Below, in pieces: positions 1 to 64,000 of a DNA stretch of 64,000 nt. The position numbers and the translations under genes were made by a program. A model generated the notes under the pieces. That model made no database searches. It was not told where the DNA came from and saw nothing but the letters and a program-made list of their open reading frames with translations. This DNA comes from a virus. The stretch lies in UHGV virus genome UHGV-0275551; one strand, given 5' to 3'. Within the stretch, counting starts at the first letter, position 1. Every line of letters begins with the position of its first letter.

Positions 1-533
1 GATGAATCAGCAACCTCTACAGGTGTCCAAGCGGTCCCATTTAAAGTAACATCTCTTAAGATAACAGTGGAACCAGTGGTTGTTGCAGAAATCTTTGACA
101 GTGTATATGCAGCATCAAGAACGCTTTTTCTAGTATTAATACGGATAACGATACCACCAGTCTTAGGAGTAATATGCTCAAAAATCTGAGAGAAAGTTGC
201 ACCATACAATGTCATAATTGCTTTTTGCAAGAATGTTGGAGTAGTATCAGAACGTCTTAGGAAGATTTGGATATAAAGCATAGCTCTGTATGTTTCATCA
301 TCAGCACCTAAAGGTCTAGGAACTTTAATCAGTGAGCCAATATTATCAAGTTGTTGACCTACTGACGTCCTGATATTTCTCTCTGTGTGCATCTGCCAGC
401 AAACATCCTCTAGTGTTTGTAGCTCATCAGTGATTGCTTTCAAGATACTTGTATAGATAAATTTATCTTTAAACTGTGTTACAGTCCTTTCATCAAGTGT
501 TTTATAATAAACACTATCAATCTTTTCAAACAT
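1..533 (-). CDS. putative tail/baseplate protein, 5' part (partial, continues past window start)
   Basis: ATG at 533-531 two nt after the stop of the 536..2005 ORF; frame stayed open for the ~25 codons translated by hand; sits next to baseplate genes. Confidence 0.35.
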
Positions 534-535
534 TA

Positions 536-2004
536 TTACTCCTTAGTGATGGTATACTGGCTACTTTCCCAAACAGTATATTGGTCACCGTCAACAGTAA
601 TTCTTGCTGTAGTATATTGTTCGTCACTAGGTGGAACTGATTGGATGTTTGATAATGCTACCTTCACCTCATTAATCTCAATGCCTTTGATTACGTCATA
701 GATGTACCCATAAATTCTGTTAGGGATAACATCATTACCAACCTTAAGAGTTCTTCCGTAGGCGTTAATACCTTGCACAATACTATCTCTGATATCTTCT
801 TCAGGGATTGTCAAACTTTCTTCGTCATATAATGAGTAAGACACCTTAACAAATGCGTATTTTGGTGTTGGTCTGCTAAAATAGATATTATGTGCCAGAC
901 CACCTAAATCATAGGCTGTACCAAAAATTGAGCCATAAGCCCTGATACCAGCAGGTTTTGTATCCCAGATTGCTTGAGCAACATTATCATTTTGACCACC
1001 AACTACAACAATCTTAAAAGATTTTGGTGGAAGACCTTCTGAGTTTGTCTCTTCAGTATCATTTTCAACACCTGAAGCATCTGAGACACCTTGAACTCTT
1101 TTAACAGCAGCTACAATTGCATCCAAAGTCCCTACACCAGTAACTGCTAAGGATTCTAAATATCTCTGTCTAAGTTCTGTGTCAGTTTCTTCGTTTCTAC
1201 CAGTTGTTAAGTCATACCTGTTATAGATGCTGTCAAGACCATCAACAGTTGTCTCAATCTCAATAAGAGTCCCAGCTAAAGCAGGAATAGCACCAACCTC
1301 TTCAGCCACTACATCTGAGATAGTTGTAATCTTTGTAAAGGTCAGAAACGTTGTCGCAGTAACAACCATAGGGTTTGTTCTTGCAATGATATCACCCTCA
1401 TCTTTATAGATTCTTAATGAGGCTCCATCATTGATAACTTCTGCTTTTGCTACAATACCACCATTAATAGTCTCTGCTAATTTAGTTAGTAGTGTGGTAA
1501 TTGTGTCTGATGAGGTTGGTTTATATGAGAAAATAACGTTATCAATAATAATAACATAATCTGCATCAGTTCGTAAAGAGTTAACTTCAAGAACAGCTTC
1601 AACACAATATGATGGGGTAAGGGTAATATTGTTAACTGGATAAAAGATATTTCCAGCAGTACTTCTCAATCTTGTTGTTGAAGAGATGGTAGCACCAGTT
1701 GTTCCAGTGAACTCAACCTGACCCCTTGTTGCCTGAGCAACATATCTGTATACAGCATTCAAAGCTGTGATATCATCAAGGTTAAATCCTTCAGCCTTGT
1801 CAATTGTCCCGCCGTCATAGATTTCTGATAGAATCTCATGTGTATCTGCTAAAGACCTTGCAATTGAAGCTAGGAAGAGACCTAATTGGCTATCTTCAGA
1901 AACGTCAAGGTTTGGTGAAATATCTCTAAGAAGTCTTGATTTGATATTATCAAAAATTTCCTGATATCTTAGAGTTTGTAATCCTGTTGTAGTTAATCCT
2001 GCCA

Positions 2005-2005
<1 letters not shown>
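536..2005 (-). CDS. baseplate J-like protein (gp6/gpJ family), putative
   Basis: 489-aa track ORF; size and position after gpV-like and gpW-like ORFs in a contractile-tail module; synteny only. Confidence 0.4.
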
Positions 2006-7389
<5,384 letters not shown>

Positions 7390-7390
<1 letters not shown>

Positions 7391-7629
7391 TACATTTTTC
7401 CTGCTCTTCTAAGTTCGTTGTAAGCAATTTCCTCTTTATACGACCTCTGAATCTCAAGAAATTGTCTCAATGATAATAAATCAGAGAATGTCATAGCAAA
7501 GAGTTGGTCAAGTGTTTCTTTACACCCTTCCATACCATAAATAGCAAGCACAAATTTCATCTCGTCTGCTTCTTCATAGGTTGCCTCTACAGCAGCATCA
7601 GTTAGTGGTGTCTGTAGAGTGTTACCCAT
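7390..7629 (-). CDS. tail assembly chaperone, distal ORF
   Basis: 79-aa track ORF starting 2 nt after the stop of the 7632..8030 ORF in another frame; classic position between tube and tape measure. Confidence 0.4.
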
Positions 7630-7631
7630 GT

Positions 7632-8030
7632 TTACTGAGAAGTTAGGCTTTTGAAAATGCTTGCTTCGAAAAAACTTCCGAAGTTTGCCTCCAGCGCAAA
7701 TGCTAAGTAATCAATAAACTCACCGTAGTTTGCTTGGAAGTACGTATCAATATTAAGTGGGAAGTCATCAACAGTTGCCCCTTGAAATAATAAGGTTGCC
7801 ATCTCTTCAAGGTTAATTTCTTCAATTCTGTCAAAACAAGCTTCAACAAGTTCTTTAAATGGAACCATTGGAGCTTCTTTCTTGTCTTTATCAGTCAGAC
7901 TTGATAGCATCTGTGCAAAGGTTGGAACAACAATTTTACCCAACTTCATAGACATCTTAATACCATCTCTTGCCCCAAGCAGAACAATATTTACTTTCTT
8001 ACCATTAATTACTCTAGATTCTGTTTTCAT
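7632..8030 (-). CDS. tail assembly chaperone, proximal ORF
   Basis: 132-aa track ORF between tube and tape measure genes. Confidence 0.4.
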   Translation of the reverse strand: MKTESRVINGKKVNIVLLGARDGIKMSMKLGKIVVPTFAQMLSSLTDKDKKEAPMVPFKELVEACFDRIEEINLEEMATLLFQGATVDDFPLNIDTYFQANYGEFIDYLAFALEANFGSFFEASIFKSLTSQ

Positions 8031-8103
8031 TGTGATTCCTTAATACTTTTAAAAGAAACAAAAAAGGGGAAGACCTTTTAAAGTCTCCCCCTTATAGGAT
8101 TTA

Positions 8104-8550
8104 TTAAACACTTGACGCTGGAATTGTAGAAGTATAGTCTAGCTTCTCACAACCAAAAATCCAAGTTTTAGAGTTCTGGTCACGACCAAGTTCAATCTGT
8201 GGTAATTCCTGCAACCAAGCATTAATACCAGTTGCCAGAACAGAGCCTGATGGGTCGTAGATTACAAAGTTAGAAGAGATATCTTCTTCAAGTTCCATAT
8301 TGTCTTGTTTAGCTTGAATTGCAGAAAGCATCTGGTTAGAGAGAGAAGTCTGCATTAGCTCAATCTCAATAGTACCTGTCTTGTCTGCATTTCTTGTCAG
8401 AGCAACTTGACCACCTGCACCTACAACTGGTGTCACAAGTGGTGATGTTCTCTGTAGACGTAAGAATGAGTCTGGGGCAAAGCCTTCAATGGCAATACCA
8501 TTCCAGCTACACACAACGTCTTTAGGGGAATATTGCTGATACATAGCCAT
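8104..8550 (-). CDS. tail tube protein
   Basis: 148-aa track ORF directly downstream of the sheath-like gene. Confidence 0.5.
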   Translation of the reverse strand: MAMYQQYSPKDVVCSWNGIAIEGFAPDSFLRLQRTSPLVTPVVGAGGQVALTRNADKTGTIEIELMQTSLSNQMLSAIQAKQDNMELEEDISSNFVIYDPSGSVLATGINAWLQELPQIELGRDQNSKTWIFGCEKLDYTSTIPASSV

Positions 8551-8565
8551 TCCAATTTACCTCTA

Positions 8566-9918
8566 TTATTCGTAAGCCACTGTACCTTTCAAGTCAACAT
8601 CCAAGATAGCCCCTGCTAAGATACCTGAGAAGGTAACGTCTTTCAGGATACGAGCTTTCTTGTCTGCCAAAGCAACTTGAGAGGCTTTAGGAACATTAAC
8701 TGTGTAAGATGACAGGAAGTTTCTGTTGACTGCTCTTTGCAGAGAGGTTTCAATGACTTGACGAATACGGGTAATACCAGTATCATCATAAGTAATCTTA
8801 CCACCCTTCTGGTTAATTAGCAAGTCTCTCAGAGAAGTTTTCAGGTCTGATTCTAACCAGTCAACACCACGGACGATATCAATCCATTCCCCACCAGAAG
8901 TAATCCCTCTACGAACCACTGGAACACCACCATCGAGGTCAATAAAGTTACAGTGACGTGCATCTAAAGCTGACTTCTGAATACTTGTCAGAGGTCTCTG
9001 ATTAGATGGCTGTAGAGAAGCAGCTACGCCAGTTAACTGTGCGTTACCCCAAGCAATTGAACCTGCATCATACGGAGCGCCATAAGCAATGTATGCCATT
9101 TCTGGATAGTCTTCTGCTGCTGTGTGATGCCACAAGCAAACGGTACGAGTGTACTGACTCTTAGCAAGCTGTGCTGGAACATCATTTGCACTGGCTAATT
9201 CTGTACCTTGTAGGGCTGTTACATCAGAGTTAGCTGTAAAGAAAATCTTCTTACGAGCTTGAATCTCAGAAGCCATTGCTAAGACAAACTGTCGAGTTCT
9301 ATCTTCTGCTGCAATGAAATACCAGTCAGTTGAATAAGCCTCAATAGCTGCCAGAGCAGTCGATGCTGTGTCAGCAGTTGTACTTGCAATTGACACTGTT
9401 TGTGCTGTAGTGGTAACCTTCACGAAGTCATTGTCACCCGCTTTGGTGATTACCATTGTTGCTGAACCACCAGCACCAGTTACATTGACGGTAACAAGGC
9501 CTTTTACAGAAGGCTCTGCTTCAATCTGAGTTTTAAGCTGCTGTAGCACCTTCTCAGCAGTATCTTCTGACTGTGAAGTGTACTGGAATGGCTGAGAAAC
9601 TCCACCGCTCACAGCTACAGTTAAAGAATAGTCGGTGCTCTCAGTAACCTCATCAGGAATTGATACAGTGTACTGCATAGCACGTCTACCAATATAAAGC
9701 TGAGTTACTTTAGGAGTCTGACTCCAAAGTTGTTTAGCAGCCTTATATGCAGCAGAGTTTTCATCGAAATCTTCAGCAACTTCAGTTAAGGAAGTGTAAC
9801 CACGGACTCTTTCTTCAAAGTTATCTGTTGAAGCTAAAAATAGTGGTAGCCCAAAACCTTCTCTTGTAGTTCCTGCGGTGTTCAATGTAATATCTACATT
9901 AACAATTGGATTCCACAT
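8566..9918 (-). CDS. contractile tail sheath protein
   Basis: 450-aa track ORF; size, position and C-terminal region (GGEWIDIVRGVDWLE) resemble myovirus sheath proteins. Confidence 0.65.
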   Translation of the reverse strand: MWNPIVNVDITLNTAGTTREGFGLPLFLASTDNFEERVRGYTSLTEVAEDFDENSAAYKAAKQLWSQTPKVTQLYIGRRAMQYTVSIPDEVTESTDYSLTVAVSGGVSQPFQYTSQSEDTAEKVLQQLKTQIEAEPSVKGLVTVNVTGAGGSATMVITKAGDNDFVKVTTTAQTVSIASTTADTASTALAAIEAYSTDWYFIAAEDRTRQFVLAMASEIQARKKIFFTANSDVTALQGTELASANDVPAQLAKSQYTRTVCLWHHTAAEDYPEMAYIAYGAPYDAGSIAWGNAQLTGVAASLQPSNQRPLTSIQKSALDARHCNFIDLDGGVPVVRRGITSGGEWIDIVRGVDWLESDLKTSLRDLLINQKGGKITYDDTGITRIRQVIETSLQRAVNRNFLSSYTVNVPKASQVALADKKARILKDVTFSGILAGAILDVDLKGTVAYE

Positions 9919-10518
9919 TTATTTTACCCCTTTGGAGTCTACATCTAGATGGATAGTATATTCTGGTGGCTCTTGTCCTTCTTCGTAAACTAATTCACCA
10001 TCAACAATGACACGTTCAATAATTCCCCCACGTTCATCTTTCAGGACTGAATTTTTTACAAGAGTTACAACAAGAGGCGCAGAATTTTCGAAATCTGTAT
10101 TGAGATAGGTATAGTCATTCGGGATAGCTCCAGTGTCTAAAACTGTAGCTCCTGTCTCTTCAAGAATTAAATCTCTGACTGAACTCATCTCTAATCGTTG
10201 TTTAAGCTCAAGCATAATACTGTGAGCACCTTTACCATTTACCGTAATTAATACTGGAATCTGAAAAGCAATTCTGTAGCAAACTACATCATCCTCAACA
10301 AACTTATCAAGAACCCAACCATAAGGTGTTGCAGCATCTTGACAATATACGGTAATAAATGGCTGGTCAGGTTTTAAACCTTTGTCATTTGAGTTATCAG
10401 AAGGGTAAGCTCTAATTACATTTGGTCTATTATTTTTATCACGAGCTAGTCTGTGACCAATAACATCCACTAAGGTTCTAACTAGACCTTTTTCAAGTTC
10501 TGCTGTTTCTAACTGCAT
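9919..10518 (-). CDS. hypothetical protein (neck/tail completion region)
   Basis: 199-aa track ORF between capsid and sheath genes. Confidence 0.3.
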   Translation of the reverse strand: MQLETAELEKGLVRTLVDVIGHRLARDKNNRPNVIRAYPSDNSNDKGLKPDQPFITVYCQDAATPYGWVLDKFVEDDVVCYRIAFQIPVLITVNGKGAHSIMLELKQRLEMSSVRDLILEETGATVLDTGAIPNDYTYLNTDFENSAPLVVTLVKNSVLKDERGGIIERVIVDGELVYEEGQEPPEYTIHLDVDSKGVK

Positions 10519-10894
10519 TCATTTTATCCCTTCTAATAATGATATATTCATAATGGGACGTATGGGCTAATTGCTGTGACCAATCCATAGTCATAAATAC
10601 TTCATACTCATGACCATCAATCATAACAATGTCAGACTCATTCCACTCTACATCATCTGAAGTTCTAAGTTTATATGTAGTATACAGGATTCTTGTATCG
10701 GTAAGCCTGATACCTTCCGGTAAAGCAATCTGTGTACCATTCTTTACAGAACCTTTGATATATGGCTGGATATTACCTTTGCAGTTAACCTCTACAATAT
10801 CTTGTGAAGCTACCCAATCACCATCATCATTGTAATAACCGTCTTCAGAGACTTTACGCTTTACTACAAAGCTGTGTCTGTTTAAGAGTCTCAT
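10493..10894 (-). CDS. hypothetical protein (head-tail joining region)
   Basis: 133-aa track ORF overlapping neighbours. Confidence 0.3.
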   Translation of the reverse strand: MRLLNRHSFVVKRKVSEDGYYNDDGDWVASQDIVEVNCKGNIQPYIKGSVKNGTQIALPEGIRLTDTRILYTTYKLRTSDDVEWNESDIVMIDGHEYEVFMTMDWSQQLAHTSHYEYIIIRRDKMNAVRNSRT

Positions 10895-11373
10895 TTCTTA
10901 ATACCCTTCTTAGTAGAAATTTTATAAGCAAGGTTATCTCTTAAGTCACCTGTCTCAACAAGAGGTGCGTTAAAGCCTTTTTTCTTGACTGTGGAAGGTG
11001 CGTTAGGAGGGAGGATAGCAGAATTACCAAAACCCCTTTTAATTGCCTTCTGAGCATTCTTTGCAAATGCTTCTAAAGTATTTGAAGGGTCTGTGTTGAG
11101 ACTGCTAAGTTGCTTATAGAGATTCTTCTTAGTCTGCTCTAACAAGGTCTGTCTGTTTAGCATCATAGTGATTTCAAACAACCTACGATATACTTTACCA
11201 GAAGCTGAAGGAACCCCAATAACTTCTTGTAAATACATTAAAGCAGGATAAGAAAAACCAGAGCTATGTTGACCTTGTTCTTGAAAATACCCAACTTGAG
11301 CATTAGCCGTTTGCAAGTTCTTCATAGCCCCGACTAATTTTGCTCTAGCGGGGTGAATAACCCTTTTAACCAT
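10891..11373 (-). CDS. hypothetical protein (head-tail joining region)
   Basis: 160-aa track ORF. Confidence 0.3.
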   Translation of the reverse strand: MVKRVIHPARAKLVGAMKNLQTANAQVGYFQEQGQHSSGFSYPALMYLQEVIGVPSASGKVYRRLFEITMMLNRQTLLEQTKKNLYKQLSSLNTDPSNTLEAFAKNAQKAIKRGFGNSAILPPNAPSTVKKKGFNAPLVETGDLRDNLAYKISTKKGIKK

Positions 11374-11822
11374 TATTCATCTCGCTCGATAATAAATACG
11401 CCATTAACACGGTTGCAGTAATCTCTGCCTTCGTATCTGGCAGCATCACCATATTCTGTGTATTTCTTGACAGAGCAAGGATTTTGACGACGCATATCAA
11501 TGTCGCACTGATTAATACCACCTGCATAGGGTAGTCCTGAAACAGAGCTTTTAACAAGGTCGTCATAAACAGCTTTCAGAGATTTGAATCTGGAAGAGTT
11601 ACGTAAATAAACACCACCAACCTTCTCATCTCCCATCTTGGCTACTTGAAAGAGTAAATATTTAAGAGCTTTGATGGCTGCTTTCTTTTCATCCTTTCCA
11701 GATTCTAGATAGAACCACTCTAGCACAGACTGCTCAATAAGAATTTCATCATTATTGGTGTCTGTGCAGAGGATTCTTACTCTATCAAGAGGGTTATTGG
11801 CTGGGTCGCCTGTATAGCACAT
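11373..11822 (-). CDS. hypothetical protein (head completion/connector region)
   Basis: 149-aa track ORF directly downstream of the capsid gene. Confidence 0.3.
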   Translation of the reverse strand: MCYTGDPANNPLDRVRILCTDTNNDEILIEQSVLEWFYLESGKDEKKAAIKALKYLLFQVAKMGDEKVGGVYLRNSSRFKSLKAVYDDLVKSSVSGLPYAGGINQCDIDMRRQNPCSVKKYTEYGDAARYEGRDYCNRVNGVFIIERDE

Positions 11823-11843
11823 TCATAACCCTCCTTAAGAATA

Positions 11844-12950
11844 TTAGTCTGGTTTAGCGTCAGAACGAACGTCTACCAGCAACTGAGGACGTGTGCAGTA
11901 TGGCAGCATGTAAGAGTGAGCTTCAAAGTCAATACCTTCGTCACGGTCTTTTTCGTATTCGAATACGTACAGTTCCTGACCAAGTGTATTTGCATAACCC
12001 ATCTTAGGGCATGGACCATATGCCACTTCGAAGATGTTGTTAGCTTCACCCAGCATAGAAACGTTAGGGAAAGCATGACCTACACCAACAGTTGCTGCTA
12101 CACTATCAATGCTCACCAGAGTGTGAACCTTACCACGCTTGTCTTTGAACTTACCGTTGTACTGGACAAACTTAACACCACCGTAGTAGAAAGTGTTCAT
12201 GTGAGCCTGAACGCCGTCAGTACCACCAGTTCTCAGAGAACCAGTAATCTGTTGCCAAGCCAGCGGAGTCTGCTGTGCAAGATAAGCGTCACGAATCTTA
12301 GGGTGTTTAACCAGTTTGCTGAAGAATAAGCGGTCAACAACTACGTGAATTTCTTCACCGTTGATTACAGTGCCAGTCTTAGCTTCGTCTTCCATGTGCA
12401 TACGCAGTTCTTCAATAGCAGCGTCAATGTCAGCATTAGGGTTGTCAAGGTCGAAGTAAACAGTCTTCTTCTCAACGTCGAACTGCTTGTACAGGTCAGC
12501 ATACAGAGTACCACGAGCATCAACAACTTTACCCTTCAGAGCTTGCATAAACAGGAACTCACGAGTAATATCGAACTTGGTACGAATCTTCATCAGCTTC
12601 TTAGCACGTACTACAGCTTCAGTAGTCAGTTCGTTTGCAGTTCCTGGCTGACGTACACCCTGAATCTCATCAGGAGTAATGCTTTCAACTTCTTTGAAGT
12701 ACATCATTGGGAAGCTGATTTGACGAACACGCTCAGGTGCGCTAGTCTCTGCTTTACGGCTATCGCGGTCTACCGCATCAAGCAAGCTAACATCCCAATC
12801 AGTCAAGTCCATAAGGAAAGTAGTTTGGGTGATTGGTGCTGAACGGAACAGACCTAAGTTGGAAATATACCCATAAGTATTTGGGATAGACTGGACTTCA
12901 CCAGTAAGGTCAGCAAGGAAAAATCTGCTTTTTTCAGAATTAGTCAACAT
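11844..12950 (-). CDS. major capsid protein
   Basis: 368-aa track ORF following protease and decoration-like genes; overall character of a phage major capsid protein. Confidence 0.7.
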   Translation of the reverse strand: MLTNSEKSRFFLADLTGEVQSIPNTYGYISNLGLFRSAPITQTTFLMDLTDWDVSLLDAVDRDSRKAETSAPERVRQISFPMMYFKEVESITPDEIQGVRQPGTANELTTEAVVRAKKLMKIRTKFDITREFLFMQALKGKVVDARGTLYADLYKQFDVEKKTVYFDLDNPNADIDAAIEELRMHMEDEAKTGTVINGEEIHVVVDRLFFSKLVKHPKIRDAYLAQQTPLAWQQITGSLRTGGTDGVQAHMNTFYYGGVKFVQYNGKFKDKRGKVHTLVSIDSVAATVGVGHAFPNVSMLGEANNIFEVAYGPCPKMGYANTLGQELYVFEYEKDRDEGIDFEAHSYMLPYCTRPQLLVDVRSDAKPD

Positions 12951-12983
12951 TGTAAAATTCTCCAGAATGTCTTATTATTGTTA

Positions 12984-13361
12984 TTACAGGCCAGTTGGTA
13001 CGAAATCAATACCTTTAGCAGCCAGAGCTGTCTTGACGGCAGCAGCATCAACGCTCGCTTCAAGAGTAAGCAGGTCTTTCAGTTCTGCATCACGGTGGAT
13101 ACCTACCACTTTCAACTGACCATGATAAGACAGTTGCAGGTCTGCGTAGAAATTAACGATACATACAGAGTCTGCTTGGGCTTCTTCTCCAGCTTGTACC
13201 TTAGTACCGTCTGCTTTCAGAACTTCACCTACACGGTATTCTGTTGAAGCAACTGGAGTGTACTCTTTACGAGAGTGGCCTGTTGGGGTAATCTGTTCCC
13301 AAAGAATGATATCATTCAGAGGTTCTCTGTTACCTAACTTAGTAAAACCTTGATATGCCAT
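12984..13361 (-). CDS. head decoration-like protein, putative
   Basis: 125-aa track ORF between protease/scaffold and capsid genes. Confidence 0.4.
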   Translation of the reverse strand: MAYQGFTKLGNREPLNDIILWEQITPTGHSRKEYTPVASTEYRVGEVLKADGTKVQAGEEAQADSVCIVNFYADLQLSYHGQLKVVGIHRDAELKDLLTLEASVDAAAVKTALAAKGIDFVPTGL

Positions 13362-13372
13362 TATTGTGTTCC

Positions 13373-14719
13373 TTATTTGATAAGAGATTTTAGAGCATTC
13401 TGGAGAGCCAGTTTGCGTTGTTCAGCGGTGTCTTCGGAAGCATTCTTAGCTGGTTCTTTTTCTTCTTCAACCAAATCAGCTTCACCGTTATTACCCATTT
13501 CTTCCATAGCATTAGAATGCTCAAGAACAGCACCAGCAGTTTCTTTCAGCTTGGTAATTTCTGATTCTTTTTCTTCCATTGCAGAAGCATGGGACGCGAT
13601 AGTTTCATTAAGTTTCTGGTTAGCACCTTCCATAGCATTCATAAACAGAACACTCAGAGGGTTATCAAGACCAGCACCTAAAATAGTCGTTGCAGCTTCT
13701 TTTGCATCAAATCCAAAAGCTTCAGCAGAAGCAGAAATCTTATTAGTCAAATCTGACAAAGCAGCTTCCTGTTCTTTGGCTTTCATTTGAGCAACCTGAA
13801 GACGCAAAGCCTCTAGTTCTTGCTTTTCTTGTTCAGTCATTTCTTCACCTGAATTGTTAACGTTTAAACTTACAGGAGCCTCTTCAGAACCTTGTAAGTA
13901 ATTTAAGAAATCATCTTGAGACATGATTGAGTTAATTAAACCAAGTTCAAGAGCTTCCTGAGCAGAATAAACATTCGCCTCAGTATTCTTTACAGCTTCT
14001 TCAGAGAGATTACGAGATTCGGCTACAAAACCTGTAAAGGTTGCGTAGGTATCATTAATTCTCTTTTGAAGTCTTTCTTTGCTTTCTTCTGAGAGTGCTT
14101 GGAATGGTGAACCCATACCTTTAAACTCACCAGCTTTGATGACGTTAATTGTTACGCCATTCTTTTCAAATGCCTTAGTTAATTCCTGATGAACCATGAT
14201 TACACCAATAGAACCAACATCTGCATCTGGTGATGCAATAATTTCTTCAGCAGAAGATGCAAGAGCGTATGCAGCGGAACAAGCGAACTCATCTACATAA
14301 GCAATAATTTTCTTTTGGCCTCTTGAAGCCATAATGTGACGTGCTAATTCAAAGCAACCTGAAGCTTCACCACCACCAGAATCAATATGCAGAACAATAG
14401 TCTTGATTGACTCATCTGCTAAAGCTTCGTCAAAGCCTCTACGTAAACCCTCATAAGAGCTTAATCCACCTGTACACATTGCATCAATGAACGTCATACG
14501 ATGAGTTAAACCACCCATAATAGGGATAATAGCAATGTCATCTTTTACTTTTAAAAGACTTCTTGCGTCACCTTTGGGTTTATCAAAGTTTACTGCTGCT
14601 TGGACATCACCCAGCAATCTGTTATTCACATAAGTTGCTGCTGAGTGAGCTAATGATTCAGTGGCTAGTAAAGGTTGGTTGAATAATCTATCAGCAAGTC
14701 TGAAGATATTCGAACTCAT
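13373..14719 (-). CDS. prohead protease (S49/SppA-like) fused to scaffold-like C-terminal region
   Basis: 448 aa; HIDSGGGEASG and FACSAAYALASSA motifs resemble S49 serine peptidases; Glu/Ala/Lys-rich coiled-coil-like C terminus. Confidence 0.6.
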   Translation of the reverse strand: MSSNIFRLADRLFNQPLLATESLAHSAATYVNNRLLGDVQAAVNFDKPKGDARSLLKVKDDIAIIPIMGGLTHRMTFIDAMCTGGLSSYEGLRRGFDEALADESIKTIVLHIDSGGGEASGCFELARHIMASRGQKKIIAYVDEFACSAAYALASSAEEIIASPDADVGSIGVIMVHQELTKAFEKNGVTINVIKAGEFKGMGSPFQALSEESKERLQKRINDTYATFTGFVAESRNLSEEAVKNTEANVYSAQEALELGLINSIMSQDDFLNYLQGSEEAPVSLNVNNSGEEMTEQEKQELEALRLQVAQMKAKEQEAALSDLTNKISASAEAFGFDAKEAATTILGAGLDNPLSVLFMNAMEGANQKLNETIASHASAMEEKESEITKLKETAGAVLEHSNAMEEMGNNGEADLVEEEKEPAKNASEDTAEQRKLALQNALKSLIK

Positions 14720-14730
14720 TTTTACTCACC

Positions 14731-15063
14731 CTATTTGTTTAAATCTACAGAGACTGAAGAGATAACATAGATACCTTCTTCAGCAAAGAATTGAGGTTTG
14801 CTAAGAGCACCAGTTGCCACGCATTTATCGTTAGCATCCCACAAGCTATAGTGTGAGACCGTTGCAGAAGCTGGAACAGTAATATTAACTGTGTCTTCTG
14901 AGGCAATTAAGCCGTTATCCGGTTCAGAAAAATAAATAGCCACTGGCTGAGTAACCTTATTTGCTGTAGGGTCTGCCGTTGGGTCTACATTGTGTAAAAT
15001 AATAGTCGTTGGGGTTAGCGTGGCGAGGATTTTATTCTTACCATCAATAGTTAATGTTCCCAT
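14731..15063 (-). CDS. hypothetical head morphogenesis protein
   Basis: 110-aa track ORF between portal and protease. Confidence 0.3.
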   Translation of the reverse strand: MGTLTIDGKNKILATLTPTTIILHNVDPTADPTANKVTQPVAIYFSEPDNGLIASEDTVNITVPASATVSHYSLWDANDKCVATGALSKPQFFAEEGIYVISSVSVDLNK

Positions 15064-15563
15064 TAATTAAACCTTACTTTTTGTTTAAGGACTGTTGAAT
15101 GGTTACCAGATTCATCTACCACATTTACAATCATATCATATACTTTGCCTTTGACAAGTACTTTGTAATCATTTTGTGAAAAAATGTATTCAAGTCTGTT
15201 TGTTTCTTTATTAACTGTCATTGGAGATTGAAATGCAGTGTCGAGGGTAATGAAAGCGGCTTCAATGCTATTAACATTGATACGTTTATTCTCGCAGTTA
15301 TATAACTTTACACCCAAAAGGCATGAACTGTCAAATGGAATTTTAACAATTTCACTACAATTTCCTGAAATAAACGGTTTTCCACTCATTGGAGCATCAA
15401 GTAACCTGCAAATAGTGAAAACGTCAGAGGTTCCACCATCACTTACATAACCTGAAAGACTGACCCTTGAGCCAGCCTCTACAGATAATTTGTCAGTGAT
15501 AATAAGAACACCTCTATACGAATGCACTCGTGTAGCATTTGAAATAGAGATAACTTCAGCCAT
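15063..15563 (-). CDS. hypothetical head morphogenesis protein
   Basis: 166-aa track ORF, start overlaps portal stop. Confidence 0.3.
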   Translation of the reverse strand: MAEVISISNATRVHSYRGVLIITDKLSVEAGSRVSLSGYVSDGGTSDVFTICRLLDAPMSGKPFISGNCSEIVKIPFDSSCLLGVKLYNCENKRINVNSIEAAFITLDTAFQSPMTVNKETNRLEYIFSQNDYKVLVKGKVYDMIVNVVDESGNHSTVLKQKVRFN

Positions 15564-17038
15564 TATTTATTTGCCTTATTTGCTGTGCTTGGGTCTTTCG
15601 CTGAAGGTGTCTTTGCAGTACCTTCTCCAGCGGTCTTATAACCATCTCCTGAGCGGCTTTGGCTATTTGGAGAAAGCTTTTCAGATACTGGCTGAGACTC
15701 ATCAGCAGGAGGGAGACCAATATGCTCTCTAAGCTTGTTAGATAGCTCTTTGTCAACTTCCAAAGCACCTACTGCAACAGTCTTCTGAATATAAGAACCA
15801 ATTGCTTCAAGGTCTGGAGTTTCGATATCATCATATGTGATTTGTACATGTTCTTCATCGTCCCACATATTAAGAGCATAAGTCTGTGCAACTAAATCAC
15901 GGTTAATTACGTTCTTAATTTGCTTCAGCAGAATATCTACTGACATCGCTAATAAGCTTGTCTTAGAATCTGCAAGAGAGAATGAACCGTATTTTGACTG
16001 ACCCATAGCAAGAACATCTGACATAAATGCCATCATAATCTGCTTGGAATATCTGTCAATAATAGAACCTGTATCGTATGCTTTAGCACCCTGTCTAGAA
16101 ACTAATGAGAACTCAAAAATATCCTCTTTAGTATCTGGGTCGATATATCTAGGCCAGATTAAACCTGCTCTGTCGTTAGCAATCATATCATTAACAACAG
16201 TCTTGCAGTATTGTACGAAAGCTTTCTTTTCAGGTTCTGCATTTTCATCCAGATAATCTGGTGGTAAACCAATCTTTGGCATACCTACCAAGTCTCTTGA
16301 AACACCAACGGCTTCATACTCTTCAATCTGTACTTTATACTTCCACGGTACATAAGCATTAAGTAATGGTGAACGACCTTCTGGATTTCCATATTCATCG
16401 TCATACTTGAACAGCATGAATTTAGCTCGTGGAAGTTTTCTTGTTAGTGGTCTTTCTCCGAGATTAATTGCTCCAGCAATATGTGAAACATTTCTCAGAT
16501 TCTGCCTAACACCTGTAACTTTTCTAAAGTCTTCGTCAAAATACCACTTATCAAGTGTTGATTGGTTTCTGATTGGTAATTTAGCCCATCCAATTAGACC
16601 ATCATCAAATTTAGACTGGTACTTTCCTTTTTTACCCTGACGCTTCTTATAAACTTTCTCGTTAACACAGAACCCATAAGTGCAGAATGACATTACAGAA
16701 TTAATAAAATCTGCCCAATCATGCTCCATGTCATCCATTAAAGAATTAAAGAAGTCTGCTCTTTCAAGCATTTTAGGGTCTTGCTCTTTTCCCTTTGGAG
16801 GTACGAATCTCCAGTTGACTTTTCTGACAAACATCTTAATAATATTTACAGATGCTGCTACAGCAGGGTCACGCATCATTAATTGGAAAGTTTTAATACT
16901 TTCAGGGAACCTTAGTGCCTGACGAGGTTCTTCATAGATTCTTCCATTCTTAACCTTCAGACCCAAAGAACCTACTTCACCCATTCTAAATGGTGGTAAG
17001 CTTTCTTGTGTTTCTGTAATATCTGCCATTCTTCTCAC
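15563..17038 (-). CDS. portal protein
   Basis: 491-aa track ORF immediately downstream of terminase large subunit; size and position. Confidence 0.6.
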   Translation of the reverse strand: MRRMADITETQESLPPFRMGEVGSLGLKVKNGRIYEEPRQALRFPESIKTFQLMMRDPAVAASVNIIKMFVRKVNWRFVPPKGKEQDPKMLERADFFNSLMDDMEHDWADFINSVMSFCTYGFCVNEKVYKKRQGKKGKYQSKFDDGLIGWAKLPIRNQSTLDKWYFDEDFRKVTGVRQNLRNVSHIAGAINLGERPLTRKLPRAKFMLFKYDDEYGNPEGRSPLLNAYVPWKYKVQIEEYEAVGVSRDLVGMPKIGLPPDYLDENAEPEKKAFVQYCKTVVNDMIANDRAGLIWPRYIDPDTKEDIFEFSLVSRQGAKAYDTGSIIDRYSKQIMMAFMSDVLAMGQSKYGSFSLADSKTSLLAMSVDILLKQIKNVINRDLVAQTYALNMWDDEEHVQITYDDIETPDLEAIGSYIQKTVAVGALEVDKELSNKLREHIGLPPADESQPVSEKLSPNSQSRSGDGYKTAGEGTAKTPSAKDPSTANKANK

Positions 17039-17045
17039 CTAGCTA

Positions 17046-18662
17046 TCAACGTCTAAGCCCCTCATATGGGTTTCCTCTCACTAAATCTGTGTGAGCACCC
17101 ATTGATGGTGGCTTGAATAATTTAACTTCGTTAAGACTGTTGAAAGCATCACTGGTAGCATCCACTTGGTCATCTTTAGTTTTACCATCACCACAAAAGC
17201 CTTCAAGCTCTTGAAAGTAAGCTTCATTCCAACTACCTCTCAAGACTTTTACAAGTCCAGCTTCAGAAGCAGCAGAAAATCCCGCAAAGCGGGTAACTTT
17301 ATCTTTATTTGTTGGTTTGGCTCTTGCACGATAACCTTTCTCGGCAAGTTTCCTGATGAGGGATGTTGCGTAGGATTTACCAGCAGCGCCTGGGTCTTGA
17401 GGGATAAAAATACCAGTTCGCTTACCGTCACTTTCAGCAGTCAAATTAATTTGTGTTTCGACTCCAGAGGGTCTATCTCTAAATCTTACTACATCAATGA
17501 TATAATAGCAACCGTCTTTTTTAGATTTACCCATCTTAACACCTGCTGTCCAGTCTGGATTAGGGTTAATCTCAGATGGTAAAGTTGCTGCTAAGTCCCA
17601 TGCTCTAACATCAAATACATCTTCTGGGAGTGAATCAACAATTTCACACCATTGTCTTTGCCAATAGTTTGAACCTTCTGCACGAGCCTTCCAGTTACCG
17701 AAACGAAGTCTTGCAACGTTTACAGGGGTGTTGTTTTCCAACTTACCACGGTACTTAGGCTCTAAGAAGTCAAGGATTGGGTTATCATCAATCGTACCAG
17801 AGATAAAGGTGTATGTTTGAGGAATCTCAAGAGGGAACATTTCAAGAATCTTGTCTCTCTCCCAATCAGAAACCATCACACCATCGTTCATTACATACCA
17901 ACGAATACGACCACACTTTTCAGGGTCTGGATAACCTTCTTCATCTAAGAATGGCTCTACCCAATCGTAAATAAAGTGGTCTCTGTCTGGGTTCATAGAA
18001 ATCTTCATGTATGAATCACCTTCAGCACCAGAACGTAGACGGGTTTGTAGGTATGAAATCTGTGAAGCAGAGAAGTGTGTACCTTCGTCAAAGTAAATAG
18101 CTGAGTATTCAATACCCTGATGACCTTCAGCGTGCTTTTCAAGTTCTAGGTAGGTAAACTTGATAGTTGCCCCAGAAGGGAATGTGATAGTCATTTTCTG
18201 CTCGTGAGGAATCCCACCAAACTTACCAAATAGTTTCTTTGCAGCAGGCCATAAACCACCTTGTAGCTGTGTTGTATTTCGACGGAAATATACAGCATTA
18301 TAGTTAGGGTCTTCAATAAATCTTAAAGAGTCCATTAACAATGCAGCAGTTTTACCAGCACCAGCAGCACCACCATAAAGAACCAAGTCAGCATTAGTGT
18401 TTAAAAAGACCTCTTGAGAACCCGGCTGAGGGGCTACATAATTCTTATCAGTCATCAATTTAAAGATAAGGCGAACTTGGTCTGGTGTGTATCTTAATAA
18501 AGTCAGAATTTGAGTTGGAAGGAATTTAGAGGGGTCTTTACCGAATGATTTGATAATTTCTTTTACTTCATCAGAAAGCCCCAACTCTCCAGCTAGGACT
18601 TTCCTAACATCTTCCACTCGCTTCTGCTTAACAGCATTTAAGTCCATTAAGCACCTCCGCAA
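17046..18662 (-). CDS. terminase large subunit
   Basis: 538 aa; Walker A LYGGAAGAGKT near N terminus, nuclease-like C half. Confidence 0.8.
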   Translation of the reverse strand: MRRCLMDLNAVKQKRVEDVRKVLAGELGLSDEVKEIIKSFGKDPSKFLPTQILTLLRYTPDQVRLIFKLMTDKNYVAPQPGSQEVFLNTNADLVLYGGAAGAGKTAALLMDSLRFIEDPNYNAVYFRRNTTQLQGGLWPAAKKLFGKFGGIPHEQKMTITFPSGATIKFTYLELEKHAEGHQGIEYSAIYFDEGTHFSASQISYLQTRLRSGAEGDSYMKISMNPDRDHFIYDWVEPFLDEEGYPDPEKCGRIRWYVMNDGVMVSDWERDKILEMFPLEIPQTYTFISGTIDDNPILDFLEPKYRGKLENNTPVNVARLRFGNWKARAEGSNYWQRQWCEIVDSLPEDVFDVRAWDLAATLPSEINPNPDWTAGVKMGKSKKDGCYYIIDVVRFRDRPSGVETQINLTAESDGKRTGIFIPQDPGAAGKSYATSLIRKLAEKGYRARAKPTNKDKVTRFAGFSAASEAGLVKVLRGSWNEAYFQELEGFCGDGKTKDDQVDATSDAFNSLNEVKLFKPPSMGAHTDLVRGNPYEGLRR

Positions 18663-18668
18663 ATAGAA

Positions 18669-18869
18669 TTATTCAGAGTCTGTAGCAGTCTCTTCTTTCT
18701 TAACTTCGAACTTTGCATCAACAGCATCAAGAAGTGCATCCATAGATGCTTCTTTAATATCAATACCTGTTGCTACAGACAATCTGTCTGCAATTGCCAT
18801 GATAGTATTCTGCATAAATTCTAGCTTTTTATTAGCTTCATAAAGTTCTTTATAAACGGTCTCGCTCAT
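18669..18869 (-). CDS. hypothetical small protein upstream of terminase
   Basis: 66-aa track ORF; acidic. Confidence 0.3.
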   Translation of the reverse strand: MSETVYKELYEANKKLEFMQNTIMAIADRLSVATGIDIKEASMDALLDAVDAKFEVKKEETATDSE

Positions 18870-18994
18870 TATGTTTTCTCCAAATAGTTAACCATGTTTC
18901 CCCTTAAAAAAGACGGCACAGAGACCGTCAAGGAGAAACCACAATGTACGTCAGAGACATACTGTATAAGTCTTCCTATAAAGTATAACTCTGT

Positions 18995-19055
18995 AAAAAA
19001 GCCCTGTCTAAAAATACTCTTCGGTAGCGAAAGGAAGAATACTTATAGCAGGGCA
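18995..19055 (-). terminator. rho-independent terminator after the tRNA array
   Basis: long imperfect hairpin closed by GCCCTG/CAGGGC, followed on the minus strand by TTTTTT. Confidence 0.45.
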
Positions 19056-19091
19056 TTATTATTATTTTAATTGAGAGAGAGTAAAATAACT

Positions 19092-19167
19092 TGGAGAATC
19101 CGAAGGGACTCGAACCCTTATAAACCTGTTTTGCAGACAGGCACATAGCCGTTTCTGTCACGGATTC
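19092..19167 (-). tRNA. tRNA-Cys (anticodon GCA)
   Basis: hand-folded cloverleaf; 7-bp acceptor gaatccg/cggattc, T-arm aaggg-actcgaa-ccctt on plus strand; sense anticodon loop CTGCAAA; CCA encoded. Confidence 0.6.
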
Positions 19168-19171
19168 AAAT

Positions 19172-19264
19172 TGGAGGAAGATACCAGACTTGAACTGGTA
19201 CACCGATTTCTCAGCTACTGGCAGTTTAGCAAACTGCTCCCTTACCTTTTAGGGTTAATCTTCC
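19172..19264 (-). tRNA. tRNA-Ser (anticodon GCT), class II
   Basis: 93 nt with long variable arm; acceptor ggaagat/atcttcc; sense anticodon arm GCAGT-TTGCTAA-ACTGC. Confidence 0.55.
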
Positions 19265-19266
19265 AT

Positions 19267-20001
19267 TTATTTCTGTAATGCGTTCTTCATTTCTGGTGTT
19301 GCAATAGTGTCAATTACACCAGTTTTACAAGCATCATCAAACCAGTCTGGTAAGATACCTGCTAAGAACCCATTGATATTCGTTTTAAGGTACTCTGCAA
19401 TAAGAGCAGCTTCTTCTTCAATCATCTGCACAACTTCATCTGCATAAGCTGTAATTTTTGAAATACCTTCATTAATCTTACTAACAGCTTGCTCAGCTAA
19501 ATCAGAAATAGTATCAAGACCTTTGTCAATAGCATCTTGTAAGTCACTTAACACACCATTAACACTATCTAGTGCACTGTTAATCGTATCAATAGCTTTT
19601 TGACCATACTCTGTAGCAACACCCATAATACCACTAAATGGTGTACAGCCAACTTGTTCACCTGCTGCACCCATAACATTAGAGTAACCTTTTGCTACCT
19701 GCATACGTGATGAAAACTCATCAATGGACTTTTGACCGTAATCTGTTAGTGTTTTGGTAGTTGATGTAGTGCTTGTCAGACTCGTGGTAAAGCTGTTAAG
19801 CAGAACTGTTGTAAGTCCAGCAGCAACAAGCTTATCCTTTACTGTAGGGTCTGATACAGAGCTAATAGAGCTTACAAGTGATGTAGAGGCAGCTACGGTT
19901 CCACCGAGAACTGCTGCACCAGTAATAAGGGGGTTAGAAAACCCTTTACCGGTTTTTAAGAGATTGAAAATCTCCTTACCTTGTTCTGTCATCTCTTTCA
20001 T
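19267..20001 (-). CDS. hypothetical Ser/Thr-rich protein embedded in tRNA array
   Basis: track ORF 19267..20064 shortened to the ATG at 20001 because the longer form overlaps tRNA-Phe; weak AAAGGTG RBS. Confidence 0.4.
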   Translation of the reverse strand: MKEMTEQGKEIFNLLKTGKGFSNPLITGAAVLGGTVAASTSLVSSISSVSDPTVKDKLVAAGLTTVLLNSFTTSLTSTTSTTKTLTDYGQKSIDEFSSRMQVAKGYSNVMGAAGEQVGCTPFSGIMGVATEYGQKAIDTINSALDSVNGVLSDLQDAIDKGLDTISDLAEQAVSKINEGISKITAYADEVVQMIEEEAALIAEYLKTNINGFLAGILPDWFDDACKTGVIDTIATPEMKNALQK

Positions 20002-20019
20002 TAAGCACCTTTGAAATTG

Positions 20020-20094
20020 GTAGTCCAGTGGGATTTGAACCCTCTTCTCATGTTTTTCAGACACGCGCTTTAACCATATAAGCTACTTGGACTA
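20020..20094 (-). tRNA. tRNA-Phe (anticodon GAA)
   Basis: acceptor tagtcca/tggacta perfect; sense anticodon arm CGTGT-CTGAAAA-ACATG; T-stem has one mismatch; CCA apparently incomplete. Confidence 0.5.
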
Positions 20095-20099
20095 TAAAT

Positions 20100-20175
20100 T
20101 GGGGTGACCTACGGGATTTGAACCCGTATAGACCATGTTCACAGCATGGGTCATTACCATTTATGATAAGGCCAC
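20100..20175 (-). tRNA. tRNA-His (anticodon GTG)
   Basis: sense anticodon arm CCATG-CTGTGAA-CATGG; discriminator C73; perfect T-arm. Confidence 0.6.
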
Positions 20176-20206
20176 ATTTAAGGACTCTCGTAAGAATCCT
20201 TAGAAG

Positions 20207-20282
20207 TGGCAGCGGCATAAGGATTTGAACCTTAATAGGACAGCTTCAGAGACTGCTGCATTGCCAGTTATGCTATACCGCT
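20207..20282 (-). tRNA. tRNA-Gln (anticodon CTG)
   Basis: sense anticodon loop CTCTGAA, stem with two G:U pairs; G73 discriminator; D-stem GCAT/ATGC. Confidence 0.5.
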
Positions 20283-20287
20283 AAATT

Positions 20288-20366
20288 TGGTACTCCATAT
20301 CGGATTCGAACCGATACATAACACAGATTTTAAGTCTGGCCTCTCTGCCAATTGGAGTAATGGAGC
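20288..20366 (-). tRNA. tRNA with Leu anticodon TAA, short variable loop
   Basis: 79 nt; sense anticodon arm CCAGA-CTTAAAA-TCTGT; Leu-type D-loop CAATTGGCAGAG; variable region about 7 nt; A73. Confidence 0.45.
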
Positions 20367-20368
20367 AT

Positions 20369-20444
20369 TGGCGGGGGATGTTGGAATTGAACCAACTTCT
20401 TCGATTTCAAAGACCGAGGTTTTAACCTTGTAAACTAATCCCCT
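20369..20444 (-). tRNA. tRNA-Gln (anticodon TTG)
   Basis: sense anticodon arm TCGGT-CTTTGAA-ATCGA; T-arm gttgg-aattgaa-ccaac; G73. Confidence 0.55.
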
Positions 20445-20452
20445 TTAAATCT

Positions 20453-21010
20453 TTACTTTCTTAGTGGATGAATAAAGAATGCCAACATAACTCTTTCCCT
20501 TGAAAATGCTCTTTCTTCTGGGACAACACTTTTAAGTTTCCACCCAACATAAATTCTCCAGTAAAATTGTTTACCAAAGATTTTGATTGACGGCACAAAA
20601 GCGAATAATCCCCAAGCATTACTGTTCCACATTAGGAGATAACCAGTCTGATTATCTTCAGGGTTAGAACTTACGTTGATATTACCTTTCCACTTAGTAA
20701 CATCTTTTACATCTCTTCCTAATACATGGTAAGAGAAGTTATAAGCTTTGTTTCTCCAGAGCCATCCAACTCTCTGCATGTAGACACCAAGCTTACCAAT
20801 CTTTCTAATCTTAGCCCATCGTTTGATATGACCTGCATCACCATCAATTGGGTTGTCATAAGTCTCCATCCATCTGAACCCGAAAGGTAAGTGTCCTTTC
20901 TTCTCACTGTAGAATGGAACTACAAAAGGTGCTAAGATAACTGCTAAGATTGCTGCAAATGGCTCTAACAAAGCTAAGAAAATCCATGAAGCATACTTTA
21001 AGTATCTCAT
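20453..21010 (-). CDS. hypothetical membrane protein embedded in tRNA array
   Basis: 185-aa track ORF; hydrophobic N terminus (IFLALLEPFAAILAVILAPFVVPF). Confidence 0.4.
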   Translation of the reverse strand: MRYLKYASWIFLALLEPFAAILAVILAPFVVPFYSEKKGHLPFGFRWMETYDNPIDGDAGHIKRWAKIRKIGKLGVYMQRVGWLWRNKAYNFSYHVLGRDVKDVTKWKGNINVSSNPEDNQTGYLLMWNSNAWGLFAFVPSIKIFGKQFYWRIYVGWKLKSVVPEERAFSRERVMLAFFIHPLRK

Positions 21011-21249
21011 TGTCTAATCCTCGTAAGGAGGTAAATGTTATTATTCGTTTCTAAACCTTCTGGTAAAACTGTCTCAAAAATAACACTCTTCAGATGTCTA
21101 CCACCAAAACAATCACGTATAAATCTTTCTACTCTAGCGGGGTCACATAAGTATCCCACTTTTAAGAAAATGTGGTGTTCAACACCAATGACCCTGACAA
21201 ACTCAATACTCTCACAGTTTTCATGTTCAACTACTGTTAATGTTTGCAT
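21007..21249 (-). CDS. hypothetical protein
   Basis: 80-aa track ORF, stop overlaps start of 20453..21010 ORF. Confidence 0.35.
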   Translation of the reverse strand: MQTLTVVEHENCESIEFVRVIGVEHHIFLKVGYLCDPARVERFIRDCFGGRHLKSVIFETVLPEGLETNNNIYLLTRIRQ

Positions 21250-21266
21250 AGTATCACCTTTTTATC

Positions 21267-21342
21267 TGGCGCAGGATAAGGGATTCGAACCCCTATTAAC
21301 AGCTTCGTAGACTGTTGCTCTTTCCATTTGAACTAATCCTGC
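21267..21342 (-). tRNA. tRNA-Arg (anticodon ACG)
   Basis: acceptor gcaggat/atcctgc perfect; sense anticodon arm ACAGT-CTACGAA-GCTGT. Confidence 0.55.
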
Positions 21343-21347
21343 AAAAT

Positions 21348-21425
21348 TGGTGTTCCAAGACGGATTCGAACCGTCACTAATACAAGGTTTGAGCTTGCAT
21401 CCTCTGCCAATTGGGATACTGGAAC
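21348..21425 (-). tRNA. tRNA with Leu anticodon CAA, short variable loop
   Basis: 78 nt; sense anticodon arm GCAAG-CTCAAAC-CTTGT; Leu-type D-loop CAATTGGCAGAG; perfect T-arm gacgg-attcgaa-ccgtc. Confidence 0.45.
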
Positions 21426-21426
21426 A

Positions 21427-21501
21427 TGGTACTCACTAAAGGACTTGAACCTTTTTCTTCATCTTGTAAGGGTGATGTTTTACCATATAAACTAAGCGAG
21501 T
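21427..21501 (-). tRNA. tRNA-Val (anticodon TAC)
   Basis: sense anticodon loop CTTACAA; T-arm aaagg-acttgaa-ccttt; D-stem gttt/aaac. Confidence 0.5.
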
Positions 21502-21502
21502 A

Positions 21503-21597
21503 TGGAAGAGGTCTGAAGTTGTGCCGCTAACTCAACTTCGTGGAATTTGTTACGGTCTTCAGTTGACTCAAAGCGGTCTTTCACTTGACCTCTGAAT
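21503..21597 (-). other. 95-nt structured spacer, possibly a degenerate tRNA or small RNA
   Basis: tgg + 7-bp terminal inverted repeat agaggtc/gacctct like an acceptor stem, internal 7-bp hairpin gaagttg/caacttc, but no canonical T-loop. Confidence 0.25.
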
Positions 21598-21673
21598 TGG
21601 TGCTCCCACAAGGACTCGAACCCTGATAAGTTGCTTACAAGGCAACCGTAATAACCAATTATACGATAGGAGC
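21598..21673 (-). tRNA. tRNA-Thr (anticodon TGT)
   Basis: sense anticodon arm GTTGC-CTTGTAA-GCAAC perfect; acceptor with one G:U. Confidence 0.6.
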
Positions 21674-21680
21674 ATTAATT

Positions 21681-21755
21681 TGGAGCATCCAGAGGGAATC
21701 GAACCCTCAACCTCAGTTTGGAAGACTGTAATTTTCCCGTTTAAACTATGGATGC
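21681..21755 (-). tRNA. tRNA-Gly (anticodon TCC)
   Basis: sense anticodon loop CTTCCAA; perfect T-arm gaggg-aatcgaa-ccctc; acceptor gcatcca/tggatgc. Confidence 0.5.
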
Positions 21756-21761
21756 ACTAAT

Positions 21762-21837
21762 TGGTGGAGTCACTGAGAATTGAACTCAGTTCCCAAGTTT
21801 GCAAAACTCGAATTTTAACCATATAAACTATGACCCC
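21762..21837 (-). tRNA. tRNA-Ala (anticodon TGC)
   Basis: sense anticodon arm CGAGT-TTTGCAA-ACTTG; G3:U70 pair and A73 as expected for Ala. Confidence 0.6.
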
Positions 21838-21843
21838 ATTGTT

Positions 21844-21919
21844 TGGTACAGGTGGAGGGAATTGAACCCATCGTCTTACTGATTAAGAGTCAGCCGCATA
21901 ACCATTTTGCTACACCTGC
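21844..21919 (-). tRNA. tRNA-Lys (anticodon CTT), weak T-stem
   Basis: best parse gives sense anticodon arm GCTGA-CTCTTAA-TCAGT; T-stem only 3 clean pairs; an alternative parse gave a poorer loop. Confidence 0.4.
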
Positions 21920-21926
21920 ATTAATT

Positions 21927-22003
21927 TGGTACACCTAGAGAGATTCGAACTCACACTGAGCAGATTCTAAGTCTGCTGCCTCTACCAGTTGGGCTATAGG
22001 TGC
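21927..22003 (-). tRNA. tRNA with Leu anticodon TAG, short variable loop
   Basis: 77 nt; sense anticodon arm GCAGA-CTTAGAA-TCTGC perfect; Leu-type D-arm GCC-CAACTGGTAGA-GGC; 5-nt variable loop. Confidence 0.5.
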
Positions 22004-22083
22004 ATTAAATCTTTTTAGAGAACTTCTAAGAACCTAAGCAACAAGGTTCCACAACAAGCTGTAATAACCTTAGAAGCCCTCTA

Positions 22084-22104
22084 AAAAGACCTAAATAGGT
22101 CTTT
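22084..22104 (-). terminator. hairpin terminator-like element downstream of the 22247..22588 ORF
   Basis: aaagacc-taaat-aggtcttt hairpin; short T-run on the minus strand. Confidence 0.35.
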
Positions 22105-22246
22105 GCATAGTCTTGTTTAATCCGGTGACTAGAACCTTTGGAGAGCTTGATATTATCTCTTCTCCGTGACACCTACTAGGTGCTTTGACAGTGTACGACA
22201 ATACACGAGGGATAAACCGACAATGCGAACAAGCATGGACGGAGTA

Positions 22247-22588
22247 TTAAATCTTTAAGCTAAGTTCAGTCTTAGACTTGATATCTTTAGCTTTGTAGAT
22301 GATGACTTTATCAAGTGGTTCAATGTAAACAGCTAAGTAATCAACTTGAGAGTTATCAAAATTCATTATTCTATTTTCATTCTTGTTAGAACGAACTCTT
22401 TTCAGTTGCACTCTCCAAAGTTCACCTCTTTTGACTGAGGTTGATTTTACCTCAACAGTCTCAATCAAACCATCTTTGTGAACTAGAAAGTCATACTTTG
22501 CATTATCTGTAGCTGGTGAATACACTTCATAACCTCTTTTGAGGAAAGCTAATTGTGTAGCAATTTCACCTACTGAACCTTTCTTCAT
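22247..22588 (-). CDS. PD-(D/E)XK-type nuclease-like protein, putative
   Basis: track ORF 22247..22768 shortened to ATG 22588 (strong AGGTGG RBS; longer form overlaps tRNA-Ser); motif YDFLVHKDG...IETVEVKS fits a D...E.K nuclease core. Confidence 0.4.
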   Translation of the reverse strand: MKKGSVGEIATQLAFLKRGYEVYSPATDNAKYDFLVHKDGLIETVEVKSTSVKRGELWRVQLKRVRSNKNENRIMNFDNSQVDYLAVYIEPLDKVIIYKAKDIKSKTELSLKI

Positions 22589-22611
22589 AATCACCACCTT
22601 AAAAATCATTT

Positions 22612-22698
22612 TGGCAGAGAGTGCAGGAGTCGAACCCGTACCGTTTCCAGCAGCACCAGTTTTCAAGGCTGGTTGGTCTCCGTTGACCGCCACTCTCT
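22612..22698 (-). tRNA. tRNA-Ser (anticodon TGA), class II
   Basis: 87 nt; acceptor agagagt/actctct perfect; sense anticodon loop CTTGAAA; long variable arm. Confidence 0.55.
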
Positions 22699-22711
22699 CC
22701 GAAACAATCTT

Positions 22712-22794
22712 TGGCATGGGACGGAGGAGTTGAACCCCTTTGAAACGGTTTTGGAGGCCGTTGCTCATGCCTTAGAGTCTTAACATCGTCCCAT
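22712..22794 (-). tRNA. tRNA with anticodon CCA (Trp?), atypical 83 nt
   Basis: perfect acceptor atgggac/gtcccat, G73, sense anticodon arm ACGGC-CTCCAAA-ACCGT, but the D-region is about 7 nt too long. Confidence 0.35.
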
Positions 22795-22936
22795 ATTATA
22801 ATTCGAAGCTTACCCTGTTATCTCAACACTGTCAAGCTTCTTCTCAGATTATTTACATGTTCTGGAAAACATGAGATACAGACCACCTCCCTACAGGAAG
22901 ACCCACTAAGGCCGTCTAAGTAATCTGCTAACTATT

Positions 22937-23013
22937 TGGTACACCCTACAGGATTCGAACCTGTAACTAACGATTTAGAAGACCGTTGCTCTATCCAATT
23001 GAACTAAGGGTGC
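22937..23013 (-). tRNA. tRNA-Arg (anticodon TCT)
   Basis: sense anticodon arm ACGGT-CTTCTAA-ATCGT; perfect T-arm acagg-attcgaa-cctgt. Confidence 0.6.
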
Positions 23014-23259
23014 ATTATCTTTAAAGACTCTCTTAGAAAGCCCTTAAAGATGCCCACCTTATTAATCATACCGTGGGCGAGTACGCCAAATTCTTTGATG
23101 AGGGATTGGAAGACCTCACTGGTGTTTAGCCTATCAAGCTACTGCCAGAAAAACATTGTCGTTTGCATTTATTTTAAATTTGCAAAATAGACGCTACGCA
23201 ACGAAAACTAAGGTTACTATAAAGTAGTCACATCTCAATGTCAACAACTTTATTGAAAT

Positions 23260-23335
23260 TGGTACTGGTAGGTGGAATCGAACCACCGATGTTCCCTTAT
23301 CAGGGGAGTGTTATAACCTTCTTAACTATACCAGC
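23260..23335 (-). tRNA. tRNA-Ile (anticodon GAT)
   Basis: sense anticodon loop CTGATAA; perfect T-arm ggtgg-aatcgaa-ccacc. Confidence 0.6.
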
Positions 23336-23336
23336 T

Positions 23337-23413
23337 TGGAGGTTCAGATGGGAATCGAACCCACATTCATAGGGCTTATGAGACCCTTGCATTACCTTAT
23401 CTGCGACTGAACC
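23337..23413 (-). tRNA. tRNA with anticodon CAT (Met or Ile2 type)
   Basis: sense anticodon arm AGGGT-CTCATAA-GCCCT; acceptor ggttcag/ctgaacc perfect. Confidence 0.55.
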
Positions 23414-23417
23414 ATAT

Positions 23418-23493
23418 TGGTAGAAGTGGAGGGATTCGAACCCATCGCCTGTCAGATTAAAAGTCTGCCGCATCACCATTCTGCTACACTTCC
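23418..23493 (-). tRNA. tRNA-Lys (anticodon TTT)
   Basis: sense anticodon loop CTTTTAA; T-arm gaggg-attcgaa-cccat. Confidence 0.55.
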
Positions 23494-23496
23494 ATT

Positions 23497-23640
23497 AAAT
23501 TATCTTTGTAGATAAGCTACCCAGACTTGCTTAAGGTCTGTAGCGATGTGCCTTTTTGGGTTTAAATCTAGAATTTACCCTTTCACCCTTTGTGGTCGCA
23601 TACTCACAGGTAAGCTTAATAACTTATCTACAAAGATAAT
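23497..23640. repeat. 19-bp inverted repeat bracketing about 105 bp inside a tRNA spacer
   Basis: aattatctttgtagataag (left arm) and its exact reverse complement cttatctacaaagataatt (right arm). Confidence 0.55.
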
Positions 23641-23785
23641 TACCAGACCGTTGTTTATCATCTTAAGTGCTACCATTACACCAACTCGACATCTGCCGAG
23701 TGAAGGAATCGAACCTTCGCCTTTTCTTTACCGAGAAATAGATTGTTTAAGTTTTGCTGTAAACGGTCTTCTGTAAATTTGTTGA
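23641..23785 (-). repeat. spacer unit (family shared with 24180-24262 and 24340-24430) containing a tRNA-like T-arm fragment
   Basis: begins taccagaccg, ends ttgctgtaaacggtcttctgtaaatttg; internal gaagg-aatcgaa-ccttc hairpin followed by ttttcttt. Confidence 0.4.
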
Positions 23786-23922
23786 GCCAGACCAAGTTTT
23801 AAATTTTTCAAAATTAAATTGGCTTGAAATTTCATACATTCTTGCTGTATTTGGTCTTCTGCTCCTTTAAAGAATACTCGTAAGAACTCTTTAAGGGAGG
23901 GGCTAAATAGCCCTCTCAAAAT

Positions 23923-24000
23923 TGGCGGTTATGAAGGGATTTGAACCCTCATCATCTCCCGTGACAGGGGAGTATTTTAACCAGATTAAACTACATAACC
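23923..24000 (-). tRNA. tRNA-Asp (anticodon GTC)
   Basis: sense anticodon arm CTCCC-CTGTCAC-GGGAG perfect; acceptor ggttatg/cataacc perfect. Confidence 0.6.
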
Positions 24001-24006
24001 TTTATT

Positions 24007-24094
24007 TGGTGTGCCGTGTAGGAGTCGAACCTACCGAGTCTCAATGACAAGGGATTTACAGTCCCCACCGCTACCATCTACGGGATAACGACAC
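24007..24094 (-). tRNA. tRNA-Tyr (anticodon GTA), class II
   Basis: 88 nt; sense anticodon loop CTGTAAA; perfect T-arm gtagg-agtcgaa-cctac; long variable arm. Confidence 0.55.
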
Positions 24095-24102
24095 ATTTAA
24101 TT

Positions 24103-24179
24103 TGGCGGTTAGTCAGGGATTCGAACCCTGTGCCATTCGCTTAACAGGCGACCGCACATACCTTATGTGCTTCCTAACC
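24103..24179 (-). tRNA. tRNA-Asn (anticodon GTT)
   Basis: sense anticodon loop CTGTTAA; D-stem GCAC/GTGC; perfect T-arm caggg-attcgaa-ccctg. Confidence 0.55.
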
Positions 24180-24262
24180 ATGTTTAGTATTACCAGACCG
24201 TATCTTTCAATTTTTCCGCTAAAAATTTAATAAATATTGCTGTAAACGGTCTTCTGTAAATT
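24180..24262 (-). repeat. spacer unit between tRNA-Asn and the second CAT tRNA
   Basis: shares taccagaccg start and ttgctgtaaacggtcttctgtaaatttgg end with the 23641-23785 unit. Confidence 0.45.
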
Positions 24263-24339
24263 TGGAGGCGGGTGCAGGAGTCGAACCTGCCGATACCATG
24301 CTAATGAGACATGTGAGACGCCCTTTCTCTATACCCGCA
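24263..24339 (-). tRNA. tRNA with anticodon CAT, pair 1:72 mismatched (initiator-like?)
   Basis: perfect T-arm gcagg-agtcgaa-cctgc; sense anticodon loop CTCATTA (position 37 is T); acceptor pair 1:72 is T:C. Confidence 0.45.
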
Positions 24340-24430
24340 ATTCTTAATGACCAGACCAAATCTCTTCTTTGTCCGATTTACCTTCAGATGAATAAGATTA
24401 AGTTTGCTGTAATTGGTCTTCTGTCAAAAC
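24340..24430 (-). repeat. spacer unit between the CAT tRNA and tRNA-Glu
   Basis: accagaccaaa start and tttgctgtaattggtcttctgtcaaaactgg end, degenerate copy of the spacer family. Confidence 0.4.
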
Positions 24431-24508
24431 TGGCGTTCCAGAAGGGATTTGAACCCTCAGATATCCACTTTGAAAGAGTGGTGACTTTACCGTTTTGTCT
24501 ACTGGAAC
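24431..24508 (-). tRNA. tRNA-Glu (anticodon TTC)
   Basis: sense anticodon arm CCACT-CTTTCAA-AGTGG perfect; acceptor gttccag/ctggaac perfect. Confidence 0.6.
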
Positions 24509-24515
24509 ATTAATT

Positions 24516-24592
24516 TGGTCTCTGTTGGAGGACTTGAACCTCCGGCCTTACCGCCCCAAACGGAACGCTCTACCAAGCTGAGCTAAACAGAG
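24516..24592 (-). tRNA. tRNA-Pro (anticodon TGG)
   Basis: sense anticodon loop TTTGGGG; perfect T-arm ggagg-acttgaa-cctcc; D-arm GCTC-AGCTTGGTA-GAGC. Confidence 0.55.
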
Positions 24593-24716
24593 ATAAACTT
24601 TTCAAACTCTATGTAACCACTTTAACATTATTTTTTAGTGGTTGTCAAGAACTTTTTTAAAATATTTTTCAGTATCTTAGAAAAGCTCTCATTTCGTTTC
24701 TATGTAGAACATATTA

Positions 24717-24756
24717 AAGGGTATTAAACACATTGTCAATACCCTTTTTAAAACTT
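24717..24756. terminator. 9-bp-stem hairpin with T-runs on both sides (bidirectional terminator candidate)
   Basis: aagggtatt / aataccctt stem, 12-nt loop, followed on plus strand by ttttaaaactttttacc; lies between the vWA gene and the tRNA array. Confidence 0.4.
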
Positions 24757-24757
24757 T

Positions 24758-26173
24758 TTACCAGATATAACGGTCAATCATTACTGCTTTGAGCATTACA
24801 CTGATTGGGTCAAACTTCTCACCACCAAGCAGAGCTTTTAAAGTGGCTGGAGAGAACCCTGATACCATTGCTACACCGTTATCCTTAACAGATACTTCGC
24901 AAGTACCATTACGGTTTGCTAAGTACCAGAATACCAGTTGTGGCATCTCATATCCAGCTTTTTTGTACTTACTCTGAATTGCTTCAAAGTTTGTACGACC
25001 GTTAGCCCCATCAACCTGATTAAACTCCATATCGGAGAAGATGATAAGCTTACTTGGCATATCTTTCTGAGTCAAGTTGTTTCTTTTGCCTGTCTCAAGA
25101 ATACGGTCAAAAGCTGCTTGTAAGTTAGTTGAGCCATATTCAACGTGTCGCATCACCTGACGATGACGGTTTCGTAAATCACCACTCAGTTCGATGAAGT
25201 GAGGGTTTGTTGAATAAACCATCAACTCATTCTTAAAGCAACCTGTATTGCGTTCTGCTACATACAAGGCAAGTGATACACCAATATCCAGAGCAGTAAT
25301 GGAGCCAAAATTCACCCAAGACATTGAACTTGATACATCAGACATACACAAGATGTTTTCACCTTCTGCCATCCAGTTTGGTAGTGCTTTCCACTGCTCA
25401 TTAGCAACATCTGCATTACCATGCTTGACAGATTTAATCACATCGTATGGGTAAACAGCACCAGCATTAATCTTAGCCTCACCTTTTGATAAGGACTCAA
25501 TGTAAGCTTTGTAACGTTCTCCATCCTTACGGTTAAACAGTTTTTGGTAACGTGCAGCAGCAAGTGAGGGAACCTTACTGTAGTCAATCTTGCCAAACTC
25601 ATTAGCAGAGATTTTTTGCTCAACTGTATCAGATAGTGCAGATAACAGTGTGCGGTACTCTTTCTCGCTCAAGTTGGCAAACTTGCAGAAACGTTTTACA
25701 AACTGCTTATGACGTGGTTTGACTCGTGGTAACCACTTAGCCGCCAAACCTGCTGTTGCAGGGTCTAGTAATGCTGCTTCTAAATGTTTGAAGGCATCTG
25801 TCTCGAAACAAGTACCCACGAAGATTTTGAAGTCATCAAAACGACCAAGTTCTGCAATCTTATCCATAATGCGAAGAACCTGTGTAGGCTCTAAAACTTT
25901 ATCTTCAATTGCTTGAAGCAAAACAGTTCTGAAGGCTTTACGCTCACCCATACCTTCTCGTACATCTCGCATATGAAGCAAAATACGAACTGCAACATCA
26001 ACATCCTCACGCAAAGCTTTGTAGAACAAGTCTGGTAAGATTTCTACATTGCTACGGCTTGAACCAGCAGCTTTGTAAAAGTCTACAAGAGCAGACATTG
26101 ATGAAGTATGGTTTACAGCACCATTTTCAGTTCGACCTGCATGAAGGTGCGCATGTTTAAATAATTCGCTCAT
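24758..26173 (-). CDS. vWA-domain protein with about 280-aa helical N-terminal domain
   Basis: 471 aa; MIDAS-like DxSxS (ILCMSDVSSSMSW) and KLIIFSDMEF strand typical of von Willebrand A domains. Confidence 0.55.
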   Translation of the reverse strand: MSELFKHAHLHAGRTENGAVNHTSSMSALVDFYKAAGSSRSNVEILPDLFYKALREDVDVAVRILLHMRDVREGMGERKAFRTVLLQAIEDKVLEPTQVLRIMDKIAELGRFDDFKIFVGTCFETDAFKHLEAALLDPATAGLAAKWLPRVKPRHKQFVKRFCKFANLSEKEYRTLLSALSDTVEQKISANEFGKIDYSKVPSLAAARYQKLFNRKDGERYKAYIESLSKGEAKINAGAVYPYDVIKSVKHGNADVANEQWKALPNWMAEGENILCMSDVSSSMSWVNFGSITALDIGVSLALYVAERNTGCFKNELMVYSTNPHFIELSGDLRNRHRQVMRHVEYGSTNLQAAFDRILETGKRNNLTQKDMPSKLIIFSDMEFNQVDGANGRTNFEAIQSKYKKAGYEMPQLVFWYLANRNGTCEVSVKDNGVAMVSGFSPATLKALLGGEKFDPISVMLKAVMIDRYIW

Positions 26174-26254
26174 ATTTTACTCTCTTCTCTCATTTGTTGT
26201 TTGATGTGACAGACTTTAGAGCAACTTTATAGAGTCTGTCAACACCTTTTAAAA

Positions 26255-26626
26255 TTATTTTTTAAGAGTCGCTACAGCAGAGAACGTTGGTTTGTTATCT
26301 GTCTGTTGTTGACCACCATTATCAGGAGTCTTCTTAGTGTCTGCTGCAAGTGCTTTCATCTCACCTGCTGAGTGAGTAAAGATAGTTTTACCTACCTCAA
26401 TCATGCTCTTGATGGTTACGTCGTCTGTGTTTAACCCGAACTCTGCAAGCTTAGCAGCATCCCTTGTAACAATCGCTTCAAATAACTTTGCAGCAAACTC
26501 AGCAGAGTTGTCAATGGTCAGTTGAGCTTTTACAAGTGAGCTTTTGTTGCGAGAGCCTTTTGGTCTTCCAGATGGGTTTCCAGATTGGCCTTTTTTAAAC
26601 TGGCCTTTGTTTGTTCTGTTTTTCAT
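26255..26626 (-). CDS. hypothetical basic protein
   Basis: 123-aa track ORF; N-terminal KGQSGNPSGRPKGSRNK motif; divergent from the plus-strand cluster. Confidence 0.4.
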   Translation of the reverse strand: MKNRTNKGQFKKGQSGNPSGRPKGSRNKSSLVKAQLTIDNSAEFAAKLFEAIVTRDAAKLAEFGLNTDDVTIKSMIEVGKTIFTHSAGEMKALAADTKKTPDNGGQQQTDNKPTFSAVATLKK

Positions 26627-26801
26627 TGGTATGCCTCTTATAAGACCTCTTAAAAGGCTTTTAAGATAAAAGATAGATATCCAGAAAGATATCTGTTTAA
26701 ATAGCCTTTTTAGAGGAACCTTTTAAGTTATCTTCTAAGTATTTATAAGCCTACACCTTGTCAAGTACTTTGTCAACAACTTTTTTAACTTGCAATAGTT
26801 C

Positions 26802-26830
26802 TTGACTTGTTGTATGGATTACTGTACCAT
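26802..26830 (+). promoter_or_regulatory. sigma70-like promoter candidate for the plus-strand cluster
   Basis: TTGACT - 17 bp - TACCAT, about 45 nt upstream of the ATG at 26876. Confidence 0.3.
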
Positions 26831-26875
26831 CTTACTTAAAGCTGTAGGTCTGCCTTGTTCTACAAAGGAGACTTA

Positions 26876-27037
26876 ATGAGAAAATCAAATAAACCGAAGA
26901 AAGGTAAGAATACCAATCACTGTAAGGAATCAAAAAGGGTAGAGTCAATCTACTATTCATCCTCTGAAATTGGTCTGTACCTGTTCTTTCAAAATTACAG
27001 AAGACAAGAGGATTATCTATGTGTAGTTCCCAATTAG
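26876..27037 (+). CDS. hypothetical small basic protein
   Basis: track ORF 26855..27037 re-started at ATG 26876, which has an AAAGGAGA RBS; the track start is a TTG. Confidence 0.3.
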   Translation: MRKSNKPKKGKNTNHCKESKRVESIYYSSSEIGLYLFFQNYRRQEDYLCVVPN

Positions 27038-27252
27038 AAATCGCAGATATTATAGATTTATATCAAACTGCAAAGAGTCATGGCTATATAACCTCAATTG
27101 GAAAGAATAGTCACTATGATGCTTTGACTGGAATGTATTTCAGGGCAATGGCTCAATCTAGTGAACAACACTTAATGGTTTCTTCCAGTGAGTTTACTTC
27201 GTTTCTCTATTGCAGCAAAATTATAAATCGCAGGAGAACTGAAAAATGTTAA
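27019..27252 (+). CDS. hypothetical protein
   Basis: 77-aa track ORF; AAGAGGA RBS upstream of ATG. Confidence 0.4.
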   Translation: MCSSQLEIADIIDLYQTAKSHGYITSIGKNSHYDALTGMYFRAMAQSSEQHLMVSSSEFTSFLYCSKIINRRRTEKC

Positions 27253-27836
27253 CAGTAAGTTTTAATTACAATAGTGATGGCTCTGTATCAATTAACTCAC
27301 CATATGCAAATGACCTATTGAAAGAATTAGTTAATCAGTGTGATAGAGGTCTTCACTATGTTCCAAATTCTTTTAAACAGAAGACTATTGCTAATAACTT
27401 GATGCGTGTAACAGTAACGTCATCGAATCCAAATTATGACTTTGATAGTGAAAGCCCGTACTCATTAGTTGCGCTTGGAGAGAGCAGCCAATTCAAACTT
27501 GTTTGCCACGACTCAGAAACATTCCTTAAGGTATTTTCCAACCTTATCCATAATAATAAGTACAGCTACGTTGATGGTAGTGTAAATTTCTATCCAGCAA
27601 ACTATACATGTTTGTTGGTTGATAATATGAGAAAAAGTAAGCAAGAGCCTACAGAAATTTCATTTGATGTGAACTCTAGTCCAGACGCAGAAACAAGTAA
27701 GAACTTTGATATGAGTTACGCATTGTCACTCAGTAAGAAATCCGAGTTCATTGATTATGTCAATGGATTTGGTTTTAAGTTTGATGAGAGTATGAATCTT
27801 AAAAAACTTAAGAACCTACTTAAGACCAAAGCTTAA
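27246..27836 (+). CDS. hypothetical protein
   Basis: 196-aa track ORF; AGGAGA RBS; followed by hairpin aggggc-tgat-gcccct. Confidence 0.5.
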   Translation: MLTVSFNYNSDGSVSINSPYANDLLKELVNQCDRGLHYVPNSFKQKTIANNLMRVTVTSSNPNYDFDSESPYSLVALGESSQFKLVCHDSETFLKVFSNLIHNNKYSYVDGSVNFYPANYTCLLVDNMRKSKQEPTEISFDVNSSPDAETSKNFDMSYALSLSKKSEFIDYVNGFGFKFDESMNLKKLKNLLKTKA

Positions 27837-27883
27837 GTGTGAATAGGGGCTGATGCCCCTTTAACTATTTATAAGGATATTTA

Positions 27884-28255
27884 ATGAAAGCTAAGAGTGC
27901 AAAAGACTTTTATTGCTTCCTACAATCCTATATCAATTCCGTGCAAAATGGTGAAAGGTACAACATTAATGATGTTATCCCAACACCTTTGACATGGAGA
28001 CTCAGTAAATGGCCTGAAGAAGATATTACACCAACAAGCAAACAACGCACCTACAAACCTGAAATCAATATTCCAGATTCTGAGAATCTATTATATCCAA
28101 TGTTCCATATTGTTGGTCTTGGAAGATTCCTTATGGATATCCAGTATGTAATTGGTAAAGGTTATAAGGTTAAAGGTATTGTTGTTGGTGATGTATCTCC
28201 GCATCACAAAGGTTATTTTAGACTAAACGCACATTTAGAGGCTAAAAAGAAATGA
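27884..28255 (+). CDS. hypothetical protein, paralog of the N-terminal domain of the next gene
   Basis: 123 aa; shares F(L/F)MD(I/L)QY(V/A)I and other blocks with residues 1-110 of the 28252..29136 product. Confidence 0.5.
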   Translation: MKAKSAKDFYCFLQSYINSVQNGERYNINDVIPTPLTWRLSKWPEEDITPTSKQRTYKPEINIPDSENLLYPMFHIVGLGRFLMDIQYVIGKGYKVKGIVVGDVSPHHKGYFRLNAHLEAKKK

Positions 28256-29136
28256 TTAAAGCAAAGACTTACCCAGACTTCAAAGAGTTTGTGAAGGGTT
28301 TCATTGCAAATGTAAAGGCTGGTAAGAGATATGATTTTAGAACATATCAAGAGGCTATTTTACCACTTACCTATAGTTCATATTGGCCTGAAGCTGATAT
28401 TGCAGAAGTTGAGAAGTTTGACTACAAACCAGACTACAAAGTTCCATTTAGTGATGAATTGCTTTACAGTGTTGGTGCACAGATGAGAACTGCTGATTTC
28501 TTCATGGACTTACAATATGCAATTATCAATGGTAAAGACGTTGATACAGTTTATTGTGAATGGCTGGCAAGAGTTAAACCATTCTCAATGCTGAATGCTA
28601 AGTTGAAGGATGCTATCAAGCCACCAGCAATCACTCAGCAACCAACCAATCAAACAGTAAATGAAGGTGGCACACTTACTCTAAGCATTCTAGCAACTAA
28701 CGCCACTGGATATCAGTGGAAGAAGGATGGTGAGGACATCCCTAGTGCCAATTCTGCAACTTACACAAAACAGTCAGTAGCACCTTCTGACGCTGGTTCA
28801 TACACTTGTGTTGTATCTGGAGAGGGTGGAACAAGTATTACCTCAGATGCGGCAACAGTTACTGTCAACGCACTTCCGGTAATCACTCAACAGCCAACCA
28901 ATCAAGAAATCACTGAAGGTGAGACTTTAACACTGAATGTTGTGGCAACAGGTGCAACAGGTTACCAGTGGAAGAAAGGTGAGGAAGACATCCCCGATGC
29001 AACTACTGCAACTTACACCAAAGAAGGTGCAACCACTGCTGATGCAGGAAGCTACACCTGTGTAGTTACTGGTGCAGGTGGCTCTGTAACATCTAATGCA
29101 GCAACAGTTACAGTTAACCCAGCAGGGGAGGCATAA
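28252..29136 (+). CDS. protein with paralogous N-domain plus two tandem Ig-like domains
   Basis: 294 aa; two about 90-aa repeats ITQQPTNQ..EG.TLTL..ATGATGYQWKK..EDIP...ATYTK...AGSYTCVV.G.GG..S.AATVTVN. Confidence 0.55.
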   Translation: MIKAKTYPDFKEFVKGFIANVKAGKRYDFRTYQEAILPLTYSSYWPEADIAEVEKFDYKPDYKVPFSDELLYSVGAQMRTADFFMDLQYAIINGKDVDTVYCEWLARVKPFSMLNAKLKDAIKPPAITQQPTNQTVNEGGTLTLSILATNATGYQWKKDGEDIPSANSATYTKQSVAPSDAGSYTCVVSGEGGTSITSDAATVTVNALPVITQQPTNQEITEGETLTLNVVATGATGYQWKKGEEDIPDATTATYTKEGATTADAGSYTCVVTGAGGSVTSNAATVTVNPAGEA

Positions 29137-29600
29137 TGCAACTCTCAAGAAAAGGTTTAGAAGCTATTAAGTTCTTTGAAGGTCTTAAGCTTGAGGCTTA
29201 CGAAGATTCTGCTGGAATCCCCACAATTGGGTATGGGACAATTCGTATTGGTGGGAAGCCTGTTAAGATGGGTATGAAGATTACCGCTGAACAAGCTGAA
29301 CAGTATCTTCTCGCAGATGTTGAAAAGTTCGTTGCAGCAGTGAACAAAGCCATCAAGGTTCCAACTTCTCAGAATGAGTTTGATGCACTTGTAAGTGAAA
29401 CATACAACATTGGTATCACAGCTATGCAGGACTCTACATTTATCAAGCGCCACAACGCTGGTAATAAGGTAGGTTGTGCAGAAGCTATGCAGTGGTGGAA
29501 CAAGGTAACGGTCAAAGGTGAGAAGGTCACTTCAAACGGTCTTAAAAACAGACGCAGAATGGAAGCTGATATTTACCTTGACAGTGTATACCCAAAGTAA
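29136..29600 (+). CDS. endolysin, GH24 (T4/P22-type) lysozyme
   Basis: 154 aa; FFEGLKLEAYEDSAGIPTIGYG block with catalytic Glu/Asp/Thr pattern; GGGGAGG RBS. Confidence 0.85.
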   Translation: MQLSRKGLEAIKFFEGLKLEAYEDSAGIPTIGYGTIRIGGKPVKMGMKITAEQAEQYLLADVEKFVAAVNKAIKVPTSQNEFDALVSETYNIGITAMQDSTFIKRHNAGNKVGCAEAMQWWNKVTVKGEKVTSNGLKNRRRMEADIYLDSVYPK

Positions 29601-29609
29601 TATCTTCAT

Positions 29610-29632
29610 AGGCTCCTTCGGGAGCCTTTTTT
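29610..29632 (+). terminator. rho-independent terminator after endolysin
   Basis: aggctcc-ttcg-ggagcct hairpin followed by TTTTTT. Confidence 0.65.
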
Positions 29633-29651
29633 ATTTTCTAAGGAGAAAGCT

Positions 29652-30050
29652 ATGAAACTTTGGGCTAGTGACTTTGGAACTTTTAAGTACACTCGTAATG
29701 GCTCGCTTGTACGCATTGTCGGGAACAATGTAGTTTCAAGAGGTGATAAGGTGTATACACGGTTTACTGTAGAGCTTGTTGAATTGTCACCTATTGAGTC
29801 TGTGAACAATGGTCTGTTCAAGTTTGAGACTTACAATGTCAATGAGCATGGACAATTCAACCCTCTTGGCGAAAGTGGACTTGATATTATTTCAGAGCAC
29901 CCATTGACAAAAGAGCAACTTGCAGGTTACTATAAAACTGTTCTGGAAAGGCAGTTAGCAACACATGAACAAGAAGCTAACTACCATCTACAGCATTGCG
30001 AAACTTTAAGAGCAAAAATCGAACAAGCAGAGAGAGGTTTTTATGAATAA
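29652..30050 (+). CDS. hypothetical protein
   Basis: 132-aa track ORF; AAGGAGA RBS. Confidence 0.5.
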   Translation: MKLWASDFGTFKYTRNGSLVRIVGNNVVSRGDKVYTRFTVELVELSPIESVNNGLFKFETYNVNEHGQFNPLGESGLDIISEHPLTKEQLAGYYKTVLERQLATHEQEANYHLQHCETLRAKIEQAERGFYE

Positions 30051-30450
30051 AGATGTTAGAGATATTCAAGTAAAGGTTGACACATTTGGTCATGATGGTC
30101 TAGAAGACATCGGTTTTGCCGACGCAGTAATATTCAAGTGCAACGGAGATTTATTCCTTCGTTTTACAGGGTCTGGAAGCACCCTTCATCGGGTGCGAGA
30201 TGATGAAGATGGCTGCCCTGTATTTGGTTGGTTTAACACAGAGTTCCCTCTCTACGTAATCCACTATCCAGATGGTGGAGAAGACTGGACAACCCAATCA
30301 ATCTTTGATGAGCTTAATGGTGTTCCAGTTGAGCAAGAAGAGCAAGAAGAGCAAGAACCTGTTGAACTCACCTTCACTTTTATCAAAGAAGAGAAAGTAG
30401 GTGACTTGTCAGTAACTGAAGCAATTCAAGTCTCACAGGTTATTCGTTAA
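30043..30450 (+). CDS. hypothetical acidic protein
   Basis: 135-aa track ORF; AGAGAGG RBS; overlaps previous stop. Confidence 0.45.
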   Translation: MNKDVRDIQVKVDTFGHDGLEDIGFADAVIFKCNGDLFLRFTGSGSTLHRVRDDEDGCPVFGWFNTEFPLYVIHYPDGGEDWTTQSIFDELNGVPVEQEEQEEQEPVELTFTFIKEEKVGDLSVTEAIQVSQVIR

Positions 30451-30743
30451 TGAGTAAAGTACAGGTTGTTTTCCCTATTTGTGACTTCTCACTGGAGCGT
30501 GAACTTGACCTGTACGAAGAAATTACTGACGAAATTATCTGGTCTGTTGTAGAAGAGGCTATCAAGAAGCTGTATGGTGGCCTCTTAAATCCATCAAGTA
30601 AGAAGTTAAGCACTAAGCAAGTAGCTGACCCATATATTTCATACGATGCCTACAACAAACCTTTTGAAAATACCTGCTTTGACCTTATGGTAGGTAATAA
30701 CAAAGTCAACTATTTCTTCGTCAGAGAGTTTAACGATGAGTAA
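30450..30743 (+). CDS. hypothetical protein
   Basis: 97-aa track ORF; TAATG stop-start overlap. Confidence 0.4.
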   Translation: MSKVQVVFPICDFSLERELDLYEEITDEIIWSVVEEAIKKLYGGLLNPSSKKLSTKQVADPYISYDAYNKPFENTCFDLMVGNNKVNYFFVREFNDE

Positions 30744-31080
30744 GCTCCATGTCACAGTGTACAAAAACTTCTCAGATATTAAAGAGTCTTTAACAAATAA
30801 GCTTGACTTACAACGTAAAAGACTCTTTTTAATGTATGACATAGACAACTACAACCATCCTAAAGAGTTTAACTACAAAGATGGTACAAAGGTTGTTGAG
30901 TTTGAAGATTCTGTGACGGTGTATGTAAAATATGACTTACCAGCAAAGTATATAGGGATGTTAGAGTACTACATATTCAAACATACTGGTATGCGTGGTG
31001 AGTCTGTCAAGATATCTTCTATAGAAGTTTTTGAGAAACCTAACACACAACTTAAAAAGTATTTAATGAGGAAACTGTAA
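30736..31080 (+). CDS. hypothetical protein
   Basis: 114-aa track ORF. Confidence 0.4.
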   Translation: MSKLHVTVYKNFSDIKESLTNKLDLQRKRLFLMYDIDNYNHPKEFNYKDGTKVVEFEDSVTVYVKYDLPAKYIGMLEYYIFKHTGMRGESVKISSIEVFEKPNTQLKKYLMRKL

Positions 31081-31670
31081 TGTCCGAAGAGCAACAGAAT
31101 ATTACCCCACAAGTAACACTAGTCCAACATTTTGGGAACATTGAAGGTTGTGTTGCACTTTTTCAACCAAGTATCAATTCTCCTGCAAAAGTCTGTAAGT
31201 TGACTATGAATGTCAACAATATCAGTGTTTGCCTTGTTGATGAAGTACAATACTTCAAATTCAATGACAGAGAAGTTGATGCTGCACTATTGAAGTATCG
31301 AGCAAGCCTCGAAAAAGACATTGACCATAAAGAGCTTGTCACACTGTTTGGTGACCTACACAAGCTTCTTGAAAAGGTTATTAAGCGTACATACTACATG
31401 AACAATGGTTCAATCATCACAACTTTGATTTCTCCATGTATCTCAGAGCCAATTCTGACTGATGAAGGTGGATACTACGTAGTGGCATCAGCAGATTCTG
31501 ATTGGTGGATGAAAAATACAGCACTTAAGACGGTTATTGAGGCTATTCGTGAGCATATCCCTTCATTCAGCCCGTGGAAAGGTAAAGGTGATGACTTTAT
31601 CGCACTATTGAGTGAAGAAAGTAGCAAACGCAGTGCATTAATGCCTAAGAAGTACTCTTGCCGAGTATAA
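31080..31670 (+). CDS. hypothetical protein
   Basis: 196-aa track ORF; GAGGAA RBS. Confidence 0.45.
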   Translation: MSEEQQNITPQVTLVQHFGNIEGCVALFQPSINSPAKVCKLTMNVNNISVCLVDEVQYFKFNDREVDAALLKYRASLEKDIDHKELVTLFGDLHKLLEKVIKRTYYMNNGSIITTLISPCISEPILTDEGGYYVVASADSDWWMKNTALKTVIEAIREHIPSFSPWKGKGDDFIALLSEESSKRSALMPKKYSCRV

Positions 31671-31742
31671 AATATTGACTATAATGGGAGCTATCGAGAG
31701 GTAGTTCCCTTTTTAGCTTCTTAAGAAGATGCGTGGTGAAAA

Positions 31743-31961
31743 ATGAAAAAACTAACTACAGTTGAAGATTACTACAAACTGTCCCTATTAGAACAATATC
31801 GTAGGAGTCAGAATATCAGAAAATGCTATGGTAAACACGCTGAAGGTGACTTTTACCGTTGCTACGATGCAGATTTAAAAGGTGTAACACCTAGAGGGAA
31901 AGTCCTGCAAAGACTTGTTGACCTTGAGTGGAACAAACGATTGAGAGGGGTTGGGAAATGA
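31743..31961 (+). CDS. hypothetical protein
   Basis: 72-aa track ORF; GGTGA RBS. Confidence 0.4.
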   Translation: MKKLTTVEDYYKLSLLEQYRRSQNIRKCYGKHAEGDFYRCYDADLKGVTPRGKVLQRLVDLEWNKRLRGVGK

Positions 31962-32461
31962 TTTACGAAGAAAGATACAAGATAGATTATCAGAAGACTG
32001 GTCATCACACTTCACTAAGAGTAACCAAACCAAATGGGGATACTGGTATCATAGCACATTTTGGTGGTGATTATTGGTACGGTACAGGTTGCTTTGAAGG
32101 CTACACTCAAGAATACTTAAAAGCTTTCTACAGAGACTTTACAAATGACTACAACAGGGTTGTTGAAGAGAAGAATAAGTGCATTAAGCATGAATACCAT
32201 GCCAGAGGTTGTCTGAATATTGTTATGATACTGGTTTTCTTCTTAGCAACATTACTAGCCGTATCAGCAATCAGCTACATAGCTCAAGACTTGACCATTA
32301 CACAGATTACTGCAAAGGTACATGATGTTTGGTACTTGTATGCTGTTCCTTTAGCTGGTATCATCATCTCACTAATAAGGTTCAGAGTTCATAAGAAACG
32401 ACTTAAGGACTCTGAGGTTAAACTTGAAGAGGTAAGTAAAGAATGCAACCTACAATTATAG
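31958..32461 (+). CDS. hypothetical membrane protein (two C-terminal TM helices)
   Basis: track ORF 31928..32461 re-started at ATG 31958 (GAGAGGGG RBS, ATGA overlap); hydrophobic VMILVFFLATLLAVSAISYIA and LYAVPLAGIIISLI. Confidence 0.45.
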   Translation: MIYEERYKIDYQKTGHHTSLRVTKPNGDTGIIAHFGGDYWYGTGCFEGYTQEYLKAFYRDFTNDYNRVVEEKNKCIKHEYHARGCLNIVMILVFFLATLLAVSAISYIAQDLTITQITAKVHDVWYLYAVPLAGIIISLIRFRVHKKRLKDSEVKLEEVSKECNLQL

Positions 32462-32537
32462 CTGTCTGTGTTCGTTTTGCAATCACTGAAATGATTAACA
32501 AGGCAATCTTAAAAGATGCCTATGGAGAGACTAAGTA

Positions 32538-32762
32538 ATGATTAAGACACCTGTACCAATTTTTGGATTTCCTTCTATAGAAGAGTTTAAAGTTTATCTT
32601 GACAAAAACTTCTACAATGAGCAGCCTGTTACTTTGCTGAAGAGTGACTTATCAGAGCTTCTTGATATGATTATCAAGGCAACTTCTGAGAAGGAACCTG
32701 AACAGAAAGCTGAGAAGAAGACTAGTAAGAAATCCGATAAGAAGACTGAAAAGTCTGAGTAA
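32538..32762 (+). CDS. hypothetical protein, Lys/Glu-rich C terminus
   Basis: 74-aa track ORF; GGAGAGA RBS. Confidence 0.4.
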   Translation: MIKTPVPIFGFPSIEEFKVYLDKNFYNEQPVTLLKSDLSELLDMIIKATSEKEPEQKAEKKTSKKSDKKTEKSE

Positions 32763-32814
32763 TAACTTAGGGGTTACTTGATAGCCCCTTTGTAGAAACT
32801 TAGAAGGTAGCGAA

Positions 32815-33237
32815 ATGAAAGAGCTTATTGGTAAAAGATTGACAGTTTACTGCTCTAAAACAAAGAAACCACTCACTTCTGTGAAGGTTTTTGATGTTGA
32901 CACCACTGGTGTAGAGTACCCAATCCAATGCACAATAATTACTCCATTCAATGCAGATGATATGGATTTTAAAGAGTGTGAAGTGATATCTTTTAATGCT
33001 GATGGGTATTGGAGAGGTAAGTTAAACAAGCAATCAAAAGATTTTGATATGCAAATCCTTATCAATGAAGGCTATATCTGTGTAAAAGATATCCTCGTAG
33101 AAGCCTATGAAGAAGGTATAATTGATATTGTGCATGATGTTGAAAAAGCTTTAAAGCTTGTTATGCCGCATTTAGAATCTGGAAAGCTGACTTTAGAGAT
33201 GCTTAATAGGGTTATTCGGAGAGCTTATGAAAATTAA
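32815..33237 (+). CDS. hypothetical protein
   Basis: 140-aa track ORF. Confidence 0.4.
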   Translation: MKELIGKRLTVYCSKTKKPLTSVKVFDVDTTGVEYPIQCTIITPFNADDMDFKECEVISFNADGYWRGKLNKQSKDFDMQILINEGYICVKDILVEAYEEGIIDIVHDVEKALKLVMPHLESGKLTLEMLNRVIRRAYEN

Positions 33238-33691
33238 AGAAACAGTTCGAAAAGCAATGCTTACCAATTCAACTAAAGATGAAATGTACAAAGAAATCTG
33301 TGATGAGTTGAATTGCTCAAGACATGCTGCTAAGGTTCTTGTACATTGTTTTATCTGGGAATGTTCAGAAGCTTATATGAGATTCAGAGCTTTTGAAAGT
33401 TCTAACTTACTAGGTGATGTAGAAGCTAGTGAGAAGCTAAAAGAACCTGAAGTGAAAACAGTCCCTAAAGTTGGTAATACATACCCTCTTAAAGACTTCA
33501 AGACTGGAAAGATTGTTGCAAAAGGTGTAGTAGAATCTGTTTATCATGATGGTAAATACTTACTTAAAATATTCGAGTATGACAGCCACTATACGCACTT
33601 ATGTGGGATTACATTCTTAGTAACAGAAGAAGACATTATTAGGAACAATAGCAACAAGTTTGCAGTACCAGCTTACCAAGTTTTACGATAG
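33227..33691 (+). CDS. hypothetical protein
   Basis: 154-aa track ORF; GGAGAG RBS. Confidence 0.4.
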   Translation: MKIKETVRKAMLTNSTKDEMYKEICDELNCSRHAAKVLVHCFIWECSEAYMRFRAFESSNLLGDVEASEKLKEPEVKTVPKVGNTYPLKDFKTGKIVAKGVVESVYHDGKYLLKIFEYDSHYTHLCGITFLVTEEDIIRNNSNKFAVPAYQVLR

Positions 33692-33704
33692 TGGTGTGAT
33701 AGAT

Positions 33705-34253
33705 ATGGAAAAAGATAACTTAAAAGACGTTGAAGGTAACTATCTAGTCCTTGACTGGAAGGATGTTCGGGAAGCACTCTCCGAAGAAAATCTTGACTGG
33801 TTCGAACAAATTATCTTTGCAGTACGGCATAACCGAGAAGTTGAAAATGGTAAAGAGCCACTTGAAGGAATCTTTGTAGAAAGGTCTTATCCGTTCTATG
33901 AAGACACTTTGCAGAAAGTTAAGATGTACTTTAAACAGAAGAACCGTAAAGTGGTCACTATGGTGTCTCTTGGTGGACAGAGTATGTCTGTGATGGAAGA
34001 TATCAACCCTAAGAGACCGAGTAAAGGTGTTTGTATAAAAATCACAGGACATGAAGAGTATATCTCAGTGGATGACTTTAGTGCATTCTGTAATGGGTCT
34101 TGTGTCTTTAATGGTTTTCACTATGATATCCGAGTATACCCAATCAAGGGAGATGATATCATGATGCAGATATTCGATAACAACAACGGATTCACTCATT
34201 TTTATCAGACAACTAAGTCATCCCTTAAAACAGTTCTGGAAACACTGATTTAA
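33705..34253 (+). CDS. hypothetical protein
   Basis: track ORF 33660..34253 re-started at first ATG (33705); the track start is a TTG inside the previous gene. Confidence 0.35.
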   Translation: MEKDNLKDVEGNYLVLDWKDVREALSEENLDWFEQIIFAVRHNREVENGKEPLEGIFVERSYPFYEDTLQKVKMYFKQKNRKVVTMVSLGGQSMSVMEDINPKRPSKGVCIKITGHEEYISVDDFSAFCNGSCVFNGFHYDIRVYPIKGDDIMMQIFDNNNGFTHFYQTTKSSLKTVLETLI

Positions 34254-34262
34254 AATATCTTA

Positions 34263-34293
34263 AGAGCCTCCTTAATCGGGGGCTTTTTAATTT
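34263..34293 (+). terminator. terminator candidate closing the plus-strand cluster
   Basis: gagcctcc-ttaatc-gggggct imperfect hairpin followed by TTTTTAATTTTT. Confidence 0.45.
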
Positions 34294-34940
34294 TTATAAA
34301 ATTTTATCGGTTGTCCCAACCTCTGGGTCACCATCATATGTGAATAAAATATCTATCCTTCTTAACAACCTCCTTAGTCTTACTCTCTATATAGTTATAT
34401 AGTACTATATAGTATCTTAGTAACTATCTAGTGGTCTTAATAGCCCCCCTGTATAAGCCTTCTAACTAGCCCTTTAATAAGCCCTCTAAACACTCTTCTA
34501 ACAAGCCTTCTTAACAACCTATACAATCACCTTAACCATCTCTCTATACCCTCTTAGAAGCTCCTATACACCTCTTAATCTCTATGTCAGCTATGATACC
34601 CTCTATAGATGTTCACTAGGTACTACTAAGCCTCTATATAGACTGTTTTAACAAACTTAACAGGAATATCTTCACAGACCTTATCTCACAAGGTCTAACA
34701 CGGTACTAACAAGGTATCTTATAAGCCTGTTTCTACCTGTATTTTTAAAAGACTGTATAGGTAATTATTCAGAATTTTAAAATTTTTATAAAATAAGACT
34801 ATCAAGTCATTTTTTAGGGTCTTTGAAGGAACTCAAAAATATCTGTAGAAGATGTATATCTGCTTGGTAGCCCTTAACAACTCCCTTACAAGTACTTTGC
34901 AAAATTTTAAAATATCCTTAACAATCTCTTAACAGTTCTC

Positions 34941-35013
34941 ACAAGCTCTTAACAACTCTTCAAAGCTCTTAACAACTCTTCAAAGCTCTTAACAACTCTT
35001 CAAAGCTCTTAAC
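34941..35013. repeat. tandem direct repeat, 20-bp unit x 3.6
   Basis: aagctcttaacaactcttca repeated head-to-tail three times plus a partial copy. Confidence 0.8.
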
Positions 35014-35895
35014 AGATTCTTAACAGAACTAACAAGGATGTAACAGTTTCTTAACAGTTGATACATAGGCTTTACAGAATCTTAACAGATGACTAACAAG
35101 AGCTAACAAGTTAATTTTTAAGAGTTATTTTGTAGGGATAATTAACAAGTTCCTAACAAGTGTTTAATCTTTTTAACAAGCTATTAACATGGTCACTATC
35201 TCTTTTCTTATCGTTCCCTTTCCCTCTTAGTGATTCTCTAAATAGCCCTCTTAAAAGCTCTCTATAGCTCCTTGTAAGCTCTTTTAAGTCTCTTCCTAGT
35301 AATTACACCCCAACTATACAGACACCTCTTTATAGGGCTTTACAGAGGCTTTAAAGGCTATGCTAAAGACTCTTACAAGGCTTTTACGTGGTCTTAACAG
35401 AGATTTAACAAGGGGCTAACAAGTCTCTAACAAGTGCCTTAAAAGCATAACTATGTAGGGATTGTTAAGAAATTGTTAAGAAAATGTTAAGGGGGCTAGC
35501 ATTTACGTAACTTTATAGCCTCTTTTACGTAACTTTTGAGTAACTTTATAGCCCCTATAACATACTTTAAAGGAACTACCAAGCCCTTTTTAGTAGTTCA
35601 CAAGAATACTAACGAGATGATAAAGCTTACACCCTTATAAGATTCTTCTAAGGCTCTGGGAAGCTCTATAAAGGGCTTTTTAGAGTGGGTTAATATGATT
35701 GCTTAAGTTAGGTTGATAAGGCTGTTATAGAGCGTTATAGAGCGTTTAAGGGGTTGCCCTTCCCTTTCGGGTTATGGGCTTATATTTAAGTTGATTTGAT
35801 AAAAGGTTATAGAGTAGACTATAGAGTTATTGCTTTTAAGGTCTGATAAGATTCTGGAAAGGGAAGGGAAAGGGTTGTATAAGGATTTGATAGAC

Positions 35896-35920
35896 GTAAA
35901 AAAGCCCCATTTAAGGGGCT
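35896..35920 (-). terminator. rho-independent terminator at the distal end of the small-gene array
   Basis: agcccc-atttaa-ggggct hairpin followed on the minus strand by TTTTTTAC. Confidence 0.55.
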
Positions 35921-35958
35921 GTAAAGGTATCTGGGGCTATTTAGCCCCGTTGCGTCGA

Positions 35959-36207
35959 TTAGTTGTAGCCTTGTTTGCTGTAGTATAGAGAGACAATCAA
36001 GTCACCCCAATAATGGTAGTGAGATTCCTCGTTTATGGCTTCTTTTACGGCATCTTTCCAGAAGTCATCAGTAGGGTTATAATCTGGTATCACCTGCTGA
36101 ATCAGCATTTTGATAAGGTCAAAGGTGTTATCTGTTCCACCGATATCGAATTTTGCATCAAGTTTGTGGCAGCCATAAGCATTAACAGTTACGCGGATAG
36201 TTGACAT
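35959..36207 (-). CDS. hypothetical small protein (cassette gene, family-A leader)
   Basis: 82-aa track ORF; ATG directly follows the conserved SD of leader 36208-36274. Confidence 0.5.
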   Translation of the reverse strand: MSTIRVTVNAYGCHKLDAKFDIGGTDNTFDLIKMLIQQVIPDYNPTDDFWKDAVKEAINEESHYHYWGDLIVSLYYSKQGYN

Positions 36208-36274
36208 AATTTAGATTCTCCAGTTTAGGACTTTGTTTAGTGGGAAGGTCATTCCCTCCCCGTTGATTAGTAAT
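36208..36274 (-). repeat. family-A leader element (5'UTR hairpin + SD)
   Basis: sense actaatcaacGGGGAGGGAATGACCTTCCCCactaa...cctaaactGGAGAatctaaATG; 8-bp stem incl. G:U. Confidence 0.6.
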
Positions 36275-36299
36275 TTACTGCATATTGGCGTAGGTTGCA
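36271..36299 (-). promoter_or_regulatory. sigma70-like promoter for 35959..36207
   Basis: -35 TTGCAA, 17-bp spacer, -10 TAAATT; the TAA of the -10 is the stop codon of the upstream gene. Confidence 0.45.
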
Positions 36300-36538
36300 A
36301 GCCTTTTTTCGTTGTATTTTGTCAGAATTTCACAAGATAGAACATCGTACATTGTAACCGCTTTGCTTTTGTCGAGGTCAAAAAAGCCAAATGCTTTACC
36401 ATCTTTGAATCCGACAACTTCGTAAGATTCTTTAATGATTTCACCATTGAACAAATCACTTTCGATACGGTGAAACAACGCTACGTCTTCTTTGTTAGTT
36501 GCAATCTGCAATAGTGTGGTTAATTCTACGTGTTCCAT
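36275..36538 (-). CDS. hypothetical small protein (cassette gene, family-A leader)
   Basis: track ORF 36275..36643 shortened to the ATG at 36538 that follows the conserved SD; the upstream extension reads through the leader. Confidence 0.5.
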   Translation of the reverse strand: MEHVELTTLLQIATNKEDVALFHRIESDLFNGEIIKESYEVVGFKDGKAFGFFDLDKSKAVTMYDVLSCEILTKYNEKRLATYANMQ

Positions 36539-36605
36539 TTTTGAATCTCCTAGTTTAAGGACTTTACTTAGTGGGAAGGTTAATCCCTCCCCGTTGATTG
36601 ACAAT
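36539..36605 (-). repeat. family-A leader element
   Basis: gaatctcctagtttaaggactttacttagtgggaaggttaatccctccccgttgatt on plus strand. Confidence 0.6.
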
Positions 36606-36631
36606 TTACAGACTTTTGATTGTCTCGTCAA
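36603..36631 (-). promoter_or_regulatory. sigma70-like promoter for 36275..36538
   Basis: -35 TTGACG, 17 bp, -10 TAAATT overlapping the stop of the 36606..37136 ORF. Confidence 0.45.
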
Positions 36632-37136
36632 TATCTTTTTCAATATCTTTTAAAGTTTTTTCTAAGTTCTTGATATTGAAGGATAAGCCTTCACCGAGAG
36701 TCTTAGAATAACCGCTAGGACGTAAATCATAAAGGCAAATTTGTTCTACATTGGAGAGGTTGACCATTTCACCGCTTACATCATAAGCTATTGATACGGT
36801 GTTTTCAGGGGCTTTATAGAACTTGTTAAGATTCTTGATAGAACGTTCATAAGCCATTTTATAACCATTTAAAAGGTCTTTAACGTGGTTGCGAACGTTT
36901 TTACACTCATCTAAGTAAATACCTAAGAATAGCGGTAACAGTTCTGCTACAGCTTGCATAAAGTGAGATACTACAACAGTAGAAACATTACGACGATGTA
37001 TATAATAAGCCCCGTTTTCTGATTTAGTGATAGTTGCAAAGTGTACACCGTTGCAACGAAATTCGAAGGTATCTTTAACGGGTTTAGTCATAACGTTAGA
37101 TGAGCGAATGTAGTTGATAGCTTGAAACTTGTTCAT
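36606..37136 (-). CDS. hypothetical protein (cassette gene, family-A leader)
   Basis: 176-aa track ORF; ATG follows conserved SD of leader 37137-37200. Confidence 0.55.
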   Translation of the reverse strand: MNKFQAINYIRSSNVMTKPVKDTFEFRCNGVHFATITKSENGAYYIHRRNVSTVVVSHFMQAVAELLPLFLGIYLDECKNVRNHVKDLLNGYKMAYERSIKNLNKFYKAPENTVSIAYDVSGEMVNLSNVEQICLYDLRPSGYSKTLGEGLSFNIKNLEKTLKDIEKDIDETIKSL

Positions 37137-37200
37137 TTTGAATCTCCTAGTTTAAGGACTTTACTTAGTGGGGAAGGTCATTCCCTCCCCGTTGATTAGT
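37137..37200 (-). repeat. family-A leader element
   Basis: gaatctcctagtttaaggactttacttagtggggaaggtcattccctccccgttgatt. Confidence 0.6.
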
Positions 37201-37229
37201 ACTATACTTGTTTTGATTTGCCTTTGCAA
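37201..37229 (-). promoter_or_regulatory. sigma70-like promoter for 36606..37136
   Basis: -35 TTGCAA, 17 bp, -10 TATAGT immediately upstream of the leader hairpin. Confidence 0.5.
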
Positions 37230-37356
37230 GCAATTTTTAAGTTTATCTATAAAGAATCTATTAAGTGAATCCCTTTTAGATAACCCCCTCGAACAAAGTT
37301 ACCAATGTCAATGGGTATTGTCAACACTTTTTTAAAAGTTTTTTGTAAGTTATTGA

Positions 37357-37698
37357 TTAACTTATGAATATTTTTTCAGGCTTTACATAGCTGATACGCT
37401 GACTTTTTAGCAGGTCATCCCAGATTAAAGCGGCAATATGTGCATAACCGGATTCACGTAAAAGCTTCATTGTTTTACTTCTCGTTTCAAAACGGCTTGC
37501 GTAGTATTCACTGTTCAAGGTCGTTTTATTCCCTTCGTTATCTGTATGGATGATTTGCATCACTTGAAAGGGGCTTACACCCTCGCCTTTGTTCCACTGT
37601 TCAAAGTATTTTAGGCACTGCATAGGTGACATCTTATCACTTACTTGAGTTGACCAAGATGAGCCAGCTTTATCGGTAATTACGGTTACATAAGCCAT
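37357..37698 (-). CDS. hypothetical protein (cassette gene, family-B leader)
   Basis: 113-aa track ORF; ATG follows conserved SD of leader 37699-37783. Confidence 0.5.
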   Translation of the reverse strand: MAYVTVITDKAGSSWSTQVSDKMSPMQCLKYFEQWNKGEGVSPFQVMQIIHTDNEGNKTTLNSEYYASRFETRSKTMKLLRESGYAHIAALIWDDLLKSQRISYVKPEKIFIS

Positions 37699-37783
37699 TT
37701 TAGAATCTCCAGTTTAGGATTTAGTGGTAAAGCTCTTTATCTGGGGCTTACTATACAGACTAATAAGCCCCATGTAAAGTACT
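37699..37783 (-). repeat. family-B leader element
   Basis: sense ...GGGGCTTA-(loop)-TAAGCCCCagataaagagctttaccactaaatcctaaactGGAGAttctaaATG. Confidence 0.6.
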
Positions 37784-38032
37784 TTAAGCGTCTTTATATT
37801 CTATCTCTGTGCACTCACCTTTTACTAGCTCAAAGGTCCAAATAATTCGTTTATACTCAATCACTACTACAGTAACAAGGTCAGTCCTCTTCTCATTGGT
37901 TTTAAAGTCTATTGTGTGGGTATACTCATAACTAGTCTTATCCTTAATTTCCCCGTAGCGTCTACACTCTTTATAGACTTCATCCATTAAGCCATTGCTA
38001 ACCATGTTTTTTAGTTGAGTTTTAGTATACAT
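37784..38032 (-). CDS. hypothetical small protein (cassette gene, family-A leader)
   Basis: 82-aa track ORF behind leader 38033-38105. Confidence 0.5.
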   Translation of the reverse strand: MYTKTQLKNMVSNGLMDEVYKECRRYGEIKDKTSYEYTHTIDFKTNEKRTDLVTVVVIEYKRIIWTFELVKGECTEIEYKDA

Positions 38033-38105
38033 TTTTTGGAATCTCCTAGTTTAAGGACTTTACTTAGTGGGGAAGGTCATTCCCTCCCCGTTGATTGATA
38101 ATTTA
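38033..38105 (-). repeat. family-A leader element with adjacent -10 TAAATT
   Basis: same GGGGAAGG..CCTCCCC hairpin and SD as other family-A copies. Confidence 0.6.
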
Positions 38106-38125
38106 CAGACTTTTATCAGGCTTGT

Positions 38126-38359
38126 CTAGTCTTTTTCAATGATAATTTCATATTGACCATCGACACTGTCGAAATAGATTCCTTCGTCATCTTCTGTCTT
38201 AAAGTAACATTGTATATCATCACTGGCGGGGTAGTCTTGTCTTGCTATCTGGCAAACTTGAATAGCATTTTCTTTACTTCCTGTAAACTCTTCAAGCCCT
38301 TTAAAGTCACATGAATGGCCGTTACAAATGGAAAGGATGAGATAAATGGTTGTAAGCAT
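38126..38359 (-). CDS. hypothetical small secreted protein
   Basis: 77-aa track ORF; hydrophobic N terminus MLTTIYLILSICNG; no family leader, preceded by hairpin cccc-tgtaa-gggg. Confidence 0.4.
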   Translation of the reverse strand: MLTTIYLILSICNGHSCDFKGLEEFTGSKENAIQVCQIARQDYPASDDIQCYFKTEDDEGIYFDSVDGQYEIIIEKD

Positions 38360-38425
38360 GATTTAAGCCCTCTAAAAGCCCCTGTAAGGGGTTAATCAGT
38401 GTTTATAAGGTGAATGTATAGGTTT

Positions 38426-38968
38426 TTAGAAAAAGACCTTTAAATCACTCTCTACAATGTTTTCTGTCAGTGTATCCATGATGTCACAAAAAACCTGAAT
38501 ACTGTCGGATTGTTGGATACTTTTAGCAAGTAGCTCCAATGTTTCATCAAGATAATTTAAATTTGGGTTATCCAGTGAAGGGAGACAAAAAGGTGAATAC
38601 ATAGCGTTGAACTCTGTTGTATAGACCTTTTTAATCCAATTTACATCAAAGTACTCTGTAAAGCTTGCTATATTTGACACGTTATCACAAGAATAATCAT
38701 CATTTAGCTCATCCTCTGGAATGTCAAGTTCTAAGATAACAATATTTTGAGTTTTCATCTGAAAAGCTGCCGTGATAGTGGCATTTCCTAGAGCTTGCTG
38801 GATACCTTCCGATGCTATCTCTTCCTCATCATCACCATAGAGTTTATTTTCTGGGTACACGTAAAAATTGCCGTCCATATCCGAACAATTCCATACACCT
38901 GATGGTTTATCACCGTTATTAATCAGGTTGATAAAGTTTTCTTGAGTAGTACCGTGAAAGCATTTCAT
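38426..38968 (-). CDS. hypothetical acidic protein (cassette gene, family-B leader)
   Basis: 180-aa track ORF behind leader 38969-39061. Confidence 0.5.
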   Translation of the reverse strand: MKCFHGTTQENFINLINNGDKPSGVWNCSDMDGNFYVYPENKLYGDDEEEIASEGIQQALGNATITAAFQMKTQNIVILELDIPEDELNDDYSCDNVSNIASFTEYFDVNWIKKVYTTEFNAMYSPFCLPSLDNPNLNYLDETLELLAKSIQQSDSIQVFCDIMDTLTENIVESDLKVFF

Positions 38969-39061
38969 TTTGAATCTCCTAGTTTAAGGATTTAGTGGTA
39001 AAGCTCTTTATCTGGGGCTTACTTTATCGAACTATAAGCCCCTTGTAAAGTACTTTATCAG
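38969..39061 (-). repeat. family-B leader element incl. promoter-like TTGTCA - 17 bp - TACTTT
   Basis: agtggtaaagctctttatctggggcttac...taagcccc..gtaaagtactttatcagttaattt on plus strand. Confidence 0.6.
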
Positions 39062-39259
39062 TTAATTTTTGACAACTTTTAAAACTGCAAGATAACCTAA
39101 GCAATAAGAATCACCGAAGAGAGTTCTACCCATGAAAGAATCATCTTTGATATCCTTTGCAGTGACTGTTTTTTCTACGCCGTGGGAAAGAACTACATCA
39201 CCAACTTTAATGTCTTTGATGTGCGTGGTTTCAATGGTTAAACCGTTGATAATAGCCAT
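39062..39259 (-). CDS. hypothetical small protein (family-A leader; ends ...VVKN)
   Basis: 65-aa track ORF; C-terminal codons and stop lie inside the conserved family-B element downstream. Confidence 0.5.
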   Translation of the reverse strand: MAIINGLTIETTHIKDIKVGDVVLSHGVEKTVTAKDIKDDSFMGRTLFGDSYCLGYLAVLKVVKN

Positions 39260-39323
39260 TTTGAATCTCCTAGTTTAAGGACTTTACTTAGTGGGGAAGG
39301 TCATTCCCTCCCCGTTGATGTGT
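39260..39323 (-). repeat. family-A leader element
   Basis: gaatctcctagtttaaggactttacttagtggggaaggtcattccctccccgttgatg. Confidence 0.6.
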
Positions 39324-39352
39324 AATTTAATCTATCTAAAAATCAGTGTCAA
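39324..39352 (-). promoter_or_regulatory. sigma70-like promoter for 39062..39259
   Basis: -35 TTGACA (perfect), 17-bp spacer, -10 TAAATT. Confidence 0.55.
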
Positions 39353-39360
39353 TAAAATTT

Positions 39361-39765
39361 TTAGAGTTCTGCATAAATTGCGTCGCAGATGTCACGAAAG
39401 TCATGATTTGCCAAATTACGTTGTAACCAAGTGGCAAAGAAATCAGCGATTGCAAAATTAGCATCATACTCAACAGATAGCCACACTTTCACGGCAAATC
39501 TAAACATTTTCAAGTCTAACTCTTTATTCATTACCTTAGATTTGCCTAACATGTCGACCATTTCATATTGTGCACCGTCTAGCGTGATACCTGCTGCAAC
39601 GTCAGCCAATGAGTTTTTTACGTTTTCAACGTCTAAGATAACGCTTTGAATCTTTCCGATAATGTTGTGCAATGTTTCATCCGGTGCTGATGATGTAATA
39701 ACATTGATTCGATTAACGGTTAAACGTGCTTTTAAGATTGACAACTCACGATTATTAATAGCCAT
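39361..39765 (-). CDS. hypothetical protein (cassette gene, family-B leader)
   Basis: 134-aa track ORF behind leader 39766-39850. Confidence 0.5.
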   Translation of the reverse strand: MAINNRELSILKARLTVNRINVITSSAPDETLHNIIGKIQSVILDVENVKNSLADVAAGITLDGAQYEMVDMLGKSKVMNKELDLKMFRFAVKVWLSVEYDANFAIADFFATWLQRNLANHDFRDICDAIYAEL

Positions 39766-39850
39766 TTTAGAATCTCCAATTTAGGATTGAGTGGTAAAGC
39801 TCTTTATCTGGGGCTTACTGTACAGACTTATAAGCCCCCTGTAAAGTACT
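39766..39850 (-). repeat. family-B leader element
   Basis: gaatctccaatttaggattgagtggtaaagctctttatctggggcttac...taagcccc. Confidence 0.6.
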
Positions 39851-40123
39851 TTATACTAAGTGCAATTTTTTACCTTTTACTATAATGTAACTCGATGTGC
39901 TATTGCTGCAAACATCCTGATAAATTCTGCGCAAACGTCCTTCATAGTATACTTTCCAGCTAGTTGGAATCTTTTTGCCGTATCCGGTAGCAGTTTTTTG
40001 GAGTCCTGCGAATTGCCAATCTAAGATATGTTGCTCAGCCTGTAAATCCTCAAAGTGCATCACACCGTCTACATAGTGACGTAGAGTGACATTTAAAGTG
40101 AGACCGTTGTTAGTAGTATACAT
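39851..40123 (-). CDS. hypothetical protein (cassette gene, degenerate family-A leader)
   Basis: 90-aa track ORF behind leader 40124-40187. Confidence 0.45.
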   Translation of the reverse strand: MYTTNNGLTLNVTLRHYVDGVMHFEDLQAEQHILDWQFAGLQKTATGYGKKIPTSWKVYYEGRLRRIYQDVCSNSTSSYIIVKGKKLHLV

Positions 40124-40187
40124 TTTAGAATCTCCTAGTTTAAGGACTTTATTTAGTAGGGTGGTTATTGCCTCCCCGTTGATGTGT
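40124..40187 (-). repeat. family-A leader element, diverged hairpin
   Basis: tagtagggtggttattgcctcccc in place of tagtggggaaggtcattccctcccc. Confidence 0.5.
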
Positions 40188-40216
40188 AATTTAATCTATC
40201 TAAAAACCAGTGTCAA
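40188..40216 (-). promoter_or_regulatory. sigma70-like promoter for 39851..40123
   Basis: -35 TTGACA, 17 bp, -10 TAAATT; flank nearly identical to the 39324-39352 copy. Confidence 0.5.
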
Positions 40217-40545
40217 CAGTTTTGTTTTCGTTTGCTCAACTCTTGAACAATTACAGTATGATAGTCTTTTAAGTCACTAATATTTAAAGCATTTATCAGA
40301 GAATTATAATCATCGACTAATTGAAAATCATCTTTGAAAATGTCGCTGATTTGATAAGCTCTCGCCCTGAATCTGAAGCTCATTTCTAACCGCTTTAATT
40401 GTTCATCGCTCAACCGCTCTAGAAAGCTCATTACAAGGCTATTGCTAACCTGTTGTGTGATTGCCTTATTTGCTAGATTATAGGCTTTATATGCCTTATA
40501 GAGCGCGAAAATGGCAATGATTGCAGTGATACCAGTCATTAACAT
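40213..40545 (-). CDS. hypothetical membrane-anchored protein
   Basis: 110-aa track ORF; N-terminal TM (ITAIIAIFALY); overlaps upstream gene by 7 nt, no own leader. Confidence 0.45.
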   Translation of the reverse strand: MLMTGITAIIAIFALYKAYKAYNLANKAITQQVSNSLVMSFLERLSDEQLKRLEMSFRFRARAYQISDIFKDDFQLVDDYNSLINALNISDLKDYHTVIVQELSKRKQNC

Positions 40546-40835
40546 GGTGCTTCCTCTTTACGTGACACTTTGCCATTTACAGTTATCTCATAAGAATCTA
40601 GTAAATCGCTTTTAGATTTGACAGGACTTTTAAGAGTATCATCATAGATATTGACTTGCAATACAGGTTTTTTATACTCCCTGCAACTATTCCATAAGCA
40701 AATCACTACACGACGACCTTTTATTTTGCCGTGTAACCATTCCATAACATCATGGCTATTTCTTGATGTTTCAATGAAATCAATTTTGTTGAGTAATTTG
40801 CTTAGATTTTCACGAACTTTATTTGATAATTTCAT
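40539..40835 (-). CDS. hypothetical protein (cassette gene, family-B leader)
   Basis: 98-aa track ORF behind leader 40836-40923. Confidence 0.5.
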   Translation of the reverse strand: MKLSNKVRENLSKLLNKIDFIETSRNSHDVMEWLHGKIKGRRVVICLWNSCREYKKPVLQVNIYDDTLKSPVKSKSDLLDSYEITVNGKVSRKEEAPC

Positions 40836-40923
40836 TTTTGAATCTCCAGTTTAGGATTGAGTGGTAAAGCTCTTTATCTGGGGCTTAAGATACCAACTTT
40901 TAAGCCCCTTGTAAAGTACTTTA
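40836..40923 (-). repeat. family-B leader element
   Basis: conserved hairpin GGGGCTTA..TAAGCCCC and SD. Confidence 0.6.
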
Positions 40924-41133
40924 TCAGTTAATTTTCAGCTTTGCATAACCTCTCATTGTACGAATTGGAGATGTTAAGGCTACGCGTCTAATATATGCCT
41001 TTTTTGTGTATACATTTGTCTTTCCGATAGTGTTTACACATGTAAAAAGATTTATTGGTGAATTTTTTAACTTCAACTGTTTATCAGCCTTCACACCCCA
41101 TCTTACAGCAGATTGTTTTCCGTTGTCAACCAC
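40924..41133 (-). CDS. hypothetical protein (GTG start) or 3' part of a frameshifted cassette gene
   Basis: 69-aa track ORF with GTG start and poor RBS; the family-B leader ATG at 41213 opens a 23-codon ORF in another frame that stops at 41142. Confidence 0.3.
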   Translation of the reverse strand: MVDNGKQSAVRWGVKADKQLKLKNSPINLFTCVNTIGKTNVYTKKAYIRRVALTSPIRTMRGYAKLKIN

Positions 41134-41213
41134 TTTCCCGCCTAACTTTTCGCTATGATGCGAGCGTCATCACGAGTTTTTACAGGAATTACAACGTTTT
41201 TGATAGTAGCCAT

Positions 41214-41301
41214 TTTTGAATCTCCAATTTAGGATTTAGTGGTAAAGCTCTTTATCTGGGGCTTACTTTATCGAACTATAAGCCCCTTGTAAAGTACTTT
41301 A
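41214..41301 (-). repeat. family-B leader element
   Basis: gaatctccaatttaggatttagtggtaaagctctttatctggggcttac...taagcccc. Confidence 0.6.
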
Positions 41302-41682
41302 TCAGTTAATTTTGAAGATTGTTACATAACCATCACTACCGATGATTTGAGACACTCCAGCTTTTTCTACTTGATAGCCCATATTTTCAAGATGATAAAC
41401 AGCATCATCGTAACCATATGCGCCACCCTGATAACGTCTCTTATCGCATCTTATCAGGTTTTTACCACGTCCAGCAAGTGCATGTAAAATGGCTTTTTCG
41501 CTTGAAAGAGTACCATCTAGCATTGTCGCCGTGTAATGGTTGATTTTATTCCCATTGATATCATACTTAAAATTAAACGAGTGAACAACAATAACGTTAC
41601 CTTTAAAATTCTCATCAAGTGACTTCTCCAGTGCGTTGCGAAAGTTGTCTTTGTTGATGAATTTAGGTGCACGGTATGCCAT
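41302..41682 (-). CDS. hypothetical protein (cassette gene, family-A leader; ends ...FKIN)
   Basis: 126-aa track ORF behind leader 41683-41750. Confidence 0.5.
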   Translation of the reverse strand: MAYRAPKFINKDNFRNALEKSLDENFKGNVIVVHSFNFKYDINGNKINHYTATMLDGTLSSEKAILHALAGRGKNLIRCDKRRYQGGAYGYDDAVYHLENMGYQVEKAGVSQIIGSDGYVTIFKIN

Positions 41683-41750
41683 TTTGAATCTCCAGTTTAG
41701 GACTTTATTTAGTGGGGAAGGTCATTACCTCCCCGTTGATGCAAATACTA
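41683..41750 (-). repeat. family-A leader element
   Basis: gaatctccagtttaggactttatttagtggggaaggtcattacctccccgttgatg. Confidence 0.6.
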
Positions 41751-41947
41751 GATAACCCCGTTCAAAGAGTCAAGAAAAATTTTAAAAATATTTTTGGAAA
41801 AACTGTAATGAAACGTGCGCACACGACTACCACAAAACAGAACACAAATCAAGAATTATTTTTCAACCCGCTACAAATTTTTCTCTTGACTTTTGGGGAG
41901 AGGTGGAGTAAGAGGGGGAGAGGGGTTGGTCTGGCTCTCTATAAAAA

Positions 41948-42140
41948 CCTACCTGCACGATTCTAAAATGATTTTTCTTGCCCGACCTGAGCGGGGTCTG
42001 CACGTTTTGAAAATGAAAAAGCTCTTTGGAGATTACCTGCACAGTTTGAAAATGAATTTTCTCTTTGGAGTTCAAAATTCTCTCTACAGATTTCTCTACA
42101 GAACTCTACCTGCACAATCCTGAAATGAAAAAGCCCTCCT
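41948..42140. repeat. four dispersed direct repeats of about 35 bp in the intergenic region
   Basis: copies of cctgcacNNttNtNaaaatgaNNtt at about 41948, 41995, 42032 and 42104. Confidence 0.55.
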
Positions 42141-42201
42141 TACCTGAAAAATTTACCAGATAAGGAAGGCTTAGTCTATTGTAAATATTATACAGAGTTT
42201 C

Positions 42202-42987
42202 TTAGTTCTTTGCGTCTAAGAAGGTAACTTCTGGTGAAGAGAAGACCGTCTCGATATCCTCATCAGTTCTTGCATAAATATATGTATCTGCATCACTGCC
42301 AAATGTTACGGCTATCCTGTGATTGCTCTTCGACAGGTGGGTAACTAGAGCGTTACTTAGAGACATCTTCTCAACCGGAGGGTTACTTTGATGTATCTTA
42401 CCTTTTCTTCGTCTGAAGAGGGTAACTGTATCATCTTTGAACGTTACTACACCTGCAAAGTATTCTGGTTCACAGTAGTTATTCCAACCTGAGCGTAACT
42501 TGTGGTACATCTCTCCTTCGTAGACATACAGATAAACATCTACACTCTTCATCACCTGATTAATGATAACTGTGACGGCTTGAGGGTCAAGTCCACCGAT
42601 ACCTGCACCAATCATAGGTAAACCAACCTTCTTCAACTGATTAACTTCACAGTATCTGTTAAGCTGTTTCAAAGATGACTCTAAAGCACTGTATCGGGCA
42701 TCTTTACCAGTCTTAAGCTGAGTGTAAAGGTTAGCTATACGACCTTGTTTTAAACGTGCTACAGAGAAATTACCCAGTAAATTTTCACAAGGTTTGTGTC
42801 CTATACCACCTGCATATAGATAAACTTCTGTATCGGTCTCATATGCTTTTGGGTAAAGTTTAGAAATCTTGTCAGCGATACCTGCACCCATTAAGTTCAT
42901 ACAGTTGCAACCGTGACCGATGATGTCAAACTTACCTTTATCAAATGCGGCAAAGATATCACCATTAATTATTTTTACAATACCCAT
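42202..42987 (-). CDS. macro-domain protein with about 100-aa C-terminal extension
   Basis: 261 aa; N-terminal IINGDIF...DIIGHGCNCMNLMGAGIADKI resembles the macro-domain ADP-ribose-binding signature. Confidence 0.55.
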   Translation of the reverse strand: MGIVKIINGDIFAAFDKGKFDIIGHGCNCMNLMGAGIADKISKLYPKAYETDTEVYLYAGGIGHKPCENLLGNFSVARLKQGRIANLYTQLKTGKDARYSALESSLKQLNRYCEVNQLKKVGLPMIGAGIGGLDPQAVTVIINQVMKSVDVYLYVYEGEMYHKLRSGWNNYCEPEYFAGVVTFKDDTVTLFRRRKGKIHQSNPPVEKMSLSNALVTHLSKSNHRIAVTFGSDADTYIYARTDEDIETVFSSPEVTFLDAKN

Positions 42988-43188
42988 TTAACATCTCTCC
43001 CAAGATTCTTTGTCTTCTGAAGGTTTTACACGTTGTCCTTCGTGGTCTACCCAGATGCACCCACAACCTTCACAGATTACTGGCATTGCATAACCAGCTT
43101 TAAAGTCATCTTCAGTGATAAGACCTTTTAAGTCACCTGTATCACGTCCGAACATTTCAATAGAACAGTCTTTGCAGAAGTCAGCCAT
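42988..43188 (-). CDS. hypothetical Cys-rich small protein
   Basis: 66-aa track ORF; CKDC...CEGCGC cysteine pairs. Confidence 0.4.
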   Translation of the reverse strand: MADFCKDCSIEMFGRDTGDLKGLITEDDFKAGYAMPVICEGCGCIWVDHEGQRVKPSEDKESWERC

Positions 43189-43200
43189 ATAACATACACC

Positions 43201-43428
43201 TTATAGTTCAGTTTCTCGTAATTCTTTACCTTCATCATAGAAGCATTTATAGAATGTATCTATAGAAATTCTGGCAAAGGTAAGGTCTTCAAAGTATTCT
43301 TCTGGAGTTATACCTGTAAAACTAAAACCATCAAGATTGTAAAACGGTATTACTGTGTCATCGCTCATGAAAACACATGCAGATACGACTTCTCCAGTAT
43401 CTTTGTCAATTATTTCTAGAGCTTTCAT
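43201..43428 (-). CDS. hypothetical protein
   Basis: 75-aa track ORF. Confidence 0.4.
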   Translation of the reverse strand: MKALEIIDKDTGEVVSACVFMSDDTVIPFYNLDGFSFTGITPEEYFEDLTFARISIDTFYKCFYDEGKELRETEL

Positions 43429-43540
43429 AGTTTACCTTCTCAGTTAGCTCATATAAATCAACATGCTCAATACTATCAATGTTGATATCAATCTTTTTGA
43501 AGCGTTCTATCACTTCGTTGTCAGTCATCCATATCAGACA

Positions 43541-43729
43541 CTAATGATTCTGAATGGATTCTTCAAGAAGGTCAACACAATCTTTAAAAGTTTTTGTATC
43601 ACTTCTTGTTCCTATCATTGCGATTGTTCCATATAGCCACTTACCATTGCCATAAGATACTTGTGCTACGCCAACTTCTTTGCCTTTCTCGTAGTAAACA
43701 GCTACAAAGTCTCTTCCGTTAATCTGCAT
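43541..43729 (-). CDS. hypothetical protein
   Basis: 62-aa track ORF. Confidence 0.35.
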   Translation of the reverse strand: MQINGRDFVAVYYEKGKEVGVAQVSYGNGKWLYGTIAMIGTRSDTKTFKDCVDLLEESIQNH

Positions 43730-43731
43730 AG

Positions 43732-44004
43732 TTACTTCCTCGTTTTGAGAACTGCTAAGATTTCTTTAGAGTCTGGTAAGAACCATGTGTAGTGATTCTC
43801 TTTGATTTCTGGATGAGTGTCAACCTTTATTTTGCACTCTTTACCAACATGCTTAAGCTGTGCTGTGATACCTTGCATAAAGATGTGACACATTACATTA
43901 TCCATAATCGTAGGTAAGAAATCAATCCTCATGTAAGTATCTTTCGGTCTCGGTAGAAGTAAGTAACCTTCTGTGTAGAAAGTTTCATCATTACTTTGTG
44001 TCAT
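43732..44004 (-). CDS. hypothetical protein
   Basis: 90-aa track ORF, coupled to o-spanin gene. Confidence 0.4.
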   Translation of the reverse strand: MTQSNDETFYTEGYLLLPRPKDTYMRIDFLPTIMDNVMCHIFMQGITAQLKHVGKECKIKVDTHPEIKENHYTWFLPDSKEILAVLKTRK

Positions 44005-44270
44005 TACTGCTTATTCCCTAATAAAATCATATCAATAAGGTTATTAGCTTTGATTGTGCACTGGTAAAATCCATCACGATAGAACTCAAGGGCTGCTGCC
44101 ACATCGCTGCCAGTATTACCTTTGACAGTGAATCTTGACTCTTCTTGAGTGTACTTGTCACCCTCACTTACTTGGGAGTTTTTGAATGTACTGTTCACTT
44201 TGTTCGTTGAACACCCTGACATAATTATCAGTAACACAAACATTATAAAACTCTGGCTTAGTTTTTTCAT
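44004..44270 (-). CDS. o-spanin (outer-membrane lipoprotein), putative
   Basis: 88 aa; signal peptide with lipobox-like IMSGC; overlaps the 3' part of the i-spanin-like gene in another frame. Confidence 0.55.
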   Translation of the reverse strand: MKKLSQSFIMFVLLIIMSGCSTNKVNSTFKNSQVSEGDKYTQEESRFTVKGNTGSDVAAALEFYRDGFYQCTIKANNLIDMILLGNKQ

Positions 44271-44511
44271 ATGTTAGTACCTCTTTTGTATGCTTATTCT
44301 TAGCAAGCACATCTTTCAAATCATTTTTGTAATTGGTGCTGAGTGTGGCTAAACCTTCCTGATAAGCATCTTTGGCAACACTTATTAGTTTCTCGTTATT
44401 TAGCTCAGTTTCAGCAACTTGGTAGTCTCTGTAAGAGTATCCTCCCCAGACACCTGTCCCAACTAAGAAAACAATTATGAAAGTAGCTTGACAGAACTCT
44501 TTAAATGTCAT
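44164..44511 (-). CDS. i-spanin, putative
   Basis: 115 aa; N-terminal TM helix (FIIVFLVGTGVWGG) then coiled-coil-like domain; overlapped arrangement with lipoprotein gene. Confidence 0.55.
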   Translation of the reverse strand: MTFKEFCQATFIIVFLVGTGVWGGYSYRDYQVAETELNNEKLISVAKDAYQEGLATLSTNYKNDLKDVLAKNKHTKEVLTYEKTKPEFYNVCVTDNYVRVFNEQSEQYIQKLPSK

Positions 44512-44529
44512 TTAACAATCTCCTGAAAT

Positions 44530-44553
44530 GAAAAAGGCTCCCGAAGGAGCCTG
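44530..44553 (-). terminator. rho-independent terminator
   Basis: aggctcc-cgaa-ggagcct hairpin followed on minus strand by TTTTTCATTTC. Confidence 0.5.
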
Positions 44554-44563
44554 TATCTTAACC

Positions 44564-45043
44564 TTAACCGAGGACTTTAGCAAGGATATTTGCAGCCATC
44601 GAAGAAGCTTTTGCAGCAGCAACTACGCCAGCTTTGACAGTGCTATCCTTAATAGCAGATACCGTTGCAGCATCAGTAAAGAGATAAGTGATTGTTTTGG
44701 AACCACTTGTAAAGGAAAGCATAAGAGTAGTTTCCAGATTGAAAGAGCGATACGGAGCACCTTCTTTAACGATACCTTCAGCACCTAACTCTGAAGCCTT
44801 ACCCATATCATAGATAGTCATCAGGTTTTCTTTGTGTGCAGTCGTTGAACCAACACCTTTTACGTGCTTCTTAACGTTCAACAATGCACGATATTCACGA
44901 ATGCTACCATCAGCTTTTACATTAACAGCACGGAAAATTTTACCTTCAAAGTTACCTTGAATCATTTTACGAACTACTTCAGATTTGTTTGCCGTATCGT
45001 CCAGTGCTACCGTAATGATATTGTTCATAAGTTCTTCTCTCAA
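44564..45043 (-). CDS. hypothetical protein
   Basis: 159-aa track ORF. Confidence 0.4.
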   Translation of the reverse strand: MREELMNNIITVALDDTANKSEVVRKMIQGNFEGKIFRAVNVKADGSIREYRALLNVKKHVKGVGSTTAHKENLMTIYDMGKASELGAEGIVKEGAPYRSFNLETTLMLSFTSGSKTITYLFTDAATVSAIKDSTVKAGVVAAAKASSMAANILAKVLG

Positions 45044-45735
45044 TGTTTAACTAACATGGTTTTAATGTGTGGAAGGATTCTGTTTACCTTCTGAACATTC
45101 TTCTCTGTATCTTCTATAAAACATACTATATCAAAGTAAGGCAGAATGCAAGACTGAATCATCCTCACTTTCAAACTTTCTGCACTTATAGAGTTAGTCC
45201 CAAAACCACGCATAAAAAGCATGTAATCATGCTCTATGTAATGCCTTAAAAACATCTCAGTAGGTATTCTCTGAGATTCACCTCTTGCTGTCAATAGTCC
45301 AATGGCAGCGTGATTAGAAATTGCATCAATAATATTGAAAACATACGTTGGTTTTGCACTTACAGAGTCAAGCAAATTGGTGTACTGTGAAAATGACCCA
45401 TCAATCAGTTCCGTTGAGCAATCTTCGTGATTAAAATTTGTCAGAACACCATCAATATCTGCTAAGATGAGGTTACCTTTTTCTACAAGGTCTTTATTGA
45501 CTATGACTAAACTGTCACGTCTTACACCTATAGTTTGTCCGGTCTCTTTGTCCACAACGTTCACAATTGGTTCTGATGTGTGGAACTCTTCAAGTGAACA
45601 TACAACTTCTCTTGCAGTATCTTCAAAATCCCTGCACTGTTCTGGAGTCCATACACAGGAATCAAGACCTAACTCATGAGGATGCAAGTCATAAGCGTGG
45701 CACAGGACTTCATCAGACTTTCTTAATTTTTTCAT
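45040..45735 (-). CDS. HAD-superfamily hydrolase (nucleotidase-like), putative
   Basis: 231 aa; motif I LILADIDGVLTN (DxDGVL) typical of HAD phosphatases. Confidence 0.45.
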   Translation of the reverse strand: MKKLRKSDEVLCHAYDLHPHELGLDSCVWTPEQCRDFEDTAREVVCSLEEFHTSEPIVNVVDKETGQTIGVRRDSLVIVNKDLVEKGNLILADIDGVLTNFNHEDCSTELIDGSFSQYTNLLDSVSAKPTYVFNIIDAISNHAAIGLLTARGESQRIPTEMFLRHYIEHDYMLFMRGFGTNSISAESLKVRMIQSCILPYFDIVCFIEDTEKNVQKVNRILPHIKTMLVKH

Positions 45736-46261
45736 GATTTACCTTAGAAAGGTTTGTTGCAAATTCACATTGAGCGATAACTTTCATATTGTTATAGACA
45801 TCTTGAGAGTATTTCTTAGCTTTAGGGATTTTGTACGAATACCCAGCATTATATGATGCTAAAACTTTTTGTAAAGTCTTCTTTGACTTTGGCTGACCAT
45901 GCACCTTTGTCCAAAACTCAAGCTCTTTGTGCGTTTCCTTCGCAGCATAGTCAAAATCTTTTAAGAGTTTCTTTTTAGCCACACTAGGACTAATTTTGTT
46001 ACGCTTTACAACAGTCTTCAAGTGATTCTGGAAGATACCATAGTCATGGGTCTTTTTATTTTCTACCTTCAGACCTAACTCTGACTCTTGTAAGGCTATA
46101 GCTGCTAGAGTGATACCCCAACCTTTACCCATGTTATTCTCACCATACTGGTAAGCTTTTAACATGTTCACTTTTTGACTAATTGATAGCTCTGGGCAGT
46201 CAACTGCATAAGATAAGTGTGCTGTAAACATTAAGCACAAACCTAGAATCAATTTCTTCAT
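45713..46261 (-). CDS. secreted lytic transglycosylase-like protein
   Basis: 182 aa; signal peptide; AIALQESELG ... YGIFQ resembles the SLT catalytic ES / GLMQ motifs. Confidence 0.45.
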   Translation of the reverse strand: MKKLILGLCLMFTAHLSYAVDCPELSISQKVNMLKAYQYGENNMGKGWGITLAAIALQESELGLKVENKKTHDYGIFQNHLKTVVKRNKISPSVAKKKLLKDFDYAAKETHKELEFWTKVHGQPKSKKTLQKVLASYNAGYSYKIPKAKKYSQDVYNNMKVIAQCEFATNLSKVNHEKIKKV

Positions 46262-46324
46262 TGGTTCTCCTGTTTAGTTTATCGTGACAACAATTATACA
46301 GCACTCTGCACAAAATACAAATAA

Positions 46325-46348
46325 AAAAGGCCGCCGAAGCAGCCTTTT
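46325..46348 (-). terminator. hairpin terminator between rIIB-like and SLT-like genes
   Basis: aaaaggc / gcctttt stem with A-run and T-run flanks (bidirectional appearance). Confidence 0.4.
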
Positions 46349-46361
46349 AAGAAATTACTTA

Positions 46362-47471
46362 TTAGATTTCACGTTTACGTTGAGAGATGAGTTCACCAGC
46401 AGTGCCAACGATGACATGCAAAGCTTCAGTCTTACCGTCCCATGCTTCCAGCACTTTACGTTGATTATCAACGATTGCTGCAACTTCATAACGAGAGGAA
46501 CGCATCTTCATATCATTGTAATCAGTTGGAACAGATACAACATCTCGTGGATGTACGCGAACCTTCAGGATTGTATCACCTGAGAAGCAACGAACATAAT
46601 CCCAAGCACCAACATGAAGACCTTGAGAGCAAGTTACGTTACGGTTATTATCAACCATCCAACGTGGCATTTCTACAATGTTACCCAAATCATTAGGCAC
46701 TTTGTAGGTGTGAGAGTCAACCAACTTGCCTTCACGAGTAGAGACTTTCTTCCAACCAATGATGTAGCCTTCTTCATCAATTTCAACATCAAGGTGAGAT
46801 ACAAATCCCCAAAGTTGTTCTACAGAATCTTTAGATGGGTTTTCCATCAGTTTTTCGAAGAACATTACAAGTCGTTCAAAACCTTTATCGCCAGTTTTCA
46901 TCATGTGAAGAATACGGTCAACCAGAGTAGAACGCATCTCAACAGCACCGTAGAATAGCTTGTCGCCTTTGATTGTGATAGCACCCTGAGTGAAGTTTTC
47001 GATAGACTTACGAATGTTCATCAGTTCAAATGCTTTCTTGAACTCACCTTTCACAACATGAACTACAATCTCTTGATAGTTCGGATGAGTAGACTCAACA
47101 ATTTCAGATTCTGAACCATAAGTCATAATTACAGAATCACCAGTAATCATGTACTCAATCTTGTCATCTTTCTGCATAGCTTCGTGCAGTTTATTTACTG
47201 GAGCTTTCTGTACAGTGTCTTTAACGACCTTTTCAACTGGTTTGCCAGCTTTCTTTTTAAAAGTCTTAGCAACTTGTTTCAAAGTCTTCGTAGCTGGTGT
47301 AGAAGTTGCCTTCTTCTTGCCTTTTAAGGTTGCTTCATGACGCTCTACAGCACGACCAACTGAACGGGTTGAAGTATTGAACTTCTGTGCAATAGCTGTT
47401 TTAGTCAGCTTACCTTCTTTAACCAGTTTGTAAATTTCTGCGTCAATCTGTGCTTTAGTTTTAGTAGTCAT
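46362..47471 (-). CDS. rIIB: rIIB-like protein, putative
   Basis: 369-aa track ORF immediately downstream of the rIIA-like gene; assignment by synteny. Confidence 0.35.
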   Translation of the reverse strand: MTTKTKAQIDAEIYKLVKEGKLTKTAIAQKFNTSTRSVGRAVERHEATLKGKKKATSTPATKTLKQVAKTFKKKAGKPVEKVVKDTVQKAPVNKLHEAMQKDDKIEYMITGDSVIMTYGSESEIVESTHPNYQEIVVHVVKGEFKKAFELMNIRKSIENFTQGAITIKGDKLFYGAVEMRSTLVDRILHMMKTGDKGFERLVMFFEKLMENPSKDSVEQLWGFVSHLDVEIDEEGYIIGWKKVSTREGKLVDSHTYKVPNDLGNIVEMPRWMVDNNRNVTCSQGLHVGAWDYVRCFSGDTILKVRVHPRDVVSVPTDYNDMKMRSSRYEVAAIVDNQRKVLEAWDGKTEALHVIVGTAGELISQRKREI

Positions 47472-47550
47472 CTTATTACTCTCTCTTGTTAGTTAATCAA
47501 TCAATTTGTGAGGCTATTCTAAGGGGCTTCAAAGCCCCTTGTCAAACACT

Positions 47551-49917
47551 TTAATCGTAAATTGTTGTACCTTCTGGAACACATTTCACATTAAAGCCTA
47601 AAAACTTACTCACTTCGATAGGTGATACTTTATTCCAATCTAAGTGTGAAAGCAAGAAGTTTTCTTGTTTTCTTTTTGAAAGATAGTTTGTCAGCTTGAT
47701 AACCATGCGGTCACCTGCTTTTTTAATCTTTTTGTACAGTTTTGTGTCATTATCAAGGCATGACTTCAAATCCTGAAGAACACTGATAGTGTAAGTGTAT
47801 GCAAACGGTGCAGCCACATACTGAATCTTACCGAACATTGCCTCAACAGCATCTTCATTCCCTTCTAAGAAGATTGTCTTAATAGTATCCCTTGAATAAC
47901 AATACCCGCGAGAAATCTTCCTGTTATTGAACGTAAAGTTTCTGGCAATAATCCAACTGCTTGTAAGGTCGAGGACACCATCCATGTAGATGCGTGTCAT
48001 ATACCTGTTATGGTTAATCCAATGAACATCAGTTAAGCTGTCGTTCAAGAGCTTCTCATCTACTTCAATCCAGTCTTCTGGTATCTTTTTCCAATTTGCT
48101 TTTCGGAAAACATAGACTGTCTTGCCTGTAACATTAGCAACTGACTTAGCTACATCCTCTGGAGATGAGCAAAAACATCTACCATCAACTGTGTCACCTA
48201 CTGCCTTAATATAAAGCTGAGGTTCTTCAATTGTGTCTAAGTCTTCTGACACCTCTTTGTATGAAGCTTTAGTTTCTGCTGGAACAGCTTTCCAGAGTTT
48301 TACAACACCCCTTACAGCTTCTTTACGCTGATAGTGGTGTTCCTTATCAGACATCTTCACAATCTTTAACAAGCTTTTATCAAGTTTGTGTAGATTGATT
48401 AAATCATCTAACTCTTTTTCAGTCGAGAATACAAACACAATGCCATTGTATCTGTGGAACAGGCCTGACTCGTTAGCGTAGTCTCGACATGCACCACGCA
48501 AAATTTGATTGCGTCCTACAGTCTTCTCAGTACCGTTTTTATTGCGACGGTCATTAATCACGAACAAAAACTGTTCAATTTGGCTTTTACGCATTGCACC
48601 AAAGATATTGAACATGCTTGCCTCTTGAGTGTAGGAAAGTGCTGTTGCACGAATCTTACTCTCTAAAGAGTTGAACTTGACATAAGCAACTGGGTCATAA
48701 AGATAATCTACTTTAGGGATATTGTTCCCGTTCCTATCAACCTTAATATTGCCTTTACCGTCACGTTCATAAATGACTGAGCCGTCTTCTGCGTAGATAA
48801 TTCCACGACGAATGTTTAACAATTCTTCTTCCAGAGAATCAAGCTTAATGCCTCCCCACTCTAGCTTTGGACACACAGCATTAAACATCTCTCGTGAGTT
48901 CAAACGTAGCTCTGCATAAGCCTGTGCAGCATCCATGAGTGTAGGTTGGCTATTAACTTTCTTGATAACATCCTTTGTAATTGCTTCAGTTATCTTTTTG
49001 GTAGCCTCGATGATAACATTTTTTGTCGTATCATTCATCTGCAATGCTTCACGAGAAGCTGCTATAGCAACTGAACCAATAGGCATGTAGATGTTTACAA
49101 GGTCTACGCTCCTACGGAAAAACTCTGGCAAGACTTTGAAGAAATCATCACCAAGTAATGCTTCCATGTTCACTGGATAGGCAATATTACCCATCACCAC
49201 ATTAAACTCTGTCCTGTTACCACTAGAACGCCAGCTTTGCTTATGAATCATGGCATCGTAAACACCTTCTTCACGGGCAATGACGTTCATATCTGCTAAT
49301 ACATCGTCGTACTCAATATTACTTTCTGGTTTTACAGTGAAGTATGAGTACACATTTCCAGCTTCTTCAAAGAACTTTGAGATACGGTGGTCAGCAACTG
49401 CCACACGTACAGCTAAACCATTAGGTTCTTTTGTTGGGTTAGTGGTCAGTTTAGTTACTTGAGGGATACCATTCTCAAGATAAACAGAGTACTTATTAAC
49501 AACACCATCAACATAGCTAGATACTGTGAATGACTGAGCAATTGCAAATGGGGATTTTGAGCCGACACCCATTGCACCAATGTAGTCATTAGAGTCATTC
49601 TTCGTAGAAGCCCCGTAGTTTAGGTACAAACTCATAACTTTATCATGAGTCAATCCAGTTCCAAAATCACGAACTTCAAAGTAAGGCTCAAAACGAGTAG
49701 GTAAATGCACATGGAACGGGATGTTCTCTTTTCCAGCTTCTTTCTGAGCATCTACTGCGTTACATGACAGTTCACGAATCACTGCCCTTTCTTTAAAGGT
49801 ATATACACCAGAACTCAAAAGGCTGAACATCTCAGGTGTCATTGTAATCTGTGCTTGAGACGTCTCTAAAGAAGTTGAACTCTTAATCACTTCTGCGTGG
49901 TCATTTACCATGCGCAT
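47551..49917 (-). CDS. rIIA: rIIA-like protein with GHKL/Bergerat ATPase fold
   Basis: 788 aa; N-terminal RELSCNAVDAQ ... VRDFGTGLT ... GAMGVGSKS resembles HATPase_c motifs found in T4 rIIA. Confidence 0.55.
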   Translation of the reverse strand: MRMVNDHAEVIKSSTSLETSQAQITMTPEMFSLLSSGVYTFKERAVIRELSCNAVDAQKEAGKENIPFHVHLPTRFEPYFEVRDFGTGLTHDKVMSLYLNYGASTKNDSNDYIGAMGVGSKSPFAIAQSFTVSSYVDGVVNKYSVYLENGIPQVTKLTTNPTKEPNGLAVRVAVADHRISKFFEEAGNVYSYFTVKPESNIEYDDVLADMNVIAREEGVYDAMIHKQSWRSSGNRTEFNVVMGNIAYPVNMEALLGDDFFKVLPEFFRRSVDLVNIYMPIGSVAIAASREALQMNDTTKNVIIEATKKITEAITKDVIKKVNSQPTLMDAAQAYAELRLNSREMFNAVCPKLEWGGIKLDSLEEELLNIRRGIIYAEDGSVIYERDGKGNIKVDRNGNNIPKVDYLYDPVAYVKFNSLESKIRATALSYTQEASMFNIFGAMRKSQIEQFLFVINDRRNKNGTEKTVGRNQILRGACRDYANESGLFHRYNGIVFVFSTEKELDDLINLHKLDKSLLKIVKMSDKEHHYQRKEAVRGVVKLWKAVPAETKASYKEVSEDLDTIEEPQLYIKAVGDTVDGRCFCSSPEDVAKSVANVTGKTVYVFRKANWKKIPEDWIEVDEKLLNDSLTDVHWINHNRYMTRIYMDGVLDLTSSWIIARNFTFNNRKISRGYCYSRDTIKTIFLEGNEDAVEAMFGKIQYVAAPFAYTYTISVLQDLKSCLDNDTKLYKKIKKAGDRMVIKLTNYLSKRKQENFLLSHLDWNKVSPIEVSKFLGFNVKCVPEGTTIYD

Positions 49918-49945
49918 AATACTTTCCTCTTAGTTTACTGTTAAA

Positions 49946-50122
49946 TTACTTATTAAACATTTTACCAGAACCACCACACATAGGGCAACAACCTGCTCTT
50001 GTATACCCTTCCCCATTGCAGTAATCACACTTCTTGTACTCTGCATAGTACTTGCAAAGAAGGTAAACAAATACTGCTACGCTGCCAAGTGACAGTAAAA
50101 TTTCTATCCAATATGCTTGCAT
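49946..50122 (-). CDS. small membrane-anchored zinc-finger protein (not in track, 58 aa)
   Basis: hand-translated: MQAYWIEILLSLGSVAVFVYLLCKYYAEYKKCDYCNGEGYTRAGCCPMCGGSGKMFNK; GAGAGGTGA RBS; two CxxCxGxG motifs. Confidence 0.45.
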   Translation of the reverse strand: MQAYWIEILLSLGSVAVFVYLLCKYYAEYKKCDYCNGEGYTRAGCCPMCGGSGKMFNK

Positions 50123-50439
50123 GACTCACCTCTCATATTTTTGTAAAGGATAAAGCTTCTGTCATGGACGATACTTGTAGATACTGCAAAGTTACTTTCA
50201 AGCATCTGTTTGTTTGGATTGTAGAAGCTTTTTTTAAACTCGTCAAGCGCAAATTGGTGGTTGTCTGGAAGACCTTTTACACAAACTTTTATTGTGACTG
50301 CTGCTGCAATCTTACCATTCAGTTCTTCTTTAGCTGCTACTAAAATTTTGTTAAGGAACTTTTTACCATCTTCAGGTTTCTTAATATTCTCCCAACGTTC
50401 TTCTAAGACAATGTTGATGTTCATCTCTTTGATTTTCAT
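50104..50439 (-). CDS. hypothetical protein
   Basis: 111-aa track ORF; GGAGAAG RBS after the upstream terminator. Confidence 0.45.
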   Translation of the reverse strand: MKIKEMNINIVLEERWENIKKPEDGKKFLNKILVAAKEELNGKIAAAVTIKVCVKGLPDNHQFALDEFKKSFYNPNKQMLESNFAVSTSIVHDRSFILYKNMRGESCKHIG

Positions 50440-50451
50440 AATCTTCTCCAG

Positions 50452-50479
50452 AAATTAAAAAGGCTCCCGTAGGAGCCTC
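50452..50479 (-). terminator. rho-independent terminator after the NadV-like gene
   Basis: aggctcc-cgt-aggagcct hairpin followed on minus strand by TTTTAATTT. Confidence 0.55.
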
Positions 50480-50492
50480 TTATCATATACTT

Positions 50493-52274
50493 TTAAAGCT
50501 GCTTGTCAATATTATTTCGAATATCACCAAGAGTTGTGTAACCGTACTGCTCAGAGTCGCTAAAGACTAAACGTAAAGCACAAGCTGGATGTTCAAGTGC
50601 ATCTGCAAAGCTCTGGAATCCATAGCCATCTACAGCTTTCAAATTCTCACCATCCCACATAGGTGCTACACCACCAAAGGCAGATTTCTTAACACCACTA
50701 TCTGTTTTAGGGTCTTTTGCAAGCATAATCTCTTTGCCACCAATGCTTGCAAGAGTTGCTTTGACAGCAAATGCAAAGGTGTCACGAGTCATGTACTGGT
50801 AAGTGTAAGAGCCTACACCAAACACTACGTTAGAGCTTGCAAAACCCATTTCATACAGACGCTTCAGGATTTCGTTTGCACGTTCCAACGTGATAGAGTC
50901 ACCATAGATAAGTCCAATGTGCTCATCCAGTACCTTAAAACCTTTAGAGTTGATAGTTCCTCCAAAGATGTTATACAAGGTCTTAATAGCTCCATCAATC
51001 TCTGCTACAGGGCGTGTTACAACGTTTGCAGAACCAACCATATAAGCGTTCTTCAACATCACTGTATCAGCAACTTCAAAGTCTTCTCTGTCAACAACCA
51101 TTTCGTAGCCTTCTGACAGTAGCCATCCAGCAATACCATAGCTGATGTTTTCAAGCTTCATGTTCAGAACAGCATTCAGCATTGTGTCACTGGCTTCCAG
51201 ATTGCTTAGGTGCTCATAATAAGCCTTTTTAGCACACTCTAAGTGGATTGCTTTATAACCTGTGACAATGTGTACAGGGTCTCCAGAGTCAGGACGAATT
51301 ACCAGTTTGCCATCACGTTCCATAATTTCTTTACGGAGTGCTGGTAAGATTTCTGACACAGTTCTCCAGAAGTTATAAGTGTCTGAAACAACACTTGCAA
51401 TACCAGTTGGATAAGTTTCTGTTAAGAAGCGACGGAAGGTTTGCAACTCACCTTTAAAGCGTCTTTCTTCTTCAACCAACTCATTACCACCTTCCCAAGC
51501 AATGTTTGCACACATTACAGAGTGTTCAGTGGCTGGTACAGAACCACCAATATCAGAGACTGGGTAAGACTGTCCGTAGATGCGTTTAGCTGTATATACA
51601 GCAGGGAAGCTATCAGTCCCTTTAAAGCTGGTTAAGTGGCCTACAGCGTTAAATGCGTCATCAGTAAAGCCGGACATACCACGCATAGCAAAGTCATGGC
51701 ACTGATAAGGTAAATGTAAGTCATTGTCGCAAGTAAGGTCAGCCCACTTCTTACAGATGCGTTTATAATGCAATGCAATAGTTGCAATGGTACAAGCCTT
51801 CCAAATCTCAGCAGAGAAAGCATCTTCCAGATATCCCGCTACCCAATGGAAACCTGAAACAGTGTTCTGGAAGACAATCATTGGTACACGCATAGGAACA
51901 ACTGTACCTTCTTCTACAGCGTATACTTCAACTGGTAGATAACCTAAGTCGTGAAGTGCTTCCCAATGCTCTCGACCGATAGCATCTTTACCCAGAACAC
52001 CATTCATGACTTCTAAGATTTCATCAATGGCTTCTTTTTTATCACGTTCAAAGAAAGTGGCGTTCCAGTGGTCTATCAAGTAATCTTTAACGAAACGTTG
52101 AATACCAAAAGCTACTACACCATCAATTGCTAAGGGGCTGTTAAACCACTTATCACTACGTGGTGTCAGGTTCAACATAAGATATTGCGTAGCATCTGGA
52201 TACTGATATATATGTGATGCCTTGTAAGCATCTGCATTAAGACCTGCTGGTACTGCGTAAAGTGACTTACTCAT
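50493..52274 (-). CDS. nadV: nicotinamide phosphoribosyltransferase-like protein (NadV/NAMPT family)
   Basis: 593-aa track ORF; overall resemblance to NAMPT/NadV-type phosphoribosyltransferases; adjacent to Prs-like gene. Confidence 0.55.
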   Translation of the reverse strand: MSKSLYAVPAGLNADAYKASHIYQYPDATQYLMLNLTPRSDKWFNSPLAIDGVVAFGIQRFVKDYLIDHWNATFFERDKKEAIDEILEVMNGVLGKDAIGREHWEALHDLGYLPVEVYAVEEGTVVPMRVPMIVFQNTVSGFHWVAGYLEDAFSAEIWKACTIATIALHYKRICKKWADLTCDNDLHLPYQCHDFAMRGMSGFTDDAFNAVGHLTSFKGTDSFPAVYTAKRIYGQSYPVSDIGGSVPATEHSVMCANIAWEGGNELVEEERRFKGELQTFRRFLTETYPTGIASVVSDTYNFWRTVSEILPALRKEIMERDGKLVIRPDSGDPVHIVTGYKAIHLECAKKAYYEHLSNLEASDTMLNAVLNMKLENISYGIAGWLLSEGYEMVVDREDFEVADTVMLKNAYMVGSANVVTRPVAEIDGAIKTLYNIFGGTINSKGFKVLDEHIGLIYGDSITLERANEILKRLYEMGFASSNVVFGVGSYTYQYMTRDTFAFAVKATLASIGGKEIMLAKDPKTDSGVKKSAFGGVAPMWDGENLKAVDGYGFQSFADALEHPACALRLVFSDSEQYGYTTLGDIRNNIDKQL

Positions 52275-52290
52275 ATTTTATCTCTCTCTC

Positions 52291-52782
52291 TTAGTTATGT
52301 CTTGCAAACTCACCATGAAGTTCTATTCGCTTTTTAATTACAGCTTCTTTTGCTTCTTCTACCGTTTTAAATCTTCCACAAAAGTATTCTTTATGGTAAA
52401 GCATGACTCTTGCTTTGTAAAGACCTGTTTGTTTACAAAAACTTACACCCTTCACACCAGTTTTATTATTCTTGTATATACCCCTATTCCTCTGATTTTG
52501 TGACTTTGTGCTAAGTCTTAAATTATCCAACTTATTATTAGATTTATCAAGGTCTATGTGGTCTATCTCATATCCACTTGGTATCTCACCTCCAGACATA
52601 ATCCATGCAATATTATGTGCATAGTACCTCTTCTTATTTATCTGGACTTGGATATAACCCTTCTTAGACCTTGTGCCAGCCACATTACCAGCAATAGCGG
52701 TACTGCAAAGGGTTACTCTCCAAATTAATAAACCTGTATCTGGTTCATATATTAGGTATCTTTCAAAATAACCCTTATTCAT
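52291..52782 (-). CDS. HNH homing endonuclease with AP2-like DNA-binding domain
   Basis: 163 aa; YEIDHIDLDKSNNKLDNLR HNH core and KTGVKGVSFCKQTGLYKARV AP2-like segment; inserted between NadV-like and Prs-like genes. Confidence 0.6.
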   Translation of the reverse strand: MNKGYFERYLIYEPDTGLLIWRVTLCSTAIAGNVAGTRSKKGYIQVQINKKRYYAHNIAWIMSGGEIPSGYEIDHIDLDKSNNKLDNLRLSTKSQNQRNRGIYKNNKTGVKGVSFCKQTGLYKARVMLYHKEYFCGRFKTVEEAKEAVIKKRIELHGEFARHN

Positions 52783-52790
52783 ACTGTTAC

Positions 52791-53687
52791 CTAATCAATG
52801 GTTGCTACAGTAACTTGACCATAATGTGTTAAGCCACGGTCTTTAGCTTCCCCTAAAGAGTTTGTAGTGTAGATGTGGTCAATGCCATTGTCAAGAAGGT
52901 TTTCAACATCTTTAGAGAAGATACCGTGTGTTACATAGAGTTCCACACGTTTTGCACCTGCTTCACGAAGATGTTTAGCTGCTTCTATGAAGGTTCGACC
53001 ACCATCACAGATATCATCCAGAATCATGACGGTTTTATCTGTCAAATCAACATCATCAAGGATTCGCATACCAGTAATTTCACCAGTCTTAAGGTTGCGT
53101 ACTTTAGACATTGTGATATATGGTTTATCCACCTCTTTAGCAGTCTCTGCAATCTTCTTAGCAGCACCTGCATCTGGGGCTACTAAGTAATCAATCAGTG
53201 GGTCATTTGCATAGTGGACTGCAATTTCCTTTTGAGGAATACTCTGGAAGCAGTTAAACAGGTTATCTGGTACATAGCTGTGAGGGTCAACTGCACAGAC
53301 TGCACCAAATCTCATTGCATTTACCTGTTTAGCAAAAACCTTTAAAGCTGCTGCGTCGCCTTTAAACATGTGACGGTCATAACGTGCATTTGGTAAGTAG
53401 TAAAAGATGACAGTCTTTAAAGCATAATCATGAGGAATTAAATCATCAATTGCTTCTTTAGCAAGTGCCACAGCAAACAATGTATCCTTATCATAACCTT
53501 TTACAATCATAATCACATTGTTGATGGATGATGCTGCATAAGCAGTGAAATCAACAAACTCTGGCGAAAAGTGTCCACCAATCTCACCAGAAGGAAATTG
53601 GATGATGTTAAACTCTTCTTCATGAGTTCCTTTAGTTGGTGAATGAACTGTAACACGGATAGATGTTTTCATAGTTTTCTCTCTCAA
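52791..53687 (-). CDS. prs: ribose-phosphate pyrophosphokinase-like protein (Prs family)
   Basis: 298 aa; PRPP-binding loop VMILDDICDGGRTF and two PRTase-like halves. Confidence 0.6.
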   Translation of the reverse strand: MREKTMKTSIRVTVHSPTKGTHEEEFNIIQFPSGEIGGHFSPEFVDFTAYAASSINNVIMIVKGYDKDTLFAVALAKEAIDDLIPHDYALKTVIFYYLPNARYDRHMFKGDAAALKVFAKQVNAMRFGAVCAVDPHSYVPDNLFNCFQSIPQKEIAVHYANDPLIDYLVAPDAGAAKKIAETAKEVDKPYITMSKVRNLKTGEITGMRILDDVDLTDKTVMILDDICDGGRTFIEAAKHLREAGAKRVELYVTHGIFSKDVENLLDNGIDHIYTTNSLGEAKDRGLTHYGQVTVATID

Positions 53688-53962
53688 TCAAAAGTTACGT
53701 TTGTTACTGCCATTGCAGATTTGCATTTTGCAGGGTCTACAACGTGATAAAGTACACTACAGTTACCTGTACTGTCTGGTACAGGTTTAACCCATTGTTG
53801 CTTGACAGTTGGTTCGCCTAAGTCTTTGTAAGAACCATCTGTAAAATTGTTTACCATCTCAAGTGCAATTGGTTCTGGAACATGACCACGTATCATGTAC
53901 ATCTCACAACCATTACCACCTTCACTCACTAATGGTAAAATTTCCCACTTCTCTTTAGCCAT
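53684..53962 (-). CDS. hypothetical protein
   Basis: 92-aa track ORF. Confidence 0.4.
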   Translation of the reverse strand: MAKEKWEILPLVSEGGNGCEMYMIRGHVPEPIALEMVNNFTDGSYKDLGEPTVKQQWVKPVPDSTGNCSVLYHVVDPAKCKSAMAVTNVTFD

Positions 53963-54470
53963 TGTAAGTTGCCCTATAAACTGTCTCGAACTTCAACAGG
54001 AGAGATATTGCCAAATCTGTATAGTTGTTGTCAAGCACCTCTGGCATATTATTTTTGATATATTTCTCTTGCTCTTCATAGGTCATCTTAGGTGTGCTTA
54101 GAAGGTTATCCCCTTGCTTCTGGTTATCAGCTTTAGTTTGGATAAACCAGTTCGCACAGTGATGTTCACCACCTTTTGTAACAGGTTTGTGGTGGCCTAG
54201 TGTAAATGTTTGCTTACCCGTATACCTGCAAAGATTGTTCAGTGTTGCAATGGTGTTCTTCACAACACACCATTCATACAGGTTATCTATTGTGTAGTGT
54301 GGGTAATAACGGACAAGTGCTCTTTCACGGAAGTTATCACGATTCCAAAGAACCATGTGATTCGAGTTAGAAGGGTCGTATTGGTGGGAGTCAATGAACT
54401 CTTGACGTTCCTCAAAGCTGAGTCTTAGAACTGACATTGCAGCAGAACGTTTCAGATTTGACAGGTACAT
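53955..54470 (-). CDS. HNH-like nuclease, putative
   Basis: 171 aa; LGHHKPVTKGGEHHCANW...NQKQGDN fits an HH..N..N type HNH core. Confidence 0.35.
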   Translation of the reverse strand: MYLSNLKRSAAMSVLRLSFEERQEFIDSHQYDPSNSNHMVLWNRDNFRERALVRYYPHYTIDNLYEWCVVKNTIATLNNLCRYTGKQTFTLGHHKPVTKGGEHHCANWFIQTKADNQKQGDNLLSTPKMTYEEQEKYIKNNMPEVLDNNYTDLAISLLLKFETVYRATYNG

Positions 54471-54481
54471 ACTATCTCCAA

Positions 54482-54512
54482 AATAAAAAGGGAACCTTTA
54501 CAGTTCCCTTAT
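54482..54512 (-). terminator. rho-independent terminator
   Basis: gggaac-ctttaca-gttccc hairpin followed on minus strand by TTTTTATTTT. Confidence 0.5.
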
Positions 54513-54844
54513 AGTATCTGCTTACTGAGCTACTTTCAAGATTCTTGTGAATGGAATTTCACTTTCTTCCATTAACTCTTTAGTTTCTTTGGTAACTTTC
54601 ACAAAGTTATCTAGGCAGATAATCTTCTTATCTTTCTTACTATAGGTTAATTTAACCTTTTCAATATCTTTCTCAGAGCTTTTCTCTTCATTGAAGAGTT
54701 TTACAGCCTCTTTGAATGGGAGATATGAGCCATCATTATCACTAATGAATCCTGTACCACAATAGTAGGAGTTATGCTATCTAGCCATAAACTGGCACAG
54801 TAAGAAAATCTGTAATTTACGAGTGTTATAAACTTTGCTCATGA

Positions 54845-55111
54845 CTATTTAGCCTTCTTATTACGTTTACGGTTACGAGCTTTCTTAGCTGCTCGTTTAA
54901 TAGCTGCTGCACCAGACGGACGGTGGGCTTGTTTCTTACCACCTTTGCCACGGCCTACATAGATGTAAGGCTGCTGTTCAATTTGGCTTGTAAGAACCTG
55001 TGCAACCGCTGAAGCATCTACACCGACCTGCTTTCCAGTCATAGAAACAATTGCTGCTGCTTTTGCCAGTGCCTTCAAGAATCCAGCTTTCATATTACCT
55101 AAAATTCCCAT
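54845..55111 (-). CDS. hypothetical basic protein
   Basis: 88-aa track ORF; Lys/Arg-rich C terminus. Confidence 0.4.
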   Translation of the reverse strand: MGILGNMKAGFLKALAKAAAIVSMTGKQVGVDASAVAQVLTSQIEQQPYIYVGRGKGGKKQAHRPSGAAAIKRAAKKARNRKRNKKAK

Positions 55112-55207
55112 TTTTAGTCTCTCTCATTAAAGTTTAATACAGAACTTATGAAGTTCTTCTTCAGTGATACCAATTGGAGTTATACCTTAGTCCATTTGCC
55201 AGAATAA

Positions 55208-55693
55208 TCACTCTGCTCTCCACTGACAATCACCTTGCCACCCATACTCTTTTCTCCAGAGGTTTTGGTTATCAGAACCACGATATGGTTTAACTGTTGG
55301 TTTAGATGAATCATACTTACCATCAATCACCACGTCAACATATTTCATCACATCAAGGTGAATTTTTTCATGTAACTGAAAACCTGTCCAGAGCCAGATA
55401 GATTTTTCTGGGTAAACGGTTTTAATACGTTTGCATATGTTGGTAACCTCTTGAATGTTTCTATCATCCAGAGGTTCTCCACCAAGTATTGACAGCCCAC
55501 TGATGGCATTATCATCCATTAACTTAATGATGCCATAAAGGTTTGCATAAGTGAACTCTTTACCAGCATTAAACTTCCAAGATTCCTTATTAAAGCAACC
55601 TTCACAGTGATGCTTACAACCAGCTACGAAGAGGCTTACACGAACCCCTTCACCATTAGCTGTGTCAAATGGTCGAATCTCCATGTAATTCAT
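55208..55693 (-). CDS. nrdG: anaerobic ribonucleotide reductase activating protein (radical SAM)
   Basis: 161 aa; CxxxCxxC cluster (GCKHHCEGC) near N terminus; same region as NrdD. Confidence 0.7.
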   Translation of the reverse strand: MNYMEIRPFDTANGEGVRVSLFVAGCKHHCEGCFNKESWKFNAGKEFTYANLYGIIKLMDDNAISGLSILGGEPLDDRNIQEVTNICKRIKTVYPEKSIWLWTGFQLHEKIHLDVMKYVDVVIDGKYDSSKPTVKPYRGSDNQNLWRKEYGWQGDCQWRAE

Positions 55694-55702
55694 CTAGTTA
55701 CC

Positions 55703-56002
55703 TCACCAATACATATAAGTGTTCTTAGCGGCTTTCTTTGGAGACTTGCTATCAATATCAAAATCTTCATCTAAGAAGGATGTCTTAGAAAGCTGCCTTA
55801 TTTGTGTTCTTGTAAGACGTTTAGTGGCCTTCTTAATCTCTCTACAAGGCTGGCTTGTGAAGTCGTAAGAGCCACCTTTTCTGGACATCATATCAGAATG
55901 GAAGTAGACATCTGAAGCATTTTCTCTGTTACGTACCTCATTTCTCCACTCATAGAGTCCATGAACGTTCTTTAAACCTTTTCTTCGAATTGTTTTACTC
56001 AT
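55703..56002 (-). CDS. hypothetical protein
   Basis: 99-aa track ORF. Confidence 0.4.
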   Translation of the reverse strand: MSKTIRRKGLKNVHGLYEWRNEVRNRENASDVYFHSDMMSRKGGSYDFTSQPCREIKKATKRLTRTQIRQLSKTSFLDEDFDIDSKSPKKAAKNTYMYW

Positions 56003-56394
56003 TCAAACACCACCTGACAAGGAACCTGTTTAGTAATAAATTCTTCACAGTGTTCTTTAATGAAGTTTTGTAATGGCACACAGTCTTGTGCGCAAGTCAT
56101 TAGCATAATGTACTCTGGATTCATGATATTTTCAAGACTGTAGAAGACAACATCACCAGATAGTTCGTGACCATCTTCTTCAGACCAAGTTCCAGTGACT
56201 ACAGCTAATTTGTCAAGCAATTCATTAGGCAATGCTACACCATCTTCTACAGAATCACTTAGAACATTGTCGCCGATATACAATGTGAAGACCGTGTGGA
56301 ATGTTGAGTATCTTACATGATTCTTTTCACAAGAGCCACACTCTGAGGCATAATCTTTAATCCACTCTAACTGTTTTTGGCTCAACTTAATCAT
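55999..56394 (-). CDS. hypothetical protein
   Basis: 131-aa track ORF. Confidence 0.4.
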   Translation of the reverse strand: MIKLSQKQLEWIKDYASECGSCEKNHVRYSTFHTVFTLYIGDNVLSDSVEDGVALPNELLDKLAVVTGTWSEEDGHELSGDVVFYSLENIMNPEYIMLMTCAQDCVPLQNFIKEHCEEFITKQVPCQVVFE

Positions 56395-56591
56395 AATTTC
56401 ACCTTAGTTGGTAATGCACTGAATGCTATGACTAAACCTAAAAATGGTTTGAAGCATGACCATAAATCCATCTGACCATGATATGAGAAACTCCATTGTG
56501 GGTCTGAAAAACCCCATACCATAACACTAACCCCAAAGAAGAAGACTAGAATATGGAGTATGTATATCAACGCTTTTGATATCTTAAACAT
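56391..56591 (-). CDS. hypothetical small membrane protein
   Basis: 66-aa track ORF; hydrophobic core. Confidence 0.35.
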   Translation of the reverse strand: MFKISKALIYILHILVFFFGVSVMVWGFSDPQWSFSYHGQMDLWSCFKPFLGLVIAFSALPTKVKL

Positions 56592-56755
56592 TTTAACTTA
56601 CCTTTCAATTCACAATAAGAAAGTCCTAAAAAGAACCCTAGTAAGACAGAACCTATGAACAACCCAATAATACTCTCTGCCATATCTAACATCCAAATAA
56701 AAAGGTGATGTAAGTCTATCAAGACTCACACCACCATGTCAAGTTTTACATAAGG

Positions 56756-57364
56756 TTATTTTTTCTTACAATTGTCAAAATGATATCGAGTCATGTTACC
56801 AGCACCACCAGTCATACCACAATGAGGGCAAGTTTTCTTTTTCTTTGGCTTTTTTCCGGCTTCTGACATCTTCTTCCTTGTTTCTATAGACCTTTTACAA
56901 CCTTTTGATTTTGTATTGCCTATTTGAGATTCTCCTAATCGTCTTCGATGTTCTTCAGTGAAAACCCTACCTTTATTCACAATAGATAAAGCTTTCGAGT
57001 TCAAAGCTCTTACCTTTTCATAGTCTCTGGATGATATTTTCCTATCTAGGCCATCATGAGCTAACCTGTTCCATGCAAACCATAACTTATGATTGTTTGG
57101 ATACATCTTAACCAGTAATTTATGAGCTATATAATGCTCTCTAGGTGTAAGCAAAGCAATATTATCTCCACTAATTTTATCGCCACCTAGACATACCGGT
57201 ATGATATGGTGTCTTTCATAACCCTTACCTTGACATTTGTAGTATGTAAGAGGCACACCCCTTTCAGAATGTGCCTTCTTAATAATTGCATTATATATTA
57301 GTTCGTAATTCATTTGTATGCTACATAGAAACCCTATCCTTAATTTCTGCCATCTTAGCGTCAT
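56756..57364 (-). CDS. HNH homing endonuclease with C-terminal zinc ribbon
   Basis: 202-aa track ORF; ERHHIIPVCLGGDKISGDNIALLTPREHYIAHK HNH core; CPHCG motif; 5' end overlaps nrdD 3' end, so true start could be the internal ATG at 57313. Confidence 0.55.
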   Translation of the reverse strand: MTLRWQKLRIGFLCSIQMNYELIYNAIIKKAHSERGVPLTYYKCQGKGYERHHIIPVCLGGDKISGDNIALLTPREHYIAHKLLVKMYPNNHKLWFAWNRLAHDGLDRKISSRDYEKVRALNSKALSIVNKGRVFTEEHRRRLGESQIGNTKSKGCKRSIETRKKMSEAGKKPKKKKTCPHCGMTGGAGNMTRYHFDNCKKK

Positions 57365-59465
57365 TCATTCGAGACTGACCTTTAATTTTTGTGAATGACA
57401 AGTACCCGCACACCCTGTTAATCACAGAGATATCATGTGAGTGACAAACTTCACATTCTTCAACATCAGCCTTTGGCCTGTTACCACAATGTTCACAGAT
57501 TGCTAAGTCAAAGTTAAGTCCCTGATAGAAACCTTTCAACATACCTCTTGTAATACAACTTTTAAGTGCTGTTAAGTTTTCTGGGTTAGCTACTCTTACA
57601 TACTGGATTCTACCGCCTCTACAGATATGGAAGAATGGCTCTTCTAAGTCCTGCTTCTCAAATGGTGAGATGTCTGCTGCAACATTCATATGGAAACTAT
57701 TTGTAAAGTATTCCTTATCGGAAACACCTTTGATAACCCCAAACATATCTCTGAACTGTTTTAGCTGAGTCCCACATAGTGATTCTGCTGGAGTACCATA
57801 GACGGCATATAAGAAGCCATCTTCATTTTTAAACTCTTCGGTTTTCATGTTAATGTATGCCAGAACATCATATGCAAAACTATAGCTTCCAACTTCATGA
57901 AGTCGTTTACCTTCAGCAAGAACAGACAACTCATCAAGCGCAGTAACACCAAAAGAAGCTGTGAAGGACTTCACAATATCCCAACCAACCTTGTCAGTAG
58001 GTTTCTTAGTTCCTTTGTACAGACCACCTTGTGTGAACGCAAGAGGGTTAGAACTTGCTGGCATATTAGCAATCATTTCGTAGCGTTTCTTGTGGAAGCT
58101 GCGAATCATCTCTAGGTACTTATCAAGCTCTTTCCAGAAATCTAAACCATTCTCTTTAGAATACTGGTAAATCATTGGTAAGTTCAAAGATACAGCACCA
58201 ATGTTAGCACGACCAACGTAGAACTCTTCCCCATCCTCGTTAAGATATGGAGATAAGAAGGCTCTACAACCCATCGGCGAGATTACCTTGCCAGAACGCT
58301 CAAAAGCTTCTGCTACAGCACCATGACCAGATACACTTAAGAAATCTGGATACATCGCTTTAGAGCAACACTCTATAGCTTTACTGTACAGGTGGCCTTG
58401 ACAGATATTCTCATTATGTCTCTTCTGGTCATAAATATAAACCAGTTTAGGAAATACAACAGGTTTCTTGCTCTTACCTTGTCCATTCATACGAACATCT
58501 AGGAGAGTACTTGCAATCATATATTGCAGTCGGTTATCTTCATTAGACATATCTGAGTCAAGTAACCCGAATGTCAAAGTTGTAAATGCAAAATCCCCAC
58601 GGCTACAAGGTACGGTATTTAGTTTCATTTCAAGTGACTGGAAACCTTGAGTTAGTTCAATCTGTAGCTGCTCCATGACATAATTATGGTAATGTTCTTT
58701 AGGAATACCATAAGATGCTGCTTTCTCAGCATGATAGCGTAGAGACTTCTTAGCATACGGTACAAGTACCTTATCAATCTCTGCTAAAGTAAAGCCACCA
58801 AATTGCTGTGCAGTTGCTGAAAGAACTACGTCACCAATAACCTGTAAGGCCGACAGCACAGACTTTGGTTCACAATATTCGATGCCAGACATTTCAAAGC
58901 CACCTTTCAGGACTTTACCAATGTCAAACAGGCAACAGTTGATACCACCAAAGATTAGGTCTCTTAAATCATGGATATAGATAAACCCTTTTTCAATGGC
59001 TTCAAGTTCCTCTGGTGTTAAATGGTACTGTTTAAAGATTTCTTTAGTCAGATAACCACGAATAATTGAACCTTTTGTAGAAATTAAACTGCTGTCAAAG
59101 TTAGCATTCTCTCTGTCACCTAAGAAGAGTGTATCTTTGGTCTTCTGGTAGAGTTCATCCCAATTTTGAGCAACTTCTTTACGGTAATTTCTATATGTTG
59201 AGTAAGACTCATAAATCTCGTGATTAACTTCTGCCAAAGCACCTTCAACAATACTGTGAATATCATTTACCGAGATAAGCAAATTATTCTGCTTAGCGGA
59301 CTTTACCAGAATCCTCATAAATGCTGACTCAAGAGCTTGAGTAACATCTGGTGGAAGCTCTTTATAACCAACCCTATTAGCTGACTTTGTGACTGCTGCT
59401 AAAACTTTTTTGATATCAGGTTCTTCGAGTGAGCCATTCTTTTTAATAATCTGTACTTTGTTCAT
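57321..59465 (-). CDS. nrdD: anaerobic ribonucleoside-triphosphate reductase
   Basis: 714 aa; C-terminal glycyl-radical motif RVCGYLS and Cys-rich zinc ribbon CEHCGN...CEVCHSHD. Confidence 0.8.
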   Translation of the reverse strand: MNKVQIIKKNGSLEEPDIKKVLAAVTKSANRVGYKELPPDVTQALESAFMRILVKSAKQNNLLISVNDIHSIVEGALAEVNHEIYESYSTYRNYRKEVAQNWDELYQKTKDTLFLGDRENANFDSSLISTKGSIIRGYLTKEIFKQYHLTPEELEAIEKGFIYIHDLRDLIFGGINCCLFDIGKVLKGGFEMSGIEYCEPKSVLSALQVIGDVVLSATAQQFGGFTLAEIDKVLVPYAKKSLRYHAEKAASYGIPKEHYHNYVMEQLQIELTQGFQSLEMKLNTVPCSRGDFAFTTLTFGLLDSDMSNEDNRLQYMIASTLLDVRMNGQGKSKKPVVFPKLVYIYDQKRHNENICQGHLYSKAIECCSKAMYPDFLSVSGHGAVAEAFERSGKVISPMGCRAFLSPYLNEDGEEFYVGRANIGAVSLNLPMIYQYSKENGLDFWKELDKYLEMIRSFHKKRYEMIANMPASSNPLAFTQGGLYKGTKKPTDKVGWDIVKSFTASFGVTALDELSVLAEGKRLHEVGSYSFAYDVLAYINMKTEEFKNEDGFLYAVYGTPAESLCGTQLKQFRDMFGVIKGVSDKEYFTNSFHMNVAADISPFEKQDLEEPFFHICRGGRIQYVRVANPENLTALKSCITRGMLKGFYQGLNFDLAICEHCGNRPKADVEECEVCHSHDISVINRVCGYLSFTKIKGQSRMNDAKMAEIKDRVSM

Positions 59466-59484
59466 TATTGCCCCTTTACATGCT

Positions 59485-59512
59485 AAAAAGGTCTCCGAAG
59501 AGACCCTTTCAT
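59485..59512 (-). terminator. hairpin terminator/attenuator immediately upstream of nrdD
   Basis: ggtctc-cgaa-gagacc hairpin followed on minus strand by TTTTTAG. Confidence 0.45.
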
Positions 59513-59513
59513 T

Positions 59514-59720
59514 TTAAATCTTTTTAGAAAACTTAGAAACGAGTTTTCTCAGTTTTTCAGTGATGCCTAACTGTATCTCTAATATTTCAAAGATAACCCA
59601 TAGTAACATGGCTCCAAACAATGAACCTTGTTCAAAATCAGTAAATAGGTTAACAACAAGCATACCAATCACAATGGCTGGTGCATCAACAACCAGACCT
59701 TCCCAAAGGCGTTTAAGCAT
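59514..59720 (-). CDS. hypothetical small membrane protein
   Basis: 68-aa track ORF; two hydrophobic segments. Confidence 0.4.
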   Translation of the reverse strand: MLKRLWEGLVVDAPAIVIGMLVVNLFTDFEQGSLFGAMLLWVIFEILEIQLGITEKLRKLVSKFSKKI

Positions 59721-59955
59721 TATTCACCTCTGCCATAAAATTCTGTAGCGTTCCAACAGGTTTTGGGTTTTGTCCATCAGTTTTCATGATGAATGGCATC
59801 TGACGAACTGGCATCTGTGCAATATCCATCAGGTCTGATAGTTCATAGTCCTGCCCTAACATTCTCACAACATGGTCAATACCACGAGCTTTTGCAAAAT
59901 TCTTTGCAGTCTCACACTGAGGGCATCCAGTTTTGGAGTAAATTACATAAGTCAT
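59713..59955 (-). CDS. glutaredoxin-like protein (NrdH/Grx type)
   Basis: 80 aa; CPQC active-site motif near N terminus; sits between nrdB and nrdD. Confidence 0.65.
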   Translation of the reverse strand: MTYVIYSKTGCPQCETAKNFAKARGIDHVVRMLGQDYELSDLMDIAQMPVRQMPFIMKTDGQNPKPVGTLQNFMAEVNNA

Positions 59956-61088
59956 TAAGGAACCTCTAAAAATCCACTATTCAAATCATCTACAACAGTA
60001 TTCAACAGGTACGCACCGTTCTGTTGCTCCTGATTAGCATTCTGCTCTTTATCAATTTCCATCTTCTTAATCATGTACTTCAAAGGTGGTTCTTTAGGAG
60101 CTACAAAATCTCTGGGAATGCCAAACATATCATACAGTGGGGCAGCATTATAGTAAACCCACTCATGAAGAAGCTTTGTATTTAAGCCAACTACAGCACG
60201 TCCTTCGGAGAAGATATAATACGACCATTTCTCTTCACTTTCAACTACTTCATCTAAGATTACTTTAATCTCTGGAAGAATTTGTTGAAAAGCTTTCTGC
60301 CACTCATCATCTCTTAAAGTTTCTTTTAAAACTTCAATATCAATTTTAGTGTGAAGGATTTCATCAAGCATAATCTTCTGCACAGCTTGAGCAATACCCT
60401 GAAATTTATCTTGAGCATCAAGTGCAAAAGTACATGCAAAGGATGCCATAAAAGATATACCTTCCAGTGCAGTCACTGCAAATAGACCTTTTAGAATCAC
60501 TTTATGGAAGTGTAAAGGGTCTTTGTCCAGAAGCGAATCACGCACATAACTCAGGCGATAGTTTATACCTTCATCCAGTAATTCTTCAAGAACACGATTC
60601 ACAGTTTTTAATCGGTCTTGCACAGCAACATTCTGGTTAATCTCATCTAAGATTGTTTCAGGGTTTTTAATACATTGCCTTACAATCTCTGAGTAAGTAA
60701 GAGCATGTAGGTTTTCAATCTCAGACTGCTTCATAATTGCAGTTGCATAGATGTCATCAGAGATAAAGGGTGCAAAGGCAAATGCCAAGCTCTTAGCAAC
60801 TTGAGTGTCTGCTTCCCATTGCCACTTAAGAATCTCAAGCATTACACCTGACATTGATGCTGGAACACTCTCAAAATCAAGACGTGATTGTTCAAAAGGG
60901 AACTCATCTTCTGACCAGTCTTGTGCTTTTTGTTGTTTATAAAGTTCAAAGATTTTTGGGTAGTGCTTATTAAGTGAGTCAAAAGTTTTTCTCTCACCAC
61001 CTAAAAAGATTGGGTGCTGGTTAATCATAGTGTGATTTCTCCTTTCTTTATCATTTCTAAGGCTTGTTTTCTGTCTAAAACTTCCCAA
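59955..61088 (-). CDS. nrdB: ribonucleotide reductase small (beta) subunit
   Basis: 377-aa track ORF; ferritin-like helices with E..H pairs (e.g. LDEILHT); directly downstream of nrdA. Confidence 0.7.
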   Translation of the reverse strand: MGSFRQKTSLRNDKERRNHTMINQHPIFLGGERKTFDSLNKHYPKIFELYKQQKAQDWSEDEFPFEQSRLDFESVPASMSGVMLEILKWQWEADTQVAKSLAFAFAPFISDDIYATAIMKQSEIENLHALTYSEIVRQCIKNPETILDEINQNVAVQDRLKTVNRVLEELLDEGINYRLSYVRDSLLDKDPLHFHKVILKGLFAVTALEGISFMASFACTFALDAQDKFQGIAQAVQKIMLDEILHTKIDIEVLKETLRDDEWQKAFQQILPEIKVILDEVVESEEKWSYYIFSEGRAVVGLNTKLLHEWVYYNAAPLYDMFGIPRDFVAPKEPPLKYMIKKMEIDKEQNANQEQQNGAYLLNTVVDDLNSGFLEVP

Positions 61089-61337
61089 TTTTCTTTGTTA
61101 AACATCTCATAAGGTCTTGCGTAGATTTTACCATCTGCTGTAGAGATATAAGAGGCTCCAGTGACCCATAAGTCATCATTCTGCTTTATCATGATACCTG
61201 TACTGCTCACATAGTACAATGTTTTGCGGGGTTTGTAGAGCAAGTATATTGGTCGCTCATGTTTTTCTATTAAATCTTTCACGGTCTCTCCAAAGTTATT
61301 TTTAGAGGGTCTTTTACGACCCTCATAATTGTTAAAA

Positions 61338-63572
61338 CTAAACACCACAACCCTCGCAATAAGCATCTTGCAGTGCAGATTTACCTACACCAATGCGACT
61401 GTTAAGGTAGTACATGGTTTTCATACCTACCGAGTTGGCATAAATCATGTACTTCAAAGCTTGAGCCAATGATACCTTCTTAGCTTTTGCGTAGTCAACA
61501 TAGAAATCTGAAGAGATAGCTTGACCAGTGAACTTTTGAACAATTGCATAACAATCAATCAGGTCAAAGGTGTCAATACCCCAAGCAATTTCATATACAT
61601 ACTTCAACTCTTCATAATCTGGAACAATAAACAGTACGTTACCAGTTGCAGACTTTTTAGTTAAAATAAAGTCACGAATTGGATACAAGCCATTTGTCGT
61701 ATTGGTTGCCAGTGAAGAACTCTCATTAGGCATGTAAGCTTCTAATACAGAGTTTCGGATTCCACCATTTTCTTTGATACGTTGTGCTAAGTCATCCCAA
61801 TCATATCGTAGTTTTGCATCATGCTTTTCATCAATCTTCTTGTTAGCTGTCTTTGGAGGAACCCAGCCTTCAGGATACTTAGTGAACTTCATGTACTCTG
61901 GCACGCCACGTTCTTTAGCAAGTCTCAGAGAGGCTTCATGCAGATAGTAAGAGTGCATCTCTGCCAGTTCATGAAGTTTCGTTTTACCTGCTCGTGAAGA
62001 GTAGTTCACGTAGTTCTTCGCAAGGTAATGAGCCACATTTGTAAGGCCAATCCCAACAGAACGACGCTTCTGAACGTGGTTACGCATCGACGGATACGGA
62101 TAATCCATAAGGTCAATAATGGAGTCAACCATTGCAAGAGCATAATAAGCAACGTCAGCGTATTCATCTTCTGAAATTCTCCCTGCAACCAAACTAGCTA
62201 GGAAGCAAAGAGCCACCTCACCATCCTCTTTCACAGCATCGTCTCTGTAAAGGTCTGTCTCTTTCTCAAAACCATACACTGGCAACACAATTTCCATACA
62301 AAGATTTGACATCTTCAATGGTTCTTTAAATGGTGTATGTGTGTTCGCATTGTTAGTGAAGAATGGATACACACGACCTGTAGCATAACGCTGTTGAATA
62401 AACAGCTTAGCAATTTCACGAGCCTTTACTCGTCTGTGCTTAACTCCTGAATGTACTGCGTGACCAACTGCCATAGCAAACTCGTCAGCAGATGCTGTGT
62501 AGAACATGTCATAGAGTTTTGGTGCATCTTTGTAAGAGAATAGCAACCAATCCGTATCATACTGAACACACTGCCAGAAATAATCGTTTGTGCCGAATGA
62601 GTAGTCCATCTCATTAATACGTTTAGAAGGAACCGTTGTAGGGTGCTTCAAACGCAGTAAGTCCTCAATCTGTGGGTCTAGAGCAGTGTAGAAGTTATTA
62701 GCTGAACCACCACGGCTCTTCTGTTTATTTGCCTCTACAGATGAACGTACAAGCTTGTAATAAGGTAGCTTACCCATGTGCTCAATCGTGTTTTGACGGA
62801 TACCATCGCCAATAGTGCGAGTCTCCATCAGCATCCCGATACCAGCTTGCTTTGTAGTCATGTCATAAGCAACCTTTGCAGCAATACCGAGAGATTCGGC
62901 AGTATCATTTGCCTTAATCAAACAGCATGACGCATAGCCCGATTTAGTTGCTCTTAACCCGTTTAAATAGGGCGTAGGAGCGTTAATCTTCAGGTCAGAT
63001 AGGTAAGTGTACAGCTTGATAACATCTTGCAGTCTACGGTGCTTTGGTTGCTTCTCAAAGGCTTTCATAGCCATACCCATGAACATAAATTGTGGTGACT
63101 CAAACAGTCTTCCCGTTTTAATATCACGGATACCGTACTTGTCTCTGAACTGTTTCAAGACTGCATAACCGTAAGAGATATCTTTTGAGTGCACGATGTA
63201 ACCTTGCAGGTATTCAAGCTCTTCCTGTGAATAATCCATCTTCTCCCAAAGTCCTGCTCTCTCCATATTTTTAACGAAGGTAATCAGCGTAGGAACCTTA
63301 GTAAAGCCTCCAAAGGCTTCTTTGTAGATAATACCCAAAAGCAGTCGTCCAGCCATATCTGAGTACTCTTGAGTTTGTTTATCAACACAAACATCAATCA
63401 TGGCTTGGTGCATCTCTTTTGTAGTGCAACCCTCATAGACACGTTTCATAGCTTCCATAGTGACTTCTGACCAGATAATTCCACGTTTATCTGCCCATGA
63501 TGCCCACTTATTCAGTCTTTCTGGGTCAAAGCTTACTACTGTACCATTTGATTTTTTAATTGTCTTAATCAT
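61338..63572 (-). CDS. nrdA: ribonucleotide reductase large (alpha) subunit, class Ia
   Basis: 744 aa; active-site NLCMEI motif and C-terminal CEGCG cysteine pair. Confidence 0.8.
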   Translation of the reverse strand: MIKTIKKSNGTVVSFDPERLNKWASWADKRGIIWSEVTMEAMKRVYEGCTTKEMHQAMIDVCVDKQTQEYSDMAGRLLLGIIYKEAFGGFTKVPTLITFVKNMERAGLWEKMDYSQEELEYLQGYIVHSKDISYGYAVLKQFRDKYGIRDIKTGRLFESPQFMFMGMAMKAFEKQPKHRRLQDVIKLYTYLSDLKINAPTPYLNGLRATKSGYASCCLIKANDTAESLGIAAKVAYDMTTKQAGIGMLMETRTIGDGIRQNTIEHMGKLPYYKLVRSSVEANKQKSRGGSANNFYTALDPQIEDLLRLKHPTTVPSKRINEMDYSFGTNDYFWQCVQYDTDWLLFSYKDAPKLYDMFYTASADEFAMAVGHAVHSGVKHRRVKAREIAKLFIQQRYATGRVYPFFTNNANTHTPFKEPLKMSNLCMEIVLPVYGFEKETDLYRDDAVKEDGEVALCFLASLVAGRISEDEYADVAYYALAMVDSIIDLMDYPYPSMRNHVQKRRSVGIGLTNVAHYLAKNYVNYSSRAGKTKLHELAEMHSYYLHEASLRLAKERGVPEYMKFTKYPEGWVPPKTANKKIDEKHDAKLRYDWDDLAQRIKENGGIRNSVLEAYMPNESSSLATNTTNGLYPIRDFILTKKSATGNVLFIVPDYEELKYVYEIAWGIDTFDLIDCYAIVQKFTGQAISSDFYVDYAKAKKVSLAQALKYMIYANSVGMKTMYYLNSRIGVGKSALQDAYCEGCGV

Positions 63573-63588
63573 TTTCGAATCCTACAGA

Positions 63589-63612
63589 TGAAAAGAGCCT
63601 CCGAAGAGGCTC
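63589..63612 (-). terminator. rho-independent terminator upstream of nrdA
   Basis: gagcctc-cgaa-gaggctc hairpin followed on minus strand by TTTTCATCTG. Confidence 0.5.
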
Positions 63613-63618
63613 CCTAGT

Positions 63619-63954
63619 TTAAATCTTGAAAATTTGCTCATTCTGCCACATATCGTAAAACTTATCACTTACTTTTGTGATAGACGAAGCGTGCATACAA
63701 TTTAAGAGCCATGATGGAGTCTTGCTATCCATGATTATTTTGAGCTTTTGTGCGACGTTGCCATCCATATCTGAAACAACATAATTACCGCGTATTTTAC
63801 ATACAACTTTTCCAAACAAGATTGCACTTCTTCCTCTTCGGTCATCACAGTACATAACTGTGTCTCCGTGTTTAACGTCCCGTCCGAGACTGTCAACACC
63901 TAATTTAGCACCAGAGATAATGGCATCGTAATCTAACTTCTTTGCTTTAAACAC
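63619..63954 (-). CDS. hypothetical protein
   Basis: 111-aa track ORF; GTG start with TGGAGAAA RBS. Confidence 0.4.
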   Translation of the reverse strand: MFKAKKLDYDAIISGAKLGVDSLGRDVKHGDTVMYCDDRRGRSAILFGKVVCKIRGNYVVSDMDGNVAQKLKIIMDSKTPSWLLNCMHASSITKVSDKFYDMWQNEQIFKI

Positions 63955-64000
63955 GGTATTTCTCCAAGTTTCTTTTTAGATATAACCAACCGTAGTCAGT

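What the first reader, a model, noticed from the sequence alone, without database searches (positions are those of the whole stretch)
23497..23640. Perfect 19-bp inverted repeat enclosing about 105 bp within the tRNA array
aattatctttgtagataag and its exact reverse complement flank a segment containing further hairpins. A long terminal stem enclosing a structured core is the layout of some stable small RNAs and of small non-autonomous mobile elements. No ORF is present.
Basis: seen in the sequence. Interest (0 to 1): 0.45.

Follow-up and report, generated by a model that had tools for sequence, protein, structure and literature searches.

The report
Conserved structured RNA before phage tRNA-Lys
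The inverted repeat is the closing stem of a roughly 144-nucleotide structured non-coding RNA that Felix O1-like phages keep immediately upstream of their tRNA-Lys gene, 1.1 kb downstream of a phage Ro60 homologue, so it is a candidate partner RNA of that protein and not a mobile element.

Summary
A perfect 19-bp inverted repeat (22 nt at 95%) lies at 23498-23641, one base off the stated coordinates, and about 1e-4 such repeats are expected by chance. The window is a Felix O1-like phage.

On the minus strand, which is the tRNA strand, the arms form a 24-bp stem. It closes a roughly 95-nt core and ends 4 nt before tRNA-Lys(UUU). Diverged versions occupy the same position in Suspvirus, Mooglevirus, Yersinia phage P778 and uncultured relatives. 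Their sequence drifts but the pairing is kept:
- In 22 close variants, 100% of cells are paired.
- In 9 distant lineages, 17 of 21 pairs show compensatory changes.
- Many G·U pairs would be A·C mismatches on the other strand.

This is therefore an RNA structure. It is not a MITE: single copy, no target-site duplication, no empty site, and absent from E. coli genomes. No Rfam family matches it.

Three features surround it:
- A Ro60 (TROVE+vWA) homologue 1.1 kb upstream on the same strand.
- A YrlA-like permuted tRNA mimic that abuts it.
- Four stem/internal-loop/stem modules.

Best reading: a stable RNA processed out of the tRNA precursor that belongs to the phage Ro60/Y-RNA system. Binding is untested, and the element lacks the canonical Ro-binding motif. 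Main rival: a pure processing or stability hairpin.

The parts
23498..23641 (-). The whole element: a ~144-nt structured RNA domain with a 24-bp terminal stem and a ~95-nt multibranched core.
   Evidence: Minus-strand fold -48.3 kcal/mol, z -5.3. Covariance model R1 scores 138.8 bits on the minus strand against 26.9 bits on the plus strand. Covariation.
23618..23641 (-). 5' arm of the terminal stem (AAUUAUCUUUGUAGAUAAGUUAUU).
   Evidence: 22 aligned pairs are 100% paired in 22 variants, and 4 of them show double compensatory changes.
23498..23521 (-). 3' arm of the terminal stem (GGUAGCUUAUCUACAAAGAUAAUU). It ends 4 nt (UAAU) before the first base of tRNA-Lys.
   Evidence: The U·G pairs at alignment columns 23/135 and 26/132 are invariant and would be A·C mismatches on the plus strand.
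23522..23540 (-). 3' inner hairpin (M3): CAGAC-CUUAAGCAA-GUCUG, a covarying stem with a conserved 9-nt loop (consensus CYUNNRCAA).
   Evidence: The loop is conserved and the stem differs in 9 lineages: CAAACC/GGUUUG, CAGUC/GACUG, CCGUUC/GAACGG, AAAGUC/GACUUU, AGAGAC/GUCUCU. 5 of 6 pairs show double changes.
23558..23580 (-). Central hairpin GGGUAAAUU-CUA-GAUUUAAACCC, with the AUUCUAGAUU core invariant in Felixounavirus, Suspvirus and Mooglevirus.
   Evidence: helix 2, 100% paired.
23598..23605 (-). 5' interior motif GAGUAUGC (family consensus about GRGUAKGC).
   Evidence: Seen by eye in the sequences: GAGUAUGC, GGGUAUGC, GAGUAGGC, GGGUAGGC. Not tested statistically.
23418..23493 (-). tRNA-Lys(UUU), the invariant downstream neighbour. 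Its RNase P site would create the element's 3' end.
   Evidence: The element ends 0-10 nt before tRNA-Lys(ttt) in all ten lineages.
23640..23776 (-). Abutting upstream neighbour: a YrlA-like RNA. A stem / AGA-G internal loop / stem encloses a circularly permuted tRNA-like domain (V arm, T arm GAAGGUUCGAUUCCUUC, a 7-bp acceptor-like hairpin closed by AGAU, D arm GUGUAAUGGUAGCAC).
   Evidence: The acceptor-like hairpin exists in three unrelated sequence versions that all pair. The architecture is that described for YrlA in PMC4201824.
24758..26173 (-). Ro60 (TROVE + vWA) homologue, 471 aa, the first gene upstream of the tRNA array on the same strand.
   Evidence: Pfam DUF2828 + DUF7788. PHROG 850 'RNA-binding protein'. 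AF2 model pLDDT 90.2. The top 12 Foldseek PDB hits are all Ro60/TROVE. tblastn reaches mycobacteriophage 'Ro-like RNA binding protein'.

Best explanation
The inverted repeat is the closing helix of a conserved, structured, non-coding RNA domain of about 144 nt, encoded on the minus strand inside the phage's tRNA operon.

Proposed mechanism:
1. It is transcribed as part of the polycistronic tRNA precursor. A sigma-70-like promoter lies upstream of tRNA-Pro, and no terminator lies in between.
2. RNase P cleavage at the 5' end of tRNA-Lys(UUU), 4 nt downstream, creates its 3' end.
3. The 24-bp stem either blocks 3' exonucleases or is cut by RNase III. Either way a stable RNA is released, the way rRNA and scRNA precursors are excised.
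4. The conserved loops (the 9-nt CYUNNRCAA loop, the CUA hairpin, GRGUAKGC) are presented for a partner.
5. The most likely partner system is the phage Ro60 homologue encoded 1.1 kb upstream on the same strand. The element would then be a Y-RNA-like companion of the adjoining YrlA-like tRNA mimic.

Shown here: the repeat, the strand, the conserved structure with covariation, the fixed position before tRNA-Lys, and the Ro60 homology of the nearby gene.

Inferred: transcription and processing, accumulation as a stable RNA, and any interaction with Ro60.
For: Structure and strand:
- In 22 distinct variants from Felixounavirus, Suspvirus and Mooglevirus, 31 pairs are 100% paired. Five pairs show double compensatory changes. 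109 of 682 cells are G·U, which would be A·C on the plus strand. Slid controls give 25-48% pairing.
- In 9 deeply diverged lineages (Ro60-like protein 52-63% identical), 17 of 21 pairs carry compensatory changes. Pairing is 85.7% against 35-52% when slid, and the covariation score is 0.739 against 0.23 or less; 0/500 shuffles reach it.
- The sense fold is more stable than the antisense fold in 9 of 10 lineages.
- Model R1 scores 138.8 bits on the minus strand and 26.9 on the plus strand.

Position:
- A terminal helix of 20 pairs or more ends 0-10 nt before tRNA-Lys(ttt) in all ten lineages.
- The sequence of the M3 hairpin loop is conserved while its stem covaries.

Context:
- A promoter-like site at 24648-24619 on the minus strand, and no minus-strand terminator before the element.
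- The upstream ORF is a Ro60 homologue.
- In the related phage Bas63 the same gene (gp130) was reported as Ro60-like and as a counter to the ppl defence system. The authors guessed that Y RNAs hide among the tRNA genes (PMC11482910).
- Bacterial and phage Y RNAs are encoded within about 4 kb of Ro60 on the same strand, and come as a YrlA plus at least one further Y RNA from one precursor (PMC4201824).
- The abutting neighbour has the YrlA architecture.
Against: - No transcript, end-mapping or binding data exist for this element.
- It lacks the motif thought to mediate Ro60 binding (GNCGAAN0-1G, or CGAA in a bulged helix). Its stem is almost perfectly paired, without a conserved bulge.
- The four neighbouring S-modules (CAGAAGACC...GGUCUGG with an AGA/G internal loop) look more like a Ro-binding site than this stem does.
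- Most of the core differs strongly between type A and types B/C. This would also fit an element whose stem is all that matters.
- Some phages with the Ro60-like gene have no such element before tRNA-Lys (L067, Vibrio phage phi-pp2), and one has only a short 78-nt version (L068).
- A similar long hairpin precedes tRNA-Leu(UAG) at 22004-22100, which hints at a generic processing role.
- The Rfam Y_RNA/YrlA models do not match.
Confidence: 0.45

Rival explanations
1. A purely cis-acting processing or stability hairpin of the tRNA precursor. The long duplex would be an RNase III site and/or a 3'-exonuclease block and folding insulator. It would separate the YrlA-like RNA from pre-tRNA-Lys and define their ends. 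The excised core would have no function of its own.
For: - The stem is the best-conserved feature, while most of the core is replaced between type A and types B/C.
- It is wedged 3 nt after the neighbour's stem and 4 nt before tRNA-Lys.
- A second long hairpin with a similar base (UCUUUUUAGAG...CUCUAAAAAGAUUUAAU) sits immediately 5' of tRNA-Leu(UAG) at 22004-22100, with dG -37.6 and z -6.45.
- Similar hairpins lie before tRNA-Leu(tag) in L061 and before tRNA-Lys(ctt) in L064.
- L068 has a short 78-nt version with almost no core.
- From established knowledge: duplexes of about 20 bp or more are RNase III substrates, and rRNA and B. subtilis scRNA are excised this way.
Against: A processing stem does not need a roughly 95-nt core. 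Yet a core of similar size is kept in nine lineages, with a hairpin whose 9-nt loop sequence is conserved while its stem covaries and with a recurring GRGUAKGC motif. Most tRNA junctions in the same array manage with 1-8-nt spacers.
Confidence: 0.3
2. A tRNA-Lys-linked decoy or regulator. The element would act on, or protect, the adjacent tRNA-Lys(UUU), for example by distracting host anticodon nucleases that target tRNA-Lys (PrrC, PARIS AriB; this part rests on my own knowledge).
For: The linkage to tRNA-Lys(ttt) at 0-10 nt is invariant in ten lineages, while the upstream neighbour varies between an S-module, tRNA-Ala and other sequence. In the window, the M3 hairpin (CAGAC-CUUAAGCAA-GUCUG) resembles the tRNA-Lys anticodon arm (CAGA-CUUUUAA-UCUG).
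Against: Across lineages the M3 stem does not follow the anticodon stem of the cognate tRNA-Lys. In L060, for example, the anticodon stem is ACUGU/ACAGU and M3 is AAAGUC/GACUUU. The loop has 9 nt, not 7, and carries no UUU. The linkage may simply reflect conserved gene order in the array.
Confidence: 0.08
3. A miniature inverted-repeat transposable element, or the remnant of one, inserted in the tRNA array.
For: Terminal inverted repeats of 19-22 bp, a size of about 144 bp, and no ORF.
Against: - One copy in the window.
- No match in 5,426 complete E. coli genomes.
- The flanks (cattaa | taccag) show no target-site duplication.
- It occupies the same site in every lineage.
- The arms change by compensatory and G·U substitutions.
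- No empty site was found. SP116 lost window ~23451-23698 by recombination between two T-arms.
Confidence: 0.02
4. A DNA-level element: a cruciform-forming palindrome that serves replication, packaging, recombination or homing-endonuclease recognition.
For: It is a perfect 19-bp palindromic pair in DNA, and HNH homing endonuclease genes occur near the array in relatives.
Against: The pairing is strand-asymmetric. 16% of paired cells are G·U on the minus strand, which are A·C mismatches in DNA and on the plus strand. Antisense folds are weaker in 9 of 10 lineages. The inner hairpins covary as well.
Confidence: 0.03

Closest known systems
Bacterial and phage Y RNAs (YrlA/YrlB of Salmonella and M. 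smegmatis; mycobacteriophage YrlA; Yrl1/Yrl2 of Thermus phage phiLo)
   Same: - A ~100-150-nt non-coding RNA whose two ends pair into a long stem around a structured module.
- Encoded within a few kb of a Ro60 homologue, on the same strand.
- Accompanied by a tRNA-mimicking YrlA-type RNA and apparently made from a common precursor (PMC4201824, PMC12135203).
   Different: - No GNCGAAN0-1G or CGAA motif and no conserved bulged helix.
- No T-arm or D-arm in this element.
- It lies downstream of Ro60 inside a tRNA array and is fused to tRNA-Lys.
- The Rfam Y_RNA/YrlA models do not match.
- Binding to Ro60 is untested.
T4 species 1 and 2 RNAs (rnaC, rnaD), stable RNAs of unknown function in the T4 tRNA cluster
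   Same: Small structured non-tRNA RNAs encoded in a phage tRNA gene cluster, on the tRNA strand, directly next to a tRNA.
   Different: No sequence or architectural similarity. rnaC carries a tRNA-like T-arm and no long terminal stem. Model R1 finds nothing in the T4 locus.
RNase III processing stems of stable-RNA precursors (16S/23S rRNA; B. subtilis scRNA)
   Same: Flanking sequences form a duplex of 20 bp or more that encloses a structured RNA within a polycistronic stable-RNA transcript.
   Different: The enclosed RNA is only about 95 nt and has no known function. Cleavage is not shown.
MITEs
   Same: Terminal inverted repeats, small size, no ORF.
   Different: Single copy, fixed locus, no target-site duplication, no empty sites, and arms maintained by pairing rather than by sequence identity.

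Membership tests
Y RNA (Ro60-associated ncRNA) | Encoded close to (about 4 kb or less) a Ro60/TROVE gene and on the same strand | tested here: met
   The element lies 1.1 kb downstream of ORF 24758-26173, on the same minus strand. That ORF is a Ro60 homologue by fold and by sequence similarity to mycobacteriophage Ro-like proteins.
Y RNA (Ro60-associated ncRNA) | 5' and 3' regions pair into a long stem flanking an internal module | tested here: met
   A 24-bp terminal stem with covariation. The true RNA ends have not been mapped.
Y RNA (Ro60-associated ncRNA) | Ro60-binding motif: GNCGAAN0-1G or CGAA in a bulged helix near the 5' end | tested here: not met
   No conserved CGAA in the element. 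Only two Mooglevirus variants have GCCGAAG and one distant lineage has CACGAAG. In type A the stem is uninterrupted.
Y RNA (Ro60-associated ncRNA) | Physical association with Ro60 | not testable with these tools
   Needs RIP, CLIP or EMSA with the phage protein.
YrlA subfamily (tRNA-mimic Y RNA; Rfam YrlA) | tRNA-like domain with T, acceptor-like and D stem-loops; a match to the Rfam model | tested here: not met
   The element has no T-arm or D-arm, and Rfam gives no match at E<=10. The abutting neighbour 23640-23776 does have the domain, but it also fails the Rfam model.
MITE / non-autonomous transposon | Terminal inverted repeats | tested here: met
   19 bp perfect, 22 nt at 95%.
MITE / non-autonomous transposon | Target-site duplication, multiple copies, and presence/absence polymorphism with precise empty sites | tested here: not met
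   No direct repeat at the flanks. One copy in the window. No match in E. coli genomes. The only element-less relative examined carries a larger T-arm/T-arm deletion.
RNase III-excised stable RNA precursor | A duplex of about 20 bp or more formed by sequences flanking a structured RNA in a longer transcript | tested here: met
   22-26 pairs in the terminal helix in 8 of 10 lineages. In L062 and L066 the helix is interrupted by internal loops.
RNase III-excised stable RNA precursor | Cleavage by RNase III in vivo or in vitro | not testable with these tools
   Needs end mapping in wild type versus an rnc mutant, or an in vitro cleavage assay.
T4 rnaC/rnaD-type stable RNAs | Sequence or structure similarity to rnaC or rnaD | tested here: not met
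   The folds differ, and R1 gives no hit in T4 locus L059.
Intrinsic terminator | A G+C-rich hairpin followed by a U run | tested here: not met
   The scan reports no minus-strand terminator here. The stem is A+U-rich and is followed by UAAU and then the tRNA.

The most novel reading that the evidence does not exclude
The element is a previously unrecognised class of phage RNA that works with the phage-encoded Ro60 homologue and its YrlA-like tRNA mimic in counter-defence or RNA quality control during infection. The Bas63 homologue of that protein counters the ppl defence system. In this reading the element would be a third kind of Ro60-associated RNA, distinct from YrlA and YrlB. It would be recognised through its conserved 9-nt loop and long duplex rather than through the canonical CGAA helix, and it would be co-produced stoichiometrically with tRNA-Lys(UUU).
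Probability: 0.2. Interest if true: 0.8.

Novelty: new variant of a known kind. Interest (0 to 1): 0.6.

Why it matters
Felix O1-like phages are classic typing and therapy phages. Their Ro60-like gene was recently reported to counter a host defence system (PMC11482910), and the authors could only guess that Y RNAs hide among the tRNA genes.

This work pins down concrete, covariation-supported RNA candidates:
- the element under review;
- a YrlA-like permuted tRNA mimic directly upstream of it;
- four modules that share one stem/internal-loop/stem.

That makes the question of what RNAs a phage Ro60 uses, and for what, directly testable in a tractable E. coli/Salmonella system. It also adds an unannotated RNA family that is missing from Rfam and currently mis-annotated as hypothetical ORFs in many phage records. 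Finally, it shows that the gaps in phage tRNA arrays can hold conserved non-tRNA RNAs.

Tried and rejected
- Rfam, all 4,227 families, at E<=1 over 8 kb and at E<=10 over 321 nt: nothing for the element, and only a partial tRNA T-arm match in the neighbour.
- MITE reading: rejected.
- Coding reading: rejected. This covers Felix O1 'ORF94' and the 'hypothetical protein' calls in several records, because 1-2-nt indels separate near-identical copies.
- Similarity to T4 rnaC/rnaD: none.
- Mimicry of the tRNA-Lys anticodon arm by hairpin M3: rejected, because M3 stems do not track the cognate anticodon stems.
- The R1 hit in Yersinia phage P778 at L060 3281-3399 is a tRNA-Ser with an extended stem, not a homologue. 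The true P778 homologue was found by eye and with filters off.
- Degenerate pattern scans of IMG/VR gave only known Felix O1-like loci plus chance matches. All 55 new loci lack an adjoining tRNA.
- The window hit at 55589-55640 (19.8 bits) is not a related hairpin.
- My home-made shuffle control for terminal-helix length was uninformative because the counting was too permissive. I do not rely on it.
- Literature searches for Felix O1 small RNAs or transcriptomes found nothing relevant.

Full report
**Source and observation**

The window is a Felix O1-like myovirus (Felixounavirus). Region 23494-23645 is 100% identical to Salmonella phage Felix O1 (AF320576 24704-24855) and is found in 190 phage records at 94.7% identity or more. 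ARAGORN finds 26 tRNA genes, all on the minus strand, between 19092 and 24592.

The repeat finder confirms the inverted repeat. The arms are 23498-23519 and 23620-23641, 22 nt at 95% complementarity, with 100 nt between them. The perfect part is 19 bp, one base to the right of the coordinates given. About 1e-4 such repeats are expected by chance in this window. The repeat lies between tRNA-Lys(ttt) (23418-23493) and tRNA-Asp (23923-24000).

**Which strand, and is it RNA?**

On the minus strand the arms extend through G·U pairs to a 24-bp helix. This helix closes a four-way core (-48.3 kcal/mol, z -5.3). The plus strand folds less well in the interior.

blastn missed them, but diverged copies occupy exactly the same slot in relatives. 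That slot lies between the motif ACGGUCUGGUAAU and the first base of tRNA-Lys. The relatives are Suspvirus (SUSP2, mistaenkt), Mooglevirus (Moogle, KPS64, Sf14) and a subset of Felixounavirus (DaR-2019a, DE7, fKMPT1, pSJ21, SPJ41).

For 22 distinct sequences (alignment A2), the 31 pairs of the terminal stem, the central CUA hairpin and the 3' hairpin behave as follows:
- They are paired in 100% of 682 cells.
- Five pairs show double compensatory changes: UA to CG, CG to UA, CG to GC, GC to UG, GC to AU.
- 109 cells are G·U, which would be A·C on the other strand.
- When the partners are slid by 1-3 columns, pairing drops to 25-48%.

A covariance model built from this alignment scores 138.8 bits on the minus strand and 26.9 on the plus strand. 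It finds no second copy in the window.

**Deeper relatives**

The ORF next to the array led to more distant phages: Yersinia phage P778 and six Logan/ENA contigs whose homologous protein is 52-63% identical. In every one of them, the 135-170 nt before tRNA-Lys(ttt) fold into a terminal helix of about 20 pairs or more. This helix encloses roughly 95-120 nt and ends 0-10 nt before the tRNA. With filters off, the model recovers six of the seven.

In an alignment of nine lineages (A4):
- 17 of 21 pairs carry compensatory double changes.
- 85.7% of cells are paired, against 35-52% in slid controls.
- The covariation score is 0.739, against 0.23 or less, and 0/500 shuffles reach it.

The 3' hairpin (M3) keeps its 9-nt loop (CUUAAGCAA, CUUUAGCAA, CCUUAGCAA, CCUAUGCAA, CUUGAACAA). 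Its stem, meanwhile, is rewritten pair by pair. The sense fold beats the antisense fold in 9 of 10 lineages, by 2.5-13.5 kcal/mol.

It is met in the opposite sense: there is a lot of drift and the stem is preserved.

**What it is not**

- Not a MITE. It is single copy and absent from 5,426 complete E. coli genomes. There is no target-site duplication, the locus is always the same, and no empty site was found. Phage SP116 lacks it because window ~23451-23698 was deleted by recombination between the T-arm of tRNA-Lys and the T-arm of the neighbouring tRNA-like domain.
- Not coding. The mechanical ORFs ('ORF94' of Felix O1) are broken by 1-2-nt indels among near-identical copies.
- Not a terminator.
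- Not any Rfam family, including ribozymes, Y_RNA, YrlA and tmRNA.
- Not like T4 rnaC/rnaD.

**Context**

The first gene upstream of the array on the same strand (24758-26173, 471 aa) matches Pfam DUF2828 + DUF7788 and PHROG 850 'RNA-binding protein'. It carries a DVSGSM MIDAS motif. Its AlphaFold model (pLDDT 90.2, pTM 0.89) matches Ro60/TROVE structures and nothing else over its full length. These include Thermus phage phiLo Ro60, Xenopus and human Ro60, and D. radiodurans Rsr, with E 4.5e-9 to 2e-5 and TM up to 0.64. tblastn links it at 31-34% identity to mycobacteriophage 'Ro-like RNA binding proteins', the phages in which YrlA RNAs were first found (PMC4201824).

A preprint on the Felixounavirus Bas63 noted independently that its gp130 is Ro60-like and counters the ppl defence system. 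The authors speculated that some 'tRNA genes' are Y RNAs but identified none (PMC11482910).

Directly upstream of the element, sharing two nucleotides with its stem, lies an RNA with the YrlA architecture (23640-23776). An outer 4-bp helix, an AGA/G internal loop and an 8-bp helix (AGACCGUU/AACGGUCU) enclose four arms:
- a variable arm;
- a canonical T-arm;
- a 7-bp acceptor-like hairpin closed by a tetraloop;
- a D-arm.

The acceptor-like hairpin occurs in three unrelated sequence versions that all pair, as described for YrlA.

The same stem/internal-loop/stem occurs four times in the array. The 5' strand CAGAAGACC is at 24423, 24256, 23861 and 23773, each paired with GGUCUGG. The outer helix covaries: UGAC/GUCA, UUAC/GUAA, GAGC/GCUC. 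These modules, not the element's own stem, look like a protein-binding site.

**Mechanism**

*Shown:* a strand-specific, covariation-supported RNA structure fixed immediately 5' of tRNA-Lys(UUU) in an operon headed by a Ro60 homologue.

*Inferred:*
- The element is co-transcribed with the tRNAs. A promoter-like site lies at 24648-24619, with no intervening terminator.
- RNase P at tRNA-Lys makes its 3' end.
- The 24-bp duplex protects it from 3' exonucleases and/or is cut by RNase III. This releases a stable ~110-150-nt RNA and frees the YrlA-like RNA.
- The conserved loops contact a partner, most plausibly the Ro60-like RNP.

I put 0.45 on this composite. I put 0.30 on the leaner alternative, in which the element is only a processing or stability hairpin. 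Three observations favour that alternative:
- The core differs strongly between type A and types B/C.
- Similar long hairpins precede tRNA-Leu(UAG) at 22004-22100 and other tRNAs in relatives.
- A 148-kb relative has only a 78-nt short form.

Against it stand the retained core size and the conserved M3 loop.

A tRNA-Lys decoy role gets 0.08. The M3 stem does not follow the cognate anticodon stem. DNA-level and mobile-element readings get 0.03 or less each.

**Classification**

The element works like a Y-type or stable companion RNA. It cannot be filed as a Y RNA, because the Ro-binding motif was tested and not met, and binding is untested. It is an undescribed RNA family (no Rfam match) in a known general category: stable structured RNAs in phage tRNA operons, and Ro60-linked RNAs. 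I therefore rate it as a new variant of a known kind.

Noticed in passing
window 23640-23776 (-): A YrlA-like RNA: a stem / AGA-G internal loop / stem enclosing a circularly permuted tRNA-like domain (V arm, T arm, a 7-bp acceptor-like hairpin with an AGAU loop, D arm). It is present in 248 phage records. The acceptor-like hairpin exists in three unrelated but always paired versions. It is not called by ARAGORN or Rfam and is often annotated as a hypothetical protein.
   Followed up: partly
window 24345-24430, 24190-24262, 23785-23866, 23640-23776 (all -): Four 'S-modules' between the tRNAs share a 5' strand CAGAAGACC and a 3' strand GGUCUGG. The outer 4-bp helix covaries (UGAC/GUCA, UUAC/GUAA, GAGC/GCUC) and the AGA/G internal loop is conserved. 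This is a plausible protein (Ro60-like?) binding site. Both motifs are over-represented in the window (5 against 0.5 expected; 12 against 4.1 expected).
   Followed up: partly
window 24758-26173 (-): A 471-aa ORF (DUF2828 + DUF7788) is a Ro60/TROVE+vWA homologue by predicted fold and by similarity to mycobacteriophage Ro-like proteins. The family has more than 3,300 relatives in the protein database and is found in 692 phage records, including Vibrio, Listeria, Staphylococcus, Campylobacter and Enterococcus phages. In Felix O1-like and several larger phages it sits next to the tRNA array.
   Followed up: yes
window 26255-26626 (-): A DUF5681 ORF (123 aa) directly precedes the Ro60-like gene here and in five of the six ~90-kb-type relatives examined (L061-L064, L066). 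This looks like a conserved gene pair.
   Followed up: no
window 22004-22100 (-): A second long hairpin lies immediately 5' of tRNA-Leu(UAG). It has about 31 pairs including G·U, dG -37.6 and z -6.45. Its base (UCUUUUUAGAG...CUCUAAAAAGAUUUAAU) resembles the base of the reviewed element. L061 has a counterpart whose stem begins UCUUUGUAGAU.
   Followed up: partly
window 22710-22795 (-): A tRNA-like sequence next to tRNA-Ser(tga), with a long acceptor-like stem, a T-arm (GGGGUUCAACUCCUC) and a 9-nt 'anticodon' loop. ARAGORN does not call it. It has a weak tRNA-Sec model match (23 bits).
   Followed up: no
window 23014-23318 (-): Sub-threshold Rfam matches to permuted tmRNA (29.2 bits, gathering score 47) and tmRNA (15.7 bits) in the 246-nt gap between tRNA-Arg(tct) and tRNA-Ile. 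They probably arise from tRNA-like parts.
   Followed up: no
window 20177-20201, 23020-23044, 23867-23891: A repeated ~25-nt hairpin-forming motif (minus strand: AAGGAUUCUUACGAGAGUCCUUAAA and variants) occurs three times just downstream of tRNA genes in the array. Its function is unknown.
   Followed up: no
L005 (Salmonella phage SP116) 660-730: A natural deletion of tRNA-Lys(ttt), the reviewed element and the 3' part of the YrlA-like RNA. It was created by recombination between the two T-arms and leaves a chimeric tRNA-like gene. Other records (FG1m, ESCO49, ULIM9) show further rearrangements of this stretch.
   Followed up: partly
L060 (Yersinia phage P778) 4500-5080 (-): Three isolated T-arm-containing segments (GGGUUCGAUUCCC) lie in the 690-nt and neighbouring gaps upstream of its version of the element. 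They may be further permuted tRNA-like or Y-like RNAs.
   Followed up: no
phage records GU169904 (Staphylococcus phage SA1) and MG065664 (Campylobacter phage A132): Both records contain Felix O1-like sequence at 98-99% identity to this region. This suggests contamination or a chimeric assembly.
   Followed up: no

What the first reader, a model, noticed from the sequence alone, without database searches (positions are those of the whole stretch)
23641..24430. Family of repeated spacer units between tRNA genes
Three inter-tRNA spacers (23641-23785, 24180-24262, 24340-24430) share a start motif taccagacc(g) and an end motif ttgctgtaaacggtcttctgtaaatttgg, with a 5-7-bp inverted repeat between ends (cagaccg / cggtct). 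The first copy also contains a tRNA-like T-arm hairpin followed by a T-run. These could be processing signals, small RNAs or MITE-like insertions that multiplied within the array.
Basis: seen in the sequence. Interest (0 to 1): 0.5.

Follow-up and report, generated by a model that had tools for sequence, protein, structure and literature searches.

The report
Phage Y-RNA-like genes between tRNAs
The repeated "spacers" in this phage's tRNA gene cluster are most likely four small non-coding RNAs, one of them a tRNA mimic, that partner with a Ro60-like RNA-binding protein encoded just upstream, and the same RNA–protein pairing recurs in many unrelated phages.

Summary
There are four units, not three, all on the minus strand, which also carries the 26 tRNA genes. 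Each has a short lower stem, an AGA/G internal loop and a 7-8 bp helix (AGACCNN/NNGGUCU) whose changes between copies are compensatory. An invariant UACAGCAA lies exactly 10 nt from the helix base.

The window is a Felixounavirus. Directly upstream, on the same strand, is a 471-aa DUF2828/vWA protein. It is 97% identical to Bas63 gp130, and its predicted fold matches only Ro60/TROVE proteins over its full length.

A covariance model built only from distant phages that carry this gene (39-48% protein identity) ranks the four window units as its top four hits. In those phages all 83 hits lie on the gene's strand, mostly beside the gene, with or without tRNAs nearby. Bacterial genome contigs gave 46 of 47.

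The longest unit (U4) has the V, T-arm, closed-acceptor and D-arm order of bacterial YrlA Y RNAs.

Best reading: these are Y-RNA-like partners of a divergent Ro60-like protein, matured from the tRNA precursor. Expression and binding are inferred, not shown. They fail Rfam's YrlA threshold and lack the canonical Ro60-binding motif, so I class them as a new variant of a known kind.

The parts
24348..24426 (-). Unit U1 (short Y-like RNA) between tRNA-Glu and tRNA-Met. Lower stem UGAC (24426-24423) / GUCA (24351-24348); AGA bulge 24422-24420; helix AGACCAA (24419-24413) / UUGGUCU (24359-24353); unpaired G 24352; CAGCAA 24409-24404.
   Evidence: Model R2, built from distant phages only, scores 33.0 bits: E 3.4e-5 over 77 kb and 3.5e-6 over 8 kb.
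24190..24259 (-). Unit U2 (short Y-like RNA) between tRNA-Met and tRNA-Asn. Lower stem UUAC (24259-24256) / GUAA (24193-24190); AGA 24255-24253; helix AGACCGU (24252-24246) / ACGGUCU (24201-24195); unpaired G 24194; CAGCAA 24242-24237.
   Evidence: R1 scores 32.6 bits, E 4.8e-5 over the whole window. R2 scores 38.2 bits, E 2e-6 to 2e-7. Fold z-score -2.1. In L004 and L006 the lower stem is UUGC/GCAA, a compensatory change.
23784..23864 (-). Lower stem GAGC (23864-23861) / GCUC (23787-23784); AGA 23860-23858; helix AGACCAA (23857-23851) / UUGGUCU (23795-23789); unpaired G 23788; CAGCAA 23847-23842.
   Evidence: (D10). This is the weakest R2 hit: 16.0 bits, E 0.033 over 8 kb with filters off. 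Orthologues score 23.6-24 bits in Bas63 and Moogle.
23640..23776 (-). Unit U4 (long, YrlA-like). Lower stem UUAC (23776-23773) / GUAA (23643-23640); helix AGACCGUU (23769-23762) / AACGGUCU (23652-23645); unpaired G 23644; CAGCAA 23759-23754; inner 5-bp stem CUUAA (23751-23747) / UUAAG (23666-23662); V hairpin 23738-23723; T arm 23718-23702; closed acceptor-like stem ACUCGGC (23701-23695), loop AGAU, GUCGAGU (23690-23684); D arm 23681-23667.
   Evidence: Fold. R2 scores 27.2 bits, E 8e-5. The Rfam tRNA model matches only the T arm. ARAGORN calls no tRNA here.
24758..26173 (-). Gene for the proposed protein partner: 471 aa, DUF2828 + DUF7788 (vWA with MIDAS motif D279-x-S281-x-S283), a Ro60-like fold, orthologue of Bas63 gp130.
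   Evidence: Pfam. PHROG 850 'RNA-binding protein'. AF2 model pLDDT 87.8, pTM 0.88. Foldseek top 9 hits are all Ro60/TROVE, E 3e-8 to 6e-7, TM 0.5-0.6. 97% identical to bas63_0130.
24711..24739 (-). Sigma-70-like promoter candidate (TTGACA-17-TAATAT) between the Ro60-like gene and tRNA-Pro.
   Evidence: 10 of 12 consensus positions. The number of promoter-like sites in the region is not above shuffles, so this is weak evidence.
24619..24648 (-). Second sigma-70-like promoter candidate (TTGACA-18-TAAAGT, with TG) upstream of tRNA-Pro.
   Evidence: 10 of 12, with the same caveat.

Best explanation
The four units are genes for small non-coding RNAs of the Y-RNA type. They are the likely RNA partners of the Ro60-like (DUF2828 + vWA) protein encoded immediately upstream.

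Proposed mechanism, with the basis of each step:
1. They are transcribed with the tRNAs from promoters just downstream of the protein gene (inferred).
2. They are released when RNase P cuts the 5' end of the next tRNA and the preceding tRNA's CCA end is matured. Exonucleases then trim back to the terminal stem (inferred from the 3-4 nt and 9-10 nt gaps to the flanking tRNAs).
3. Each folds so that its two ends pair: a lower stem, an AGA/G internal loop, then a 7-8 bp helix starting A-G-R and closed by Y-C-U plus an unpaired G. A single-stranded UACAGCAA follows, 10 nt from the helix base (shown by covariation).
4. This module is the protein's binding site (inferred from strict co-location and co-orientation with the gene in many unrelated phages and bacterial contigs).
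5. U1-U3 carry only an unstructured, A-rich loop, like YrlB. U4 carries a permuted tRNA-like domain (V hairpin, T arm, closed 7-bp acceptor-like stem, D arm), like YrlA. That domain could tether the protein to a tRNA-recognising enzyme or nuclease, or act as a tRNA decoy (speculative).
For: Motif and copy number in the window.

Compensatory differences between paralogues and orthologues: CCG/CGG versus CCAA/UUGG in the helix; UGAC/GUCA, UUAC/GUAA, UUGC/GCAA and GAGC/GCUC in the lower stem.

Protein: full-length structural matches only to Ro60/TROVE. It has a MIDAS motif. It is 97% identical to Bas63 gp130, which a preprint calls structurally Ro60-like.

Family: in 75 loci around distant homologues, model R1 gave 63 of 64 hits on the gene strand and R2 gave 83 of 83. 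53 of 75 loci have a hit with E<0.01, mostly within 1 kb of the gene. These include loci with no tRNA.

Helix covariation on 44 distinct sequences: 98.7% of cells paired; 6 of 7 pairs show double changes; 104 double-change cells against 29.9 +/- 4.2 in shuffles; slid controls 29-46% paired.

The same model, trained without any Felix-like sequence, ranks U2, U1, U4 and U3 as the top four hits in 8 kb of the window.

Independent replicate in bacterial genome contigs: 46 of 47 hits on the gene strand, beside the gene.

Reverse test: of at least 120 viral stretches with a specific version of the motif, 35 hold the gene in the retrieved slice. All 35 are on the same strand, at a median distance of 253 nt. 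Of the 18 well-flanked stretches with no gene in the slice, 12 lie between tRNA genes.

A tRNA-like T arm, closed stem and D arm inside the conserved helix recur with different sequences in at least 8 loci. One family member gets a sub-threshold Rfam YrlA hit: 39.1 bits, E 4.7e-5.

The V-T-AS-D order matches Chen et al. 2014 (PMC4201824).
Against: There are no expression, end-mapping or binding data, so the RNP is inferred from genomic association only.

The canonical bacterial Ro60-binding motif GNCGAAN0-1G is absent. Window U4 gets no Rfam YrlA or Y_RNA hit even at E<=10.

The protein has no Pfam TROVE hit and no sequence-level PDB hit.

gp130 expressed alone from a plasmid, or from T7, counters the Ppl defence. 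The RNAs are therefore not needed for that activity.

About half of the well-flanked motif hits have no gene within the retrieved slice. 22 of 75 gene loci have no hit at E<0.01.

U3 is a weak model hit (E 0.033). Single-sequence fold z-scores of U1, U3 and U4 are unremarkable (-0.5 to -1.6). The covariation alignments were selected or fitted for pairing.
Confidence: 0.68

Rival explanations
1. The units are structured spacers that only guide processing or stability of the polycistronic tRNA precursor (for example entry or stop sites for RNase E, RNase III or exonucleases). They have no life of their own and no link to the Ro60-like protein.
For: They sit 3-4 nt after a CCA end and 9-10 nt before the next tRNA. 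Many family members in other phages also lie exactly between tRNA genes.
Against: The same motif lies next to the DUF2828 gene in loci with no tRNA within 6 kb: L011, L015-17, L022, L024, L026, L028, L031, L033, L080. Most other inter-tRNA spacers in this array are 1-8 nt, so tRNA maturation does not need such units. An invariant single-stranded octamer plus a tRNA-mimic domain is more than a processing hairpin needs.
Confidence: 0.1
2. The RNAs are real and stable, but they act independently of gp130. They could be decoys or inhibitors for a host tRNA-targeting defence nuclease, or ligands of another phage or host protein. The linkage to the DUF2828 gene would then reflect a shared counter-defence island.
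For: gp130 works without them against Ppl. About half of the well-flanked motif hits have no gene in the slice. The tRNA-like domain is suited to decoy roles.
Against: Hits share the gene's strand in 83 of 83 and 46 of 47 cases and sit tightly beside it, at a median of about 250 nt, across very diverse phages and bacterial contigs. Very short copies lie on the gene's own 5' UTR in several lineages. Both point to recognition by this protein.
Confidence: 0.12
3. The motif is a cis-regulatory operator or stabiliser of the DUF2828 gene's mRNA, not a separate RNA. The window copies would be non-functional duplicates.
For: The motif lies immediately 5' (overlapping the RBS region) or 3' of the gene in many loci.
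Against: In the window, two promoter-like sites and two tRNAs separate the gene from the nearest unit. Four copies are conserved at fixed positions in 240+ phages. Long copies carry a conserved tRNA-like domain. Autoregulation through the same motif is compatible with the main explanation rather than a true rival.
Confidence: 0.05
4. The units are MITE-like or other mobile DNA that multiplied in the array, or decayed tRNA pseudogenes left by tandem duplication.
For: Inverted-repeat ends, variable interiors and multiple copies. U4 contains tRNA halves in permuted order, and some GenBank records annotate it as tRNA-Thr.
Against: The arms covary instead of being conserved, so the constraint is on an RNA helix. 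There are no copies elsewhere in the window and none in 5,426 E. coli genomes. Positions are orthologous in all relatives. The permuted T / closed-stem / D order recurs with unrelated sequences in distant phages, which decay would not produce.
Confidence: 0.03

Closest known systems
YrlA (Rfam RF02553), the tRNA-like bacterial Y RNA bound by Rsr/Ro60 (Chen et al. 2014, PMC4201824)
   Same: It is encoded next to a Ro60-type gene. The 5' and 3' ends pair, with a conserved motif on the 5' strand. The interior runs V hairpin, T arm, closed acceptor-like stem, D arm (U4). A family member in another phage scores 39 bits against RF02553.
   Different: The recognition motif is an A-G-R helix plus UACAGCAA, not GNCGAAN0-1G. 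The partner protein is DUF2828, not Pfam TROVE. Window U4 gets no RF02553 hit. The genes are embedded in a tRNA array.
YrlB and other short bacterial or phage Y RNAs, for example Yrl1/Yrl2 of Thermus phage phiLo (PMC12135203)
   Same: Several short stem-loop RNAs with paired ends and a large loop are encoded beside a phage Ro60 homologue, alongside a longer tRNA-like one. U1-U3 fit this pattern.
   Different: The phiLo RNAs were picked by the CGAA motif and bind a canonical TROVE Ro60. Here the motif and the protein family both differ, and binding is untested.
Metazoan Y RNAs (Rfam RF00019) with Ro60
   Same: A terminal bulged helix formed by the RNA ends, a conserved protein-binding element on the 5' strand, and a variable loop. 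The protein's predicted fold is a HEAT ring plus vWA/MIDAS.
   Different: There is no sequence similarity, no Rfam hit and no Pol III context. The helix motif differs.
Stable non-tRNA RNAs inside phage tRNA clusters (T4 species 1 and 2 RNAs; from my own knowledge)
   Same: Small RNAs co-transcribed with phage tRNAs and released by tRNA-processing enzymes.
   Different: As far as I know, the T4 RNAs have no known protein partner and no Ro60-like neighbour. No comparison was run here.

Membership tests
YrlA / bacterial Y RNA (RF02553) | Reaches the Rfam gathering score of the YrlA covariance model | tested here: not met
   Window U4 gets no YrlA hit at E<=10, even when scanned alone. Family members in L012 score 39.1 and 29.6 bits against a gathering score of 69.
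YrlA / bacterial Y RNA (RF02553) | Conserved Rsr-binding motif GNCGAAN0-1G near the 5' end (PMC4201824) | tested here: not met
   The units carry UACAGCAA (CCGCAA in some distant members) in the equivalent place. No GNCGAA is present.
YrlA / bacterial Y RNA (RF02553) | tRNA-like domain in the order V, T arm, closed acceptor-like stem, D arm, enclosed by a stem made of the RNA's ends | tested here: met
   U4 has V 23738-23723, T 23718-23702 (UUCGAUU loop), a 7-bp closed stem 23701-23684, and a D arm 23681-23667 with GG. The order matches. U1-U3 lack this domain, like YrlB.
YrlA / bacterial Y RNA (RF02553) | Encoded adjacent to a Ro60 orthologue | tested here: met
   The units begin 330 nt downstream of a gene with a Ro60-like fold, on the same strand. 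The association is replicated in 53 of 75 distant viral loci and in bacterial contigs.
YrlA / bacterial Y RNA (RF02553) | Physically bound by the Ro60 protein; carries tRNA modifications; substrate of tRNA enzymes | not testable with these tools
   Needs co-immunoprecipitation, EMSA and modification mapping.
Ro60 / TROVE proteins (for the partner gene) | Pfam TROVE domain (PF05731) by sequence | tested here: not met
   Only DUF2828 and DUF7788 are hit. Sequence and profile searches of the PDB find no Ro60.
Ro60 / TROVE proteins (for the partner gene) | Helical-repeat ring followed by a vWA domain with a MIDAS motif | tested here: met
   The AF2 model (pLDDT 87.8) matches Xenopus, human and phage Ro60 over 515-568 aligned columns, TM 0.5-0.6, E about 1e-7. 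D279, S281 and S283 are invariant in 31 homologues. This is a predicted, not a solved, structure.
New RNA family defined here (model R2) | A-G-R helix of at least 7 bp closed by Y-C-Y-G, with [U/A][U/A]CAGCAA starting 10 nt from the helix base | tested here: met
   All four window units meet it. With filters off, R2 gives E 2e-7, 3.5e-6, 8e-5 and 0.033.
MITE / transposable element | Conserved terminal inverted repeats, target-site duplications, dispersed copies | tested here: not met
   The arms covary. There are no dispersed copies in the window or in E. coli genomes. Target-site duplications were not examined in detail.
Canonical tRNA gene | Cloverleaf in normal order, detected by ARAGORN or the Rfam tRNA model | tested here: not met
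   No tRNA is called in any unit. Only the T arm of U4 matches RF00005, at 14.9 bits.

The most novel reading that the evidence does not exclude
A widespread and so far undescribed class of Y-like RNAs, recognised by an A-G-R helix plus UACAGCAA, is the cognate ligand of the DUF2828 branch of Ro60-like proteins in phages (Felix O1-like, KVP40-like and many uncultured) and in bacterial contigs. In tRNA-rich phages these RNAs have moved into the tRNA arrays. There they use the tRNA-processing machinery for biogenesis and include tRNA mimics. The resulting RNP is part of the counter-defence function already shown genetically for Bas63 gp130.
Probability: 0.5. Interest if true: 0.75.

Novelty: new variant of a known kind. 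Interest (0 to 1): 0.66.

Why it matters
Ro60-Y RNA particles are conserved from bacteria to humans, and their function is still debated. Phage versions are only beginning to be studied.

The protein here is 97% identical to Bas63 gp130, a demonstrated counter of the Ppl defence. The authors of that work guessed that some annotated tRNAs might be its Y RNAs.

This analysis points instead to four unannotated spacers. In GenBank records these are sometimes overlaid by spurious ORFs or labelled tRNA-Thr. The analysis also gives a sequence and structure signature that finds partners for the whole DUF2828 clade.

That makes several questions directly testable:
- Does gp130 work as an RNP?
- What does the tRNA mimic recruit?
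- Why are these RNAs linked to phage tRNA arrays?

It also corrects the annotation of hundreds of phage genomes.

Tried and rejected
(1) Promoter reading of the 5' motif (TTTACA...TATTTA). The -10 element is not conserved between copies, and the one scanned site scores 9 of 12. Rejected.

(2) ARAGORN on a circularly re-permuted U4. Nothing was found at the default threshold. At a lowered threshold both the construct and the shuffled-D-arm controls were called, so the test does not discriminate.

(3) MAFFT alignment of full-length units misaligned the 3' arms. I replaced it with fixed-length trimmed constructs and then with model-made alignments.

(4) The first reverse-association pattern, AAAGGNNNNNTTACAGCAAN{25,55}CCTG, was too loose. 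It was uninformative.

(5) Sequence and profile searches of the protein against the PDB found nothing. Only the fold comparison showed the Ro60 relation.

(6) Weak Rfam hits of U1 and U2 to Dictyostelium Class I RNA (E about 0.7-0.9) were treated as chance.

(7) The supplements of Chen et al. 2014 are not held, and the Sim et al. 2020 review is not held. I therefore could not check whether any Felix-like or DUF2828 phage was in their lists.

(8) The PhageMaP text does not mention genes 137 or 138, which overlie U3 and U4.

Full report
**Setting.** The window is a Felix O1-like phage. The region 23400-24620 is 95-99% identical to many Felixounavirus genomes. ARAGORN finds 26 tRNA genes, all on the minus strand, between 19092 and 24592.

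**Checking the observation.** Read on the minus strand, the units begin 3-4 nt after the CCA of the preceding tRNA and end 9-10 nt before the next one.
- The 20-mer CAGAAGACCNNNTACAGCAA occurs exactly four times, at 23754, 23842, 24237 and 24404. Shuffles give 0.13.
- Three of these are followed within 20-50 nt by YGGTCTGG, against 0.00 expected. In the fourth the partner lies 100 nt away.

Each unit has a 4-bp lower stem, an AGA/G internal loop, a 7-8 bp helix and then UACAGCAA.
- Differences between copies are compensatory. The helix is AGACCGU/ACGGUCU or AGACCAA/UUGGUCU. The lower stem is UGAC/GUCA, UUAC/GUAA or GAGC/GCUC.
- In relatives L004 and L006 the U2 lower stem is UUGC/GCAA.
- The 'T-run' after the T-arm hairpin is on the antisense strand and is incidental.

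**The neighbouring gene.** Directly upstream on the same strand is a 471-aa ORF (24758-26173).
- Pfam gives DUF2828 + DUF7788 and no TROVE hit. PHROGs calls the family 'RNA-binding protein'.
- Sequence and profile searches of the PDB find nothing.
- An AlphaFold2 model built from 31 homologues is confident: pLDDT 87.8, pTM 0.88.
- Its nine best PDB matches are all Ro60/TROVE proteins aligned over the full length (Xenopus, human, Thermus phage phiLo), with E 3e-8 to 6e-7 and TM 0.5-0.6. The next matches cover only the vWA domain.
- The MIDAS residues D279, S281 and S283 are invariant.
- The protein is 97% identical to Bas63 gp130.

A preprint (10.1101/2024.10.10.617714) says the following about gp130:
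- It is structurally Ro60-like and counters the Ppl defence system.
- It does so even when expressed alone from a plasmid or from T7.
- Some annotated tRNA genes downstream 'are possibly Y RNAs'.

In Bas63 the four units occupy the same unannotated spacers. Two are overlaid by hypothetical ORFs on the opposite strand. None is an annotated tRNA.

**Relatives.** I fetched 80 viral loci encoding DUF2828 homologues: five Felix-like, one at 48% identity and the rest at 39-45%.
- In many of them a tRNA array follows the gene on the same strand.
- Regular-expression scans showed a generalised motif on the gene's strand, usually within 1 kb of the gene and often in 2-4 tandem copies. It is a helix starting A-G-R (U-G-G in one clade) and closed by Y-C-Y plus G, with [U/A][U/A]CAGCAA at a constant 10 nt from the helix base.
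- A strict version gave 17 hits on the gene strand and 3 on the other strand. Dinucleotide shuffles gave about 1 on both strands together, over 884 kb.
- The helix sequence differs from locus to locus: AGACCGU, AGAGCAC, AGAUUAGG, AGGAUCG, UGGUUCC, AGAAUGU and others.

**Covariance models.**
- R1 was built from 23 fixed-length, loop-trimmed units from distant loci only. Its best hit in the whole 64-kb window is U2 (32.6 bits, E 4.8e-5).
- On the 75 non-Felix-like loci, R1 gave 64 hits with E<=1, of which 63 were on the gene strand. All 48 hits with E<=0.05 were on that strand.
- On the resulting 44 distinct sequences the 7-bp helix is 98.7% paired. Six of seven pairs show double-sided changes. 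There are 104 double-change cells against 29.9 +/- 4.2 in shuffles, and 29-46% pairing when the partner is slid. This alignment was fitted to the structure, so the numbers lean towards it. The slid controls and the strand bias do not share that bias.
- R2 was built from that alignment and is still free of Felix-like sequences. With default filters it finds U2 and U1 in the window.
- With filters off over 19000-27000, its four best hits are U2 (E 2e-7), U1 (3.5e-6), U4 (8e-5) and U3 (0.033), each with the expected pairing.
- On the 75 loci, R2 gives 83 hits with E<=0.1, all on the gene strand. 53 loci have a hit with E<0.01. These include loci where ARAGORN finds no tRNA at all.

**Independent replicate.** Eighty bacterial genome or MAG contigs encode homologues at 33-42% identity. 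R2 gave 47 hits there, 46 on the gene strand, clustered just upstream or downstream of the gene.

**Reverse association.**
- A first, loose pattern was uninformative.
- A specific pattern, AAGGATNNNTWCAGCAAN{20,50}ATCCTG, has a chance expectation of about one by my own estimate. It gave at least 120 viral stretches.
- Of these, 35 contain the gene in the retrieved slice. All 35 are on the same strand, at a median distance of 253 nt.
- Of the 34 stretches with at least 2.5 kb on both sides, 16 have the gene.
- Of the 18 without it, 12 are units wedged between tRNA genes in long arrays, 3 are intergenic and 4 are chance matches in coding sequence.
- The RNA is therefore linked both to the gene and to tRNA arrays. 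Whether gene-less slices come from genomes that encode the protein elsewhere could not be tested. One such case is visible: L273 and L023 are slices of the same contig.

**The tRNA-like domain.** U4 folds into a closing helix around a V-like hairpin, a T arm (GAAGG-UUCGAUU-CCUUC), a 7-bp stem closed by a tetraloop (ACUCGGC-AGAU-GUCGAGU), and then UG and a D arm (GUGU-AAUGGUA-GCAC).
- The same T arm, 7-8 bp closed stem, UA and D arm order, with unrelated stem sequences, occurs inside the conserved helix in Moogle, L012 (twice), L013, L035, L036, L056 and L062.
- This is the V-T-AS-D layout described for YrlA (PMC4201824).
- Rfam holds YrlA (RF02553). Two L012 units score 39.1 and 29.6 bits against a gathering score of 69 (E 4.7e-5 in 67 kb).
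- Window U4 gets no hit even when scanned alone.
- No other Rfam family matches any unit.

**Rivals.**
- Mobile DNA is unlikely. The arms covary, there are no copies elsewhere in the window or in 5,426 E. coli genomes, and positions are fixed in 240+ phage records.
- A pure processing signal is unlikely because the motif also occurs away from tRNAs.
- A cis-regulatory role is possible for the very short copies that sit on the gene's 5' UTR in several lineages. That fits recognition by the protein rather than contradicting it.
- The most serious reservation is that nothing here shows expression or binding, and that gp130 can act against Ppl without these RNAs.

**Comparison and novelty.**
- Phage Y RNAs are known for canonical TROVE Ro60 proteins. 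Examples are mycobacteriophages, CcrColossus, Bacillus phage G and phiLo, and they were identified through the CGAA motif.
- For the DUF2828 branch I found only remarks that the protein looks like Ro60. I found no description of an RNA partner.
- The library searched is incomplete, and two key sources were not held.
- I therefore class the finding as a new variant of a known kind. It works like a Y RNA / Ro60 system, but it fails two defining tests for YrlA membership (motif and Rfam score) and one for TROVE (Pfam).

**Verdict.**
- The 'small RNA' reading is supported.
- The best explanation is Y-like partner RNAs of a Ro60-like protein, matured from the tRNA precursor (confidence about 0.68).
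- Interest is 0.66.

Noticed in passing
window 23494-23645 (-): This is a fifth non-tRNA element, 152 nt long, between U4 and tRNA-Lys. It has a 24-bp closing stem (arms 23498-23519 / 23620-23641), MFE -48.3 and z -5.3. The stem is kept by compensatory changes in Citrobacter phage Moogle. An inner hairpin has a UUAAGCAA loop. There is no Rfam match. It may be an RNase III substrate or another ligand RNA.
   Followed up: partly
L009 5949-5991; L020 2854-2895; L013 1759-1800; L036 5950-5986; L040 5903-5938; L063 5901-5950; L072 5902-5948: Very short copies of the motif (32-50 nt hairpins with CAGCAA in the loop) sit on the 5' UTR and RBS region of the DUF2828 gene in KVP40-like and other phages. 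This suggests autoregulation by the protein.
   Followed up: partly
L009, L010, L013, L020, L036, L040 (long units, e.g. L009 5271-5375): A third unit subtype in KVP40-like phages shares an inner motif, CCUUUCUGGAGGGGAAAGCAAAAACUCGCC, in place of a tRNA-like domain.
   Followed up: no
distant short units, e.g. L018 2079-2146, L024 7793-7859, L033 7393-7460, L080 5831-5897: The loops of many short units are A-rich and unstructured, with two or three further AGCAA repeats. The window's U1-U3 loops lack these.
   Followed up: no
window 22247-22768 (-) and 22704-22792 (-): A PD-(D/E)XK endonuclease ORF (Pfam PF11645) lies inside the tRNA array. Its 5' part overlaps a tRNA-like remnant that appears in repeat families D4 and D8 and gets a weak tRNA-Sec-like Rfam hit of 23 bits. 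ARAGORN does not call it.
   Followed up: no
window 23014-23318 (-): There are weak sub-threshold Rfam hits to tmRNA (15.7 bits) and permuted tmRNA (29.2 bits against a gathering score of 47). They lie in the 245-nt gap between tRNA-Ile and tRNA-Arg and partly overlap tRNA-Ile. Hairpins lie at 23017-23051 and 22005-22094.
   Followed up: no
L323 42749-43023 (Bas63 bas63_0137/0138); L001 3147-3377 (pinkbiff_41); REP5 and ASO1B records: Public annotations place hypothetical ORFs on the opposite strand over U3, U4 and the 152-nt element, or label U4 as tRNA-Thr. These are probably mis-annotations.
   Followed up: partly
L045, L053, L055, L066, L082, L292: Several phages with the DUF2828 gene or the RNA motif also carry a phage-encoded tmRNA within about 2-6 kb.
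   Followed up: no
L324-L403: DUF2828 genes with adjacent R2 hits occur on contigs assigned to very diverse bacteria, including Chloroflexota, Lachnospiraceae, Rickettsiales, Endomicrobium and Novimethylophilus. Whether these are prophages, binned phage contigs or cellular genes was not examined.
   Followed up: no

What the first reader, a model, noticed from the sequence alone, without database searches (positions are those of the whole stretch)
24758..26173. vWA-domain protein with helical N-domain adjacent to the tRNA array (Ro60/TROVE-like architecture?)
The 471-aa protein has a clear vWA MIDAS motif (DVSSSMS) in its C-terminal third and a helical N-terminal region. Helical domain plus C-terminal vWA is the architecture of Ro60/TROVE proteins, which bind tRNA-like Y RNAs, and the gene lies next to a tRNA array containing non-tRNA structured spacers with tRNA-like fragments. 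An Rsr/Y-RNA-like pairing is speculation from architecture and context only.
Basis: inference. Interest (0 to 1): 0.55.

Follow-up and report, generated by a model that had tools for sequence, protein, structure and literature searches.

The report
Phage Ro-like protein with partner RNAs
This phage gene encodes a ring-shaped protein with the fold of the RNA-quality-control protein Ro60, and four small RNA genes hidden between the neighbouring tRNA genes look like its partner RNAs, belonging to an apparently undescribed RNA family that travels with this gene in hundreds of phages and closely resembles RNAs so far thought unique to social amoebae.

Summary

The speculative "Y-RNA pairing" holds up computationally. 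Four spacers of the downstream tRNA array share one module: a terminal stem followed by UACAGCAA. Element D (23637-23778) also encloses a circularly permuted tRNA-like domain (V, T arm, closed acceptor hairpin, D arm), as in bacterial YrlA Y RNAs.

A covariance model built from such RNAs found 240 hits in 155 independent DUF2828 loci. All were on the gene's strand and clustered within about 500 nt of the gene (p~1e-27 and 1e-37), with extensive stem covariation. A related phage lacking the gene lacks the elements.

The short forms match Dictyostelium Class I RNAs feature for feature: AAG start, covarying stem, CUUACAGCAA, CUGU end. Those RNAs are published as unique to dictyostelids.

None of the elements reaches an Rfam gathering score. 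No expression or binding data exist. Whether Dictyostelium has a DUF2828 protein could not be tested.

Verdict: a new variant of the Ro60-Y RNA kind.

The parts
24758..26173 (-). Gene for a 471-aa Ro60-like protein: N-terminal alpha-helical repeat domain (DUF2828, about aa 1-265) plus C-terminal vWA domain with a complete MIDAS (DUF7788, about aa 270-455)
26213..26242 (-). Promoter-like site upstream of the gene (TTGACA-18-TAAAGT), embedded in an inverted repeat GACAGACT...AGTCTGTC
   Evidence: Consensus scan, 10 of 12 matches; sequence read. This is a consensus match only, and the number of promoter-like sites in the region is not above the shuffled expectation.
24716..24747 (-). 12-bp hairpin directly after the stop codon (terminator-like) that overlaps a promoter-like TTGACA-17-TAATAT. 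A second promoter-like site at 24619-24648 precedes tRNA-Pro.
24345..24428 (-). Element A, short form. Outer stem UGAC/GUCA, AGA/G internal loop, stem AGACCAA/UUGGUCU, then UUACAGCAA and a variable apical part. It fills the spacer between tRNA-Glu and tRNA-Met.
   Evidence: Motif at 0 mismatches; fold; R1 hit 24347-24424 at 25.0 bits; descriptor hit; Rfam Dicty_Class_I_RNA 19.7 bits.
24187..24261 (-). Element B, short form. UUAC/GUAA, AGACCGU/ACGGUCU, UUACAGCAAU. It fills the spacer between tRNA-Met and tRNA-Asn.
   Evidence: R1 hit 24189-24257 at 27.3 bits; descriptor; Rfam Dicty_Class_I_RNA 20.1 bits with an aligned stem, UUACAGCAAU and CUG.
23781..23866 (-). Element C, short form. GAGC/GCUC, AGACCAA/UUGGUCU, AUACAGCAAG.
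   Evidence: Motif at 1 mismatch; fold; descriptor hit 23789-23857. Not listed by R1 at E<=1. Conserved in Sf13.
23637..23778 (-). Element D, long form. Stem AGACCGUU/AACGGUCU, UACAGCAA, anticodon-stem-like CUUA/UAAG, V hairpin, T arm GAAGG-UUCGAUU-CCUUC, closed 7-bp acceptor-like hairpin ACUCGGC-AGAU-GUCGAGU, UG, D arm GUGU-AAUGGUA-GCAC. This is a circularly permuted tRNA-like domain in the YrlA layout.
   Evidence: Sequence; fold -33.4 kcal/mol with all arms predicted; R1 hit 23639-23774 at 93.5 bits (it is a training member). Conserved with compensatory changes in Sf13, SUSP2 and BPS17L1.
19092..24592 (-). Array of 26 tRNA genes on the gene's strand that hosts elements A-D. tRNA 5' and 3' processing would release A and B as discrete RNAs (inference).
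   Evidence: ARAGORN; Rfam.

Best explanation
The gene encodes a divergent Ro60-type ring protein (helical-repeat toroid plus MIDAS vWA domain). Elements A-D are its Y-RNA-like partners. The proposed mechanism has four steps.

(1) The protein is made as a phage middle gene.

(2) The downstream tRNA operon is transcribed, and RNase P plus 3' tRNA processing cut out the inter-tRNA elements as RNAs of about 70-140 nt.

(3) The protein recognises the conserved module at the base of each RNA. That module is the terminal stem, with conserved outer A-U and G-C pairs and a following G, together with the unpaired UACAGCAA. It occupies the position of the GNCGAA Ro-binding motif of YrlA.

(4) The variable part of the RNA acts as an adaptor that recruits or blocks a second factor. 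In element D this part is a tRNA mimic with a closed acceptor end and no anticodon loop. Candidate factors are PNPase or tRNA-processing and repair enzymes. The effect would be to redirect RNA surveillance or decay, or to guard the phage's tRNA supply, during infection.

What is shown here: the fold, the RNA family, its structure by covariation, and its genomic linkage to the gene family. What is inferred: expression and processing of the RNAs, physical binding, and the downstream effector.
For: Protein:
- Confident model.
- Full-length Ro60/TROVE matches ahead of all other vWA proteins.
- Ro60 is the only vWA protein recovered by a family profile in the PDB, at the MIDAS region.
- hhalign E 3.9e-4 from the last TROVE helix through the vWA domain.
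- Pfam vWA_Ro60 matches weakly in 8 of 57 members.

RNA:
- Four copies in the window.
- Conserved across three Ounavirinae genera with compensatory changes.
- The same architecture lies next to the gene in phages of Klebsiella, Cronobacter, Mycobacterium, Bacillus, Listeria, Staphylococcus and Campylobacter.
- Model R1 gives 125 hits on the window plus 88 loci and 115 hits on 80 prokaryotic genome loci, all on the gene's strand.
- 49 of 77 hits lie within 500 nt of the gene (11% of the flank, p 1e-27), and 83 of 115 within 600 nt (18% of the flank, p 1e-37).
- A model-free descriptor gives 60 gene-proximal hits on the gene strand against 2 on the other, while control motifs are unbiased.
- Stem covariation: 90.8% of cells paired against 41-45% in slid controls, and 24 of 24 pairs with double-sided changes.
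- 20 of 48 loci without any tRNA still have a gene-proximal element.
- Phage Arno18 has the tRNA array but neither the gene nor the elements.
- Sub-threshold but significant YrlA matches to seven long-form elements in five lineages.

Precedent: Y RNAs are encoded within 4 kb of Ro60 on the same strand (PMC4201824). A phage Ro60 binds phage Yrl RNAs and host PNPase (PMC12135203).
Against: - No Pfam TROVE match in any family member at E<=10. Profile-sequence evidence for homology with Ro60 is weak (E 0.68; probability 36%), so the Ro60 relationship rests on a predicted fold.
- The window's element D is not detected by Rfam YrlA even in a 961-nt search.
- The YrlA GNCGAA motif is absent from the 5' region.
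- There is no transcript, processing or binding evidence for these elements in any phage.
- The abundant RNAs reported near the Listeria phage homologue probably correspond to a ROOL-like RNA instead (inference).
- Part of the covariation evidence is circular, because the training candidates were chosen by pairing and the hit alignments are fitted to the model.
- 16 of 75 and 21 of 80 loci showed no gene-proximal element by any test.
Confidence: 0.7

Rival explanations
1. The CAGCAA stem-loops are cis-acting signals rather than free partner RNAs. They could be operators in the gene's 5' or 3' UTR through which the protein autoregulates its mRNA, or processing or stability elements of the tRNA operon.
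For: In many loci the element abuts the gene: 20-60 nt from the stop or start codon, and 79 of 83 proximal hits are upstream in the prokaryotic genome set. KVP40 has UUUUACAGCAAUUU in the gene's 5' leader without an obvious stem partner.
Against: In the window the elements lie 330-1100 nt downstream of the stop codon, behind two promoter-like sites, and are separated from the gene by tRNA genes. The elements occur on either side of the gene and in 2-4 tandem copies. The long forms carry a complete tRNA-like domain, which an operator does not need. The architecture equals that of free, abundant RNAs, namely YrlA and the Class I RNAs (PMC7919456). Autoregulation and a trans-acting role are not mutually exclusive.
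Confidence: 0.15
2. The protein is a vWA/MIDAS protein-interaction module with a helical domain, for example a chaperone cofactor or a virion component, with no RNA role. The linkage with the RNA elements would reflect shared residence in tRNA or early-gene regions.
For: The Listeria phage homologue was detected in purified virions (PMC12282133). vWA domains usually mediate protein contacts. There is no TROVE sequence match.
Against: The full-length fold matches are to Ro60 specifically. The RNA elements track the gene even where no tRNAs are present (20 of 48 such loci). They are absent from a related phage that has the tRNA array but not the gene.
Confidence: 0.07
3. The elements are decaying tRNA genes, recombination scars or mobile-element debris in a fast-evolving tRNA array.
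For: Element D contains tRNA-like arms. The array also holds a homing-type endonuclease gene and an uncalled tRNA-like sequence.
Against: Closed acceptor hairpins without CCA recur in unrelated lineages with compensatory changes. The CAGCAA motif and the stem register are conserved between phages whose proteins share about 30-35% identity. The short forms have no tRNA-derived sequence at all.
Confidence: 0.03

Closest known systems
Bacterial Ro60 (Rsr) with YrlA/YrlB Y RNAs (Salmonella, Deinococcus; Chen et al. 2014, PMC4201824)
   Same: A toroid of helical repeats plus a MIDAS vWA domain (fold level). Partner RNAs are encoded within a few hundred nt to a few kb on the same strand. There is a long RNA whose 5' and 3' ends pair, enclosing V, T arm, closed acceptor hairpin and D arm, plus shorter RNAs that keep only the protein-binding module. 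An RNA-repair gene neighbourhood is seen in some loci (RtcB and RNA ligases in the Listeria phage locus).
   Different: A different Pfam family (DUF2828/DUF7788, not TROVE). About 470 aa instead of about 530. The conserved RNA motif is UACAGCAA after the 5' stem strand instead of GNCGAAN0-1G. Rfam YrlA scores are 29-39 bits in relatives and there is no hit in the window (gathering score 69). The elements are embedded in a phage tRNA array.
Thermus phage phiLo Ro60 with Yrl1/Yrl2 (PMC12135203; PDB 9kop, 9l5y)
   Different: phiLo Ro60 is a TROVE-family protein and its RNAs were defined by CGAA motifs. Only 16% identity. Binding and the PNPase effects are demonstrated there and not here.
Dictyostelium Class I RNAs (Rfam RF01414; Kjellin et al. 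2021, PMC7919456)
   Same: The short forms share every described hallmark: an AAG start, a 6-8-bp stem joining the 5' and 3' ends that conserves structure but not sequence, an unpaired (C)UUACAGCAA(U) immediately 3' of the 5' stem strand, an A/U-rich variable body, a CUG(U) end, a length of about 60-75 nt, and multi-copy clustered genes.
   Different: The hosts are phages and prokaryotes, not amoebae. There is no DUSE promoter. Rfam scores are 20-31 bits against a gathering score of 41.5. Class I RNAs are reported to bind the RRM protein Rnp1A/CIBP, and no link to a DUF2828 protein has been reported. Whether Dictyostelium has such a protein was not testable here.
DUF2828 / PHROG 850 'RNA-binding protein' / 'Ro-like RNA binding protein' annotations
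   Same: The window protein is a full-length member of this family.
   Different: These are name-level annotations taken from remote homology. In the library searched, no paper describes partner RNAs, a binding motif or a function.

Membership tests
DUF2828 + DUF7788 protein family (Pfam PF11443, PF25043; PHROG 850) | Matches to both Pfam models above the gathering scores, and a full-length PHROG match | tested here: met
   148.9 bits (cut-off 27.1) and 105.5 bits (cut-off 29). PHROG 850 E 7.8e-184 over residues 1-471.
Ro60/TROVE proteins | Helical-repeat toroid followed by a vWA domain with a MIDAS motif (three-dimensional architecture) | tested here: met
Ro60/TROVE proteins | Sequence match to the Pfam TROVE domain (PF05731) | tested here: not met
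   No TROVE hit at E<=10 in any of the 57 members. Only vWA_Ro60 (PF25045) matches weakly, in 8 of 57, with best E 4.7e-4.
Ro60/TROVE proteins | Profile-level sequence homology to Ro60 | tested here: inconclusive
   hmmsearch against the PDB: Ro60 at E 0.68. hhalign against human RO60: E 3.9e-4, probability 36%, covering family columns 237-382 and RO60 residues 318-471. The RO60 sequence was written from memory and validated against 9nen_A.
Ro60/TROVE proteins | Binds Y RNA on the outer surface and misfolded RNA ends in the central hole | not testable with these tools
   Needs biochemistry or a complex structure.
YrlA-type Y RNA (Rfam RF02553), for element D | 5' and 3' ends paired, enclosing V stem-loop, T arm, closed acceptor stem-loop and D arm, in that order | tested here: met
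   Fold of 23637-23778. The T, AS and D helices are 92-100% paired with compensatory changes in 16 long forms.
YrlA-type Y RNA (Rfam RF02553), for element D | Score at or above the Rfam gathering threshold (69 bits) | tested here: not met
   No YrlA hit in the window at E<=10. Relatives score 28.7-39.2 bits.
YrlA-type Y RNA (Rfam RF02553), for element D | GNCGAAN0-1G motif near the 5' end (the putative Rsr-binding site) | tested here: not met
   The 5' region has UACAGCAA instead. In the cmscan alignment of the Klebsiella phage RNA, CAGCAA lies on the model's cggCgaA. A GGCGAAGG exists in element D, but at the V/T junction.
YrlA-type Y RNA (Rfam RF02553), for element D | Encoded within 4 kb of the Ro-type gene on the same strand | tested here: met
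   Element D starts 980 nt downstream of the stop codon on the same strand.
Dictyostelium Class I RNA (Rfam RF01414), for elements A-C | A short stem joining the 5' and 3' ends, with structure but not sequence conserved | tested here: met
   Folds. Helix 1 is 89.5% paired, and its inner positions use all four Watson-Crick pair types.
Dictyostelium Class I RNA (Rfam RF01414), for elements A-C | A conserved ~11-nt motif (CCUUACAGCAA) adjacent to the 5' stem strand, with AAG and CUGU termini | tested here: met
   Window...AGAAGACCGU-UUACAGCAAU...ACGGUCUGGU. UUACAGCAA is the commonest 9-mer in 115 independent hits. The termini are as described in PMC7919456.
Dictyostelium Class I RNA (Rfam RF01414), for elements A-C | Score at or above the Rfam gathering threshold (41.5 bits) | tested here: not met
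   19.7 and 20.1 bits in the window. The best relatives score 24 and 30.7 bits.
Dictyostelium Class I RNA (Rfam RF01414), for elements A-C | Dictyostelid origin with a DUSE promoter about 60 nt upstream; expressed as an abundant ~60-nt cytoplasmic RNA | tested here: not met
   The host is an enterobacterial phage. Expression is not testable here.

The most novel reading that the evidence does not exclude
The phage and prokaryotic CAGCAA stem-loop RNAs and the Dictyostelium Class I RNAs are one RNA family, and its conserved core partner is the DUF2828/DUF7788 Ro-like protein. Class I RNAs were discovered in 2004, their molecular function is unknown, and they are published as unique to dictyostelids. 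On this reading they would be the 'Y RNAs' of a second, unrecognised Ro-type ribonucleoprotein lineage that spans phages, bacteria, archaea and eukaryotes. The YrlA-like long forms would show how tRNA mimicry plugs into the same binding module.
Probability: 0.35. Interest if true: 0.9.

Novelty: new variant of a known kind. Interest (0 to 1): 0.8.

Why it matters
Ro60-Y RNA particles are a conserved but still poorly understood RNA-surveillance system. Partner RNAs have so far been found only for TROVE-family proteins.

This locus shows that a large, separate protein family comes with its own partner RNA family:
- More than 3,300 clusters at 90% identity.
- About 700 phage records.
- At least 547 prokaryotic species genomes.

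The RNA family has a sharply defined, testable recognition module (a covarying stem plus UACAGCAA). It comes in a tRNA-mimic version and a minimal version.

That has three practical consequences. The protein gets a concrete ligand for biochemistry. It explains 'empty' spacers in phage tRNA arrays, which current annotation leaves blank or covers with spurious ORFs. It gives a direct handle on why tRNA-rich phages carry this gene.

If the match to Dictyostelium Class I RNAs reflects a shared protein partner, a 20-year-old open question about those RNAs becomes directly testable. The claim that they are a dictyostelid invention tied to multicellularity would then need revision.

Tried and rejected
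- Single-sequence phmmer against the PDB found nothing relevant.
- Rfam at gathering thresholds found only tRNAs. E-value scans of the window gave no Y_RNA or YrlA hit.
- My first strict permuted-tRNA descriptor also picks up tandem-tRNA junctions (long 'loops' containing CCA) and a few coding-region false positives (L023, L043, L071, L082). Those were discarded because they lack the stem and motif.
- MAFFT placed the basal stem one column out of register for three sequences. I used the majority register and let the covariance model re-align.
- I considered using the Listeria phage CKA15 transcriptome as expression evidence. I rejected it because the super-abundant transcripts (CKA15_059-061) most likely correspond to the ROOL-like RNA seen in the related phage, not to the CAGCAA elements.
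- Attempts to learn whether Dictyostelium encodes a DUF2828 protein, or what the four Class I RNA-binding proteins are, all failed. The afdb50 fold library was unavailable. Avesson 2011 and Aspegren 2004 are not held. Searches for DUF2828, UCP015417 and PF11443 gave only plant or irrelevant papers.
- A GGCGAAGG in element D looked like the YrlA Rsr motif, but it sits in the T stem rather than at the 5' end, so I treat it as coincidental.
- I did not build a short-form-only model. Element C is therefore supported only by the descriptor, its fold and its conservation.
Full report
**What is there**

The window is a Felixounavirus genome. Bases 24000-27000 are 98% identical to Escherichia phage wV8 and many relatives.

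The ORF at 24758-26173 on the minus strand is real (471 aa). It matches two Pfam models, DUF2828 (PF11443) and DUF7788 (PF25043), and matches PHROG 850 'RNA-binding protein' end to end.

Homologues occur in 710 phage records from hosts as different as Escherichia, Vibrio, Campylobacter, Mycobacterium, Listeria, Staphylococcus and Bacillus. They are annotated variously as 'vWFA protein', 'DUF2828', 'RNA-binding protein' or 'Ro-like RNA binding protein'. The family has more than 3,300 clusters in the large protein collection and at least 547 hits among species-representative prokaryotic genomes.

The MIDAS residues are invariant in a 57-member alignment: D279, S281 and S283 of DVSSSMS, plus T349 and D381. 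Several N-terminal motifs are also invariant (TxNGA, DxRxGxGER, AKWxPR, NAxxxxPYD).

Downstream on the same strand lie 26 tRNA genes at 19092-24592.

**Is the protein Ro60-like?**

An AlphaFold2 model built from the family alignment is confident (pLDDT 89.4, pTM 0.88). It has an all-helical N-terminal 265 residues and an alpha/beta C-terminal domain.

- Foldseek against the PDB: the first 12 hits are all Ro60/TROVE structures aligned over the full length. They include Thermus phage phiLo Ro60, Xenopus and human Ro60, and Deinococcus Rsr (E 2.7e-8 to 2.2e-6, TM up to 0.62). The next hits are isolated vWA domains at E above 1e-3.

At the sequence level the link is weak:
- A family profile finds Ro60 as the only vWA protein in the PDB, but at E 0.68.
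- hhalign against human RO60 gives E 3.9e-4 and 36% probability, covering the last TROVE helix (RIHPFHIL against AVYPYDV) through the MIDAS core. I wrote the RO60 sequence from memory and verified it against 9nen_A.
- No member hits Pfam TROVE. 8 of 57 weakly hit vWA_Ro60.

The protein therefore has the Ro60 architecture, but it is not a TROVE-family member by the sequence criterion.

**The spacers**

Reading the minus strand showed four elements with the motif AGAAGACCnnUUACAGCAA near the 5' end and nnGGUCUGG near the 3' end. The motif search gave 6 matches at up to 3 mismatches against 0.22 expected, and the 4 matches at 0-1 mismatch are these elements.

All four fold the same way: a 4-bp outer stem, an AGA/G internal loop, a 7-8-bp stem AGACCnn/nnGGUCU, an unpaired UACAGCAA, and then a variable part.

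- Elements A (24345-24428) and B (24187-24261) exactly fill the gaps between tRNA-Glu and tRNA-Met, and between tRNA-Met and tRNA-Asn. tRNA processing would therefore release them (inference).
- Element D (23637-23778) encloses a V hairpin, a T arm (UUCGAUU loop), a 7-bp acceptor-like hairpin closed by a tetraloop with no CCA, then UG, then a D arm with GG. All of this is flanked by an anticodon-stem-like CUUA/UAAG helix.

That is the V-T-AS-D order that defines YrlA Y RNAs (PMC4201824).

The elements are conserved in Mooglevirus Sf13, Suspvirus SUSP2 and Felixounavirus BPS17L1. The outer stem shows compensatory changes (UUAC/GUAA, UUGC/GCAA, UGAC/GUCA, GAGC/GCUC) and the apical parts diverge. 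RefSeq leaves the elements unannotated, apart from a doubtful opposite-strand ORF laid over C and D.

**Does the RNA travel with the gene?**

Closed, permuted tRNA-like modules preceded by [U/A][U/A]CAGCAA sit next to the gene in several distant phages:
- Klebsiella phage phi1_175008 (two copies).
- Cronobacter phage LPCS28.
- Mycobacterium phage Nicholas (GGACCCC-CACAGCAA...GGGGUCC).
- Bacillus phage Izhevsk (AGACAC-ACACAGCAA...GUGUCU).

The two Klebsiella phage RNAs match Rfam YrlA over the whole model (36.4 and 34.3 bits, E about 2e-4 and 8e-4). CAGCAA falls on the model's GNCGAA position. Five more long-form elements from four further lineages also give YrlA matches of 28.7-39.2 bits, all below the gathering score of 69.

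From 16 long forms I built an alignment and a covariance model, R1. On that alignment 91.6% of cells are paired against about 44% in the slid controls. This is partly circular, because I chose the candidates by their pairing.

The independent tests are position and strand:

| Test | Result |
|---|---|
| R1 on the window plus 88 loci, 75 of them unbiased IMG/VR loci at 39-48% protein identity | 125 hits at E<=1, all on the gene's strand |
| Those 75 IMG/VR loci | 37 have a hit within 500 nt of the gene; 49 of 77 hits fall in that 11% of flank (p 1e-27); 20 of 48 loci with no tRNA still have one |
| Model-free descriptor (>=7-bp stem, 1-4 nt, CAGCA, 20-135 nt, complementary strand, G) | 119 hits on the gene strand against 30; 60 against 2 within 500 nt; permuted control motifs unbiased |
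| Replication on 80 prokaryotic genome loci | 115 hits, all on the gene strand; 83 within 600 nt (18% of flank, p 1e-37); 59 of 80 loci |
| Covariation across 120 distinct hits | Basal stem 89.5% paired, inner positions using all four Watson-Crick pair types; every one of 24 pairs shows double-sided changes |

Pectobacterium phage Arno18 belongs to the same subfamily and has the same kind of tRNA array. It has no homologue of the gene anywhere in its genome, and only tandem-tRNA artefact hits.

**Short forms and Class I RNAs**

Most gene-proximal hits are 60-80 nt and lack the tRNA-like insert. Their consensus is (A/U)AAGG-NNNN-(N)UUACAGCAA, then an A/U-rich stretch, then NNNN-CCUG(U/A). Examples are three tandem copies just upstream of the Listeria phage gene and three just downstream of the Staphylococcus phage 6ec gene.

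The only Rfam family that these elements touch is Dicty_Class_I_RNA. Its consensus is GaUcuC-CUUACAGCAAU...GagAuC-UG. Scores are 19.7-30.7 bits against a gathering score of 41.5.

Kjellin et al. 2021 define Class I RNAs by an AAG start, a short 5'-3' stem that conserves structure but not sequence, an 11-nt motif next to the 5' stem strand, a variable remainder, a CUGU end and a length of about 60 nt. They conclude that these RNAs are unique to dictyostelids. The function is unknown, and Rnp1A/CIBP is the one characterised binding protein among four. The phage short forms meet each structural criterion.

DUF2828 proteins exist in eukaryotes: plant papers mention them. I could not determine whether Dictyostelium has one.

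**Mechanism**

The best-supported reading is a Ro60-Y RNA-type particle. The protein binds the stem-UACAGCAA module. The variable RNA part, a tRNA mimic in element D, recruits or occludes another factor.

Known precedents:
- Rsr-YrlA-PNPase in bacteria (PMC4201824).
- phiLo Ro60-Yrl complexes, which attenuate host PNPase (PMC12135203).

Context that fits an RNA-surveillance or repair role:
- The gene abuts tRNA clusters in many lineages.
- RtcB-like and RNA ligase genes lie in the Listeria phage locus.
- PNK and RNA ligase genes occur in genomes carrying the homologue.

Further observations from the literature:
- The Listeria phage homologue was found in purified virions.
- The LeBron homologue is moderately toxic on overexpression. 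The family assignment of the LeBron protein is inferred from its size, annotation and phage cluster.

Binding, expression, processing and the effector are all inferred, not shown.

**Rivals**

- A purely cis-regulatory role is possible for copies that abut the gene. It fits poorly with the window, where tRNAs and promoter-like sites intervene, with tandem multi-copy arrangements on either side of the gene, and with the tRNA-like domain.
- A protein-only vWA role is contradicted by the specific Ro60 fold match and by the gene-RNA co-occurrence.
- tRNA debris is contradicted by the covariation and by short forms that have no tRNA sequence.

**Novelty**

The Ro-like label for the protein is already in databases, and one paper speculates about Y RNAs for the Listeria phage homologue (PMC12282133).

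I found no description of the following:
- The CAGCAA stem-loop RNA family.
- Its long form (YrlA-like) and short form (Class I-like).
- Its tight linkage to DUF2828/DUF7788 genes across phages, bacteria and an archaeal MAG.

I file it as a new variant of the Ro60-Y RNA kind. The possible identity with Dictyostelium Class I RNPs is the most novel reading that remains open.

Noticed in passing
window 23014-23262 (-), between tRNA-Ile and tRNA-Arg: A conserved spacer with its own near-consensus promoter (TTGACA-17-TATAGT). It holds a tmRNA-tag-like frame GCA AAC GAC AAT GTT TTT CTG GCA GTA GCT TGA TAG (ANDNVFLAVA**; compare E. coli ANDENYALAA). Across three Ounavirinae genera the only changes in the frame are GAC/GAT and TGA/TAA, and the following hairpin covaries. 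ARAGORN calls no tmRNA, and Rfam tmRNA and tmRNA_permuted matches are sub-threshold (15.7 and 29.2 bits). It may be a phage tmRNA-like RNA or a tagging decoy.
   Followed up: partly
window 22718-22792 (-): A tRNA-like sequence not called by ARAGORN, with an anticodon loop CUCCAAA (CCA = Trp). Rfam tRNA-Sec scores 23 bits. It is conserved in Sf13, SUSP2, Arno18 and a Klebsiella phage, so it is probably a 27th, non-canonical tRNA.
   Followed up: no
window 22247-22768 (-): The mechanical 173-aa ORF runs through tRNA-Ser(tga). The real gene probably starts after the tRNA (MKKGSVGE...). In wV8 the corresponding gene is annotated as an HNH endonuclease, that is, a homing-type nuclease inside the tRNA array.
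   Followed up: no
L007 (Cronobacter phage LPCS28) 6895-7015 and 7025-7137: These are non-permuted versions of the long form. Rfam calls them tRNAs of 113-121 nt. They have a normal open acceptor stem with CCA, but the anticodon arm is replaced by a hairpin followed by UAUUCAGCA. The binding module can therefore sit in a tRNA in either topology.
   Followed up: partly
L006 (Vibrio phage KVP40) about 4975-4990: UUUUACAGCAAUUU lies in the 5' leader of the DUF2828 gene, just downstream of a TTTACA-17-TATAAT promoter and with no obvious stem partner. This may be an autoregulatory site.
   Followed up: no
L010 (Listeria phage LP-083-2) 3429-3980: A ROOL-like RNA (87.4 bits, gathering score 99.1) lies between the tRNA cluster and the DUF2828 gene. 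It probably explains the super-abundant 'small ORFs without RBS' (CKA15_059-061) reported for the related phage CKA15.
   Followed up: partly
L010 7815-11458: An RtcB-like ligase, a second RNA ligase, an HD phosphohydrolase and a 'tRNA amidotransferase' gene lie within 5 kb downstream of the Listeria phage DUF2828 gene. This RNA-repair neighbourhood is reminiscent of the rsr-rtcBA operon.
   Followed up: no
window 26210-26245 (-): The promoter-like site of the Ro-like gene is embedded in a perfect 8-nt inverted repeat (GACAGACT ... AGTCTGTC). The hairpin after the stop codon likewise contains a promoter -35 box. Promoters within hairpins recur in this region.
   Followed up: no
L036 10696-10922 and L079 3253-3443: Group I intron matches (71.5 and 40.9 bits) in two environmental phage loci that carry the gene.
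   Followed up: no
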